A stretch of 64,000 nt of DNA from Eutreptiella sp. 'Long Island Sound 2002' (GCA_964036045.1 OZ038378.1:142910001-142974000); one strand, 5' to 3'; shown: positions 1 to 64,000, numbered from the stretch's first letter. Numbers and translations: made by a program. Notes: a model not told the origin generated them from the letters alone.

Positions 1-89
1 AGGACATGTGTCTGACATTGGGAAGGAGGACTGCTGAAATTGGGCCCCGTGCAACAAGTTTCCTGCGGTGTTGACTAAAAGAATGTTGA

Positions 90-488
90 ATGTTTTTGGT
101 TCCTGACGCCCATCATTGCTGGCCTAATTTCTGGCACCAAAAAGCCATATTGCGCCTGGATGACAGACGCATCTCAAAAATACACACTTTCCCAGCAAAA
201 ATTGCAAAATTGGGTGACCATATGCCATTACATACTGTCTTTGGAGTGATTCTTTGCGGATTAAGAAAACATACAAATAGGGGGTCCGTCTCATCACTGC
301 GTTATGCACTGAGCTTTCTGGATGCCTACCTGTTCCATGACAAGGGCTCACTATTGTCAGGGGACACAAGCAAAGGGACCGCAAAGATCATTCTCGATGA
401 ACTCAGACACAAGAACCCCTGTTTGTCTTGCCCCCTTTTCGTTTACGAACAGGGGATCACTATTTCTGTGTGTGTACAGATTTGTTGA
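90..488 (+). pseudogene. ORF fragment, possibly the N-terminal part of the integrase gene at 4256-5485
   Basis: AT-richer composition like 4256-5485. The peptide GSVSSLRYALSFLDAYLF resembles an integrase N-terminal helix. No TSD found, so the link is inferred. Confidence 0.3.
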
Positions 489-515
489 AAATTTATTGTG
501 TTTTTGTGAAGCAGC

Positions 516-1220
516 ATGCAGGTCTTTCGCTCCCTGTTTAAGAGTGCGTCGTCTGGGGCCCCAGACCAAGGAGCTTCGGGCTCTGGAGCGGAAGCGCCGG
601 TGCAAGACACCAGCCAGATGTCGCCTGAGGAGCTGCGCGCGTTGCTGCAGTCCCAGCAAGAGGCGATCGGGCACCTACAAGCACGGTTGGAGAGCCTGGC
701 CGTCGCGGAGAGAAATTCAGTGCCGGACTTGACCGCAGAGGCAGTGGAGCAGATGCTGGGGGGCGACAAAGTAGCCAGTTGGATGCGCCAGTCCGGTGAG
801 GCGCTGCGGGACTACGTTAGAAGCGCAAGTGCAGCACCGGCCAGGCCGTCCGACGTGATGGGCAATGCGTTGGAATTCCCGAGGGGCGACAGGCTGGCCT
901 ACAGGATTTGGGGTATCATCCTTGACTCCCAGCAGGCGTACGCCCAGAGGTTCGCGCCGGAGTCCAGCAGTCGGGCGGACCCGTCCAACCCGCTGGATGC
1001 CATGAGCTGGCCAGATGCGGTCAAAAACGGGGGGCCATCCTTTAAGTATAAGGGCATCGACTTCGCTATGCGACAAGGCGTCCTTCATTGGATGACGAAG
1101 AAAGGAAGGTGGGTACCAATATCCGCCCGCCCGTCTGGCGACTGCCAGAGATGCGCCAAAGAGGGCGTCCCATCAGAGCAGTTGCGGCACTGGCATTTCC
1201 AGTGTCCACACTGGTCCTGA
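516..1220 (+). CDS. gag-like ORF1 (coiled coil, C-terminal Cys/His cluster)
   Basis: 234 aa ATG ORF in first position. Heptad segment EELRALLQSQQEAIGHLQARLESL; C-terminus CQRC...HWHFQCPHW. Confidence 0.65.
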   Translation: MQVFRSLFKSASSGAPDQGASGSGAEAPVQDTSQMSPEELRALLQSQQEAIGHLQARLESLAVAERNSVPDLTAEAVEQMLGGDKVASWMRQSGEALRDYVRSASAAPARPSDVMGNALEFPRGDRLAYRIWGIILDSQQAYAQRFAPESSSRADPSNPLDAMSWPDAVKNGGPSFKYKGIDFAMRQGVLHWMTKKGRWVPISARPSGDCQRCAKEGVPSEQLRHWHFQCPHWS

Positions 1221-1361
1221 CGGGACTGTCGCCACTGCGAAAGGGCGGGGTGGGGATGGCCGTGTTGGTGTGAAGATTCCCAACCCGCGCGTCCAGTCCC
1301 CACCCGAGAGGCCTTACCTGCTGCCAGAGCGACCTTCAGCGCGGGGGCGGCGGGGTGGGCA

Positions 1362-2951
1362 ATGGCGATGGCGGCTGTTGGATCGTTTAGGGTGGCGGCC
1401 GTGGGCGTTCGGGGCTGGGCCCCAAAAACGCAAGCCCGATACCGTTCCGCCCTGTCCGCGGTGGCGAGGTATGAGGGAACCAAGGCTTTGCGGACGCCGC
1501 TTTCTGACACGTTATCTGACTTCTTGGCGTCAAGGGTCTCTGTGGGGCAGGCCAGATCCACCCTCAGGGGTTATGTGTCCGCGACTCGAGCGGCGGAAGA
1601 TATCAGGCTGCTCCCGGGCTGTGTTCAGGCCATCCACTGGAGACTTGCAAAGTCTGGAAAACCGACACCGGGACAGCCATACCTGGGACCGGAGGGTCTC
1701 AGCCTCCTGTGGGCCAGAGCGGCCTCACCGGTTGAACAGGCAGTGGCGGCGTTGGCGAACCTCAGTTGGCTTCTCTTCTTGCGGGTCTCTGAAGCGGTGT
1801 CCATCACGCCAGCGGGACTGGCAAGCGATTCCGTGGTCCTGTTCGTCACTACCAAGGTTGGAGGCCACAGGGAAGTGCGGCGCCCGCTTTATGAGTGGGG
1901 ACGCTCGTGGGTCCGGTTCCTTAGATCCTACGCCGCGGCAAGCTGCGTCCCGGAGGGTCAACCGTTGGTTAGGGGAGGGGTTGAGGCAGTGGAGAAGATC
2001 TTCGCAGACCTCCTCCGTGATTCCCCGTATAGTGACCATCGGTGGCATTCCCTGCGGCGGGGGGGCGCTGCGGCCGCCTGCCACCGCTCTCCAAATGTGG
2101 CCTATTTCGTTTGGTGGGGGAGGTGGAAACGGCTGGCCACGGCGTTGGAGTACGCTCTGGGCTACTCTGACCCTGCGGTGGTTGGGGCTTTGGTGCTTCC
2201 ATGGCCTGTGGGTGGCCAGGCTCCTGGTGAGCGGTTGGCTGTGCTGCTGGCCGACCTGTGGGGTGACCCCATGTATGCTAATCCCGAAAGGAAGTCCCCG
2301 AAGGCGTCGCTGGAAATCGCTGCCCCGCTGCCTGCGGGGCCTGGGGTATCTCTTCCTGATATGGATGTGGCGCCGCATCAAGGGGAAATGGAAGACGTGG
2401 AGTCTGATTCGGATTCTTCGTCCGTCCCCTCGGAGTCTTCGGCCTCCGCCGTGTCCGCAGCAAGCGCTTGGGGCTCCCCCGCGGAGCCCGCACCGCCCGA
2501 TGGTCCGGGGGAACGTCCTCCACAATTCACGCTGGGAACCGGACCTCGGGTCGGGGGCGGCAAGAGGAAGCTGCGATCTAAGGGAGCCGGCAACACACCC
2601 AGAAGTGGCGCAGCAGAGGTCGACGGCGACGGTAAACCGAGGCCCAAGCGGCGAGTCGTTGGTCTGGGCGGTTCCATATCTGTCCAGCGGCATCATGCGG
2701 CGAGCGCGAAGGTGGGCCTGGGTAATGCAAAAGCCAGACGGCCTGCCTCCAAGAGGAGGCATCCTGATGGGCCTCCTGTCGGGCCTGCCAGCAAAGTGGC
2801 TGTGCGTTCCCCACCGGAGAATCAGGGCCAAGGCGGCAGTGCAGCGGCAGGCAGACGCGGGGGGGGGGGTCGCCTGGAAATTCGCCCCCCGTGGGGGCGA
2901 TTCGCGAAACCCCATCTGCCTGTGACGAGCCTGTTGGTGGCCCAGTGCTGA
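1362..2951 (+). CDS. Tyrosine recombinase of the DIRS-like element with low-complexity C-terminal tail
   Basis: Motifs WAPKTQARY, LFLRVSEA (R), TTKVGG (K), HSLRRGGA (HxxR), GRW and ALEYA (Y). The frame is open upstream to 1221. Confidence 0.9.
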   Translation: MAMAAVGSFRVAAVGVRGWAPKTQARYRSALSAVARYEGTKALRTPLSDTLSDFLASRVSVGQARSTLRGYVSATRAAEDIRLLPGCVQAIHWRLAKSGKPTPGQPYLGPEGLSLLWARAASPVEQAVAALANLSWLLFLRVSEAVSITPAGLASDSVVLFVTTKVGGHREVRRPLYEWGRSWVRFLRSYAAASCVPEGQPLVRGGVEAVEKIFADLLRDSPYSDHRWHSLRRGGAAAACHRSPNVAYFVWWGRWKRLATALEYALGYSDPAVVGALVLPWPVGGQAPGERLAVLLADLWGDPMYANPERKSPKASLEIAAPLPAGPGVSLPDMDVAPHQGEMEDVESDSDSSSVPSESSASAVSAASAWGSPAEPAPPDGPGERPPQFTLGTGPRVGGGKRKLRSKGAGNTPRSGAAEVDGDGKPRPKRRVVGLGGSISVQRHHAASAKVGLGNAKARRPASKRRHPDGPPVGPASKVAVRSPPENQGQGGSAAAGRRGGGGRLEIRPPWGRFAKPHLPVTSLLVAQC

Positions 2952-4254
2952 GTTCAGCGCAGGGATCACTGCAGGTTATAACATTGGCGGATGGGGGGCC
3001 CCGCCCTCTGACCAGGGCAGACCTGTTGTATGAGCGTTCGGAACCAGTTTCATTATTTGTACAGTTTTTGCAGGCCTTCTTTACGTTCTTACCGTGGCTT
3101 CACGAGGCACTGTCTTGCGGGGTTCTGCTTCTCATGAAGCGACTCCATTTGTTTGTGCTTCGCTTGTTTGTGACGTGTGAGGACTACCGTTTGCGGTCAG
3201 CGCCGGATATAATCTTTAACGCGCTGTCGGAATTTACCGCTGAGTCTTGGCAGGCTCTTTTGCATTTGTCTACGTCGCCAGTGCCGCAGGTGGGCAGGAT
3301 GGACCCGAAGCTGGTGGAGAGGGGTTTAGGGGCGGTGGGGGACTACACGATTTCCGATGATCTGTGGTGTGAGTTGGCCCCCCCTGATTTTGAGGCGTCT
3401 GTGTCCGATTTTCACTTGGAGAGAGAAAGTCACTCGTCTAATAGGGAGGCTTTGGTGCGGCCCATGGTTGAATGGTTATTGCGTGAGGGGATAGTTACCA
3501 TTATGGATGAGGATTGCCCTTTGAGGGCGACATGCTGGCCGTTTGTGATCCCGAAGTCCACAGAAAAAGTGTCCCTTATATTTAATCTCGTTGAGTTCAA
3601 TGAGAGCTTACATAAGCCACTGTCTTTCTCGTTGGATGGTTGGGAGCAAATCTCCAAGAAGTTGGCGGATTGGCCGGCCGATAGGCCGTTGTTTTGTACG
3701 CACGTGGACCTTAAAAACGCCTTTTGGAGTTTTAAGTTGCCAAGACGACACGAGAGAGCCTTTCGGTTCCGGATGCGTTGGGAAGGTGTGGAGAGGGTGT
3801 TTTGTATGTCGCGGATGCCATTTGGTTGAAACATTCCCCGTTGTTCTGTCAGACAGCGTTGGGAAGGATAGCGCGACCCTTGATCCCGGAGGGATACACC
3901 CTCTTCCATTATTTAGATGATTTTTTGATTTTGGGGCCAGATCCAGCGCGTTTGCGTGTTGTGACTGCTCGCGTGGTCAGGGCGCTAGAGGAGGCTGGTT
4001 TTATTGTGTCGGGAAAGAGTACGTTGGAGCCGGTTACGGATATATTTTTCCCAGGGAAGTACATCAATTTGGGAGTGCGCACGATCCGCTCACATCCAAG
4101 GGCCTTTCTCCAGATGTTCAACATTTGGCTCAGGCTGGCCACGAGGTCCAGGCCTTCTTCCCGGTTACTTTCCAAGGCATTGGGCTTCATCCATTGGCAC
4201 TTTCGACCCCGTCCGGGGGGGGGGCCACTGCTCGCGGGAAGCCCCCAGAGGTGA
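2891..4254 (+). pseudogene. DIRS-type reverse transcriptase, frameshifted and truncated
   Basis: Motifs FVIPKSTEK, VDLKNAFW, MPFG then KHSP (apparent 1-nt loss at ~3827 in ggttg[g]aaa) and YLDD at 3910-3921. No RNase H before the junction at ~4250. Confidence 0.9.
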
Positions 4255-4255
4255 A

Positions 4256-5485
4256 TTGATGAATTGCCTTGGTGCTTTGTCCTTTGTGATCAAGTATGAC
4301 ATCTGTAGCGCATACATAAATTATCGTGAACATGGTCGCTGCTCAAGTGCACCACTCAGCAAGCATATATGCATCCTCAATGCTATATTTGTAGACACAC
4401 TCAAAGCATTCAGGTGCCGAATAGTCACAGATGACTGTGGTGTATACAGTCGAAAGAGAAGAAGGCAGTCTTATGGCACCACAGGATCAACACATTTTAA
4501 CCTGTCCAGTTGCCCATCTGAAATGTTTGATGTCCAAAAAGCGCAGGTAATGGAAACAATGGATCTTTCAAACAGGTAGATTTCAAAGCCGAGAACAACT
4601 GACATACACACATTCAACAGCAGGGAATTCTGATCCCTATATTTGTCATCTGAAACCCTATTGGATAAACTTCTACTGTGTTCTCTCTTCGGAACAGGAA
4701 TGCGGATTGGTGCATTTTGCAGGTTGCAGAGGGGGGTACAGATTGTGAAGGAAGGCGACACGTTGAACACAAGAGAAAAGGGTGGAAAAGTGGTGGCCTA
4801 TAGGCTGTCGAGAATAATGGCCACTCTTCTAAATGAATGGATCAGTGGAGGCAATGCTGGCGACAGCTACACCTTCCCCCATGCTACTCACAAAACTCTG
4901 CACGTTCAGCCACGTCACATGAGGAAAGAATTTATGTTGATTGCAGGCCGAGCAGGTGTATGTGGGCCACATGTCCATCCGCACACAACTCGCCACACGG
5001 TCATATGGACACTCTGGGCTCTCAGTAACCCGGTTGAGATCATATCTAAATTTTTGCACCACAGTCAGTCATCGACTACCATGGAGCGTTACATCAGACC
5101 AACCGATGAGGAGATACAGTGCACCATCAACATGCCTTGGATTGGTATTAAGAGGAATGACAAGGACAACAAAACAAAAGCGATGGAACTGTCACTGGCA
5201 CTTGCTAGTCCCTTCGAGTCACAGGACGGTAAAACGTTTCCTCAAGCCCTTGAACAATACAGGAACTCACAGAAAATGGTCGCCAATCACCAACAAACGC
5301 AGATTTGCAGCAAAGGTGTACACTTCACCTTACCTGTATCCCACACGAATGTCAATCCCGTGGCAGGGCACTACACAGAGATGATGTCTGAAAAGAAACG
5401 GAGAAGAGAAGAGGGGAAGCACCTCATGCGCAAAATGATATCTGACCTTGAAAAGATCGGGAACAAGAGGCAGTGGGTTCTGTAA
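4256..5485 (+). pseudogene. XerC/D-like (phage/giant-virus type) tyrosine recombinase with two in-frame stops
   Basis: Motifs GTGMRIG, EKGGK, HPHTTRHT and KFLHHS...TTMERY. One frame runs from ~4256 with TAG at 4577-4579 and TGA at 4631-4633. Confidence 0.85.
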
Positions 5486-5599
5486 TCACCAATTTTCCCT
5501 GTCAACAACACGGTTTAGGGCTAGGGGTAACATAGGCGAAGGTTGACATTTTGTCTTCGCTCTCGGTGTCTACACACAGTTCATGGTGTCCAACATCAC

Positions 5600-6270
5600 T
5601 CTTATATCCACATCCAACGGATAAAACTAGAAGGGAAACAAAGGGGAAGGGAAGGAATGCAAACGGATAGAGTTAAAGCACACTATGTCACAATACATAT
5701 GAAGCAGTAGGTGGTATGACGCGCTCATTTGTTTCTGTAAACAATACCTGCAAATATTTCTCAAATTGATGAATTCGATAGAATTACGTATCCTCACGCT
5801 TTTTACAGATTTCGAGCCGATCAGCAAGATTTCTTGTATTGTGACTCAAAACAACAGGCCAATATGGGATGGTGTCAGGACCGTACGCCTTCTCAATGTT
5901 TGGATACGCAAACAGACCTTCAAAGTATCGATTTCCTCTTGTTGGAGATATGTGAAGTTTTTTTTGTTTGCTCACACCGCGGACAATCTGTATGGAAAAT
6001 CTACAAGGGTGTACACAAGTGTAAACCAGATAAGTGAGTACCCGATTGCATGCTATATAACCCACGCATAGAGTATATGTGGCTTTTCCCTTGGTCTTCG
6101 GAGATATTTTATCACATAAGGAGTCAAAGCACATAGCAGTGCACACACAATCAGCAGTATGCCTAGAGGCACCAGGAAGCACATAATGCCCACGGGTTTA
6201 TTCAAAGCCCTTCGCAGGATGAAAGAATTCCGAGGTAGAAGATAAGCTAGAGCTGCCCCATCACCCACAA
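5600..6270 (-). pseudogene. Degenerate fragment of a putative multi-pass membrane protein
   Basis: Hydrophobic stretches (GIMCFLVPLGILLIVCALLCAL; AIGYSLIWFTLVYTL) are interrupted by stops. Family not recognised. Confidence 0.25.
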
Positions 6271-6289
6271 GTAGGCGGTGTGGTAGGGA

Positions 6290-6460
6290 CTTGGGCTGGG
6301 GCTGGGGCTAGGGCACTTTCTGGGGCGGGGCTCGGGCTAGGGTTGGAGTTGTTTGGTTAGGGCTGCGGCCGGGGCCGAGGTTGGGGATGGGGCTAGGGTA
6401 GGTGAAGGGAATGGGTCAAGGGTTGGGGCCGGAAACGGGGCTATGGCTGGGCCTCGGGCT
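6290..6460 (+). repeat. Degenerate (GGGCTR/GGGTTR)n hexamer tract
   Basis: Run of ggggct, gggcta and gggttg variants. Confidence 0.7.
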
Positions 6461-7599
6461 GGTTGGTCGCTCGGTCTGTGGGTGGGATGCGTACTTGAGT
6501 CCCGCCTCCCTTCTGAGTGCAGCGCGTCTCGGTACGCACCCTTTACTCACTTGCTTTTGTACCTTATTGCTACAACTCTGATTTCCGTGTTGCTTTCTTT
6601 CATTGATTCCCTTTGTGGGCAAAAGACCTAAGCCGTGCTGCTGCATTCGTCAATGCCCTCCGCGACCAACAGACGGATTGGGGTGCCCACGAGCCCCCGG
6701 CTGTGCTCCGAGTCCCACTCCACACCAACGGCCATCTTGGAGCCCGGCACTCCCAGCCCGTATACATACATGCAAAAAGTCTACTTAGTACTACGTTCAC
6801 AATGCCATACCTGGCATGCGTGAACCGTAGCACAACGTGCCTCGTCAAACTCAAGATCATCACCCACTCCCCAAACTCCAACAAGTCAATGTGTTGGCCA
6901 ATCCATCATCTCTTCTTGTACCCGTTGATGACCACCTGCTTAAACGGACACCCAACCATCTTGCCAAGATCCATAGCGAGCAGCAGGACCAGGGTGGGCG
7001 CCCGAAACCATGTGTTGTCGTTATTGTGCTCCGCTACATGGTAGCCTTCTCCTTTTACCACCATTCCCCTTCTCCTCCCCTTGTTACTCATCATCACGGC
7101 ATCGGCCCTCTGATAGGCAGCCCGGGATGGACCAGTAGTGGCTGACAATGACAATGGTGTGTGCCAATGCCGTTGAAGGTATGGGATTTGCAGAATCCAT
7201 CCACCCGCCCCATTGTTGGTTTTTGGCAAGGGCAAGAAGTAGAAACGAGGATTAAAGGAGAGGGCTGAAACCGAGTGTTTGTGTTCGGCATGAATAGTGT
7301 TGGGCCATGCATGCCGGGGAATTACCCGTGCGGAACATAAATGTGTCGCATTTGGGAGGCCACAAATGTAATCTCTGTGGGCCATTCGTCAACAACCCAT
7401 GAATGGGCCGGCAAAGACGTTGTCACCTCTGTGTACCCCGCTTGGCAAATATTCATGGAACTTCGCAAAAGCTTGTGATGCCCCAAGAATACACAATGGA
7501 ATCATGACATATTGCATGGCCACCCATTGCGAGGCTAAGAGCTGTCATTTCGCCCACAAACACACTTATGTTGTGTAGTCTCTTACATTTGACCCACTG

Positions 7600-7770
7600 G
7601 TTGGTGATGCGGTGAACGAAGTTCCCCGCGGGCTCCCATTGTTCCCCACCATGGCCTTGAAGCTTACCGCTCCACTTCATTACTTCATACCGCCCGGTAT
7701 TGAACGCCGGCAGTCGAGTAATGCACTCAAAGACCCAGTGGTCGTCCTCAACAAAGACGAGTAGCAGGAC
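7600..7770 (-). pseudogene. Frameshifted chromodomain, repeated once per unit (~9930, ~12285, ~14635)
   Basis: Frame-joined reading HWVFECI-LDCRRSIPGGMK-MKWSGKLQGHGGEQWEPAGNF matches the chromodomain pattern VE.IL..R...Y.VKW.G...WEP..N. Confidence 0.55.
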
Positions 7771-8237
7771 CAGGGTGGGCGCCCGAAACCATGTGTCATC
7801 ATTATTGTGCTCCGATGTAGGCTGGTACGCCGTGCGGGGAGGGAGCGGGAGCGCCGCCGTTTGCGGGACCGGGCCTCGTCGCTTGAGTCGGGCCAGTCAG
7901 GAGGTGTCGGCGGGTCTTGGGGGGCCTCGCGTGGTGCCGGCTGGTACTGGGGGGGGGGGGGGAAGTCCCCCGCCCTCCATTGATCCGCCACGTAGGGGTG
8001 CGGTGGCGGCAGCGGCTGGTGGTACGGGTCGAGTGACTGTCCCTGGTGGGGTTGGGCCCGGGGGGCCCCTTCGGCGTGGACGTGGTGGCCGGGGGGATAC
8101 GGTGCCTGGTACGGGGGGGGTGGCTCCTGGTGGTAGGTTGGGTAAGGGGGTGGAGCGCCTGGTGGCTGCCATCCCATACGCTTCCCTTCTTCTTTTAGCA
8201 CCATGCCCCCTCTCCTCCTTTCGTTACCCATCATCAT
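7680..8237 (-). CDS. Pro/Tyr/His-rich ORF with basic RKRRRSRS motif (continuous only in unit 1)
   Basis: 185 aa ORF. In units 2-4 a poly-G length difference splits it into two frames. Confidence 0.35.
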   Translation of the reverse strand: MMMGNERRRGGMVLKEEGKRMGWQPPGAPPPYPTYHQEPPPPYQAPYPPGHHVHAEGAPRAQPHQGQSLDPYHQPLPPPHPYVADQWRAGDFPPPPQYQPAPREAPQDPPTPPDWPDSSDEARSRKRRRSRSLPARRTSLHRSTIMMTHGFGRPPWSCYSSLLRTTTGSLSALLDCRRSIPGGMK

Positions 8238-11200
8238 GGCATTAGCCCTCTGATAAGCAGCCCGGGCTGGACCAGTAGTGGCTTACACGAGCGGTGTTCG
8301 AAGGTTGCGCCTGGGGGACTACGCAACCGCGGGCATTTTTTTTGCATCAGAATTCCTAACTGCGGTTTCATTGGTCACCTTCCCCGCGCCCCCCAATCCA
8401 CGGTGTGACTTTAGGGTAGTCTCCGGTGCCGCGGCATTGTTTGAACAAGCTGCTAAGAAAAAAGAGGTTTCGGCCTGCTAACTCCTTGGGTTGGCACCCC
8501 ATTACCACACTTGGCTGTGCCACATCCCCATCCGGACTACTACCACCCTGCTTTGTAGCCACACCTTTGCCGTACCATAGGTGCGCATCACGGTTATAGC
8601 AGGAGGGTGAAGGACCCACAGAGCCCAATCCGGACCCACAGCTCTCGCCCCCCCCCAAAAGTGGACACCCTGGGCCTGCAATTGAAAAGACAAGTTGAGG
8701 GCCCCACATACAAGTAGTGACGCATTGTTAGTTATGTAGACTGTTACAGCGCAAATGTTCAAGTAGTGTTGTGTAGGGTAATCGCAATGCATGACATAGC
8801 GTTTCATAAGAGCCACTAACTATTTCGGGTGTTGTCATGTGTGAGCCCAACAAACAGATTTCTTCGCTGCAAGCACATCACTTTCACCAACTAGCTACGC
8901 CATCTGCTGGTGCCTCCAGTGCCCCCCTGGCACCTCCTTAGCCCAGCCCAATGCCCCCGGATTTTATGTGTAGACGTCCTGTGCCCCATTTCATTGAAAC
9001 CGGAGCATCACCTCAGTCATCATGTCAACGGGGAAGGGCCATGTACGATGCGGGTATGAAATTTATTTCTATACGCCTTGGACGAGGAAAATCTGTTTAA
9101 TGAGACACTTTTTGGCTTGAGGCGTGCCGTGATTCAATATTCTTTTGAATGCGACGGAAACAGACTGGGTTGACCGTAGCACAACGTGCCTCGTCAAACT
9201 CAAGATCATCACCCACTCCCCAAACTCCAACAGGTCAATGTGTCGGCCAATCCATCATCTCTTCTTGTACCCGTTGATGACCACCTGCTTAAACGGACAC
9301 CCAACCATCTTGCTAAGATCCATAGCGAGCAGCAGGACCAGGGTGGGCACCCGAAACCATGTGTTGTCGTTATTGTGCTCCGCTACATGGTAGCCTTCTC
9401 CTTTTACCACCATTCCCCTTCTCCTCCCCTTGTTACTCATCATCACGGCATCGGCCCTCTGATAGGCAGCCCGGGATGGACCAGTAGTGGCTGACAATGA
9501 CAATGGTGTGTGCCAATGCCGTTGAAGGTATGGGATTTGCAGAATCCATCCACCCGCCCCATTGTTGGTTTGTGGCAAGGGCAAGAAGTAGAAACGAGGA
9601 TTAAAGGAGAGGGCTGAAACTGAGTGTTTGTGTTCGGCGCATGCCGGGGAATTACCCGTGCGGAACATAAATGCGTCGCATTTGGGAGGCCACACATGTA
9701 ATCTCTGTGGGCCATTCGTCAACAACCCATGAATGGGCCGGCAAAGACGTTGTCACCTCTGTGTACCCCGCTTGGCTAATATGCATGGAACTTCGCAAAA
9801 GCTTGTGATGCCCCAAGAATACACAATGGAATCATGACATATTGCATGGCCACCCATTGCGAGGCTAAGAGCTGTCATTTCGCCCACAAACACACTTATG
9901 TTGTGTAGTCTCTTACATTTGACCCACTGGTTGGTGATGCGGTGAACGAAGTTCCCCGCGGGCTCCCATTGTTCCCCACCATGGCCTTGAAGCTTACCGC
10001 TCCACTTCATTACTTCATACCGCCCGGTATTGAACGCCGGCAGTCGAGTAATGCACTCAAAGACCCAGTGGTCGTCCTCAACAAAGACGAGTAGCAGGAC
10101 CAGGGTGGGCGCCCGAAACCATGTGTCATCATTATTGTGCTCCGATGTAGGCTGGTACGCCGTGCGGGGAGGGAGCGGGAGCGCCGCCGTTTGCGGGACC
10201 GGGCCTCGTCGCTTGAGTCGGGCCAGTCAGGAGGTGTCGGCGGGTCTTGGGGGGCCTCGCGTGGTGCCGGCTGGTACTGGGGGGGGGGGGGGGGGAGTCC
10301 CCCGCCCTCCATTGATCCGCCACGTAGGGGTGCGGTGGCGGCAGCGGCTGGTGGTACGGGTCGAGTGACTGTCCCTGGTGGGGTTGGGCCCGGGGGGCCC
10401 CTTCGGCGTGGACGTGGTGGCCGGGGGGATACGGTGCCTGGTACGGGGGGGGTGGCTCCTGGTGGTAGGTTGGGTAAGGGGGTGGAGCGCCTGGTGGCTG
10501 CCATCCCATACGCTTCCCTTCTTCTTTTAGCACCATGCCCCCTCTCCTCCTTTCGTTACCCATCATCATGGCATTAGCCCTCTGATAAGCAGCCCGGGCT
10601 GGACCAGTAGTGGCTTACACGAGCGGTGTTCGAAGGTTGCGCCTGGGGGACTACGCAACCGCGGGCATTTTTTTTGCATCAGAATTCCTAACTGCGGTTT
10701 CATTGGTCACCTTCCCCGCGCCCCCCAATCCACGGTGTGACTTTAGGGTAGTCTCCGGTGCCGCGGCATTGTTTGAACAAGCTGCTAAGAAAAAAGAGGT
10801 TTCGGCCTGCTAACTCCTTGGGTTGGCACCCCATTACCACACTTGGCTGTGCCACATCCCCATCCGGACTACTACCACCCTGCTTTGTAGCCACACCTTT
10901 GCCGTACCATAGGTGCGCATCACGGTTATAGCAGGAGGGTGAAGGACCCACAGAGCCCAATCCGGACCCACAGCTCTCGCCCCCCCCCAAAAGTGGACAC
11001 CCTGGGCCTGCAATTGAAAAGACAAGTTGAGGGCCCCACATACAAGTAGTGACGCATTGTTAGTTATGTAGACTGTTACAGCGCAAATGTTCAAGTAGTG
11101 TTGTGTAGGTTAATCGCAATGCATGACATAGCGTTTCATAAGAGCCACTAACTATTTCGGGTGTTGTCATGTGTGAGCCCAACAAACAGATTTCTTCGCT

Positions 11201-14200
11201 GCAAGCACATCACTTTCACCAACTAGCTACGCCATCTGCCGGTGCCTCCAGTGCCCCCCTGGCACCTCCTTAGCCCAGCCCAATGCCCCCGGATTTTATG
11301 TGTAGACGTCCTGTGCCCCATTTCATTGAAACCGGAGCATCACCCCAGTCATCATGTCAACGGGGAAGGGCCATGTACGATGCGGGTATGAAATTTATTT
11401 CTATACGCCTTGGACGAGGAAAATCTGTTTAATGAGACACTTTTTGGCTTGAGGCGTGCCGTGATTCAATATTCTTTTGAATGCGACGGAAACAGACTGG
11501 GTTGACCGTAGCACAACGTGCCTCGTCAAACTCAAGATCATCACCCACTCCCCAAACTCCAACAGGTCAATGTGTCGGCCAATCCATCATCTCTTCTTGT
11601 ACCCGTTGATGACCACCTGCTTAAACGGACACCCAACCATCTTGCTAAGATCCATAGCGAGCAGCAGGACCAGGGTGGGCACCCGAAACCATGTGTTGTC
11701 GTTATTGTGCTCCGCTACATGGTAGCCTTCTCCTTTTACCACCATTCCCCTTCTCCTCCCCTTGTTACTCATCATCACGGCATCGGCCCTCTGATATGCA
11801 GCCCGGGATGGACCAGTAGTGGCTGACAATGACAATGGTGTGTGCCAATGCCGTTGAAGGTATGGGATTTGCAGAATCCATCCACCCGCCCCATTGTTGG
11901 TTTGTGGCAAGGGCAAGAAGTAGAAACGAGGATTAAAGGAGAGGGCTGAAACTGAGTGTTTGTGTTCGGCATGAATAGTGTTGGGCCATGCATGCCGGGG
12001 AATTACCCGTGCGGAACATAAATGCGTCGCATTTGGGAGGCCACAAATGTAATCTCTGTGGGCCATTCGTCAACAACCCATGAATGGGCCGGCAAAGACG
12101 TTGTCACCTCTGTGTACCCCGCTTGGCTAATATGCATGGAACTTCGCAAAAGCTTGTGATGCCCCAAGAATACACAATGGAATCATGACATATTGCATGG
12201 CCACCCATTGCGAGGCTAAGAGCTGTCATTTCGCCCACAAACACACTTATGTTGTGTAGTCTCTTACATTTGACCCACTGGTTGGTGATGCGGTGAACGA
12301 AGTTCCCCGCGGGCTCCCATTGTTCCCCACCATGGCCTTGAAGCTTACCGCTCCACTTCATTACTTCATACCGCCCGGTATTGAACGCCGGCAGTCGAGT
12401 AATGCACTCAAAGACCCAGTGGTCGTCCTCAACAAAGACGAGTAGCAGGACCAGGGTGGGCGCCCGAAACCATGTGTCATCATTATTGTGCTCCGATGTA
12501 GGCTGGTACGCCGTGCGGGGAGGGAGCGGGAGCGCCGCCGTTTGCGGGACCGGGCCTCGTCGCTTGAGTCGGGCCAGTCAGGAGGTGTCGGCGGGTCTTG
12601 GGGGGCCTCGCGTGGTGCCGGCTGGTACTGGGGGGGGGGGGGGGAAGTCCCCCGCCCTCCATTGATCCGCCACGTAGGGGTGCGGTGGCGGCAGCGGCTG
12701 GTGGTACGGGTCGAGTGACTGTCCCTGGTGGGGTTGGGCCCGGGGGGCCCCTTCGGCGTGGACGTGGTGGCCGGGGGGATACGGTGCCTGGTACGGGGGG
12801 GGTGGCTCCTGGTGGTAGGTTGGGTAAGGGGGTGGAGCGCCTGGTGGCTGCCATCCCATACGCTTCCCTTCTTCTTTTAGCACCATGCCCCCTCTCCTCC
12901 TTTCGTTACCCATCATCATGGCATTAGCCCTCTGATAAGCAGCCCGGGCTGGACCAGTAGTGGCTTACACGAGCGGTGTTCGAAGGTTGCGCCTGGGGGA
13001 CTACGCAACCGCGGGCATTTTTTTTGCATCAGAATTCCTAACTGCGGTTTCATTGGTCACCTTCCCCGCGCCCCCCAATCCACGGTGTGACTTTAGGGTA
13101 GTCTCCGGTGCCGCGGCATTGTTTGAACAAGCTGCTAAGAAAAAAGAGGTTTCGGCCTGCTAACTCCTTGGGTTGGCACCCCATTACCACACTTGGCTGT
13201 GCCACATCCCCATCCGGACTACTACCACCCTGCTTTGTAGCCACACCTTTGCCGTACCATAGGTGCGCATCACGGTTATAGCAGGAGGGTGAAGGACCCA
13301 CAGAGCCCAATCCGGACCCACAGCTCTCGCCCCCCCCCCAAAAGTGGACACCCTGGGCCTGCAATTGAAAAGACAAGTTGAGGGCCCCACATACAAGTAG
13401 TGACGCATTGTTAGTTATGTAGACTGTTACAGCGCAAATGTTCAAGTAGTGTTGTGTAGGTTAATCGCAATGCATGACATAGCGTTTCATAAGAGCCACT
13501 AACTATTTCGGGTGTTGTCATGTGTGAGCCCAACAAACAGATTTCTTCGCTGCAAGCACATCACTTTCACCAACTAGCTACGCCATACGCCGGTGCCTCC
13601 AGTGCCCCCCTGGCACCTCCTTAGCCCAGCCCAATGCCCCCGGATTTTATGTGTAGACGTCCTGTGCCCCATTTCATTGAAACCGGAGCATCACCCCAGT
13701 CATCATGTCAACGGGGAAGGGCCATGTACGATGCGGGTATGAAATTTATTTCTATACGCCTTGGACGAGGAAAATCTGTTTAATCAGACACTTTTTGGCT
13801 TGAGGCGTGCCGTGATTCAATATTCTTTTGAATGCGACGGAAACAGACTGGGTTGACCGTAGCACAACGTGCCTCGTCAAACTCAAGATCATCACCCACT
13901 CCCCAAACTCCAACAGGTCAATGTGTCGGCCAATCCATCATCTCTTCTTGTACCCGTTGATGACCACCTGCTTAAACGGACACCCAACCATCTTGCTAAG
14001 ATCCATAGCGAGCAGCAGGACCAGGGTGGGCACCCGAAACCATGTGTTGTCGTTATTGTGCTCCGCTACATGGTAGCCTTCTCCTTTTACCACCATTCCC
14101 CTTCTCCTCCCCTTGTTACTCATCATCACGGCATCGGCCCTCTGATATGCAGCCCGGGATGGACCAGTAGTGGCTGACAATGACAATGGTGTGTGCCAAT

Positions 14201-16319
14201 GCCGTTGAAGGTATGGGATTTGCAGAATCCATCCACCCGCCCCATTGTTGGTTTGTGGCAAGGGCAAGAAGTAGAAACGAGGATTAAAGGAGAGGGCTGA
14301 AACTGAGTGTTTGTGTTCGGCATGAATAGTGTTGGGCCATGCATGCCGGGGAATTACCCGTGCGGAACATAAATGCGTCGCATTTGGGAGGCCACAAATG
14401 TAATCTCTGTGGGCCATTCGTCAACAACCCATGAATGGGCCGGCAAAGACGTTGTCACCTCTGTGTACCCCGCTTGGCTAATATGCATGGAACTTCGCAA
14501 AAGCTTGTGATGCCCCAAGAATACACAATGGAATCATGACATATTGCATGGCCACCCATTGCGAGGCTAAGAGCTGTCATTTCGCCCACAAACACACTTA
14601 TGTTGTGTAGTCTCTTACATTTGACCCACTGGTTGGTGATGCGGTGAACGAAGTTCCCCGCGGGCTCCCATTGTTCCCCACCATGGCCTTGAAGCTTACC
14701 GCTCCACTTCATTACTTCATACCGCCCGGTATTGAACGCCGGCAGTCGAGTAATGCACTCAAAGACCCAGTGGTCGTCCTCAACAAAGACGAGTAGCAGG
14801 ACTAGGGTGGGCGCCCGAAACCATGTGTCATCATTATTGTGCTCCGATGTAGGCTGGTGCGCCGTGCGGGGAGGGAGCGGGAGCGCCGCCGTTTGCGGGA
14901 CCGGGCCTCGTCGCTTGAGTCGGGCCAGTCAGGAGGTGTCGGCGGGTCCTGGGGGGCCTCGCGTGGTGCCGGCTGGTACTAGGGGGGGGGGGGGGGAAGT
15001 CCCCCGCCCTCCATTGATCCGCCACGTAGGGGTGCGGTGGCGGCAGCGGCTGGTGGTACGGGTCGAGTGACTGTCCCTGGTGGGGTTGGGCCCGGGGGGC
15101 CCCTTCGGCGTGGACGTGGTGGCCGGGGGGATACGGTGCCTGGTACGGGGGGGGTGGCCCCTGGTGGTAGGTGGGGTAAGGGGGTGGAGCGCCTGGTGGC
15201 TGCCATCCCATACGCTTCCCTTCTTCTTTTAGCACCATGCCCCCTCTCCTCCTTTCGTTACCCATCATCATGGCATTAGCCCTCTGATAAGCAGCCCGGG
15301 CTGGACCAGTAGTGGCTTACACGAGCGGTGTTCGAAGGTTGCGCCTGGGGGACTACGCAACCGCGGGCATTTTTTTTGCATCAGAATTCCTAACTGCGGT
15401 TTCATTGGTCACCTTCCCCGCGCCCCCCAATCCACGGTGTGACTTTAGGGTAGTCTTCGGTGCCGCGGCATTGTTTGAACAAGCTGCTAAGAAAAAAGAG
15501 GTTTCCGCCTGCTAACTCCTTGGGTTGGCACCCCATTACCACACTTGGCTGTGCCACATCCCCATCCGGACTACTACCGCCCTGCTTTGTAGCCACACCT
15601 TTGCCGTACCATAGGTGCGCATCACGGTTATAGCAGGAGGGTGAAGGACCCACAGAGCCCAATCCGGACCCACAGCTCTCGCCCCCCCCAAAAGTGGACA
15701 CCCTGGGCCTGCAATTGAAAAGACAAGTTGAGGGCCCCACATACAAGTAGTGACGCATTGTTAGTTATGTAGACTGTTACAGCGCAAATGTTCAAGTAGT
15801 GTTGTGTAGGTTAATCGCAATGCATGACATAGCGTTTCATAAGAGCCACTAACTATTTCGGGTGTTGTCATGTGTGAGCCCAACAAACAGATTTCTTCGC
15901 TGCAAGCACATTACTTTCACCAACTAGCTACGCCATCTGCCGGTGCCTCCAGTGCCCCCTTGGCACCTCCTTAGCCCAGCCCAATGCCCCCGGATTTTAT
16001 GTGTAGACGTCCTGTGCCCCATTTCATTGAAACCGGAGCATCACCTCAGTCATCATGTCAACGGGGAAGGGCCATGTACGATGCGGGTATGAAATTTATT
16101 TCTATACGCCTTGGACGAGGAAAATCTGTTTAATGAGACACTTTTTGGCTTGAGGCGTGCCGTGATTCAATATTCTTTTGAATGCGACGGAAACAGACTG
16201 GGTTGACAACGACCTGTTTCATTTTGGCGCATGGGGCACTAGGCGACCTCGGGCCTCTTTGCGCATGAGAGTCGGTCAATGCCTTTTCATTTTTGACATT
16301 CGCACTGCCTTCTATGCGT

Positions 16320-16700
16320 GGGGTGCCTTCACCGTGGTAATCGGTCAACACGGCATTGTATAATCAAGACGCCCCGAAAAAAGGGATACCGACCTGTACG
16401 CCCGCACGGCGGCCACCCCTTGGCCACCCTTGGTTGTAACAAAGTCCCATCCCCTTCACTACGGCCCTGCTTTGCGGCCATCCCTTTCGCCGTACCATAG
16501 ATACACATTGCAGTTTTATGAGGAGCGTGAAAAACCCACACAGCCCAATGTGCACGCCCGATTGCAGATGTGCCCAAAACGTGGCAGAGTGCGCCAACGA
16601 CAACACTAGTGGGGGGGCCCACATACAAATATGGAGGCGTTGTTATGTATATAGATTGTTACAGCACAAATGCCACAACATTGCTGTGTACTTTAACCCC
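16320..16700 (-). repeat. Old diverged paralog of the unit segment 8400-8770 (15430-15810 in unit 4)
   Basis: Colinear shared blocks GCCGTACCATAG, ACCCACA.AGCCCAAT, CCCACATACAA and GTTACAGC.CAAATG. Shared peptide YGTAKG.A.KQG.S..DG...QP.V..G. Confidence 0.75.
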
Positions 16701-18189
16701 AATGCTTCGCGCCATTGGGTTTCCCATGGCCCTTGCCCTCACCCACTCTTAATGCCCTTTCAACCAAGTCCGTCTGTCTTCAATTTCACGCTCATGACAT
16801 GCATTTCCTTAAGCCACCATGGCTTGAAACCACACCATGGGGAATTGCACAGGCGTCCAACAATCGGACCTAATTAGAGGTACTAAAATTCAACAAAGGG
16901 ACATACAAACACCCTCAAATCCCAAATCCACCCATGGTGCACGGTTATTCCCGAAGCGGAATGGAAATAAGGGCACCGCCTGCTCATGCATCCACTGCCG
17001 CATGCTTCTCTGTAGACGTTGAACCCCTGAGAGTAGTGCAGGTGCCCCTTGTGCATAAACTACGTGCACGCAAGTTGTGCGATGCACGTACCGCCAATCG
17101 CCACGCCTAGATATTGCCGTAGTACCATTTTCCTTTCTCCAAATAGATTGTTATCAAATAGTTCGTATGTTGCATAGCCCGGCATGTGTTCAGACCTTTA
17201 GATGCAAAAAGGGACATCTTTTCACACGCCCTAGACAAAGGATTGTGTCATGTAAAGTACCCCAATCTACAAAACCCCTCGGGACTTTTCGGGTATCACG
17301 TAAAAGTCCGCATTTTACGTGTTTTCGCGCCCACTGGCGCCAATTCGCTACGGTTGTTTCTATATCGTTCAGGTGATCATGCTTTCTGCTCGGCCTTTAT
17401 TCAAAACCCGGCGGCCTGGAGGTGCCACTGTCAACGCTAGCTCAAAATTTTATCATGTGGAAGTGCCGATCTGTGGTCTCTTGTACTTGTTTAAAGGTTT
17501 AATGCTAATGTAGGAAGATTAAACTACCGTAGAAGTTAGTACGTGAAAGGGGAGTGACTTCACTTAGCGGGGAAAAAAGTGTTTGGGGATAAAGATTTGC
17601 GCAAGAAGGTCATTAAATGACTATTTGTGACACTTTAAAAGAAGCATTTGCGAAACCTAAGATCGGTATAAAAGGATGATATATAGGTCGATTCCCAAAG
17701 GATTCAAGCGATTTCTAGGAGGATTTAGGGTAGATTTCTACTAGGAAAAAAGCTGATTTGGTTTTGTGTATGGGGAGATTTGTGTGATGTCCAAAGCAAT
17801 TTTTTGATCGTTTTTTAGGAGGAGAATGACACAAAGCATCCCCGTCCGGTGAAGTCACATTGTTGTTTGGCACTAAATTCAGTTTGTGAGGGTTGCATGA
17901 CTGCAAAGCAGAGTCCAATTATTTGCAAGACAATGACGAGCATAACGCGACAATGGCAAAAACAAAGCAAATGGAAGCCATAACTCAGAAAATTGGGGAC
18001 TCGTGGGGGAGGTGACCCAGCCTATAGGGTGTACGGTTCGCTATTCTCTCCAACCGATAGTTTCATTCAAAGTTTGATTGAAAGAATTGCCAACCAGACG
18101 GGTCGGGAGATGACCGCTACAATTGATTGGTGGAGGTTGACTGATTGCAAAATGAGAGGCTTGAAGGGTGGGCTCCAGCTGTATAGGTG

Positions 18190-18700
18190 GTGGTTATCGA
18201 AGCTGGTGGTATGAGTTGTTGTTATTTCAGTATTCATAGTACTTATAGTGGTAATAGTAGTTGCTATCGTTGCTATACTTGTTCCTCTTGGTGTTTTTGT
18301 CGCTGTGGTTGTGGTTGTGGTTGTAATGCCGTTGTTGTGATTGTTGTCGTTGCACTATGGCATGTGGTTGTTGGAGATGTTTTGCTTGTTATGCCCCTTG
18401 GTTGCCCCCTTCATTTGGAATTTTGGGTCGTTGTGTGGGTGGCTGCGTTCATTTTGTTCGTTGTTGTGTCGCTCATTCCTCTCGTTATTCTTGTGTTCTT
18501 CTTTACTGGTTTGTGCAGGGTTTTTTGGGTTTTGCCCCCTGTGTGGCCTCTTGGGCTTCGACGTGGCGTTGTTGTTCCATGCTCCGTTCAGTGTTCACCT
18601 TTTTGTCCTTGTGCTTCCAACACGCATGGTCCTTCAGGCTCTTCCGCCTCCGATTTTGTATCTGTTTGGGTTTGTCTCTGTTGTGTGCTTCTTTCCACAA
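18190..18700. repeat. (GTT/GTG)-rich low-complexity region, possibly a decayed gag-like linker on the minus strand
   Basis: Dense gtt/gtg triplets; the minus strand reads N/T/Q-rich. No intact ORF. Confidence 0.3.
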
Positions 18701-19049
18701 GCGCGCTTACACTTCTCCCACCCTATGGTAGCCTGCCTGACCATGTCATAGAGCCTCTTAAACAACATTACCCCCATGGCACTAAACCCACGGGCAGCTT
18801 TTGCTGACGATCCATAGAGATTCGTAGTGCACTTGTCTATTGCTTTGGCTTGTGTCGGTCACTCAACATAATGCAAAGCAACACGGAGGTGGCAAACACG
18901 AACGCAATAGAAAAGCGACACGAGGCATCATCTTCTGGCTAGGAACGATGAGGTAGCGGGGCATCACTGCTCCTCATCATGCATACTATTGTAGAACCAT
19001 CTCTACATGCGGTATTTTGCTGGAAGTCACACTAGGAACACTGGAACAT

Positions 19050-19570
19050 GGGTGCTATGGGACCTCTCTAGAGGACAGTGAGTACCGTAGGGACTGTTCG
19101 CAGGGCGCCATTCACCATCAGGAGAAAACTGCAGGGAAAGGGAGGAATGGGCAGGGTCAAATGCATTACATGCTAGCTCGAAAGGGGCAATATTTTCGGC
19201 TCGCATGAGAGCTGCAAACTTTTATTGGAACCTGGCATATTCTATTTTCACGAGAAGAAGGAAACCTTTCACAAGATTATAAAAACGTGTTTCCCGAGAC
19301 TTGCGGTACTGGTTGGCTTTCTTACACACACCGGGTACGTATGAACGAAGCTTTTCCGCGGCATGAGGCGCTAATGTGGAAGGCAGTTGGTGGTGGGCTG
19401 GGATATGGGAACCACCATCCCGGACACAGAAATTCGAGTATTTCACTGTCATAGTAGGTTGCATCCCGTGTAATGAAGCTAGGAAGCTAGTAAGCACTAG
19501 TGTGAAGGCGCACCTTGGCCGTTTGAGGCACTTCAAGGCTCCTCTCCAATCCCATGAAGTACACACATGC
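19050..19570 (-). pseudogene. Remnant N-terminal region of a MULE-like (DUF6729-type) transposase
   Basis: Peptides RFYNLVKGFLLL and, across a frameshift, AFDPAHSS.FPAVFS parallel the FPFLLTPK region at ~23390. Confidence 0.35.
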
Positions 19571-22500
19571 CAGGATGCACCAAAAACAAATTATTCTACT
19601 CATCGCGCACACAAGCATGGACTACGCAAAGTGTGTCCCGGAGCTCAACTATTACCTCTCCTTCAACATGCGGAAGTTCATTGTGGTGATGCTGAGGCAC
19701 ACCAAAAATCTCATATCCGTACGGAGCGTCAATCGTTGAGGTTTGGTCATGCGACCAAAGATCATATTCCTTTATGGTTAGTAGCGGCTAATCCACTGGG
19801 TGTAGGTAACCTAATTTGCCCCCCAAATACCCTTGGGTATATTGACAATTTTCTTTTTTTTTAATGGGTTCCTTGGGGAACAAGTTGTCACCAAGCCTTC
19901 CCCCACTGGTGTTGGTGTACCCCAAGTGCAATTGGGTGTGGCGCGGAGTGTTGCCAATAAGAGGGTGGTGTTCCCCTCGGAATCACACTAGAGAGGGTAA
20001 TTTGGTCCCAGTAGTGTAACAACCATTAACCGAGGTAATCAAGTTCTTCATCCGCAAATTTCAATGGCTGGTTGTTGCCTAAGGTGTCATACTTGCTCCA
20101 TTCCACTGTTTAAGGCGATTGCGCATGGTTTTCTGTTTCCTATCAAGTTGCCTGTGCTCTTTTCTAATCATATGGGCCCCACAACCCTCATTCTCCCGAT
20201 GGCTTGATCACACCACACACATGTCATGCTCCCCTTGCCTAGCTTGGCCCCTGTGCAATGCCAAATGAATGCTGTAGATCTTCATGACATCGCTTCTTTT
20301 TTTAAGCACCATTTTCTCTCCATGTGGGGATGGCCGGTATGCTTGGTACACAGTGTCTGCATGACAGTGCCCTGCGAACAATCATGAGTAGAGAAACAAC
20401 ATGGGCCCCAAGACCTGAAATGTGCCGCCATTGTGAACAACACAAGGAGATGAACCTCAAGTACATGAACACGATGTTGAGTTTGCGCTTTCCGATTCTT
20501 GTGCCATGTGGCAGAACCATGGCAGCTACGTACAACAACACCACACGAGGCGCAATTGTACCGAGTGCGCCCATTACACACCACACGTGCTGTCAACAAG
20601 CATAGGCATGCGCGCGTTCTTTGGTTTGCAAACATTCGATTCGAATAGATCCCATTGGAAATCCTGTTTCGCAATATTATAGACTTTCATTGACCGAATA
20701 GGTACAACTCGGGGGGATCTTTTGTTACGGCAAGGGTATCTCAAAAATGAAAGTCACCTCACAGAGGTTGTTACATCAAAGCCAGGCAGACGTATGAATA
20801 GGAAAACACCACGTACCCCCTCCTTTTGGGCCTTTTTGGGCCTATCCGCGTACCCTACCCCGAGGGGCTGAATTGTTTGTTAACCCCTTGTAAAATCATT
20901 CTCTTGTTGAATAAACACATCCCCCAATGAGTTTTTGGTCCGGACCCCATAGACCCCCCTCACTTGAAACCCACTTTTTTTGAGGTGGCGGGGTTCCAAA
21001 CAATGACCCTCCCCCTTTTCTGGGTCGCAGATCATGACTCTTCTGGTTTTTCATCGATTTTGAGGTGAAAAAGTGTTTTCGGGTCCCGCCTCCGTGGGGT
21101 TTGTGTGGGGCGGAGTGGGACGAGCGTTGGTGCAGTTAATGCTCTTTTTAGCCATTTTTGCTAACTTTTCTTAGGGCCGGTCACAACTCGTGTCAAAGAC
21201 GCGAAATGAATGTTTCGACCAATAATGGCTTACATGAGTGATAGGGGTGGTGCACAACCCGCTCATGCCAATTTATATATTTTCAATGGTCAATATAATT
21301 TTTTTCTCGCCCTATCACCGTGCCGACGCTCAGAACATTAAGAGCAGAATTACCAGCCCAATAGAGGGTTGTATGGAGTTCTTTGTGGAATTGCTAGTAT
21401 CATGCATCACACTCGGTGAATGAGGATTTCATAAGTAGGTTACATTGGGGTCACTTCAGTCCACCGGTGTCAAAAATGGGTCAATCTTCTTCCCCTTGGG
21501 ATTGGTGTGCGGCAAGCCGAGGGGTGAGGGAGTCTTTCTCCCGGTTGTAGTACCACAGGCTATCTGCCCGCTCTTGGCACCCTATACTACATACAACCGC
21601 GAACGAAAATCGTGATTCCGTGCTGTAGCTTCCAAGCATAGTATCATAACTGCCCGCAAAGCATTATGGTACCACAGGGCACACTGCACAGGCCTGGTTG
21701 TAATGGTTATCCTAATCAAAGCAGCCCGGCCAAATTGGTGACGAGGCCATGGACTCCTGCCCCACGAAATTGAGCATAAGCACGTAGACGTCTCTCGGCA
21801 GATGCCAACCCAATGGCTCCACACAATCTTCAGACTTCGTGAAGATGACAGTTTCGGTATTGAGGTCTGAAGCGTCAATCATTGGTAACTTGTTCATTGA
21901 CATTCCGAATGAAATGAACCTAAGGGCTTTAATGACGGAAACTCAATTGGTGAATGTGGAAACTCACCTTTCACTGAGAGGGAGGGGTTTGTATAACCCT
22001 AAACTCTAGGAGGGATGGAGGGAGGCCGTGTACTTAAAAACTCACCTTTTTCATGGAAAGTCACTTTTTACCATAAAATGGCACATATTCTGTGTCTGTA
22101 CTGGTTATATCAGTTGTTAATTGGGTAATGAATACCACTATTCCGGGCGCATTGTGGCCGTCCCGTTAAGCGTTTGGTCCCGCCTCTGCTAGGTTTGGAG
22201 TTTGTTAACTCCCTCCCTCCCTCCTCAGCTTTGGGATTATATACTTTACCTTTGCCTTGAGGAGACTAACATGTTGGATGCATGAAAGCAAACAAAGGGG
22301 TGGGTTGAGGGTTGAGGGTTCCTGCGCGCCTTACTAACACCCTTGGGTAGCCTCGAACCGTACTGAGAACGAGTACCACCCTCTCCGTACACTTGACTAC
22401 TTTGTCATGGGGGTACATTGCATAAACCCACTAGTGCCTTTCCATACCTCCGGTGCCTTTTTTATGTTTTGCGATTGAGGGATGAGTCAAACACCAAAGA

Positions 22501-22789
22501 TAATTGTCAGATGATTGGTGGTGCCTAAGCTGAAACATCTTGTCCACAAGATTGAAATCTTTGTCGGGGGCAAGTAGGTAAACTTGTCAATTCTTTATTT
22601 GTGCATCCCTTGTTTCTTCATCTTTCAAAGAAATCAGAACACATCACCAAACTCCGATTTTTCGTAAAGCAACTTACCTACGAAACGATTCCGCCCAGGC
22701 TCTTGAGAACACATTGCGGATATTCTTGTTCCCATTCTTTGAGTGCAGCATGAACCAATTCTTGGTCCATTGCTTAGTTCCCACTAAGC

Positions 22790-23590
22790 CCTACGAGTGA
22801 GGAACCCGTTGTTTACAATGGAAGGTGTCAAGATAAACCTTTATGCCGCGTTCAAAGGAGGACTCCAGCATCCGCCGATCCCTGCAACATTGGTCGGTGA
22901 ACAACACCTTGACACGCGAATGCCGATCTTTTATCTCCTCCAATAGTGGCTTGACCGTGGTGTGCTTGGTATTTGCAGAAAAATTGCCACGCCGCAACCA
23001 ACCCATCCTCCTGTAGGACCGTAAAACGGGCAGTGTATTGGGTGAACCACCACCGACCATCTTCCGGTGTGTAACAGATGTCACCAACGGACTGAAACGT
23101 CCGGTTGATACGTAAAACATCGTAAAATATTCGCAATGACTTTTGAAATGCGACCGAAGGGTACCCTCAATCAAGTTGTGCTACGTTAATGAGGTCCGCA
23201 TCCAATCAACGTAACTGGGTGTTTCAACCCTTGGCTCTGAACAACGCCTCGTCGCTAATGCACGTTGTTGCTCCAATGTCTTAAAACCTGCATGGTAACG
23301 ATCTGCAAGTCTTGCCTCTACATTATGAAGAGATTTCCCGGCAACTATGTTTCCATTTCTTTCTTGGACCATATCCATGCTAAAGCCCTCTTTAGGGGTC
23401 AACAGGAAGGGAAAGTAGTTGTTTGCGTTTTCATCCAGCTCCAACAATCCGGATATGGACTCATAATTGTGTTAGCACTTGTAGTCACATATGCAAACGG
23501 GTTTGAAAGAGGTTTGTTACAAAGATTTTGCTTGTTACCGTCGTAACGGCACACATGCTTATAATAGTATGATTTCAATAGCAAAACATG
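22790..23590 (-). pseudogene. MULE-like (DUF6729-type) DDE transposase remnant
   Basis: Ordered motifs FPFLLTPK, LRINRTFQSV, FTVLQEDGLVAAW, VLFTDQCCRD and VYLDTFHCKQR, with frameshifts. Confidence 0.7.
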
Positions 23591-24032
23591 ATCTACATGA
23601 AATGGAGGTTAATGAAATGCCCTCAGTCACATACTCAAACTTGCGCTTTCGATCCTGAAGTGACGACCCCGAGTGACGTACTCACATTGCTCATTTGTGT
23701 CTTGGGGATAGATAAACCAACCGGAGCCCCTCGCAGGAGGTGCTGAACCGACATCAGCTGTTGTTGACTGCGATCTTGCAATACAGGCTCGGTAGCATGG
23801 GGTGCCTCACGTCAACGCATTATGACCACATTGTTACGAAAGGGGGAAGAGGGTGATTGTGTTTCGGGTCGATCGGACTCGGGATTGCGCGGGTTGAATC
23901 ATTGACTTTTAAAATTTTTGAGTGAGACAACATAGCACTTTCTAGAAATGCGAACACAACGGCCCTTCCATGTGTCAGTCACTCGTTATGGCCACAATAC
24001 CATGTAATGTAATGATCCTGTTATCTTGCCCT

Positions 24033-24170
24033 CCCGGGGGGGGGGGGCGACTTCGCGGGACCTAGGACGCCACTACCCCCCCCCCCCAAGGGGCCTCCGG
24101 CCAACAATTAGTTGGGGGGGGGGGGTAGTTGGCGTCGAGAACCGAGGGGTCACCCCCCCCCCCCCCCGGG
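24033..24170. mobile_element. 138-bp foldback MITE with 8-bp target-site duplication CTTGCCCT
   Basis: TSD at 24025-24032 and 24171-24178. TIR CCC(G)12CGAC / GTCA(C)15GGG. Inner inverted repeat GACGCCACTA(C)nAA / TT(G)nTAGTTGGCGTC. Confidence 0.85.
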
Positions 24171-25059
24171 CTTGCCCTTTGTTGGCCATGGTGTCTCTCT
24201 CGAATACTATTCTCTACGCTAGGGCTATCGGAACAAAGACGCCCCCGAACCAGCTTCGCCCACATGGTGGCTTCCTAATCATCACGATGTGACCATTGGT
24301 GCCACCAGCTCCCACCCCTCTAGCTTTAGCAACACCACCTCAAACTTCCTCCAGTTGACAGTGTGCAAGCTCATCCAACCAACCTGCCACCACTTCTAGC
24401 CCATGTTGAGCCTCACTTTCGGTACAACTCAGTAGCGTGGCATTGTCGACCAGTCCCATAGTACACAACATGTACATCAGACCCCCCCCCCCCCCGGACC
24501 CTCAACCCAAGCCCCTCCGTAGCAACCTCGAATTGGATCGGGAGAATGTGAATCATGTAAGAAAACGAGGTCCAACCCCCCCCCTTTTTACTATAAGCCC
24601 CCACTCGGATTTTTCCTCACACAGCCTGTATGCTGTCCAGACATGTGTGACCATGGGATCGTACAATTGCAACAACCTGCTCGGCATAAACATCTAGCTC
24701 AGAACTTCCTGCGGTGTATGTCTCACCATGTCGTCGTAAGCCTGCGCTATGTCCAACACCTCCAGCACCACCATGCCCCCCCCCCCCCCCCTTAAGTGTT
24801 GAGCCACCTCCCCCTACACGAACATTCGAAGCAACACATTGGACGCCCTGCTCTACCCTTCGAATCGGCGGTGGCCCTAAGCCGCGTTGTTGTGCCGCGC
24901 CTCAACTTTGTTGTTTACCACCTTGGTTCGCACTCTTACGAATCCTGACATTATCTTAATTGGGCGGGTGTCCTTGTTCCTGATTCCTGTTCACGAAGAG
25001 GTGTACTACCCTTAGCAGCTCACGTGGCTCTTCCTTCCGGGGGCGTGTTCATCAGATCA

Positions 25060-27000
25060 ACCAGCTACCGCAGGGCGTGCAAGCGCGCCCACCGGCGCGA
25101 CTTTGATGTGACCCCATCTATGCCCCGTGTGGGGGTGTCCAATTCCCTTGCAATGGCCACCAGATCCTTCAATGTAACCACCAACCTCTCGCTTTCTCTA
25201 TCTCTTTTTTCCCTCAACTGCTCAACTACCCGGCACCCCCCTAATCCTCTCCCTTGTTGGCCTGGACACTCTCTCCCTATATTTACCTTCGCAAGCTTTT
25301 GCAGCTATCGCCTGCAACAAACTCTCTTGTGATGACAATGATGAGTTGGCTGAGCGCCCTAAAGTTGTGCCCCTTGGACAGGCGCATGATCTTTAGGACC
25401 GTAGCATCCAGTGTAAGACCCTCCAATTGCGTGCTAGAGTCCGCCAGTACGCCTTAGCATCTTGTTGGCGCCGCCACTCCGCCTCATCTTGCCGTTGCCA
25501 TCCCCCCTTTGTGCCTGACTCCTGCTCCCTCGTTTTACGATGCCCTCTAGGTCCCCCTTGGCCCCAAGAAGCTATTATGCGCCTCACACACGTTCTACAA
25601 GAGGAAGATAACCGGACATCATTCATGGTACTCACACACCTCACTGTTGACTGCCTCCAAGGCAGGGATATCGTCTAGATTGTACTTTGTGCATTTGTGG
25701 TCCACCTCATGGAACCCGGGCGCGACAGAGAAGGCACCGAGCATGCGCACATTGCATGCCACTAGGCCGCGCACAAGTCAAATTCATGCATTGTATGTAT
25801 CCATTTCACGGCACGGTGTCTCCGAAGGCGCAAGTGGTCAGAGGATTGTAAGTATATTTGTCCATGAACCAGGTCGCGTCCTCCAACAATAGACGCGTTG
25901 TGCTGGCGAACGGATTGGTCGCAGTGACAAGCGGTGTCGTGGCCGGCATAATCAATGACAACACCCGCGTGGCGCACAGCGTGAAGACAATTAAGGTCAT
26001 GATGTGTAGACTCTGGTTGCCTCAACTGCAACAACTTAGTAATGTAGTTGCAAGGTCAAGTAGATGCCTAAGAGCTCAGATGTGCTACCCGTGTGCACGA
26101 TGAAGGTCTTGGTGCATCCCTCGTTACTCATTGTGCTTGTGGTTTTCAGCTTGGTTGGTTGTTGTTGCTACCTAATAGGAGTACCGGGGGCAATCACCTC
26201 ATGTTCTTCGTCATCATTCTCGTCCACAATTCGGATACCCTCATCACGGGCATCGGCGCGCGGGTATGGTCTCCAACAAACGCGCGCCATACCGCCTCCA
26301 AGCAGCGAACGAAGTCGTACACGTGTCGGAGAATATGCTGTGGGATGAACTTGGTGGCCCCCGCAGGGCATCCTTGACCGCGGCGGTCGTCATTGTTTCG
26401 GGATTGAGACCGGAGACTTCGAGGACCAACAACCACCTCTTCCACGACCGGTTGATGTAGAGGTTTCTGCTCACAGCGATAGGCAAAACCGCCAGTCTTG
26501 CCAGGCCATCAGAGCAATGCAAACGGATGTTCAAGCCTGTCGTGGGATATAATCCCCGCTCATCATGTTGATGCTGGCACCTTGTCGTCCTTAGCTTTCT
26601 TGAACAACATGTGCATGACATCTTGCGGCCCCGCTGTTGTGCACCAGCAGGAAAAAGCAATCATAAGGAATGGTAGGGTAATATCCTAGAAGTAACCTCA
26701 CACCTATGGTGCCACGGAGGCCGTCCATTGTTACGAACGCGCTTGTTCGACCTGTCAAAGAGCGACATCCGTGTAAGGCACGACATCCTCCACCATCTGC
26801 TCTTGATGGTACCGCATGGCCCACCGCAAAAACAAACCTCTCTTCAAAATCTTTGAATGTATCCCCAACACAACACCTTGTGTGTCGAATCTAGTGTGTA
26901 GTAGTGTTAAGCGGACTTCCGTGCTATCGATGTCGCGCTTCCGCAAGACAGACCCAAATCTCGCATGTTGCGTGCTGCGTGCTCACCACTCACAAACCGG
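25060..27000 (-). pseudogene. KDZ (Kyakuja-Dileera-Zisupton) transposase remnant with downstream SAP-like motif
   Basis: Ordered motifs VTMDG, CTKTF..TG..LLGIY, GHDTACH (~25930), FHEVDHKC (~25700), NSEVCE (~25640), then VTLKDLVAIARELD (~25150). Confidence 0.7.
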
Positions 27001-27514
27001 TGCATAAGAACGACACTGCAGAATTCTATTGGTGACAATCATGCAAGGCCGTTCCTTGGTCGATCGATAGGCTTTCCCACGAACGGCGAAGCCATCATAG
27101 ATATAATGTATATCGCACGAGGTACATATGTTCTTCACCAATTGAATATCCTCAGGCGACCTTTGTGAGTAGCACAACAAAGCGACGAACAAAGGGAGGT
27201 GGAACACAATATTAAACATACTGGCACTCACCATTCTACTACCGAGGATAGCATTGCACGTGGATTTGCGGAGTGAATACCTCTGCCTTCCCCAAGCTCT
27301 CCAGAGTGGTAGCATGGGTTGCTTCAATATAATCATTGCATGTGTGGAGGTGTCACAAAATGGCAAAAAGTCCAGCTGTGGCTCATAAGTCATCTCCAAA
27401 ACCCCGACGGACCATGCAAAAGTGTGGGAGTCCGTGTCCCGAACTCGGGGGGGCCACGGCAAAGCGTCGGAGTTCGTATGCGCAAATTGAGGGGCCATGC
27501 AAAAAGGGTAGTGG

Positions 27515-27590
27515 CTCGGCCTAGGGCTGGGGGCAGGCGCTGGGGCAGTGGTAGGGCCTAAGGCTGGGGTCGGGGTCGAGTTGACGCAGC
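27515..27590 (+). repeat. Short (GGGCTR)n tract
   Basis: ctagggctgggggc...ggctggggtcggggtc. Confidence 0.55.
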
Positions 27591-28238
27591 TGGCACAAGC
27601 GTGTTGCCTGCAGGTAAGAGACCCAATTACCGCGTTTTTGCGTGCGTAAATGAGCCTATTTGCGTGCCGACCCTACTTTCTAGCGCAGCGCAAAATCCCT
27701 CGAAAAACAGTCGACGCGCAAAACGTGCAATTTGCGAACGCAAAAGGGTGTTTTTGCGTCCCAGGAGCAAAGTGTGTAATTGGCACCGCAAAAGGCTCCT
27801 TTCACATACGCAAGGATGGGGTAAAGTGAGTAACCATGGCATCGTGTGACTTACAGGTATGCATGCCACACTCGCGCATGTAACGCCCCTAGTTCAAATC
27901 CAACTCCCGGCAAACATGCAAACATGTGTGTAGGGCATTGAATAATCCTGCAAACAAGCTGAACAGGTGAAAGATAACTTGAAAATTCAACTTGACGAAC
28001 CACAACCATACAAAGAGGCACTTACGATAGGCAGTCAACAAAAAACCCACCGATAACCCTCACTTTTTAAATGAATGACACATTGACAACAGGTGAATGA
28101 CAACAACACAATTCCACCCATGCCCTCAGCCAACAAGACAAACAGTCGCCAATCACCATCTCTCACCGACACCATGACCATCTGATCACCATCTCTAACC
28201 ACTGACTCAATGTCCATCCACCAACCCCTCCATCCACT

Positions 28239-29105
28239 TCACCGGACCCCCGATCCGCGGGCCCCCGATCCCTGTGACCGCGGCGACCCGCTCACGGGAG
28301 TCAAGGGCTCGGTTGCCCCTTTCTTCTTCGGCGGTTGGAGGATGTCTCCGACCTCGTCCTTCTGCAGCAGCCGGTCCAGGTCAGCTGCAGAGGACGGAGG
28401 GGGCGCAGACTCCTTGTCGGCTCGCTTGAGGCTGTCCTCCAGCAGAGCCGTGGCCGTTGCTGCGTACTGTAGTCCCGTGCGCAACTCAACTGCACATTGC
28501 GCCAACCAGGCCTTGTCCTCTAGAACACCCGGGTCTCGAGCTCCTGTAGCAACTTCCTCTCGCGGGTTCGCCAACTTAATTCCGCCTTGTTGGCTGCGAC
28601 GCGCTTCGATAGCATCTGGCTATCGCGCTACTTCAGCAGCTCATGGGCCCGTTGCCCCTCGCAACGCGCAGCAACCAGCTGTGCGTCGCGGTCCCTCACC
28701 TGGTCCTCCAGCAACTGCACTTCCCCCTTCAGCAACTCGTTCTCCGACTGCAGCCGCAGCAGCTCCGCCGTTCTCCCAGCCGGCGTGACACTCTGCGCAC
28801 GCACCTCCTTTCCTGTCGCCTTGGGTGGGCGGCCACGCTGGGTCCTCTTCCCAAGTAGTATGGAGGGTTTTTTCCCAAAAGAGGATACCGACGCCACCCC
28901 CTCAACCTGCCTCAGCTTCTGTGCTTCAGCCTTCGCCTTCCGCGACATGTCGCTCCGCGCGTCCTTCTCCCACCTCAGCCAAAAAAGCTTCCACCCTTGC
29001 AGTGAGCACCGACGTCTACGCCACACCACCAACCTCACGAGTCCGTGGCAGGACACCTCCAATCTCACGGAGTGGCACCCCGCGGGCTTTTTGGAGCTGG
29101 CCTAG
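28239..29105 (-). pseudogene. Coiled-coil protein with AT-hook-like motif, disrupted
   Basis: KRTQRGRPPK followed by heptads ELLRLQSENELLKGEVQLLEDQVRDRDAQL. Stop at ~28628; continues in another frame to 28239. Confidence 0.4.
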
Positions 29106-29174
29106 CTCGTCCTTGGTGCAGATGAGACCAAGCCGCAGCTGCAGCTGCCCCCTCCGCTGCAATCCCTACCTCTT

Positions 29175-29330
29175 CCCCATCTCCAACCCCAGCCCCGGCC
29201 CTAGCTCCAGGCCCGCCGCAGCCCCAGCCCTAGCTGCCAGGGACTGGGTCTGGGGCCACGGCAGGGGCTAGGGCTCGGGCTCGGGCTCAGGCTGGGGTTT
29301 GGGCTAGCGCTGGGGCCGGGTTTGGGGCTG
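29175..29330. repeat. Inverted pair of hexamer tracts: (CCCYAG)n then (GGGCTR)n
   Basis: C-rich variants at ~29175-29240 are directly followed by their G-rich complements at ~29245-29330. Confidence 0.65.
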
Positions 29331-29340
29331 TTTTCTTTTG

Positions 29341-29440
29341 TTAAGGGTTCGACTTACCATTGGCAAGTTGGTTCGAAGGTGTTAAGGGTTCGAGTTACCA
29401 TTGGAAAATTGGTTCGAAGGTGTTAAGGGTTCGAGTTACA
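29341..29440. repeat. 41-bp tandem repeat, ~2.4 copies
   Basis: TTAAGGGTTCGA(C/G)TTACCATTGG..A.TTGGTTCGAAGGTG starts at 29341, 29382 and 29423. Confidence 0.9.
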
Positions 29441-29595
29441 TTGTGTGCCAGGTGCGGCTCTAATTCTGAAGTAGAATGATGCGTTCATCGATAATAGAAT
29501 ATCCGTCGGCAATACTAACGATATCTATCATCTAAATTCATGAAACAACAACACATACAATTCGCGTATCATAAAATGGTATTGAACTGGCTACA

Positions 29596-31335
29596 TTATG
29601 GAGAATTGCCAGCTTGAGGAGCAGGAGCAGGAGCTGGAGCTTGAGGAGCAGGAGCAGGAGCTTGAGCTTGAGGAGCAGGAGCAACAGCTTGAGCTTGAGG
29701 AGCAGGAGCAGGAGCTTGAGCTTGAGGAGCAGGAGCAACAGCTTGAGCTTGAGGAGCAGGAGCAGGAGCTTGAGCTTGAGGAGCAGGAGCAGGAGCTTGA
29801 GCTTGAGGAGCAGGAGCAGGAGCTTGAGCTTGAGGAGCAGGAGCAACAGCTTGAGCTTGAGGAGCAGGAGCAGGAGCTCGAGCTTGAGGAGCAGGAGCAG
29901 GAGCTTGAGCTTGAGGAGCAGGAGCAGGAGCTTGAGCTTGAGGAGCAGGAGCAACAGCTTGAGCTTGAGGAGCAGGAGCAACAGCTTGAGCAGCCTGAGC
30001 AGCTTGAGCAATAGCTTGAGCAGCCTGAAGATCAGCTTGAGCTTGAGTAGCTTGAGCTTGAGCAGCCTGAAGATCAGCTTGAGCTTGAGCAACAGCTTGA
30101 GCATCGGCTTGAGCAACAGCTCGAGCAGCATGAAGATCAGCTTGAGCTTGGTTGAGATGTAACTTAAGTTGATCATACTGAGTATTTATGGCTATGACCT
30201 GATCTTTGGCGTTGACAAATTCTGCTTCGAAGGCATTTTTATCAACCTTGAGATTGTCGTTCTCCTGGATAACAGTGTTTATACTCGATTCGAGATCTTT
30301 ATAAGCCTTTTCAAAGAAAGCCTTTTCCAAATTGAAATTGTCATTGTTCTGACGAAAGGTTTTTTCAAAGTGGTCAAGCTTCTGAATAAGGGCTTGAGTC
30401 TGCTGAGTAAGGGCTTGATTGCAAGCTTCCAGTTGCTGAATGTACACGTTTGTATTTGTTACCATAGATGAGTATGGAGAAATAGGCAACATGTCAGTAA
30501 CGGTAGCTTGGGGGGCAAGAGTTTTGATGATTTTGGCGTGCGCGGTATTAAGAGAGTCGTGGAGACAAGCACCATCATTAATTAATACCGTTTCATCCAC
30601 CACCTGGGAGGACATGCTTGTTGATCGGAGATGAAATCTGTGAGGTACGGAATAAGTATTTCTCATGGTCCCATCGCTTTCGATCGTATAAGCAAACTCT
30701 GCGGTCACATTTGTGACAATGTGTACAGGGGTGTGAACACCTTGGGGAGGGTGTACAGGGGTGTGAACACCTTGGGGAGGGTGTGCAGGGGTGTGAACAC
30801 CTGTGAGAGGGTGTACAGGGGTGTGAACACCTGTGAGAGGGTGTACAGGGGTGTGAACACATGTGAGAGGGTGTACAGGGGTGTGAACACCTGTGAGAGG
30901 GTGTACAGGGGTGTGAACACCTGTGAGAGGGTGTACAGGGGATTGAACACCTGTGAGAGGGTGTACAGGGGATTGAACACCTGTGAGAGGGTGTACAGGG
31001 GTGTGAACACCTGTGGGAGGGTGTACAGGGGTGTGAACAACTGTGGGAGGGTCATACTCATTCTTGAAAGCGCCATTACAATAGTAATCGGTGAGCTTTC
31101 CAATAGTGGTATAATCGCTCTTGAACTTATTGTTCAGTATTTTAAGGGTTTCCATGTTGCGTCTCATTAGAGCGTTGGTCGTTTCAGGATCATCGACTGG
31201 CCAGTCAAACAAAGAGACAACGGATACCAAAACATTTGTACCATTCACGGCTCTAGAAAGAGTACGTAGCTCCGTGGGGTTGTAGGGGGTAGTCTTATTT
31301 CTCAGCTTCAAATCGAAGTTAACGGCAGTAGACAT
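29596..31335 (-). CDS. Intact 579-aa orphan protein: unique N-terminus, ~11x VHTPVHPLTG, coiled coil, 14x (V/P)APAPQAQA
   Basis: Uninterrupted ATG-to-TAA ORF with non-repetitive coding segments, AT-richer than its neighbours and with no sign of introns. Confidence 0.8.
   Translation of the reverse strand: MSTAVNFDLKLRNKTTPYNPTELRTLSRAVNGTNVLVSVVSLFDWPVDDPETTNALMRRNMETLKILNNKFKSDYTTIGKLTDYYCNGAFKNEYDPPTVVHTPVHPPTGVHTPVHPLTGVQSPVHPLTGVQSPVHPLTGVHTPVHPLTGVHTPVHPLTCVHTPVHPLTGVHTPVHPLTGVHTPAHPPQGVHTPVHPPQGVHTPVHIVTNVTAEFAYTIESDGTMRNTYSVPHRFHLRSTSMSSQVVDETVLINDGACLHDSLNTAHAKIIKTLAPQATVTDMLPISPYSSMVTNTNVYIQQLEACNQALTQQTQALIQKLDHFEKTFRQNNDNFNLEKAFFEKAYKDLESSINTVIQENDNLKVDKNAFEAEFVNAKDQVIAINTQYDQLKLHLNQAQADLHAARAVAQADAQAVAQAQADLQAAQAQATQAQADLQAAQAIAQAAQAAQAVAPAPQAQAVAPAPQAQAPAPAPQAQAPAPAPQARAPAPAPQAQAVAPAPQAQAPAPAPQAQAPAPAPQAQAPAPAPQAQAVAPAPQAQAPAPAPQAQAVAPAPQAQAPAPAPQAPAPAPAPQAGNSP
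29610..30150. repeat. 27-bp coding minisatellite grading into a degenerate GAGCTT/GAGCAG repeat
   Basis: Unit GAGCTTGAGCTTGAGGAGCAGGAGCAG/CAA, 14 copies, then AQ-rich degenerate copies. Confidence 0.95.
30720..31050. repeat. 30-bp coding minisatellite, ~11 copies
   Basis: Unit GAGGGTGTACAGGGGTGTGAACACCTGTGA, contiguous with no spacers. Confidence 0.95.
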
Positions 31336-32049
31336 GCTTCTGGTTGTTTACGAGAATGAAAGCGAATAATAAGAATAGATGGGGAATGCGGTGGCGTAAA
31401 GGCTTAGACCAGCGCTTCGGCCAGATTCGTATTGGTCCCCTGCCGCGTATAATCATCTTTGCAGGTGGTTGCCCTCCTACCAAATCCTTGCCCTTACTAC
31501 TATCGTATCTACTCTTTTGGTCGCCAAAGAGAACAAAACAAGCTGCCGCTCTCCTCAACCTTACCGTGACTCCCTGGTGTCTTATGTAGTTCGAATTTGC
31601 ACTGACATCTACAGTACTCTATCCCACACAAATTTTGTTATCTTCCGAAATGGAAAGTAATAAGAAGAAAACCACAATAGGCAATCAGGGATCGCACGCA
31701 CAGCATAGCAGTGTTATACACATTTGCACTGCTCTAGGAATACAACACAAAAACAGTGTCACGGGTCGCTTGGAAATTGTGCCGATCTCAATGATGGCTG
31801 CTGTCGCCAAATACTTGCAAATTGACGCCAGGCCCAATAGCGCAAAGTCTATACACTGGCGCATGTATACGCCTATGCATGCATATATATACCTTGGTAT
31901 GGGCTGTGATGCTCAGCAGGGGTTGTGGTGCACTGCGCTCTCTTGATCTTACTGCCCGTTTGAGTTGTCTGGAGCTGAAAAAAATTGACATAAAAACACC
32001 GAGCTGACAGGCACACTGGTGCGTCGTAGCGCACTGCAGTGGCCTTGAT

Positions 32050-33110
32050 CATGCGCATTCGCCTGATTCAGGCCTCTTATTGGGCACTGACTTACTTAGC
32101 GCCATATGTATGGCTGGTGCCACTAGGGTGCGGCGCTTGTGCCGTTTGGCTTGCTCTTGCCTCGTTTGCTAGCGGATTTCCAATTTTTCCGACGCATAAA
32201 CCCACTATTCTGTGGCCGTCATATGTTGCTTGAACTGGACAATTCGCTTTGACCTGCACAATGCACACAATGGCGACAGGCTTATCCGCCTTCACCCCCT
32301 ACACGCGTTCTAAATCTCTAATGGCCCGGCCTATTGTAACCCCCAGTACATACATACACCACCGATGGAATGAACAATGATTTCGACACCACCTCCAGCC
32401 CCACTCGCTGTGGTCTAGGAACCAGTACACCCGTTTCCCTTCGGTGCCTCCACGCACTGCCTGACTAACCACTACGCTGACCGGACCCGCTGCTTGTCCC
32501 ATCCATATGTCCGGTACTCTGTGATTCCACTCGGCTGCATGAATTCCGTCCCCCGTTGGCAACAGCATCGCTAGAGTGCTCTCTGCCCTGGGTGTGATGG
32601 CCAAACTCAATACCCACCATACTGGGAAGTCCACCGGTTCTGCTCCCCTTCGCTTCTTGGGGTTTATTCCTGTTACTACTCCGAAGTTAGTCCGTGCTCT
32701 TCATCCACATAGGATGCTCGGTCACATGGATCGTCCAGCACTTGCTACCTCGCCAGAGTGCACCATGACGCGTGCTGCCTCTAGCACTTGGAGCACGACT
32801 CCCTGTGCTCGTTTGGTACCTGCCCGCGCCAGCGGTACTGTGTTGCCCTTGATAGGGCCCGATCCGAGCCACCTTGGGCCAACCACTCTAGTCTCTGAGT
32901 CACCGTCAAGCTCGCTCTGGACGGGTGGGACCACACTTTGTCTATTCTTGGCTTGCCAGTAATTCGAGCGCCTCCCCATGTCGGCTGTATTCTAGTTGTT
33001 GAGATTCCCTCGGCTTGCAGGATGCGGCATACCTCTTGTACGCACTGGTATACCCTGAGCTTGGTCACTATGCACTCGTGGAAAAGGTGGTGGCGCACAC
33101 TGTTGCACCA
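32050..33110 (-). pseudogene. Heavily decayed Ty3/gypsy-type integrase remnant
   Basis: Ordered traces VYQCVQEVCRIL (zinc finger), CQRGTEF (DRGTEF-like), EAPKGNG (HPQ.NG-like) and QTRQEQAKRH. Confidence 0.5.
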
Positions 33111-33719
33111 CATTTCGCACCGGGGGCAGTGTTGCGGCGCCCCTTCCCATTACCACGCTGGGGAACTGGCATATAGGCGCCACGTCCTCACTTCTCCCCA
33201 GTCCCTCAAGCCTAGCGGCTGTAATTTCTTCCATGCCCCCATTGCCTCTGCTGTTACTTGGAAGACGCTAATCCAGGCCCTCTTTCCTGGTGCCGCTCTG
33301 GCCGACGGGCCAGTGCACGTGAGTGCCGACTGACCGTTACCCATCAGGATCTTTCGTAAGTCCCCTATGACTTCCCCCTTGTAGAATGGTAATACCAAGG
33401 TACCATCTATCCATACCGCTGGTAGCCGCATGGGGTGTGCTTTGCCTTTCGCTCCTTCCTTGGCTTCCTCGTCCATGTCCTAGTTCTCTGTGGAAATCCA
33501 ATCCTGCTGGTGCGAGTCATGTTGAGCCTGCACCCACCCCTAGTTGGCACAGACTTTTTCCCCTTTACATGCTACTATGACTCTATCCGCTATCAGCCCT
33601 TGCTTCTGACGTACATGTGCCGTCTTGATCCCTTGTATCGCCCCAAAGTAGTCTGACCACGACCACAGTGCGTGGACATCCACTACCAGGCTTGATGCAG
33701 CTTCCTGCACTGCGTCATG

Positions 33720-34085
33720 GGTCTGGGGCTGGGGCAGGGGCAGGGGCACGGGCTGGGGCTGGGGCTGGGACAAGGGCTTCGGCTCAGGCTAGGGCTTGGG
33801 CTAGGGCTGCGGCTGGGGCTCGGGCCACGGCAGGGGTTGGGGCAGGGGCCGGGACTGGGGCTACGGCAAAGGCTCGGGCTCAAGCTGGAGCTTGGGCTGG
33901 GGCTGGGGCTAGGGTAGGGGCTTGGGCTTGGGCTGGGCCTGGGGCCGGGTCTAGGGCTCAGGCGTGGGCTCAGGCCGGGGCTGGGCTAGGGGCGGGGGGG
34001 GGGGGGGGCAGTGGCCGGGGCTGGGGCCGGGGCTGGGGCTGGGGCCGTGGCCGGGGCCGGGGATGGGGTTGGGGCTGGGGTGGGG
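33720..34085 (+). repeat. Long (GGGGCT/GGGCTA)n tract at the 3' side of LINE-A
   Basis: ~360 bp of hexamer variants containing a G17 run. Confidence 0.9.
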
Positions 34086-35780
34086 GCGGTGGCAGCGACG
34101 GCGGCAGTGAAATGGTAGGAGGAATGAGGAGCGATGGCAGTAGGCGTTGGAACTCGACTTCTGTTAGCAGCATGGCGCAAGTGGACCGGTAGGCAGACCC
34201 TAGGCAGATGGGAGGGGTAATATGAGCACTTGCATTAGGGGGGGGCTGTGGGCTGGCAGAAAGCTGAGGTGGCACCAGGGGCGGGGAGGAAGAGATCGCG
34301 GGTGAGGCTTAAGGCGGCTTAGAGCCAGGCCGTAGCCTCCCCGTGTGATTTCAGGGGGGCCTGTGCTGTCGGCGGTGGTATCCGCCCCTCCCTGCGGGCC
34401 TTGCCGCAGGGCGCACACCTTATCGGCGGCTGCGCGCCAAGCCGCAGCCCCCTCCTGTGATTTCAGGAGGGCCGGGGCGGGGAGGTCGAGGACTCGGGTC
34501 GGACCGGGGCGGCAGGGGCCAGAACTCGTTGGTCTTCGGGGGTGTGGAGGCCCGATAGGCCCCAAAGCACGGAGAGGCGGCAGGGTCGGGCTCGAGCATG
34601 ATGGTCACCTTGCCCCGAGGAACTTGCATGGGCTGTGGGGATGGCCTCGGGTGAACCTCAGAGAGCCACCGGGGTCGCTTGTTGTAGCCCGGGGCGGCGT
34701 GGGGGTCATGGTGGTCGGAACATTTGACGCTCCTAGTGGCCTCCACCGTGAATTGCTTGCAAGGTCGGCTACCCCGTTCGGGACTAGCAGACCGAGACAG
34801 CTTCCGCTTCTGGTTGGTGGCAGACCGGGGCCGTTGCCTCTTTTGATTTTTTAGTTGATATTCTAGGTCTCGGACTTGATTTCGTAAGTGTTGGTTTTCC
34901 CTCTTGGTGGATTTGCGGGATGGTCTCGGGTGATGCGGTGGCGGGTAGCCTACTGGATGAGCAGCACAATATGGGGGCGGGAGGAGAGGAAACGGGGGCT
35001 ATGGGTACCCCATGGTCGGCATGGGGTAGTGGCCTAGGGGGGGGGCGTGGGGCGGCACCCATGGTGCTGGTAGCGGTAATCCGGTGCGGTCGGCGCATGG
35101 TGAGGGGCTGCGGCTCCGGGTGTCAGAGAAGGCATCTTGTGACGGAGTAGTTGTGTGTGACACGTCGGAGCGCGAGGGGGACGTTGATTGCCCAAGCGAC
35201 GAGGAGTCTGAGCTGCGTGGCATTATGGGTTGGGGCTGGTACAAAAGGGGACTCAGGATGGGGGAGGGGGTGCGGGGTCAGGATGGTCTGGGGGGAGGGG
35301 AACAGGGGGGCGAAAAAAATGTCGGATGTCAGGCGCGGGTTATGGGTTGGGTTGTGGGGGGGGAAGAGGGCGGAAATGGGTTGGTCTCGGAAAAAAGGCG
35401 GGGAGTCGGGCCTGTTTGTAGCGTTTTTCAGGGGGGACGCTGAGTTGTTGAGTCTGTGGACGAGGTGGGGGGGGGGGGGCGAAAGAAATGGTAGAGTGCG
35501 TCGCGCGGCGGGCGTTCTGGGGGGGGGTTTGGGCGTGGGCTTCTGTGGGAGTTTACCGGCTTGTTTGGGACTGGGCGTGGGTTTGCGGCCTGGTTTGTTG
35601 AAAGTTTTGAGTGGGGGGTGCACTGGCTTGGGCTTTGGTTTTGTTTTTGGTTTTGGTTTTGGTTTCGGCTTGGGTTGCACCGCCGACGGCAGCGGATCGC
35701 GTGGACGGTAAACAGGGGATGGGGAGGGGGCGGAAGGGGAAGAAGAGGTGCTGAAGGGGCCGTTTTTTATTCGCCAGGGG

Positions 35781-38700
35781 TTACGGGGGGTGAGCGGGAA
35801 GGCCATCTTGATGGGGTCCCAAGGAAGAGGATGGTCGCCCAACCATTCGAGTGCGCCGTAGATGGCCCGTTTTATCCCTGGGTGTCTGTTGATCAGCGCT
35901 TGCTTGAGCAATAGCATGTGGGCTGGCTTGGTCATGCCTGGCCGGGGAAATGAGAGGGAATGCCACAAGCTTTTTGGAACCAGTGTGCGAATAAAATGTA
36001 GGCCTCCGCCTTTTTTGGTGACGTGCCACCACTATTGTACGATCAACGTGAAGGGGAGGGGGCCAGGCCGCGACAAATGCTTGCGCGAGATGTTCCAGTG
36101 TAGGGCAGAGGGCGATGCACGAAAGGGCATCGTGGGGGTGTGGCGAACAGTGAATGCACTGGTAGTCGTGCAAGTTGTCTGGAAATTCATAGCCGTTAAC
36201 ACAGAGGTTGCCAGAACTGAATTTGAAGGGCATCCCAGAGAACCAGGAGGAAGAGGCATAGTAGTCGTAGCTGGGGGTGACAGCAATGTTGTGGTGCTCA
36301 TGACGTGGAAGGAGGTGGCGAAACCCGCGGATTTTGAGTTTGTGCAAGACGGGGAGGCCATGTTGGCTAAAAGTGCCGAGAGGGGGGGGGAGTAGTGATC
36401 TTTCGAAAACCAGGGAGAAGGCCCCCCAGTTCGCGTAGTCATCGGACACTTCGTTGCCCAAGAACCCCACGTGTCCTTTGATCCACGCTTGGTGTACATT
36501 CAGCTTACCACCATCTGCTAGGAGAAAAAGAAATGCTGCTGCCCAGGTGCCTGAAGGAAAATAGAAGTCTTCTGAGGGTGCGAGGATGACCCGAGTGATG
36601 AGGTCAACTATCTGGGAATTGTCGATGAGGAGGTCGATGCGGTGGTGGGGGCAGAGACGTCGGATGAGCTTTAACGCCATGCATGCTCCCCAGAACTCAG
36701 CGCCTGCCGAGGTAGGGAGGGGGTCGTTTGTACTAGGACGTAAGTGTGGCCCCCTGCGAGGAAGATTGTAACAGCCGCCGCATGCCCCACGTTTCCTGAC
36801 GAGCCGTCAGACTACACCCACACTGTATCATCATCGGAATCTTGCGTGAGAGCTGCGGCGGCAGTGCAGCCCCAGTTTGTGAGGTCAAACGCGCTAAGTG
36901 AGTGAGCTACGGTGACCAAGAAAAGGGGAACATGGATCGTAGTGTCCAGAAGAATGCAATCGTGGGGGGGAAGGGGGGCGTCACGGATGAGTTGCTCAGG
37001 GCGTAACAAAGTCGGAGATGAGATCTGGTGCGGCAGACGGGGGTATGGGTGATAGGTGTGGACCGGAAAATGTGATGTGAAGTTGGTGTCGTTGTTGATG
37101 GTGGCCGTTCCGTCGTGGAAGTGGAGGGTAGCAGTTTTGGATGCCGTGGAAGAGACGCCTCCAACGCATTGTCCGTGCTTCCGGTAGTGGACAACGAGGG
37201 TTTCGCCTGCTTGGAGGTGATGTACAGGTGTGTGCCGCCACACTCCCATAGAGTGGTAACTGAGATGCAGGAAATGAGCGCTGTCAATAATCATGTTTTG
37301 TAGGGGGTTGGGGGTATGCGAAAACAATAACGCAGTGACCGCTTCGGTGACCGCCGCCGGAGCTACTCTGGTGAGGCAGCGTATCGCTGAGTTGACAATC
37401 TGTATGTGGGCCATAATAGGGAGGAAGGATATTTCCAGACCACCTTGGGAGCGGGGGTGGGGGCGATCCATTGGAGATACTTTGGGGGTGATGGAGGATC
37501 GCTGAAGTGCTCTCCAAATATCCTTCTCAAAAAGGTTCAGGGTTTCGACAGGTAGGCAGTGCCCTAAGAGCTGGTACGCAATCATAGGGTGCAGTTGTTT
37601 GTTGACTAACCGAACTTTCTCTGACAGTGTCAGTGGTAGGGGGTCAATATTGGCGAAATAGGCCCTGATTTCGGCGCGCACGGCCGAAGTGAGCTTTTTG
37701 GACTTGTCTTGGGAATACAAATACACCCCGAGATATTTGTAGAAGTTGCGGGGGCGTCCCGTGTCGGGGTTGACGGTGGAAAAAATATGGTTGCGTGTGG
37801 TGAAAAAGTCACGTTGGGGGGAATTGCCGACGGCCTGAACCTCAGTTTTGGAGACATTCATATCAAGCCCCCAGACTCTAGCATTGTGATCAAATAAATT
37901 TAGTGTGGACTGGATGTGCTCAGGGTCTTCACTTTGAATAAGTATGTCATCTACGAAGACATGTTGTTTGGATGTCTTGTTGGGAGGGGGAGGGTGTGTA
38001 GCCATAAAGTGAGCGAGAAGAGCATTGAGGTATAAAATGAAGAGGAGGGGGGATAGGGGGCAGCCCTGGCGGACGCCTCGGCGTTGAAAGTATCGCACGG
38101 GTGTTTGCCCGTTAACAATGGGTGCGTCCACTCAGAGTACAGTAACTTGATGATGTCAGTTGTAGTTGTTGAGAAACCATTGTGTTCTAGCCCTTGGAAG
38201 GGCTCTCGGTGTGGTACCGAATTAAAGGCTTTGTTGAAGTCATTGTAGAGTGCATAGGAGCCTTTTACGTTGGCGTATTTCGCCTTGACATGGAGTATGT
38301 GGTCGTTGCATTGGGTTTTGCGCAACCCGTCGTCTTTGATGGAGAGGTGTACTTTGTGTTGGAGTGCTTGGTTTTGGAAGTGGCATGCTGTTTGGGCTGA
38401 TATTTTTTTATAAATTATGTTTAGTAGTGCTATGGGGCGATAGTTGAGTGGTTTCAACGGGTCTCCTTTCTTGTACAAAAGGCAAACTCAGGCGGTGAGC
38501 CATGTAGGGGGGAGCTCCCGGTGCAGGTAAACATTGGTGACAATCTAGAAAAAGCGCTTGACTGGCTGAGGGGATATGTGTAGGATGTAAGAGGAGGAGT
38601 AGTCGTCCCCTCCCGCTTTGGTGGGCTTTTCATGGTGAAGAAAAGAGGTGTAATCTTTCCATTCTATATGGGAGACGGGGGTGTCGCGGGCAGCGCTAGG

Positions 38701-40369
38701 GCATTGGGGGGTATGTGCTAGCACTTTAGACACGAAGGATGTATGAGGGTGGTAATCGGGGTCGCCTCCCAAGTGTGGTAGGGTGTGGGCAAAGGCTTGG
38801 GCCACGTCTTTGGGGGAGTTCAGGGTGAGGGATGGATTGTTGGGGTCGCGGACGACCATGGGCTGAGGCTCCGGGCGTTGCAAGGCCGCGAAGACTGAAC
38901 GCTTGAGAGATGTGCCCGAGATCATACTTCGGTGGAGGGCCGAGACGGCCTTCCGTTCGGTGTGTTCGTTGAGGGAATTGGACATGTCTTGAATTTTACG
39001 CATATGTGGCTGGAAGCCCTTGTTGTCCGGGGGAGGGATGGACCGAAGGAGTGTGGCTAGGGCATGCTTCCTTTTGTTGGTCTTTGTGTCTGGGGAGGGG
39101 CTAGTGATGGAGTGGTAGGCCCGGGTGAGTTGCTGAAGAACGGAGGCAACCGCCTTTTCTAGCTCTCCGGGGGGTGGCTGCTGCTAGAGAGGAGGAGGCC
39201 GATGAGCAGCAGTTTGCTAAAAAAGAGACTTGTTTTGTGAACGTTTCCATTTTTTGGGGCTTCAGGGCACGGAACACCATGGGTGGTGGTGGGGGGGTTG
39301 GAAGGAGGATGGGCGAGGGAAACTGGAGGGAGGTTGTGATGGGGTGATGATCGAAGAAGGTGTGGTCCCGCAGGACCGACGCCTCTTTGATGGGCAGGGC
39401 CCGGTGCATGTATAAGGAGGCAAAGATGTCGTCCAATCGGGCCGAGATATCCCAGTACTCCGTTCTATACCGTTTGAAGACGCGGCTGTGATGATGCAGG
39501 TGCCTATAAGAGTCAACTGAATAGGGCGGACAGGTGGAAGAATGGCCAGTGAGCCATTTCCATGTGTGGTCACTTGTCAAACCTTCGGAGTCCATTGACG
39601 GGTCAAGCACTGCATTAAAATCACCGCCAAGTAGGTGGAGGGGGTATTTGGCCGCAAGGCGGGGGAGGAGCGCTTCCAGGGTGTCACGGTAGATTGCGGG
39701 GTCAGTGGGTCTGTGGGGGGGGCAGTAGACGGACGCTATAGCCAGGGTGGGAAGCCCCGGAGGGGTGACGGTGCATGCAGCTAGTAGCCCATGGGCGTCT
39801 TTGAAAGCGGGCAAGGGCTGCGAGTAGCGGCTTAGGGACGGGCCGACCACCACTGCTGCGCCGCGGGCTCGTCCTGTGCTATTGTGGTAAATGCAGACGC
39901 GGTCCATGCCCGAAGCGAACACCATTGGTACTTAGGGTGGGAAATTCAATTCTTGACAAAGTATGATGTCATACACCTATGCTTTCTTTGGAATATTTGC
40001 TTTTACGAAAATTGATTGATATGACCCGAAGCATTGTGAGTGGGGGGGCAGGGGAAGTGATGGGTCGCTGGTACTGCTTTCTAGCTTTGAACCGCACAGG
40101 AGGCCGAGAGAGGGGGGCAGGAGTAGCGGGCTGAAGATATTTGTCCAATGCACCCCATGGTCGAGGGAGGAAGACTGGTGGTGAGGACTCAAAGGGCAGA
40201 GGGCGGGGAGGGGATCCAGCGCGACGTTTATCTGGCTCTGGCGGGGGGAGGGCAATGTTGGGGTGATGTATTTTGGAGAATGGAGCGTGGTGATCTCATC
40301 TGTGTGCACGCCAAGGTTAGCTAGCCTAGATTGGAGGGAGGGAGCCATGCAGGCGAAAAGGAACTTCAT
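35781..40369 (-). pseudogene. LINE-A ORF2 (APE endonuclease, RT, RNase H, C-terminal Cys/His knuckle) with stops and frameshifts
   Basis: APE: DIILCQE, GGDFNA, RLDDIF, DHHPI. RT: YKKGD.....NYRPIAL, DFNKAFNSV, GVRQGCPLSP, FVDD, YKYLGV. RNase H: DGSSG, SAGAEFWG, DNS, WIKGHVGFLGNEVSD. Knuckle: CIHC...H....C. Confidence 0.95.
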
Positions 40370-41007
40370 GGCTGCTCAAGCGGGGAAGGACTGGGATGTT
40401 CAGGGAAGGGGGGATCCACGCTGCGTACAACCATGCTCCACCTAGCGTCCCGAGGGCATTTGAGGCCGTCATGTAAATCGTGGTCCCGAGCCGCAACGGC
40501 GTGGCTCCATTGGTGTCGAGACTCTCCTTTGAGCAAGAGCAGAGATGCCGGCCAAAGGAAAAAGGACCAATCGGGGGGCGAGTCCAGCGGCATTTTGTGC
40601 TTGTGCATGTCGAAATTACAGGTGGAACCCCAAGAAAAAATTCCTACCCACGAACCTAACCGTTTTTTTTCAGTGTGGTATCCGATTCCCGACGGTTCCG
40701 GTTTGACGGGATAGAAATTGACCGAGACCTGGTTCGGGTAGGCAAGAAAAGGGTCTATTTGCAGGGACTTGGCGTGTGCGACGCCGAAAAGGGGTTGGAA
40801 AACGGGAGGAATGGGTGTGGTCGGGGTGATGTGCTCGGAGTTTGGGTCATAGGAGAACCCATAATGTATTGTGGTGCGGGGTCCAATGTGTCTCATCGTT
40901 TCCTTCCGCACTGCAGACACGATGGACTCTAGTACGGATCCGCTTACGGCGTCTTCAACGTAGTGGACTCCTGGCGGGCATACTGATGGCGGGTCGAGCA
41001 GAGACAT
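40366..41007 (-). CDS. AlkB-family 2OG-Fe(II) dioxygenase, intact, directly upstream of LINE-A ORF2
   Basis: Motifs HYGFSY, NQVSVNFY, GIGYHTE (Hx[D/E]), RHQWSHAV (distal His) and RWSMVVR. Its TGA overlaps the ORF2 ATG (ATGA at 40369-40366). Confidence 0.9.
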   Translation of the reverse strand: MSLLDPPSVCPPGVHYVEDAVSGSVLESIVSAVRKETMRHIGPRTTIHYGFSYDPNSEHITPTTPIPPVFQPLFGVAHAKSLQIDPFLAYPNQVSVNFYPVKPEPSGIGYHTEKKRLGSWVGIFSWGSTCNFDMHKHKMPLDSPPDWSFFLWPASLLLLKGESRHQWSHAVAARDHDLHDGLKCPRDARWSMVVRSVDPPFPEHPSPSPLEQP

Positions 41008-41699
41008 CTTTTCCGTGGTGTTCAGCTCTTTCGCGCGCGCCTCGTAGTGTTGGTGTATGCGGCCGTTCCTCCCCTTAGTCTAGCTCCCTCCGCGTTGCCT
41101 TACCTTTTTTACCCGTATTGCTGTTTTTCTTTGCTGTGTTCGTGGCTCTTTGTTTCTTTTGGTTTTCTTAGGTTTGTCTTTTCGATACCGTGCTGTCCTC
41201 CGTTGACCTCCCCCTGTCCGTTTCGCACCGCTCCGCCGACCTCCTGTCGCAAAACGAAGACAAAGCAAAGCTGCATAGGCACAATTCGCCGGGGTCTCTC
41301 ACATCATGCTCTGGGTTCACCTCTTGCTCCCGGAACGTGAACTTGAACCCAAGACCCCACAAAGTGGTGCCTGGCTGGTTGGCCTCTAGCACTTGTACCC
41401 CGTAGCGCCGAAAAGCGCTGGGGGTGCACGTCGCTGTTGTCGTTGGATGGAAATGCGGACGTTGTCCCGCATATGAGCTGGGTTGCCGTGCCGCTATGCT
41501 GCTGGCCCGATGTGTGACAGCTGCGGGCTTTATATACTCTAAGCTGATTGACTGAGTGGTGGGGAGGGCAAGCTTCGAGGCTAGCTGCCCGGACAGCGCG
41601 ATGATCTGCCCGCGTTACGGGCCACTGTCACCGTCTCCGGCGTTCGCCCCTCGGTGTTGTCCTCTGCGGCGGCGCTCTGGGCAGCCCCGTACTCTCCTT

Positions 41700-44600
41700 G
41701 CGGATGTTACCGTCGTCCGCCTTTGCCGCCTCCTTTGCCCCCAGAGGAACGTGCAACTGGCATCCGGTACGCCAACGGCCCTATGGCGTGCAACACCAGG
41801 CTCCATGTGCCCCTGCGCAGGCAACAGGCCCCTCCAGCCTCAAACTCCTGCAGCTCAGGTGCGCTGTCCCGTGGCCGCCAGGGTGCCAGGAGCAAGTGCA
41901 CTCCCAGACCTCCTTCTTGGCACCCGTGCTCCCATGCCTTCCGCACCGTACGGAGATGTCGCCCCTCCGTTTCTGCCCCGCACCACGTCACTTGGTCCAC
42001 TCCCAGCGCAATGCGGCGGACTGGGATCCCTCGGTAGTGCGGGTCCCACCCTCTGCAGGGCACCCCCTAGGTCACGTCCACCAAGCGGGAGCACGTGTGC
42101 TGCACTGCCAAGTGGAGCGCATCTGCCGGTACCCTGACATGCGGTTGCTAAGGGGTGCTATGGTCATGCGGATCCTAGCCGCGGAGCGCTGTCACTGCCT
42201 CACACCCTGTCGGCGTCCACCGCACATATTGCAGGTTGTGCGGCACCTCTTTGCGTGCTCGGATGCGGTACGCGACCCGCATGCAGTCAAGCACAGCCAA
42301 GCGCGCATCGCGCCCCAACAGGCGCTGGACCTCCTGCACAAAGGCCGACGATGGGACACTGCCAAGGTACATGGGCCAGACTGGCGCCCCGCAGCGCACC
42401 AGGTGGCGACGCCAAGGCTTGACCCACACGACGTACACCGCCACTGATGGCGCCCAAACCCTCATGCCATTCCACACCCGTTGAATCCGGTTGGCAGGCT
42501 GGGCGCCACGGCGGATGATGGCCTCCACGGGCCCCATCTCTTCTTCCTATCGGGCATGGGCAGCACGGCACCCATGCACTCGATGCACCCGCACGCAAGT
42601 TGCTCCCATGCCGCACCCTCCACACTGCCCATCAGATTCTTCCGCCGCCAGGTACTGACTCGGGTCCTCGTAGAAGGCAGACAATTGTACAGCCGCCGCA
42701 TCCTCGGGGTAGTAGGGGGACAAACGTTCCCACCCCCCCCCCAGCTGCCTGTCAGTCACCAGCTCGTGCAGCTGATGCACCGGCTCCACGCTCTCCACAC
42801 TGTCTAGCGAGCCCTTGGTGGTCCACTGGAATTTGCAATGCGGTTGCCTACGCACATCGCAGATGACGTGACCGTGCCCACAGAAGAGCATCGACTCGCG
42901 GTCACACCAGCTGGTTGGGCACTTCCACTTCTCCTCCGGGTTTTGCACGCTGCGCGCCAGCTTGGACTCCTGATCGGCTCCCGCATTCAGCACTCAGATG
43001 GTGTCGGTGCACTTGGTGTCGTGCTGAGCAGGCGCCCAGCCCGTCAATACATACCCCGCGAACAGGATCTCGTCGCGGGCCTCTACCCGCTGCATGATCT
43101 CAGTGGAGCTGTCATTCAGGGGGTAGGACACCAGTCGAACCACTCCCGACCGATTGTCCATCCACCTGCCCAGCGCCACTTTTACGCCTTGTTGAGCACA
43201 CCGCCGCCGCACAGCTGCCACAAGTTCGTGTAGGGTGGTCATCTCAAAGAGCGTGGGAGCGCACTGACTGCCTGCATGCATGCCCGCGCCCTCCACACCA
43301 CTCGCCCATCAAGGTCCGCAGCCAACACACCGAGCCCCCAGGTGCGCTAGGCATGGTCCGCACTGGTGTCACCAACAATCAGGACCATTCCGTCGCGGAC
43401 GCACTTGAAGTCTGCCGTGCACTCCCAGCGGTCTCAAGCATGGTGCCCCGCACACCAGCCGACAGCCCAGCCGTGGGCCACACCCCACTCTGCCAATGTG
43501 TGGTAGTCAGTACCTTGCATGCGCCCCGCCGACGTAGCCGTTCACTGCAGCACCTCCTCTCTATCGAAGGCCTACTTCACCTCCCACTGCGTGACCAGCT
43601 TTGTGGGAAGATCGACAGAGCACATCGCACTGTACAGGTTCTGCCACAAGCCTGTCCCAAGGGCAGTGAGCTGGTTGCTGCATGCCCAGGGCCCCGCGCC
43701 CCTGATCGCCGAAGATGAACCTCCACGGCCTCTTGAACGGCAGCAATTTGCGGACGAGGTTGGCCACAGAGGCCACTGTTGCCGCCACATGCTGCTCCTT
43801 GCCTTGTCATGCCAACACGTCCGCTAGGGCTTTAACGATCTTTTTGTGGGTCCATGCATTGATCAAGACCCCTCGGATGAGCACCCGCAGAAGGACCATG
43901 CTCGGCACATGCAGCCGCAAGCGGCTCAGCATGGCCTTGCACTTGGGTCTGAACACCGTCTTGTCTGCCGTGGCCAGGGAGAACCAATTGATATCTCCTC
44001 CCAGGAGGTTGACGTAGGCCCGCCGTGCCTTGGCCTTGACCAGGTGGCCATCCACTAGAACTGCCCCGCGACCCGCGTCCATCGCACCCTCCTTCACGGG
44101 CACCAAGTGAACGAGGTCAAACTTGTCCGCATTGTTGATGAGGTTCATCCGGGCTGCATGTTGTAGCGTTGCGTTGGCCTCTTGCTCCAGAACTATATGG
44201 TCATTGGCGGGGATGACAGTATCGTCCACCGTGGCCTGTGGGCCGCGAAGCCGCGGCCCATGCCGTGTCCAGATGTGCACTCCTTGGGTGTGGCGTTGGT
44301 ACCACACTGCCATTAGCATGGGGTCCATGCCTCCCCCTTGGATTGCTCCTCCATGTATTCGGTATCCTTCCGTGAGGCCACCGGACGTGAGGACGTAGAC
44401 AACCAGCGCTGCATATAGGAGCAGCGCCTGTCCCCACGACCAGCGGAGAACGGGCTCGTCCTCAACCACCCGCGTCATGCCGACGCGGTTGGTCTGGCCA
44501 TACGCGTTGGACTGGTCCAGCAGTAACATCAGGAACTCCTGCCCCCGCACCACATGCCGCAACATGGCGGTGTAGAGCAGTCACCGCGGGTGGTTGCCGC

Positions 44601-46230
44601 TGGAGCCTTTCACTGCAGCATACTGGAAGTGGAGGAGCGCCGAACTGCTGAGCTGTGGCTGTGTGCGGTGCCACTGCCCCCTCTGCATGGTACGCGGGGC
44701 TGCACTTTCCTCTAGCACAGGCCTCGATATCTTGTTACTGTCGCAGCCCTTCTTACCCGGCTTTTTAAGGGGGAAATGGATGGCCCCCAGCGACTCTGGT
44801 GGCACGCATCCATCCCCCTGGCTCAGCATGCTGGCCACGTGGAGCACACCCACGAGACCCGGGGAGCGCTGCAATTTGCCTGCATACCCGTCCATGGTCA
44901 TTGCGTTCCACGTGACGGTCTACAGAAGCTCGATCGTCTCCACCACCCCGTAACGATGCCCAAATTCCATGTGCTACAGCTCCTCGAGAGTGACGCTGGG
45001 CAACCTGTGCCCTCGCCTGCTCCACCACGGCGCGCTCATCACGGGGCACCTCCATGATGCGGGGTGTCCGATATCTGGCTATATCTCTTGGCGCCATTTC
45101 GGTCCTGGGCGGCGGGTGCCTCTTGGCTGCCTCCCGTGCCACCACCGCCTTGACGCCGTCACCACGCACCACCTGCTGCCTCTCTAAGTCCCATACCTCC
45201 TTCAGCGGGAGCAGGGAAAACGGCTTAGCCAGGCGAATGGTCCGCATTCCTTCGCCGGTGAGGAGACCATCCGCTAGCAGCTGCTTTTCTGTCACCATGG
45301 GCCTCCAAGCCACACGGGAGACCTCCTCGTTGTGCCACTCTTGGTCCTGCAGCGTGCCAGTGAGCTTGTCCGCCTTGGCCATCACTTTGTGCCAGAGATC
45401 TTGCTCCCGCTTGTGCTTGCCCTCTGCCACTGCTGCCATCGCTTCCCGCATAAGCACCATCCATGCCGCCGTGGGCATGCGGGGGTAGCTGAGGGCTTCC
45501 GTGACGTCACTATATTGCCGGCGCTCTGCATCGCCCCAGCCTGCAATGTCCACGGGCCGTCCTCCCGCGGCTGCATGAGCACCGCCGCCGGACCACAGCA
45601 GGATGCAACAGATCACCGTGGGATGGTCCGCCACACCTGCCGCATACCGCACTGCCCCATGCGTGGCACGGTCGGTGGGCGTCACGGCCTAGTCTTTGTG
45701 TAGCGGCGGCTCGGCCCCAGCCCACTGGATGGCACAGCCTAGCCGCTGTCTGAAGGTGATTCTTGGGTCATGGCAAGGCACGGATCTATTCCAATCCCCA
45801 ATTGCCAGGAACCGGACCCCTCCATGGGCGTTCTTGACGGGGGCTACTTCCTTGGTCACTTGCTCGTAGGCGTCCATCTCCGCGCGCTGGGACATATGAA
45901 CTGCTATGAGCCCAAGCGGGCCCACTGTTGTGGAGACGGCGACCACCAGGGCATGCCGGTTGTCGAGCAACACACAATGCCCTTCTGTTTTGGTGCGCCC
46001 ACGGCCCAGTCGCACCCACAGAACGATGCCCCGTCATGTCCCCATGATGGGGCTGGGGATACAGATATACCCTGCCACATCCAGGTCGACTTCATCCTTC
46101 AGATCCCAGACCTCGACGAGGGCCAACACCGTGACTTGCAGCGCCGTGGCCTTTGCCCGAATGATCTCCCACTTGGCCGCAGTTAGGCTTCGCACGTTCT
46201 CAGCCATGACCACCCATCTTTCACAGCGGC
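41700..46230 (-). pseudogene. LINE-B ORF2, multiple stops
   Basis: APE: MAENVRSL, ALVEVW, RGIVLWV, AIGDWN, DHPTV. RT: FPLKKPG, LDQSNAYG, GAIQGGGMDP, TVDD, VNLLG. RNase H: VGDTS, FEMTT, MDNRS, WAPAQH...NAGADQESK. Confidence 0.8.
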
Positions 46231-47374
46231 CTTCTCCACCAGAAAGGACCACCGGCAGGTGCCAGCGGGCGTCCTCCATGAGTTGTCTGTCACTGGTGAA
46301 TGTGGGGTGCAGCATGCAGCTGTTGAGCAGGCGGGTGCCAAGCTTTGTGTCGCTGCATTGCACCTCACACTGCCGCACGCTCGGGTCATGGCCTGCCCAA
46401 TCACATCATGCTTTCCACCACATCTCTGCGGGGTCCTCTTCACTGGCAGATATCCACGGATTCTTCGCCTTGGCGATGCCTCCATCGTCTTGGTGCCCCC
46501 GCATATGGCCTATGCCACATCAAGCACATCGTGCCGCCACGTGCCACAGGGCACCTCACAGCTTAGCGGCAGGTGCATGCGAAGAAGGGACATCTGGTGG
46601 TCCCATGCTACCCCCGCCACAAGCTCCAGGTCCGTGCCCCTACATTCGAAGAACCCCACGGTTCCGCCAGAGGCCTGCTTCGCTTCTGCATGGGGCTGGC
46701 TTGGCGCAATCCACGCCATTGTGCGGCGTCCCAGCCTCTCTCCGCCCGTATCATTGCCTCGTGTGCCGCGTGTGACGTGCCACTCAGCACCACATCTGGT
46801 GCGCAGCAGCGCCGCTAATGGACCACGTTTGGGCTACACACGCTTGAGTTCCTACGTTGCCTGCAACGCCCATAGTGGGACGCCCGGCGCTTTCTTGGGG
46901 CCATGTCTCTTCTTCGCCGACACGGGCTTCCTGCGGAACTCGCTGCCGATGACAGCCACTTGGGCGGCATCCTCAGAGCAGGCCCCCAGCCCCTGCACAT
47001 CCATCTCCTCCTGCCATGCTGCGCACATCCTCCGGCTCCCACGTGACTCCTCGTTGGTCACCGTGCCTCGCACGCACCACATGCCGTACCGGTTCCTGCC
47101 TGGCGCGCTCGAGATCCTCGCGCGGGCCGCCACACCCCCCATCACCATACCACACCCTCCCTCCTGGGTACTCCGCCACACTGATGCCCTAGAAGGACAA
47201 GTACGGGCTGTGGGCGGTGAACGGGGGACACACGGTCCAGGCGACATGGTCGTCCCACATACCTTCATAGGCTGCCTGCGAGGCGTTCACGACCACTGCG
47301 TTGTGTGCTTCTCTCCCTTGCGGTTGCCGGGGCAACAACGCCGCTACCCGCGCCGTCACCGCCAACCCCTCGGT

Positions 47375-48986
47375 TCAGACGATGGTGAGGAACGACTTGT
47401 CCTGCTTATCGTGGTCATCCTTCAACTTCAGGGACGCCCGTGGTTGCCCATCCAGCACTCTATTGATGGACTCTTGATCCGCCACCAACATGACACTGTT
47501 GGACGCTGTCTTGGGGTCGCACGCTTGGTGGATCTCTTTCCACACGGCGTCGTGGTTCGAGTGCGCAAACAGCAGCTTCCGCCTGCGGACCACGTGGTCA
47601 ACCTCCTTGCCCCGCAAATTGTCCACATACACGACCCCCAGCGTACCCGTGGCATCCAAGACCCTCTCGAACACGTGCCCATCCGCTGCGACATCGTGAT
47701 TGACCACGGTGGCCCTTCGCCTGCTCTGCCTTGCGCTTGTGCTCCTCAACCTCCCGGTGCTCCTGCTCACACCGGGCCTCCTCCCGCTGCTTGGTCGCCG
47801 CGGCATCCGCCAGCAAGCTCTTCTCCGCCTCCGTGAGGCGCTGTGGGTCGCCGCCTTGTCGGCGCCTCTTGAGATCCGGCAGTGCACTCTCAGGCTGGGC
47901 TCGGCGCCGGTGGTCCGCCCCGTCGCCGCTGTCGTCGGTGGCGCTCCAGTCCTCTGGGTGGGCGTTGCGCTGGTCCAGCTCGTCCTGCCAACGGTCGCAC
48001 TTGCTCTTCCACTGCCGGCGGGCCTGCCTTATGTCCTGGACCGCTCGGACAGCCCGCGACAGCCAAGCCCGTGACAAGCGGTCGATCTCCTCGTCGCGCA
48101 CGGCATCCAATCGCTCTAGGACTTCATCAATGCCATCAGACTGCAGGCTGTCCATGAGGTCCGCCGCATTGTCCTCCCTACCGATGACTATGACAGCCTC
48201 GCACGCCGCGCCATGAAGGTTCTCCGTCTCGGAGATCGCCAGACCATGGAGGGAGTCGACGAGATTGCGCGCGCGCCGCATGCGCTGTCTGGCCTCTGCC
48301 AGTCCGTCAGCCCCGCCTTTGCCCTTGCCGCCCCCTCGTGGGGTACCTGTGCCTTGCGTTGGCCACTCATTGGGCGCCCGCGGCAGGGCGTCGGCGCCGA
48401 TGTGCCGCAGATGCGGGGCCCAAATCTGAAAAAGGGTCTTCCATCCTTGCCGGGCCAGCAGCTGCCGTAGGGCCTCCTCAGTGATGTCACCCGCAGACGT
48501 TGACTCCGGGTCAGCAACACGCGTGGTCACTGCATGAGCAGCAACCCACTGCTCCGACAAGGACAGCCCCTGCCCAGTGCGCAGCTGCTCCTCGGTGATC
48601 TTCAGGCTGCCCGCTACCTCCTCTGCTTCCTCCGCCGTGATGTGCTTGAGGGCCGCCTCAAGGGATTGCACACGCAGCGGTATCGTGCTCGAGGATGCGG
48701 CCCCTCTCTGCATTGCTGAGGCCCGTCGTGAGGATGGCCAGCTGTAGGATCCGGGCCGCATGGGACCTTGCAGTGACGACATCCGCCTTCTGCTCCTCAC
48801 CATGCCATCAGGCAGCACAGCCACACCTGTTATCTCTAACAGGACCAGCTTCTTGTCTACGGCCTGCCGCTGCTGGGACCCATTGGACTGTGTATCCCCG
48901 ATCATGGTGTGGTCTGCAAGACACGGGTCGCACGGCACACACACGTCACTACCATTGATACCACGTGCCCCCCTTTGCTGTGACAC
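47375..48986 (-). pseudogene. LINE-B ORF1-like coiled-coil protein (462-aa frame 47598-48986, continuing in a shifted frame)
   Basis: Long ORF with charged heptads (KQREEARCEQEHREVEEHKRKAEQAK), followed by frame-shifted VVNHDVAADG...KSFLTIV. Confidence 0.6.
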
Positions 48987-49131
48987 TTGACCCGCTAATA
49001 CTATGCTAATCAGAAATACATGGACAAATAACCATCAAAAAAAAAGTCTGAAGAGAGATGAGGAAAGAGGTGGCCGCCGGCCTCAGGGGGGGCGGACCCG
49101 CTCTCTGGGGACCTTGTTGAGTGGGGGGCTA

Positions 49132-49430
49132 ACCCACTCCCACATACCGAGGCGGGGCGTACCCGCACCCGTCGCACTGCGGCAGTGGCCACAGGGGGGA
49201 CGAACCCGCACCCTGGGGGCTGAGGTGTGTGGGGGGACAGACCCGCTCCCACATACCGAGGGGGGGCGCACCCGCACCCTCTGCATGCCGTTTGTGGCCA
49301 CACACGGGACGAGCCCGCACCCTGTGGCCATTGCTGTGGGGGGGGGACGGACCCGCTCCCACGTACTGAGGGGGGACGTACCCGCACCCTGCGCTTGATC
49401 CCCGTGGCCACAGGGCGGACAGCTGGCCGT
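49132..49430. repeat. ~110-bp tandem monomers (3 copies) at the LINE-B 5' end
   Basis: ACCC(A/G)CTCCCAC(A/G)TAC(C/T)GAGG at 49132, 49241 and 49351, each with internal ACCCGCACCC sub-repeats. Confidence 0.8.
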
Positions 49431-49994
49431 GCACGTGCAGGCACAGGGACGCCCTAGAGCGCCAGGCCAGCAACAGCAGATACTCGCCGTCCTCAGTGGT
49501 CTAGATCCTGCCGCACCGCTCAACATACCCAGCGGCAACGTTGGCCTGCTCCGCTGCGTTCGCGGCCATGTCCACCCCTGTACAGCCCCGCTGCACCCGC
49601 CTGGGCCGCATCCCGTGCAACGGCGCCCTCCATAGGCGCAGCCAGCGCCGCGGCACACGGGTGGGCCGCTACCAGCGTCTGGCATTCCGCCAATGTCTTG
49701 CCCTGCCCTCAGGGCCCGCGTCCTCAAAGGGCTGGTTCAGCCTGCGGCTCCTGCACAAGCTCCCGTTCCACGAGGAGCCGGCCGCAAATGCTGCGCCTGC
49801 CCTCAGGGCCCGCGTTCTCGATGGGCTGGTGGCAGTGTTGCAGCATCTCCATCCCCACCGCCATCCCCACATCCCCGTCGTCGCGATCGTCCCATGCGAC
49901 AGAGACAGAGGGGGCGGCAGAGGGGGGGCACATACACACTATACCCCCTACACAGGCAACGCAGTTGTTTGGGTAGCCAACTAAGACGAGGGAG

Positions 49995-50250
49995 GGGGCT
50001 GGGGGCGTGGGCTGGGGCTGGGCCTCGTGCCGGGGCTGGGGCTTGGGCTGGGGCCGGGTCTGGGGCTGGGGCCGGGGCTGGGGCTGGGGTAGGGGGTTGA
50101 GCTGGGGTAGGGGCTGGGGCTGGGGCTGGGGCAGGGGCTGGGGGCGCGGGCTGGGGCTGGGGCTGGGGCCGGGGCCAGGGCTGGGGCTGGGGCTAGGGGG
50201 CAGGGCTGGGGCTGGGGCTGGGGTAAGGGCTGGGGTAGGGGGTTGAGCTG
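49995..50250 (+). repeat. (GGGGCT/GGGGTA)n tract
   Basis: ~250 bp of hexamer variants. Confidence 0.9.
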
Positions 50251-50380
50251 GGGTCCGTGTTCGGCTTGTTGGTACTGGTAGGGTTACCGTTGAGGACCAT
50301 ACAGCGACAGGGACGGGGCTAAGTGCAGGTTCCACGACGAGTGCGGGTGCGGTTGCTCTGTCCTGTGCCCTTGCGCACAG

Positions 50381-53300
50381 ACACACGAGAAGCGGTTGCT
50401 GATGGTCACGGCGCTGCTGTGGCTGCACGCCAGTCAAGAGCACTTGTTCGTGCACTCGGACGCGATCCACGAGGCCTTCGAGCTGAACCCCAACAACACC
50501 CACACCCTCTTGGCCCTGGCACGCCTGCACGTGGAGCACAAGAGGTGCTCTGCCCCTCCCCCCATCCGTCCAGCCGGACAACGCGGGGGCCGGCCATGTG
50601 GCAGTGCGGGCAGAGGGGCAGAGGGGGGCCCACCGCCGGGGCCCAGGGCCCGAGCCTCAGGGACCGCGCCGCCAGGGCCACAGGCAAGACCGGGGCCAAG
50701 GCCAAGGCTGGGGCCCGGGCCAGGCCGCAGAATGGGGACCGGCGTGTCCCCGGCTTCTGGGGCCTGTTCATTGACCAAAGCCGAAGGCCTTGCACGGCCC
50801 TTGTGCAATCCTGGGGACTCATGCGGTGAGTGCGTGGGGGGCGGGGGATAGCAGTGGCTGAGGTATCATTTGTGGTGGGGGGGGGGGGGGGGGGGGGCTG
50901 CGAGGGGCCCGAGATGACGGAATGACCATCACCAAACTCCTCTGTCCCTCTGATGGTCAGGGGTGGAGTTTGGCGCCGAAGCCGCCGAATTTGTTTTCTG
51001 AGCGGCCAAAAGTGGTCCAACGCCTCGAAAAAAATTTCCTTTCAAAAACTGTCCTGAGGCCCATCAAGTTGATCAGCGGAAGTCGCTGAACGCGAATTTG
51101 TATGTGGGGGAGGGGGGCAACAGTCACGTTGTGTTTTACAGGTCCAAAGTGGTGAACGTTGGTCAATATTGTATCATCATCGCCATTTCGTCATCGCGGG
51201 GGGGCTATGGGGCGGGGACCACCCCCTCCACTACATCCCTCCCTCGGGGGGGGGGGGGGGGGAGGGGGGGCAAAGCCTAATGAAGGTGTGCTGAGCGAAG
51301 GTGTAAGTGGACTGGACGTGTTTCGGGTCCACGACCCGTGCAATGGGTGCCCCCCACCTCTTCGCACCGGCGACCCCCCCCACCCCCGCGGCGCACGGGG
51401 GCCACACAGCGGTGGCCCCAAGCCCCCGGGCCCAGGGACAGGGGCTGGGAGTGCCGCCCGGGCCGTGTCGGTGCAGGTACGGCGACGCCAGGCGGGCGCT
51501 TTCGAAGGGGCTGGAGGCGGAGAAGGCCCGGCGGGAGGCGGAGGCCCCGGCGGCGGCGGCGGCCGCCGACGCGCAGTGCGCGCTCGGGAACACCGAGGCC
51601 GAGCTGCTGCTGGCGCTCGGCAAAGTGCTGCTGAAGGAGGACCGCCGGAACGCGCGGCGGGCGCTGCACGTCTTTGAGCAGGCGCTGGTGTGCGTGGGAG
51701 GGGCAGGGCCGGAGAGGGTGTGGGGGGATGGGGAGAGATGCATTGGAAGGGGGAAGCCTCCAGGGCGCCCAGCCTACGCCCAGCCACTGTCCTCCTGACG
51801 CCAAGTGCCCAGCTCAACGGCATCCGTCACCGACAGTAACCGCCCCCAACCGCTTCGGCAACCTCCTCCAACCGCCTGTCTCACCGCCTCTGGGGCCATG
51901 AGGCCCTGGGGGGGGGGGGGGGGGAGGGACTGGAGTAGGATGACGAGGGCTGACGTGCAGTGTGGGACGTGTGGGGGGCGGAGGTCCGGAGCTGTTGTCA
52001 GACGAAACCATGGCAGGAAGTGGACGGACGTGCACAGAGAGCGAGGGTGGGGGATCAGGGCACAGGCGCCGTGGACTCCTCCCCCTGTGCTACCCCCATC
52101 GATGTGGGCGGGTTGCTGCGAGGGTTTGGAGGGTGAGGCAAGGCTGTCCTTTAGAAGCCTCATTTTTTTTTTCGTTGAGGGCAGCTCGCAAGGACAGCCC
52201 CCGGAGACCACCAACTGCCAACCGCCACCCGCTGCCAACCACCACCAACCGCCAACTGCCGACCACCATCCGCCACCAACCACCAATCGCCAACCACCAA
52301 CCACCACCAACCGCCAGCCCCCAACCGCCAACTGCCGCCAACCACAGAGGGCCAATCTTTGAAGCAGAGAAGGCCCCATGACCGCGAAGCCGACGGCGTC
52401 CCCGTGATTGTTCGTTCATGCCGGCGTTACAAATGCCTTTTTTTTTCCCTCGTAAGGACAGCCCTGGGGTGAAGGCAGGAGTGGCAGCAAAATCGGTTGG
52501 TGCCAAGCGATGGGGCCTCCATGATGCGACGGGGCCCGGGCCGAACACCGTGAGGTCTAGTCATTGCGAACCTGACAACGCTGTGGCGCCGTGTAGTGCG
52601 GAGGGTGGGGGCTGTCACGAGGGGTGGGGGAGAGAGGATTGCCGGGTGCCCCCCCCCCCCCCCCCGCAGACCAACCCGCCGACTCGTTCAAGCTTAATGG
52701 CACCCCCCAACCTTCCTCACTGGGCGTCGACTTTGCCTTCGCTTGGTCTTGATGCCGCCCCCTCCTCCTTCGCCCCCCCCCCCCCCCCTCCACTCGGGGT
52801 CAGCAGCTCTGCCCTCCCACCGCAATGCCACCCCAACCCCTACACCCGCCTCTCGTCCGCACCGATGCATCCAGCTGCCCCTTGCGTTGGCACCGGCCCA
52901 ACGGGCGGGCAACACCCACTCCCCCCCTCCCCTAGGCCCCACCGCAGGGCCCCGGTAGGGGCAACCCCCACTACACCGCACAGCCTCGCTCCCCCCCGCG
53001 GGGCCTAGGTGGACCGCTCTCCCATGTTCTTTGTAGGGGGGCGCCTTAAGCGCAGTGCGCGCGCGGTGCAACTATTTGGGCGTCTGGCCGTAGTAGAAAC
53101 CTATAATTTGTGGTACTTTGGGCATCATTGTTGTTTGGTAGTAGGTTTTCATGCATTGGGGATTTGGCATTTTTGAATGTTCACCCTGTTTCACCCATTT
53201 CTACTTTTTTGCACACATTTTTTCCCCATTTCCACCACATCTACTCTTTTTCTCGGTTGATTGATATGGTGATACACTTTGAGGGTGCCTGCTACGGGAC

Positions 53301-56300
53301 ATCATATTTCCCTCCTCATGTCTCAAGCCCACTTTCTCCATGGATCTCAGTATTGGGGATAGGGTGTTTTACACCCCCTCCAATGGCCTGCGACCTCCTG
53401 CCACGGTGGTTGGGATGGCTCAAGACGGACTCCTCCACTTGGAATACTACCAAGATTGGTTGAGAGTGGTGATGCAAGATGGAGTCCATCTCCTTTGCCA
53501 TCCCAAGTTCAGACTCGCCACCTGATTGCCCTCCATCTCCGCTGCCCAACACACAGTCAAGTCCCCCCCCAAAGGCCCCTGGTCCTTCACCACTGCCACA
53601 AGAACCGGGAAGGTCCCCCTCAAGGCCCCCTCCAGTCCAGTTTGGGTCGCCTAATTCCAAGGGTGTTTCCAAGGGGCGTGCCTAGGGGCTCTTCCGGGGG
53701 AACATAGTCTAAAAGTAGCGTGCGGTGCGCGCACATTGTGCGCACAGTGCGCGTGCAGTGCAAGGATTCCCCCAAGGTCCCAGTCAACCAGTCGCTTGTC
53801 ACTGCAGCGCCGAGAGGCGCCTACGGCACCACTGATGAGGCTTTTGTTGTGCTGACGTGTGCGTGTTCTCTGTGACCAGCACACCACACGTCTCCGTATG
53901 GGTCTCGGGGTGTCCCACAAAGGGGCCGCGTATTCAAATTTGATTTTCCTGCAGCCAAATTTTGGTTTTTTTTTGTGGGTGGGTGGGTCTCAGAGCCAAA
54001 AGACGCCCCCCCCCCTCTTATAAACAAAGTCTGGGTGGGACTCTGAGGTCCTGCAGGCAGGCCTTCGGCCCCACTTAGTTTGGACCAAAAACTTTTTTCG
54101 GCGCCTTGGGTGCCTCTAAAAGCTCAGCACCGCCGGGGGAAGGGCGGGGGGGGGGGGGGGGCTGGACCCCTCCCCTCCTCCCCCCCTCCCCCCTTACAAC
54201 GAGCCCTGCCTCCAAGTCCCGCTGAGCGGCCCTGCCCCTTGACCACAATGCCATACCAACCCCGGCCCACGTCTCCCCATCCACCCACACCAACCCAATG
54301 GGCGGTAAGCCCCACCCCCCCTGCCCCGGGCCCCGCCGCACGGCCTTGGGAGGACGGCCGCCCACTGCAGCGCGCTGCCTAGGCCCCGCCGCAGGGCCTT
54401 GGTGGCTTTGGCAGCACACCGCCCGGGCGGTGACCCCCCCCCAACCACCGGTAAAACACCCGCGCATGCGGCGCACCACCGACGGGTACTGCCCGGTGAT
54501 CCGGAACCTCCGGGGCCCTGTGGTACACTTCCCGCGTCGGCGGCGGTGGGGGGGAGCACCCCCCGAACTCCGCGGTCTTGGGACGGATGATGTCTGGGGC
54601 ATGCCGCCGCGTGGGAGGGACGCCAAGGGGCAGCAGCAGCACTCGTGGGCGGCGGAACGACTGTCCCACTCCCGCGCAGCGAAAACAACTTCCCCCCGGC
54701 GGTTGGGGGTGGCTGAGCGGGCTCCCCATCCTCTCACCCGCTGCCTTCACCCTTTCTGAACTCGCCGCCTTCACTCCCCACCCCCCACTGGTGGACAACC
54801 CCCCCGCCTCCCCACCCCCCCCCCCCCACACACATTTCGGGGCTCTGTCGTAAAGTTGCATTTTCTTTCCTCCAGAAACATTTCCTGTAGTGGGTGGGGG
54901 GTGGGCTGCGGCCTGGCATGGCCCCCAACAATCCTCCCCCTCCCGCCCCAGGAGTGGCAACATCGTCGCAGCAGCATGATGAGCAGGGCCCCCATCCTCT
55001 CACCCTTTTTGATCCTGCCCCCCTCACCCCCACCCCCAACGCGCGGACCACACCCCCAACCCCTCACCCCCCCGCATTTCCAACCGCCAGTAACCGCCCA
55101 ACCCCCAACCGCTTTCACACCCCCTGTGACCGCTCTACAACCGCTCTGGACCACCCCCCCAACCCCTCACCCCCCACCCCAGCACACACGCCCACACGCA
55201 GGACGACGGTGTCTTCCGCTCATCAGTGCTCCGCTGAGGCCCGGCGGCCGTCGGTACTCCCCTCGGCCCTGGAACCGGACAGTCAAGGCTCGGGGCCGGG
55301 CAGGGAACGGCGCCCGGGTCTGAGCCCCTGCTTCTGCATGAGGCCCTTTCCCAGCCCTACCCCCCCCCCCACCCCCCACGCCCCTCCTCAAAGGGCGCAC
55401 ACCAGGGCCTTTTTGTAGAACAATTAACCGCCAAAGGGGAGGGGTGACCCCCCCCCCCAGCCAGACCAAAGGGACCACCGTGAGAAAACACAACATTTAC
55501 CATCGGGAAATCCGATGGGGCCATTCTTGGTACACACATTTGTGGGTCCCAGACCCCCCCCCCCCACCCCCTCCCCTTCTACTGCCGCCCTGGCGCACAC
55601 GCCCAGACCCCCCGGAAGTACTCACTCCTTCGGTTTTGATGGCACCCCCCTCCCCTTCCCTCACATTTTGGGGCTGCCTGCGCCCGGGCGTCGAGGGTGA
55701 GCCCTGCCTCCGCCGGCGCCGCGTGCCCAGGCCTCACTGAAGACGGTCGAGGAGGTCCTGAGCATCGCGGACCAGGTCCCGCAGGTCCGTGAGGACATCA
55801 AACAGAGGTCCTGTGCCTGAATCTGCAGCGCCGTGGGGGCAATAGCCCAGAGTTCCTTTTGGGGGGGGGGGGGGGGCATCGCTTGAAAGGGGGGGTGGCA
55901 CCCCCTCCCCTCCCCCAACACTCCGGCCCTGATTCTACCCCAAAGGCATTCCCACACCCCAACACCAGCCCCAACCGCATTTCCAACCGCCAGTAACCGC
56001 CCAACCCCCAACCGCTTTCACATCCCCTGTGACCGCTCTACAACCGCTCTGGAATTGCCCCGATTGCTCCCCCCCCCCTTCAAGCGAAGCCCTTGGGGGG
56101 AGGGGGCCACTATATCCACCCCCTGGGACGCCCACACTGTGACCATTTTTGGCTCAGACGCCAAAATGTGGCATTGCATGAGGGTCGCACAACTCTGGCA
56201 TCGCAGGGGGTGTGGTTGGCCTCGCCCTTCAATCGGAGGCATCCATTTGCAATGCAATCGGTGCGTCGATGCCCATTTCCCAGCCATTCCGCTGTGACCG

Positions 56301-59300
56301 TCGGCCCGCCCACCGCTCGGTATACGGCGGTGGGGACTCGCGCTGGCGGACCGGCCTCTCTCGCGACACCGGGGCATACCCAGCGGCGTGTTTCTGGGCA
56401 ACAAGCCCCTGCCGGGCCTCGAGCCTGTGCCCACTGTCACATGCTTGCGCAAGGGCGGGGGAGGGGTCTCTTGTTTGACCTGGCTTCTGAGCTCTAAATC
56501 CTGCATGCTTACATGTTTTGCTGCATGTATCATACTTGTATGCTCTTTGTCTGTCCAATCTGTATATGCCAGAATATAAGTTGATGATGTTGCCCTCTCT
56601 CCCACGCAAAAAGTCATGCTCACACTCTTCATCCAGACTTTTTGCGAGAGGCGCCTAGGGCCGTTTTTCGGCCCTTGACAAGCTTTTCTCTCTTTCTTGT
56701 GAACTGCATGTTCTGCGGGTTGTGCTGACGTTGACTCAAACAACACACCACATGTGACAGCTCACACGTCACCATTCGGGGGTGTGTGCTTTTTGTATGA
56801 AGTCGGGACCGAAGGCCCACCGGGTGTCCATCGAGAGTACACAAAGCAGGTCGAGGGTCCGTGACAGGGCCGGTTTCGGGTGGGGGTCCGGTGTGGCCCA
56901 GCCCCACCCATACCAGCCACGGCCGGGGGGCGGGAGGAGCGAGCCCTGCGTCTTGCCCCACCCCCGTCGCCCTGTTTGCGCGGGCGTGTGCGTCCGCCTG
57001 GACCTCTGGCGGAAGTAACAATCCAGTCAAAGCAATGACATCGGGGGGAGGGGGTTACTTGCATCACCTCTGCTGCCCCCCCACAAGAGCGTGGGGCATG
57101 CCTGCAGACCCCCTGCTGTCTCAGGGTGCACTCATCTCTTTCGGGCCACCGACCGTGGGCCATGCAAGCGTCTCTGCCCGCCCTTTGTCGCCTGTGGGCC
57201 TTCTCCCCCCCCCCCCCCGCCGGGTGGCCAGCCCTACGATGAGGCTGCTCTGGGCGCGGGTGGGGTCGGTGTGAGTGGTGGTGCGGATGTGGAAGGGTGT
57301 GAGATGGATGATGGGGGGGGGGGCGTATAGAGAGAGGGGGGGGGGGGGCAAGCAGGAGGAAAGAGGGTCAGGGGTGCAAGTGGCTGTAGTTTTTGTCGTG
57401 CAGACCCGGCGATGGTCTGGTGGTCGACCTCCAGGCTCCCGACCGAGAGCTTCAGCTCCGAGTCCCGGAAAGGCACGATGCTCGGGGGCTTGTGGGGCAA
57501 TCCAGTGTGGGGGGCTGGCCGCAGCCACACCGCAAGGCACGCCTGCCTGCCCCCCTGCACACCCCCACCCGCAGGGGCCGGGGGTCCAGGCCCACCCACA
57601 GGGCCTACAATTCCCCCCCACACCCCGGCGGGCCACATGATCCACACATTCCCACGCTTTCGAACTGCCGTCCTTGAAAATACACAATGTGTGTGCCTGT
57701 TTCTCACATATCGCTGACTGACATGACATGGCATGCCATGCCATGACAGGACAGGGTATGACATGGCATGACATGGCATGGCAGGACATGGACGGAACAT
57801 GACATGACATGATGATATGAGGAAACATGACATGGCATCGCGTGACATCACATCGCATCGCATCGGATCGCATCACATCACATCACAGCACAGCACATCG
57901 CATCACAGCACATGGCATCGCAGGCGATGGAACTGGAAATGGGAAGGGAAATGGAACCGGGAAGGCCATGCCCCGGTCTGGCCTCGCAGGTGCGGAATTC
58001 AGATCGATCTGTTCCAGGAGCTCCTCAAGCGGCCCTCCATCTTCGCCCGGTGCCACTACCACATCGGGAAGGCGCACTACGCCGGGGGCGCGGTCGCCAA
58101 CGCCTACAGGTCCTTCACGGACGCCCTCGCGTTCGACTCCACCAAAGCCGAGTACTCCGAGTGGGCCTCCTACACGCACCCCGCCTGGCGCTACATGGGG
58201 CTCCTGATGGGCCTCCTGGTGCTCGTGGACGTCGTGTACATCGCCCTGTATGCCTGGCACTGGACCCCCATGTGGACCTGGTGGCTCCCGGCGAACCTGC
58301 AGGTCCCCCGTCCCCCCCCTCTTCTGGTGCCCTCGGGCCGGGGCCCAGCGCTGGGCCTGTGTGCATCGCGCATGGAGGGCAAACGATGGAGGGGCCCGCG
58401 CCGGCAGTCGCGAGGGCATCCCACACCCACCCACAGCACTGCCTACATAACCCTTCCCCCCAAAGGGAAGGAGTAGAATGGCCGTGCACCGCAGGAGCAG
58501 AGGGTAGCCCCCCTTGGGACCCCCGCCCCAGACCAAAGGCCGCCGGGCATCTTTTTGGAGCCGTGCCCCACCAGTGGCCTTTTAGGGGGTGCACTAAGGG
58601 GGCGCACTTAGCGCAGTGCAGCTATTTGGGGGTCTGGCTGTACTAGAGACCCATACTTTGAGATACTAGGGGCATCATGGTGACCCCTAGCGTAGCTTTT
58701 GACTTCTGATTTTGTCCCCTTTGTTGGGGACCACCGAGAATGGCCCAACCCCAAAGGCGCTCCACCGTCGCCGTTTGTGATGAGTGTAAGGAGCACTATT
58801 GTACTGAATATATTGACACCCACAGCAATCGACCACACGGCGCTTGAGTGAGTCCATGGCCCTCCACAGCGCCTCACAACACAGTGCCAAGTCCATTCCG
58901 CCGGAAGTATCTGCAGCCCCAGTGTGCCCCCGACGCCCTCTGCTCCAGGTGCCGATTCAGTGTCTGGGCGCCCCCCGACCACATGCTCTGTTGCATCACT
59001 ATGCCCGCGACACCCAGAGCTTTGGCAGCCACCGCCACACGGAACCTTTTAAGTGTCTTGTTGAGTCCCTTGAACCGGGCCCTCATTTGGCAAGTTTCAC
59101 AGCGCCCTCCCGTGATAACCTGAGCAGGGCTCTCAAATAGCCAGTGGACAACATACGCCTGGCATTGTCAAGTAAACGCTCAACAGATCGGGATCTGCCC
59201 TCACGTTTTGCAAACCTACAGGCCAACGGAATAAACCCAAACACACCAACCCACAGACGCCGAAACGGCCAGGCAAAGGGGCAACGCTCGTCCACGAGCC

Positions 59301-61685
59301 AACCGCCATACTGTAGACACCCACGGTGTTCCGGTGCACCTGGCTAACTGAATGGCACGCACCACACTATCAGCAGAGCCTTGCAGCAACTGGCAACGCT
59401 GTCTGCTTGGCCTTGTCCGCTGGCCTTTGAACTCGGGCCGCATGCGCACGGATGCCCACCGAAGTGACCCTGGGTCATGGCTTTGCCACCGAGAACGCCA
59501 ATGCCGCGACCCGGGCCTCTCTCCGGAGGTGGTTGGCCGTCATGATGTCCCCCGGCCGCGCCACCGCTTTAGGCTGCCCCATTGCGCTTTGTGGGCACAT
59601 CGTTCGGGATCCACCATCTCTACTCGAGACCTAGTGTCTAGACTTGGCATGTCGGGTTTTCACTTCCGGGGGGGGGGGGGGGTCAATAGAGCCCCCAAAA
59701 ACTGGGGGGGGGGGGGTTGGGAAAAGGGCTCAATTGACAGACACCATTCCCACTAAAGAAAAGGTTAGGATCCACGGGGGCAATTTTGATGCCTCCCCCG
59801 TGTGGGGCCTTTTGACTCCGTGCGGGACGTCTCCCATCGCTGTATATGGCAGTCCCTTCTCGTCCTCCCACTCCTGCACCGTCCGAACCCTCAGTCCCAG
59901 TCGCCGTCAAGATGGACAAATTGGGGAAAAGCAGGCATTTGCCAGTCCCCGACCGCGCAGCCCTGCGGCAGTGCGCCCTTGAGGGATTCTGACCAGCGGC
60001 GCCCATTGACCCCCCGGGTGCACACACAAATGCGTGCACAATGCCATCCGCATGCCCTTCCCATTGTGCGCCTGAAGCAACACAAACCCATCCCCCGCTC
60101 ACACCTTTGTCTGGTGTCGTGCCGCCTTCTCCGCGGCGGAGACAAATCTGCAGAGCAACGTACCACTGCGTGAGACATGCCGGCTCCCGCAGCAGCAATG
60201 TGCCACCGGTCATTCGGTCATCAGCGCTCCACAGATGTTGATCTGCCCTCACGCATTACACCGGCATCCGCACCCCCCCGTCGCTCGTGTGCAGGCGGCC
60301 GCCCAGGCCCTCCGCGGGGTCTGGGAGGACCGGCAAAGGCCCCCGGACCTCTCCATCGAACTGCGCGGCCCCAGCCCCCCGGCGCCCTCGCTCCGCGTCC
60401 CCGCGGCCGTGTGGCACGCCCACGTCCTGCCCTTCCTCCCGGTGCCCCACTTGACCCGCGTCGGGGCCGCCTGCCGCCTCTTCCAGTGCCTCTGCCAAGA
60501 GCACGACGCCTTCTTGGCCTGGCGCCTGCGCACCATCGCCGGGCGGCAGCGCCTCACGCGCCGCCGGCTCCGGCAGTACGCCGCCCACGCCCTGGAGCCC
60601 CGCCGCCGCAGCTGCGTCCTCTACCGCCAGCAGCTCATCGCGGAGATCGAGATGATTCTGAAGGACTTTGCCAGAGGTCAGCTTTCTCCCCCTCGCCCCC
60701 TCTCTCTCCCCCCCTCTCTCCATCCCTCCCGATGGCCGGCTCATATGCAGTCGTCCGGAGCGCCCTCCCCGAGATTCCTGTGAGCCTTCAGATTGGCCCC
60801 CAAATCCTAATCCATCCCTCCCCGCCTCCCTCCTGTCATCCCCCCGCAGGCGCTCCGAAGCCCTCCGCCCTGTGTGGGTGTGCACAGGTGTGGGGAAATC
60901 CCATTCCCCCATCCCCGCTCTCACCCCGCCTCCCTCCCCCTCCATTCCCCCTTCCCCCTCCATTCCTCGCCCCCTCATCCCCCCCCCCCCTCCTCCTCCC
61001 TCCCTCCCTCCCCTCCCCCCTCCATTCCTCCCCCCCCCCCCCTCATCCCCCTCCTTCCCCTCACGCCTCCCCCCCTCCCCCTCCCACAGAGTACCACCGC
61101 ATGGCCCACCGCAAGTCCATCCACATGACCGGCACGGCCACGCTGCTGCTCCTGTTCTGCCTGCGCTTCCGCGCCGGGTGGGTCGCGGAGGGCGTCATGT
61201 GGCTGCAGACGACGGCGCTGGTGTGGGCCCTCCTGGCGCTCCTCCTGGCGGACATGCGCCCCCCGGACCTCCGCCTCGCCGCCGTGACCGCGGACGTGCT
61301 CTTCCTGCCGGTCCCCTTCGGCGCCCTCTGGGCCTGCGGGGCCCTCCCCTTCTGCAACTGCCTGGCGCTGCTGGCGGCCGCGGGCCTCCTCTGCGCCAAG
61401 GCCTGGCAGCGGCAGCAGAGCGTCGCGCCCCGAGCGCTCCACGCCCTCCTGACCCAAGCCCTGGCCCCAGTGCTGCCCTACCCCCGGGACCTGCGGGGGC
61501 TGCTGCGCCGGCTGGACCCGGCCCGCCCCCTGCCCCTCCCGGGCCTGAGGGCCTCCGCGCTGCTGCGGGGCGTGCGGGACTGCGGGGCCGGTCTGGGCGG
61601 GTGCTTTGCGGACGCGTGGGACGGCGTCGTGGTCGTGGTGCTGGTGGGGCTGGGGCTTGCGGGGCTGGCCCGCCCGTGGCCTTGA
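50381..61685 (+). CDS. 5'-partial host gene with TPR repeats, TM helix, F-box and multi-TM C-terminus. Exons 50381-50544, 51477-51687, 55731-55784, 58018-58302, 60295-60676, 61090-61685 (563 aa plus stop)
   Basis: All junctions are GT-AG with compatible phases (2,0,0,0,1); total 1692 nt in frame. TPR-like: EAFELNPNNTHTLLALARLH and CHYHIGKAHY...AYRSFTDALAFD. F-box: LRVPAAVWHAHVLPFLPVPHLTRVGAACRLF. Confidence 0.8.
50908..51200. mobile_element. Putative intronic MITE
   Basis: 17-bp inverted ends CCCGAGATGACGGAATG / CATTTCGTCATCGCGGG (2 mismatches), flanked by poly-G runs. No clear TSD. Confidence 0.35.
51737..51900. repeat. Probable intronic interspersed-repeat copy (GATGCATTGGAAGG...CCAACCGCC)
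   Basis: Shares GTAACCGCCC..CAACCGCT with the repeats at 55074 and 55975. Family status is inferred. Confidence 0.45.
52205..52345. repeat. Degenerate (CCAACCG/CCACCAA)n short-period tract
   Basis: accaactgccaaccgccacc... iterated ~7-10-bp units. Confidence 0.75.
53030..53135. repeat. Dispersed repeat, paralog at ~58580-58680, likely a DNA-transposon end
   Basis: TAGGGGG.GC..TAAG...GTGCA.CTATTTGGG.GTCTGGC.GTA.TAGA.ACC.ATA.TTTG..GGGCATCAT is shared by both sites. Confidence 0.6.
55074..56052. repeat. Two ~78-bp near-identical copies (55074-55150 and 55975-56052) flanking the 54-bp exon
   Basis: CCGCATTTCCAACCGCCAGTAACCGCCCAACCCCCAACCGCTTTCACA.CCCCTGTGACCGCTCTACAACCGCTCTGGA appears at both sites. 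Confidence 0.9.
57720..57915. repeat. Pentamer microsatellite (CATGA/CATGG, then CATCG/CATCA, then CACAG)
   Basis: Continuous 5-bp period with a changing consensus. Confidence 0.9.
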
Positions 61686-61950
61686 CGGGCGCGGCGGCGT
61701 TGGGCCGGGCTCGGGACGCGCACGCCCCCCCCCCCCCCCCGGGCGCATCCCGCAGGGCAGTGCGACGGCTGCTGGTGTCCGGTGCAGAGGGGGCGGGCCC
61801 CGAGGGTTGCGCATATCCCCCCGCCCCCTTGGCTCGGCAGCTGGGGGTTTGCGCCGTTTGGGGCGCGGCGTTGGTGCCGCATGGCTGTACATGGTGACTC
61901 CAATTCCGATCGCGATGGCTGAAATTCCCACCGGGATGCCCCCCCACGCT

Positions 61951-62030
61951 GACCTAAATTATCACCAGGATGACCTAAATTCCTACCAGGATGACCTAAA
62001 TTCCTACCAGGATGACCTAAATTCCTACCA
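61951..62030 (+). repeat. 21-bp tandem repeat, ~3.8 copies
   Basis: GACCTAAATTCCTACCAGGAT at 61951 (variant), 61972, 61993 and 62014 (partial). Confidence 0.95.
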
Positions 62031-64000
62031 CTCAGTACCAGCGTATCATGCTGTATTGTGAGTCATATTTTTTCTCTCGGTGCAAAGTAGAATTCAAATT
62101 CAAATTATTCGTAATTAGCCCCTGCCCAGATCACACCTCCGCTGCCGGGCCGTCACTGCCAGCGGCGTGCATGCCCCCGGTAGGCACTGGCAAGCAAGGT
62201 ATCCCGACATTGCTTATATGGGGCAACACAACTGAGTTGTCGCACATTTCTCATATCAAATTGATTATATGGTCCGAAAGTAGCTTGTGATGGTTGGTGG
62301 GCGTGAATTCTTAACTTCCCATGCCCTCCCTCTACAAATGATCAAAAGGACCATATCTGACAGGGTTTTCAGTGCTCCACTCTCACATCAGCCCACCCAC
62401 CCTACATAAACAAGAGAAGGCGAAAGCCGACATCTTGAGAGATTGAAGAGAGCCCCCCCCCCCCCCCGCCTTTTGATTGCCCCATGAGCATTGCTCCCGT
62501 GACCACACATAGTGCCGCGCTTTGTGAAGTGCCCTTGTCAGATAGTTTTTTGGCGCAGGTACTAGTTGCTACCGTTGTTGAATCGTACAAAGTGCAAAGC
62601 AATCTGCACGAGATGGTGCCCATGGTTTACTACTATTTTCGCTGCCTAACAAACTAGCCTTAGTTTTGCCAAGGATGATGAGTTTCTTAAAATAGCATGT
62701 GCGGATTGAAGGGCACCCGCCTAAGGTGCATGCGCCGTGCTGAGAGCCTCCGCTGCCCCACGAATCCCCACCGTGTCTTTGCTCCATCGCGTGTTGCCAT
62801 ATGTACGCCCCCGACATCTCTAGGTATCTACGGGGGATAAATGCTACTCGTACCGGCAACCCCTTAAGCGATTTTGGGGTGGCATAATTCTGCGCTATTA
62901 CCCTTGGGCACACCTCTTGTACGCCACGTGGGTGGACCGGCCGACGGTACCCCGTACCCTGCCTTTGCTTCAGAATTTGTTTGGAGGTCGTCGGGTCCCT
63001 CTTCTCTAGAGGATGCATGACCAATGTCGGGAGGGAGGGGGGGGTGAAGAAATTTGGCACATTACTGCAATATTTCGACCACCGCAAAAAGGAATGTGGG
63101 ATCTCACTGAAGGAAGAAAACGGCACACGAATGCCCATCGGCCCGTCCGAAACGACAGGAACGGAGGGAAGGGTCTCAGGTGGCATGGGTCGGTGTCTCA
63201 AGGCTAGGATGTAATGCCAACGAGGTCGTACACGGATGCCATGTCAACGGGAGGCACCTCCATTGGCCTTGCACAACATCCCATCACAACAATCACCCCA
63301 TCAACAATCACTTGCCTCTCATCTTCCGAAATATCCGGGGAGTCCGGCTACAAAATCCCAAGGACTGATTTGTGTGGTTGATACATTGTGGTGCTCCTCA
63401 TCGCGCTACACGCTGGAAAAGCTCCGTATTTCATCAAAAGCTAATCAGTAGCTTTCCCGGGTTCCAATAGATATTCTTCACTGACATATCGTTGACCATT
63501 CCAAATTGTGGAAGCGGCAGGAGATGTTGCGCAATAGGACATGGGTGACAGTCAATCACGTTCCCACACCTATTAGTGGGGCAACCAGGAAGGATCCTAT
63601 TGGGTGCCAGTGCCTCAAAACTTCCTCGATTGCTTGTCCTTGAACAATGCCTATCTAGAGCTCCTGTTGTCCCGTTGTCTCCGAAGCCTCATCAACGTTC
63701 CAAGATGAGACACCAAGACATTGTAGATGCTGCCATAGACATCGCACCCTTGGTCCAAAAGATCCAAAATGGAGCACCAAATGAGCACTACACATGCACA
63801 TTGATGTAAGGGGAGCACGGCCAAGGTGACCAAGCTCACAACGTCGCCTCCCTTTCAACACCACTTGTTAGAACTTGGGATAAGGGTTCCCAAACTTGAA
63901 CTATTCAAAGCATCGTAAAGTAACACATCTCTTCACGATATACCAGGCCATCAACAACACTATGGACTGCACAACCTTTTGTATGCACCAACGGTGAGCA

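Follow-up and report, generated by a model that had tools for sequence, protein, structure and literature searches.

An AlkB-type dioxygenase domain at the C-terminus of ORF1 in divergent LINE families of a euglenid

Introduction

The closest described counterparts of the element presented here are Ty3/Gypsy LTR retrotransposons of Phalaenopsis, which encode an ALKBH5-like AlkB domain with demonstrated m6A demethylase activity, whose proposed target is either the RNA of the element itself or that of the cell (PMC9289625). In these plant elements the domain, a member of the ALKBH5/9B/10B branch of m6A erasers, occupies an additional ORF and was acquired recently in a single lineage; the likeness to our locus lies in a retrotransposon-encoded AlkB-family dioxygenase with conserved cofactor ligands (PMC9289625). 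In contrast, the element described here is a non-LTR element of a euglenid, in which the AlkB domain is fused to the C-terminus of ORF1p and falls in the ALKBH8/ALKBH6/Ofd2 branch, and the association is older, being common to families about 30% identical. A second parallel is offered by plant RNA viruses (Flexiviridae and their relatives), whose replicase polyproteins contain an AlkB domain thought to remove methyl lesions from the viral RNA. Both cases represent selfish RNA-based replicators with an AlkB of their own; however, the viruses have no reverse transcription step and embed the domain in the replicase, unlike a LINE.

Among LINEs, an ORF1 upstream of an ORF2 with apurinic endonuclease (APE) and reverse transcriptase (RT) domains is shared with L1, with its RRM-containing ORF1, and with CR1/L2-like elements, and an enzyme-like domain in ORF1 has a precedent in the esterase-type ORF1 of the latter. 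The ORF1 described here differs from these in its size (~1,100 aa) and in that its enzyme domain is a dioxygenase; moreover, Pfam detects neither an RRM nor a CCHC motif or coiled coil in it. The ingi and L1Tc elements of trypanosomatids likewise reside in euglenozoan hosts and show the order APE-RT-RNase H followed by a C-terminal Cys/His motif; to our knowledge, they have a single ORF and no AlkB domain. Our literature search turned up no account of an AlkB domain in a LINE. The reading that we favor, with a probability of roughly 0.6 for its parts taken jointly, is that of a truncated copy of a LINE with an ORF1-AlkB fusion, whose AlkB domain would act on the element's RNA and whose ORF2 would be translated by coupling at an AUGA.

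A decayed LINE copy and its relatives

The window, a stretch of 64,000 nucleotides of the Eutreptiella genome, contains at 34186-41062 (minus strand, as are all features below) a dead, 5'-truncated copy of an old, low-copy LINE, which we term family A. Its borders emerge from blastn comparisons with nine other family A copies: the 5' border falls at 41062 in seven and at 41060 in two, and a 3' border at 34186-34188 is common to three, giving an element of 6.9 kb; the extent of 35781-41007 assigned by the first-pass annotation was thus too small. The ~14 loci of family A are dispersed over nine chromosome-scale contigs and show the common 3' end and variable 5' truncation of a LINE. No poly(A) tail was seen and no target-site duplication is evident in the window copy. 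Its 3' part (34186-35780), which comprises the end of ORF2 and/or the 3' UTR and includes a Pro/Lys-rich stretch of low complexity, is 77-82% homologous with three other copies (L040, L044, and L045) down to 34186, and a Pfam search of its translation returned no domain.

The order in full-length elements is ORF1, ATGA, and an ORF2 with AP endonuclease, RT, and RNase H. Family B is a younger sister of 9.1 kb whose copies are ~97% identical; its ORF1 of 1,134-1,156 aa ends in a PF13532 domain, and APE, RT, and RNase H lie downstream. The 3' end of family B is A8, one copy shows a long flank duplication, and one (L031) is truncated relative to two others (L032 and L033). Each of the families B', C, and D has an AlkB domain as well, and all of them share a homologous ORF1 core.

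The AlkB domain and its potential target

The AlkB-type 2OG/Fe(II) dioxygenase domain (40366-41007) is the C-terminal part of ORF1; the 213-aa ORF that the first-pass annotation reported is this domain, read in the window from what is an internal Met. The HMMER search for 2OG-FeII_Oxy_2 that it called for yields a clear PF13532 match (47.9 bits, above the cutoff of 31.2; E=2.4e-12), and the family B ORF1s score 38-39 bits against the same profile. An AF2 model of the domain (pLDDT 90.3) adopts the double-stranded beta-helix fold of solved AlkB homologues: Foldseek against the PDB gives 474 matches at E<=0.001, the best 50 of which are all AlkB homologues, with ALKBH6 (7vjs; TM 0.73/0.76) first and ALKBH6, Ofd2, and ALKBH8 forming the top group. 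In profile searches, the AlkB domain of ALKBH8 scores best (E=6.3e-16), followed by Ofd2 and ALKBH6, whereas ALKBH5 reaches only E ~0.02 and also ranks below these three by fold. These values speak against membership in the ALKBH5/FTO branch: the nearest relatives of the domain are human ALKBH8 and ALKBH6 and Schizosaccharomyces pombe Ofd2, rather than the m6A erasers ALKBH5 and FTO, and the earlier label of an RNA demethylase is not supported. Identity to the three relatives is only 21-26%. The likeness to ALKBH8 may extend to an RRM-like fold just upstream of the AlkB domain, as modeled in ORF1; however, the methyltransferase domain that completes the RRM-AlkB-methyltransferase architecture of ALKBH8 is absent, and the domain differs further in belonging to a LINE ORF1p and to a separate clade.

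We propose that ORF1p would coat the element's own RNA, possibly via RRM-like folds in its core, and would thereby place the dioxygenase onto that RNA. The enzyme would then oxidise a base modification, in our preferred version N-methyl lesions or marks such as m1A or m3C, which stall the reverse transcriptase; a host-imposed mark would be an alternative target. Target-primed reverse transcription would thereby start from a cleaned template. Erasing a mark is not automatically good for a LINE, since in human L1 m6A promotes retrotransposition and ALKBH5 suppresses it (PMC7873242).

An active domain might instead be directed at a target other than RNA, either DNA (for instance N6-methyladenine or alkyl lesions, in cDNA or target-site DNA) or a protein (such as a chromatin or host restriction factor), an unlikely reading in our view, albeit one that retains real weight. 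According to a preprint, Euglena chromatin is heavily marked by 5mC and also has 6mA at promoters, and DNA methyltransferases are encoded by other Euglena retroelements (10.64898/2026.05.21.726589). DNA 6mA demethylases of the AlkB family, such as NMAD-1, are among the fold matches listed. Further, none of the nearest relatives of solved structure is an established repair enzyme or m6A demethylase, and we know of no established RNA demethylase activity for the closest structures, ALKBH6, Ofd2, and ALKBH7. Methylated LINE RNA need not be the target, which could also be DNA or a protein. On the other hand, the placement of the domain at the end of ORF1p, a protein that coats RNA in other LINEs, suggests RNA, as do the tentative RRM-like folds of ORF1, and ALKBH8, which matches best by sequence, is an RNA-directed enzyme that hydroxylates the wobble uridine of tRNA.

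The predicted iron- and cofactor-binding residues are the iron motif H111-T-E113 (CAC ACT GAA; 40669-40677) and, within 40423-40503, the second iron ligand H169 (40503-40501) and the 2OG-binding R189 (40443-40441) and R195 (40425-40423). In an alignment of 75 homologues, H111, H169, R189, and R195 are invariant and position 113 is nearly always D. The nine other family A copies have HTD (seven), HTN (one), or HTG (one), so that the HxD...H iron triad takes the form HTD...H in this family, and the HTE of the window is a conservative private change; the HxE motif singled out by the first-pass annotation is thus genuine for this copy but is no trait of the family. Family A also has the 2OG Arg pair R-x5-R (R189 and R195) together with the N-x-Y motif (N97 and Y99). 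In family B, the HVD, the second His, and the R..R pair are intact in all 12 young copies sampled, and the 2OG-stabilising N-x-Y reads ARY, with the Asn lost. L051, the single copy seen of another family, has HLE. Across every family compared, the iron and 2OG ligands are retained, the exceptions being the third motif position in single copies. The loss of the Asn in family B and the HxE, HxN, or HxG of single copies could be taken to mean that the AlkB fold was kept as a non-catalytic module of ORF1p for nucleic-acid binding or scaffolding. We consider such a pseudo-enzyme improbable: families only ~30% identical have all kept the iron ligands and the two 2OG arginines without change, the young copies are uniformly intact, and the motif variants sit in dead copies.

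AlkB as the C-terminal domain of a large ORF1

The AlkB domain is the C-terminal domain of an ORF1 of ~900-1,150 aa and not a replacement for ORF1. Sequence 5' of window position 41062 is present in eight other family A copies, in which the AlkB frame remains open for hundreds of codons; L035, L036, L037, and L042 each have at least 200 further open codons in this frame beyond 41062. The window frame is itself open right from the truncation point, and 41008-41062, upstream of the internal Met, is accordingly a coding remnant of ORF1 and not a 5' UTR. At least 2.8 kb is missing from the 5' side of the window copy, and the rest of ORF1 is absent from the whole 64-kb window. It is this truncation at 41062 that explains both why no ORF1 is seen upstream in the window and why a 213-aa ORF reads from an internal Met. 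The earlier observation that no nucleic-acid-chaperone ORF1 precedes the AlkB ORF therefore holds within the window but fails in other copies, where the frame continues upstream.

The first-pass annotation had placed an AlkB alone in the ORF1 position, and the window ORF does have an ATG start, is intact, and directly precedes ORF2. A compact LINE with a stand-alone 213-aa AlkB of the HxE type, acting as an m6A-type RNA demethylase, is nevertheless very improbable: the eight other copies have a longer open ORF1 frame, the presumed initiator Met is a Val in families B and B', HTD is the motif in seven of the nine other family A copies even if the single L051 copy also has an HxE (HLE), and the profile scores (ALKBH5 at E ~0.02 versus 6e-16 for ALKBH8) speak against an m6A-type demethylase.

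The large ORF1 comprises a variable acidic or Ser/Pro-rich N-terminus, a ~600-aa core conserved between families, and the C-terminal AlkB domain. Outside the last, Pfam searches recovered no RRM, CCHC, or coiled coil, even at E<=10. The AF2 model of the core is poor (mean pLDDT 52) and contains two segments of beta-alpha-beta-beta-alpha-beta order, both matched best by RRMs. In two aligners these segments match mostly RRM domains, at Z 5.8-7.4, below 8 and from a poor model; human L1 ORF1p (2w7a) is among the fold matches of the core at Z 6.5, with the same pLDDT of 52. Foldseek gave no match to the core at E<=0.001, its RRM matches having E>=0.02. We tentatively suggest that the ORF1 core holds RRM-like folds.

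Distribution, origin, and selection

At least five divergent LINE families have an ORF1 with an AlkB domain, and the 2.28-Gb host genome contains more than 1,500 candidate loci, which sit in long LINE ORF1 frames. The AlkB domains of different families share only ~30% identity with invariant ligands and form one clade (SH-aLRT 96), outside which lie two candidate host genes of the same broad subgroup, L050 and L052, the latter with an upstream RRM-like exon. The tree against host ALKBH genes suggested by the first-pass annotation thus returns the LINE AlkBs as monophyletic and apart from these two genes. In the comparison of dN/dS that it also proposed, the family A AlkB has a value of 0.34 in frame, versus 1.10 and 1.58 in the shifted frames; the values across copies are 0.39 for RT and 0.49 for APE. 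The AlkB frame has been under purifying selection. The domain belongs to the retrotransposon, as had been claimed, given that all 10 family A copies have the same junction and that the domain is present in at least five families; the AlkB-LINE pairing is genuine, old, and under selection. A host ALKBH gene whose processed copy or fragment came to lie beside a LINE, as an alternative source of the AlkB ORF, is refuted by the comparison of copies. Although L050 and L052 show that related AlkB-type genes exist in the host, the AlkB/ORF2 junction recurs at different chromosomal sites, the candidate loci lie in LINE ORF1 frames, and the LINE AlkBs form a clade of their own.

The ORF1/ORF2 junction and ORF2

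The ATGA overlap at 40366-40369, in which the ORF1 stop TGA (40368-40366) overlaps the ORF2 start ATG (40369-40367), is present in the window as first described, and the proposed survey of copies found it conserved, with AlkB always upstream, in the 10 family A copies. The ATGA does provide the start of ORF2: from its ATG, the frame continues without a stop into the APE domain in L034, L038, and L041. ATGA overlaps are also found in families B, B', and a D-like family (L054); in B and B' a short ORFx precedes ORF2, and the ATGA lies at the ORFx/ORF2 junction, in the ORFx stop. From the conserved overlap, termination-reinitiation may reasonably be inferred: ribosomes would terminate at the UGA of the AUGA and reinitiate at the overlapping AUG, which would keep ORF2p scarce and coupled to ORF1p synthesis. 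A comparable case is the UAAUG stop-start overlap that couples ORF1 and ORF2 in SART1 (Kojima et al. 2005, as reviewed in PMC3894237), where stop and start likewise overlap and no spacer separates the two ORFs. Unlike SART1, the LINEs described here use AUGA rather than UAAUG, a search for conserved RNA structure downstream of the ATGA found none, and families B and B' add ORFx.

The frame that follows the ATG was said to lead into an APE domain, and APE, RT, and RNase H pieces do lie downstream, spread over several frames, with the combination of APE and RT, here also with RNase H, that marks an APE-type non-LTR retrotransposon. The N-terminal region of ORF2 (39977-40369) is broken by two frame changes and stops, as seen in a three-frame comparison with intact copies; by eye, its start (...SRLANLGVH...) resembles that of family B (...EVLARVGVH...). 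The AP-endonuclease domain (39101-39925) gives weak matches (Exo_endo_phos_2, E=8.9e-4; Exo_endo_phos, E=0.011), its family B counterpart reaching E=1.5e-9 in Pfam. The RT (36812-38478) is split over two frames (37951-38478 and 36812-38131; RVT_1, E=4.4e-8 and 1.8e-16) and is followed at 35781-36680 by an RNase H remnant (Pfam RNase_H, E=0.072, versus 3.8e-6 for the family B ORF2) with a Cys/His motif (CIHC...H...C).

The contrast drawn by the first-pass annotation between an intact AlkB and a broken ORF2 is accurate as to ORF2, which has two frame changes and two stops in its first ~190 codons and roughly six frame changes over its whole length in the window. The intactness of the AlkB, on the other hand, is unremarkable: ORF2 is ~7 times as long, so that roughly 0.7 lesions would be expected in an AlkB-sized segment, and the intact 639-nt (0.64-kb) frame is within chance. 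L034 is likewise stop-free over the aligned part of its AlkB segment.

LINE families whose ORF1 ends in an AlkB domain

The Euglena genome from which the window derives harbors a real and, to our knowledge, hitherto unpublished lineage of LINEs whose ORF1 ends in a conserved AlkB dioxygenase. A search of this genome (2.28 Gb in 2,317 contigs) with the AlkB ORF of the window recovered 1,554 first-look candidates. About 14 of these loci belong to family A, the old low-copy family of the window element, with 65-86% identity to the window's AlkB ORF; the remaining candidates show about 36% identity and lie within frames that are open over as many as 1,282 aa. The younger and more abundant sister family, family B, has a 9.1-kb element that starts with GAGCGCCGTCC…, 44 nt upstream of the ORF1 ATG, and this leader is followed by an ORF1 of 1,134-1,156 aa and then by the APE, RT, and RNase H domains of ORF2. 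The PF13532 domain makes up the last ~200 aa of this ORF1, and the spliced leader is absent from the 5' end of the element. One protein cluster of family B has 113 members by itself, and the three copies compared (L031-L033) are ~97% identical. This young family may still be active; among the copies compared, we found neither a family A ORF1 that is both full-length and intact nor an undamaged family B ORF2.

An ORF1 ending in AlkB, with RT or RNase H ORFs after it, is also seen in family B' (P0018/L047), which is 53% identical to B, in family C (P0031/P0176 and L049), and in family D (L051 and P0060/L054). Families A, B, C, and D have homologous ORF1 cores (residues ~370-1110 in family B); thus, the entire ORF1, beyond the AlkB domain alone, has co-evolved with these LINEs. 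A search of ORF2 by sequence found no relatives in the PDB. The LINE-type ORF1 relatives recovered by word-index search all come from one ENA assembly, presumably that of this organism. Outside Euglena, the matches examined in a full HMMER scan of representatives are ordinary AlkB proteins, ALKBH8-like fusions, or a giant-virus-like GT90-AlkB fusion, and a metagenome scan with the ORF1 core, which reaches close relatives only, gave no match.

Certain copies lie in repetitive surroundings. The family D ORF1 at L051 (G000:C2:190329921-190333694, minus strand), a single sampled copy, has H-L-E as its iron motif. A long tandem repeat whose units encode (A/T)PAPVRN flanks this copy. A tandem repeat of ~175 bp, with units 85-86% identical, lies directly upstream of the 5'-truncated family A copy L036 (L036:1-663; G000:C15:19508387-19509049). 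The 5'-truncated family B copy L031 (G000:C18:3440544-3450543) sits between direct repeats that are 98.9% identical (reverse-complement coordinates 1168-1346 and 9822-10000). Sequence that begins 283 bp before the 5' junction recurs in its 3' flank; this looks like a target-site duplication of ~280 bp (179 bp visible), the insertion having hit the RT region of another LINE.

Fold, cofactor ligands, and selection

The AlphaFold2 model of the window ORF, built on a 75-sequence alignment, has a mean pLDDT of 90.3. Foldseek searches with this model yielded 474 matches in the PDB (E<=0.001); every one of the 50 listed is an AlkB homologue, and the best among the matches listed are ALKBH6 (7vjs, TM 0.73/0.76), Schizosaccharomyces pombe Ofd2, and the RRM/AlkB structure of ALKBH8. 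A profile of the LINE domains finds ALKBH8 (E=6.3e-16), followed by Ofd2, ALKBH6, and ALKBH7, with ALKBH2, ALKBH3, and ALKBH5 at E-values around 0.003-0.03.

The cofactor ligands are conserved in the LINE AlkB domains: H111, H169, R189, and R195 (window numbering) occupy invariant columns in the alignment of 75 homologues, and D113, N97, and Y99 nearly invariant ones. In family B, all 12 sampled copies retain HVD, the second His, and both Arg residues, and have no stops. The HxE iron motif noted in the first-pass annotation does not extend to the family: the window copy has HTE, and the nine other family A copies have HTD (seven), HTN (one), or HTG (one). By this comparison, the Glu is a private substitution of a dead copy.

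The AlkB frame is under purifying selection, with a median pairwise dN/dS of 0.34 among family A copies versus 1.10 and 1.58 when that alignment is read in the two shifted frames. For RT and APE in ORF2, the values are comparable, 0.39 and 0.49; hence, during the diversification of the family, AlkB was as constrained as the replication enzymes. The intactness of the AlkB frame in the window copy, to which meaning had initially been attached, is itself uninformative because L034, another family A copy, is likewise stop-free over the aligned AlkB part, and the lesion density of the ~7-fold longer ORF2 predicts ~0.7 lesions at that length.

The ORF1 core and the possible role of the dioxygenase

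For the ~900 residues that precede AlkB, Pfam offers no match even at a threshold of E<=10, and an ESM Atlas feature search with the ORF1 core produced no usable lead. The AlphaFold2 model of the conserved core is poor (mean pLDDT 52) and contains two beta-alpha-beta-beta-alpha-beta segments, the better of which has a pLDDT of ~76-87 and lies at most ~120 residues from the AlkB domain. Exhaustive structural alignment of both segments retrieves mostly RRM domains (Z 5.8-7.4), and the matches include the RRM of human L1 ORF1p (2w7a, Z 6.5) and tandem-RRM proteins that cover both segments. The weak top matches from Foldseek (E>=0.02) are nearly all RRMs. As a lead from this model, the core may be an RRM-like, RNA-binding module, in which case its order relative to AlkB would recall ALKBH8, minus the methyltransferase of the latter.

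The boldest reading, to which we give a probability of roughly 0.35, is that a Euglena LINE lineage with more than 1,500 candidate loci, and with a young family that is perhaps active, fused a catalytically competent AlkB to an RNA-coating ORF1, and uses it to erase RT-blocking or host-imposed marks from its own template RNA prior to copying, the domain having been acquired once and kept through deep divergence. The ORF1 protein would bind the RNA of the element and thereby carry the dioxygenase onto it, where the enzyme would oxidize a base modification; as its target, we prefer N-methyl lesions or marks that stall reverse transcription. Stalling by such marks is the property exploited when tRNA is pretreated with AlkB before sequencing. 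This target is put forward tentatively since the closest relatives are ALKBH8, ALKBH6, and Ofd2 rather than ALKBH5, FTO, or the repair enzymes. A target in DNA (6mA or alkyl lesions) or in protein strikes us as unlikely, though well short of negligible. One study on human L1 reports that m6A aids retrotransposition and that ALKBH5 suppresses it (PMC7873242), which cautions against presuming an anti-m6A role.

If this reading of template demodification is correct, these elements would represent a non-LTR retrotransposon with a built-in epitranscriptomic eraser. Were the domain to clean or unmark the template, base modification of retrotransposon RNA would constitute a selective barrier strong enough for domain capture. 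The AlkB-ORF1 protein might also supply a natural RNA-binding AlkB fusion for RNA sequencing based on reverse transcription.

Plant RNA viruses are known to carry AlkB enzymes, and both retroelement-encoded AlkB and LINE ORF1 proteins with an accessory enzyme domain have precedents. In our searches of the full-text literature, no report of an AlkB domain turned up for any non-LTR element or for Euglena transposons. Ty3/Gypsy elements of Phalaenopsis carry an ALKBH5-like AlkB ORF that is an active m6A demethylase (PMC9289625); however, this is one LTR-retrotransposon lineage of an orchid, whereas in Euglena the element is a LINE and AlkB is fused to ORF1p. A 2026 preprint describes adenine and cytosine DNA methyltransferases in Euglena LTR/DIRS elements, and AlkB goes unmentioned there. 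What the present case adds is an AlkB fusion that selection has maintained while the LINEs diversified deeply, these elements being very abundant in the genome.

Origin of the LINE AlkB domain

The architecture of the elements is accompanied by a single clade of their AlkB domains (SH-aLRT 96) in a maximum-likelihood tree of 141 domains, comprising six from LINEs, two from candidate host genes (L050 and L052, for which the query was ALKBH8-like), and 133 representatives from an exhaustive HMMER scan. Two further members of this clade are P0060, a Euglena LINE fragment, and P0172, a cellular gene from a different eukaryote; the two host candidates lie outside it. As the tree is unrooted and comes from a quick LG+G4 search without named ALKBH references, it displays clustering and no donor. 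Within these bounds, it indicates a single old capture of AlkB, followed by diversification to ~30% identity. The first-pass annotation had named a merely adjacent, recent processed copy of a host ALKBH gene as one finding that would refute its proposal. The placement of L050 and L052 argues against such a copy, and together with the co-linearity of the copies, it leads us to reject a host ALKBH pseudogene or processed copy adjoining the LINE.

The host candidates themselves differ in architecture. L052 (G000:C8:12911939-12915547) has an RRM-like exon (…YAIVEFIDHKTARRAV…) upstream of its AlkB exon, as in ALKBH8, and then a long Thr/Ala/Asn repeat. In L050 (G000:C18:32590473-32593985), a frame of 572 aa has a canonical AlkB domain at its end and lies beside Cys/Val-rich tandem repeats. 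The search output for both lacked a methyltransferase domain. A further fusion, in which a glycosyltransferase family 90 domain precedes a C-terminal AlkB, is encoded by a 1,227-aa gene (8001-11684) of the metagenomic locus L048 (JGI metagenome 3300050184, contig Ga0502760_0000889). Its contig is gene-dense, and the neighbors (DUF4379, methyltransferases, a cysteine peptidase, and a thioredoxin) look giant-virus-like.

The window copy

The 213-aa AlkB-type ORF first noticed at 40366-41007 (minus strand, as are all features of this element) is confirmed by a match to Pfam 2OG-FeII_Oxy_2 (PF13532; E=2.4e-12), whose 47.9 bits exceed the curated cutoff of 31.2. Its TGA does overlap a downstream ATG, as an ATGA at 40369-40366. 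The remains of ORF2 comprise weak AP-endonuclease matches (39101-39925), reverse transcriptase pieces in different frames (37951-38478 and 36812-38131), and what is left of RNase H (35781-36680). Toward the 3' end of the element, a frame of 281 aa that includes a (K/T)P repeat (…KPKPKPKPKTKPKPKP…; 35123-35968) is open; it has no domain match and is possibly an ORF2 tail or non-coding. ORF2 is broken, as had been noted, with two frame changes and two stops in its first ~190 codons and ~6 frame changes overall.

Comparison by blastn with nine other genomic copies places the 3' end of the family at 34186-34188 and shows the window copy to stop at 41062 on its 5' side, or at 41060 by two of the nine. 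Eight other family A copies carry on at this 5' limit, with ~60 nt conserved among them that are missing from the window, and their upstream homology extends at least 2.8 kb farther. In four of them (L035, L036, L037, and L042) the AlkB frame is open for at least 200 codons upstream of the apparent start Met, L035 has an additional 433-aa frame upstream, and that Met is a Val in the sister families. Because other copies continue upstream with an open frame and the window holds none of that part, the window copy reads as a 5'-truncated, dead member of an old LINE family, and its 213-aa ORF as the C-terminal domain of a far longer ORF1, read from an internal Met. The missing upstream ORF1 is a trait of this copy and not of the element, which corrects the annotation from a minimal element with a stand-alone AlkB ORF1 to a truncated, dead copy. 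Displacement of the rest of ORF1 by an insertion is rejected, as the upstream part has no blastn or tblastn match anywhere in the 64-kb window.

The stop-start junction before ORF2

Within family A, every one of the 10 copies carries the ATGA in the same context (CAGCCATGAAGT). In L034, L038, and L041, the frame opened by the ATG runs stop-free into the endonuclease domain, which identifies this ATG as the start of ORF2. In the family D-like L054, ORF1 ends in …ATA TGA and the next ORF begins at the overlapping ATG. Families B and B' have TAA or TAG as the ORF1 stop and a short intervening frame, ORFx, of 114 and 214 aa, respectively (in B', L047:11311-11955), whose ATG precedes that stop by 14 and 41 nt. 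ORFx in turn ends in an ATGA whose ATG opens ORF2 (MRRCQEVLARVGVH… and MRTCAGVLARLGV…), and these ORF2 starts are similar by eye to that of family A (…SRLANLGVH…). As ATGA precedes ORF2 in families A, B, and B' and in the D-like element, a stop-start overlap directly before ORF2 is conserved across families sharing about half or fewer of their residues. The putative ORFx of family B has the motif AACATGAGACG at either end, which gives the impression of a duplicated junction.

Such an overlap would fit termination-reinitiation of ORF2, by analogy with SART1, for which this mechanism was demonstrated (Kojima et al. 2005, as recounted in the review PMC3894237); the overlap is UAAUG in SART1, whereas it is ATGA in these Euglena LINEs. 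Over five ranges downstream of the ATGA, that of L034 being off register, no RNA structure proved to be conserved: the consensus has an energy of -3.1 kcal/mol and no covariation.

Dispersed spliced-leader sequences

One family A copy has its AlkB split into residues 1-64 and 91-213, which lie 9.4 kb apart (L021/L060, G000:C2:98916965-98920156, and L012, C2:98926604-98929975). A spliced-leader core is found at position 1835 of L021, ~140 nt past the break in AlkB and at the start of the intervening DNA, so that the split looks like a nested insertion of an element headed by the spliced leader. In the genome as a whole, TTTCTGAGTGTCTATTTTTTTTCG, which we take to be the spliced-leader sequence of Euglena gracilis, occurs 5,458 times on both strands (e.g., C1:29492-29515), with no occurrence of the reversed control, which marks the genome as that of a Euglena. 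The copies are dispersed along the chromosomes, being far more scattered than expected from a tandem array of SL-RNA genes, which suggests retroposed RNAs bearing the spliced leader or elements that start with it.
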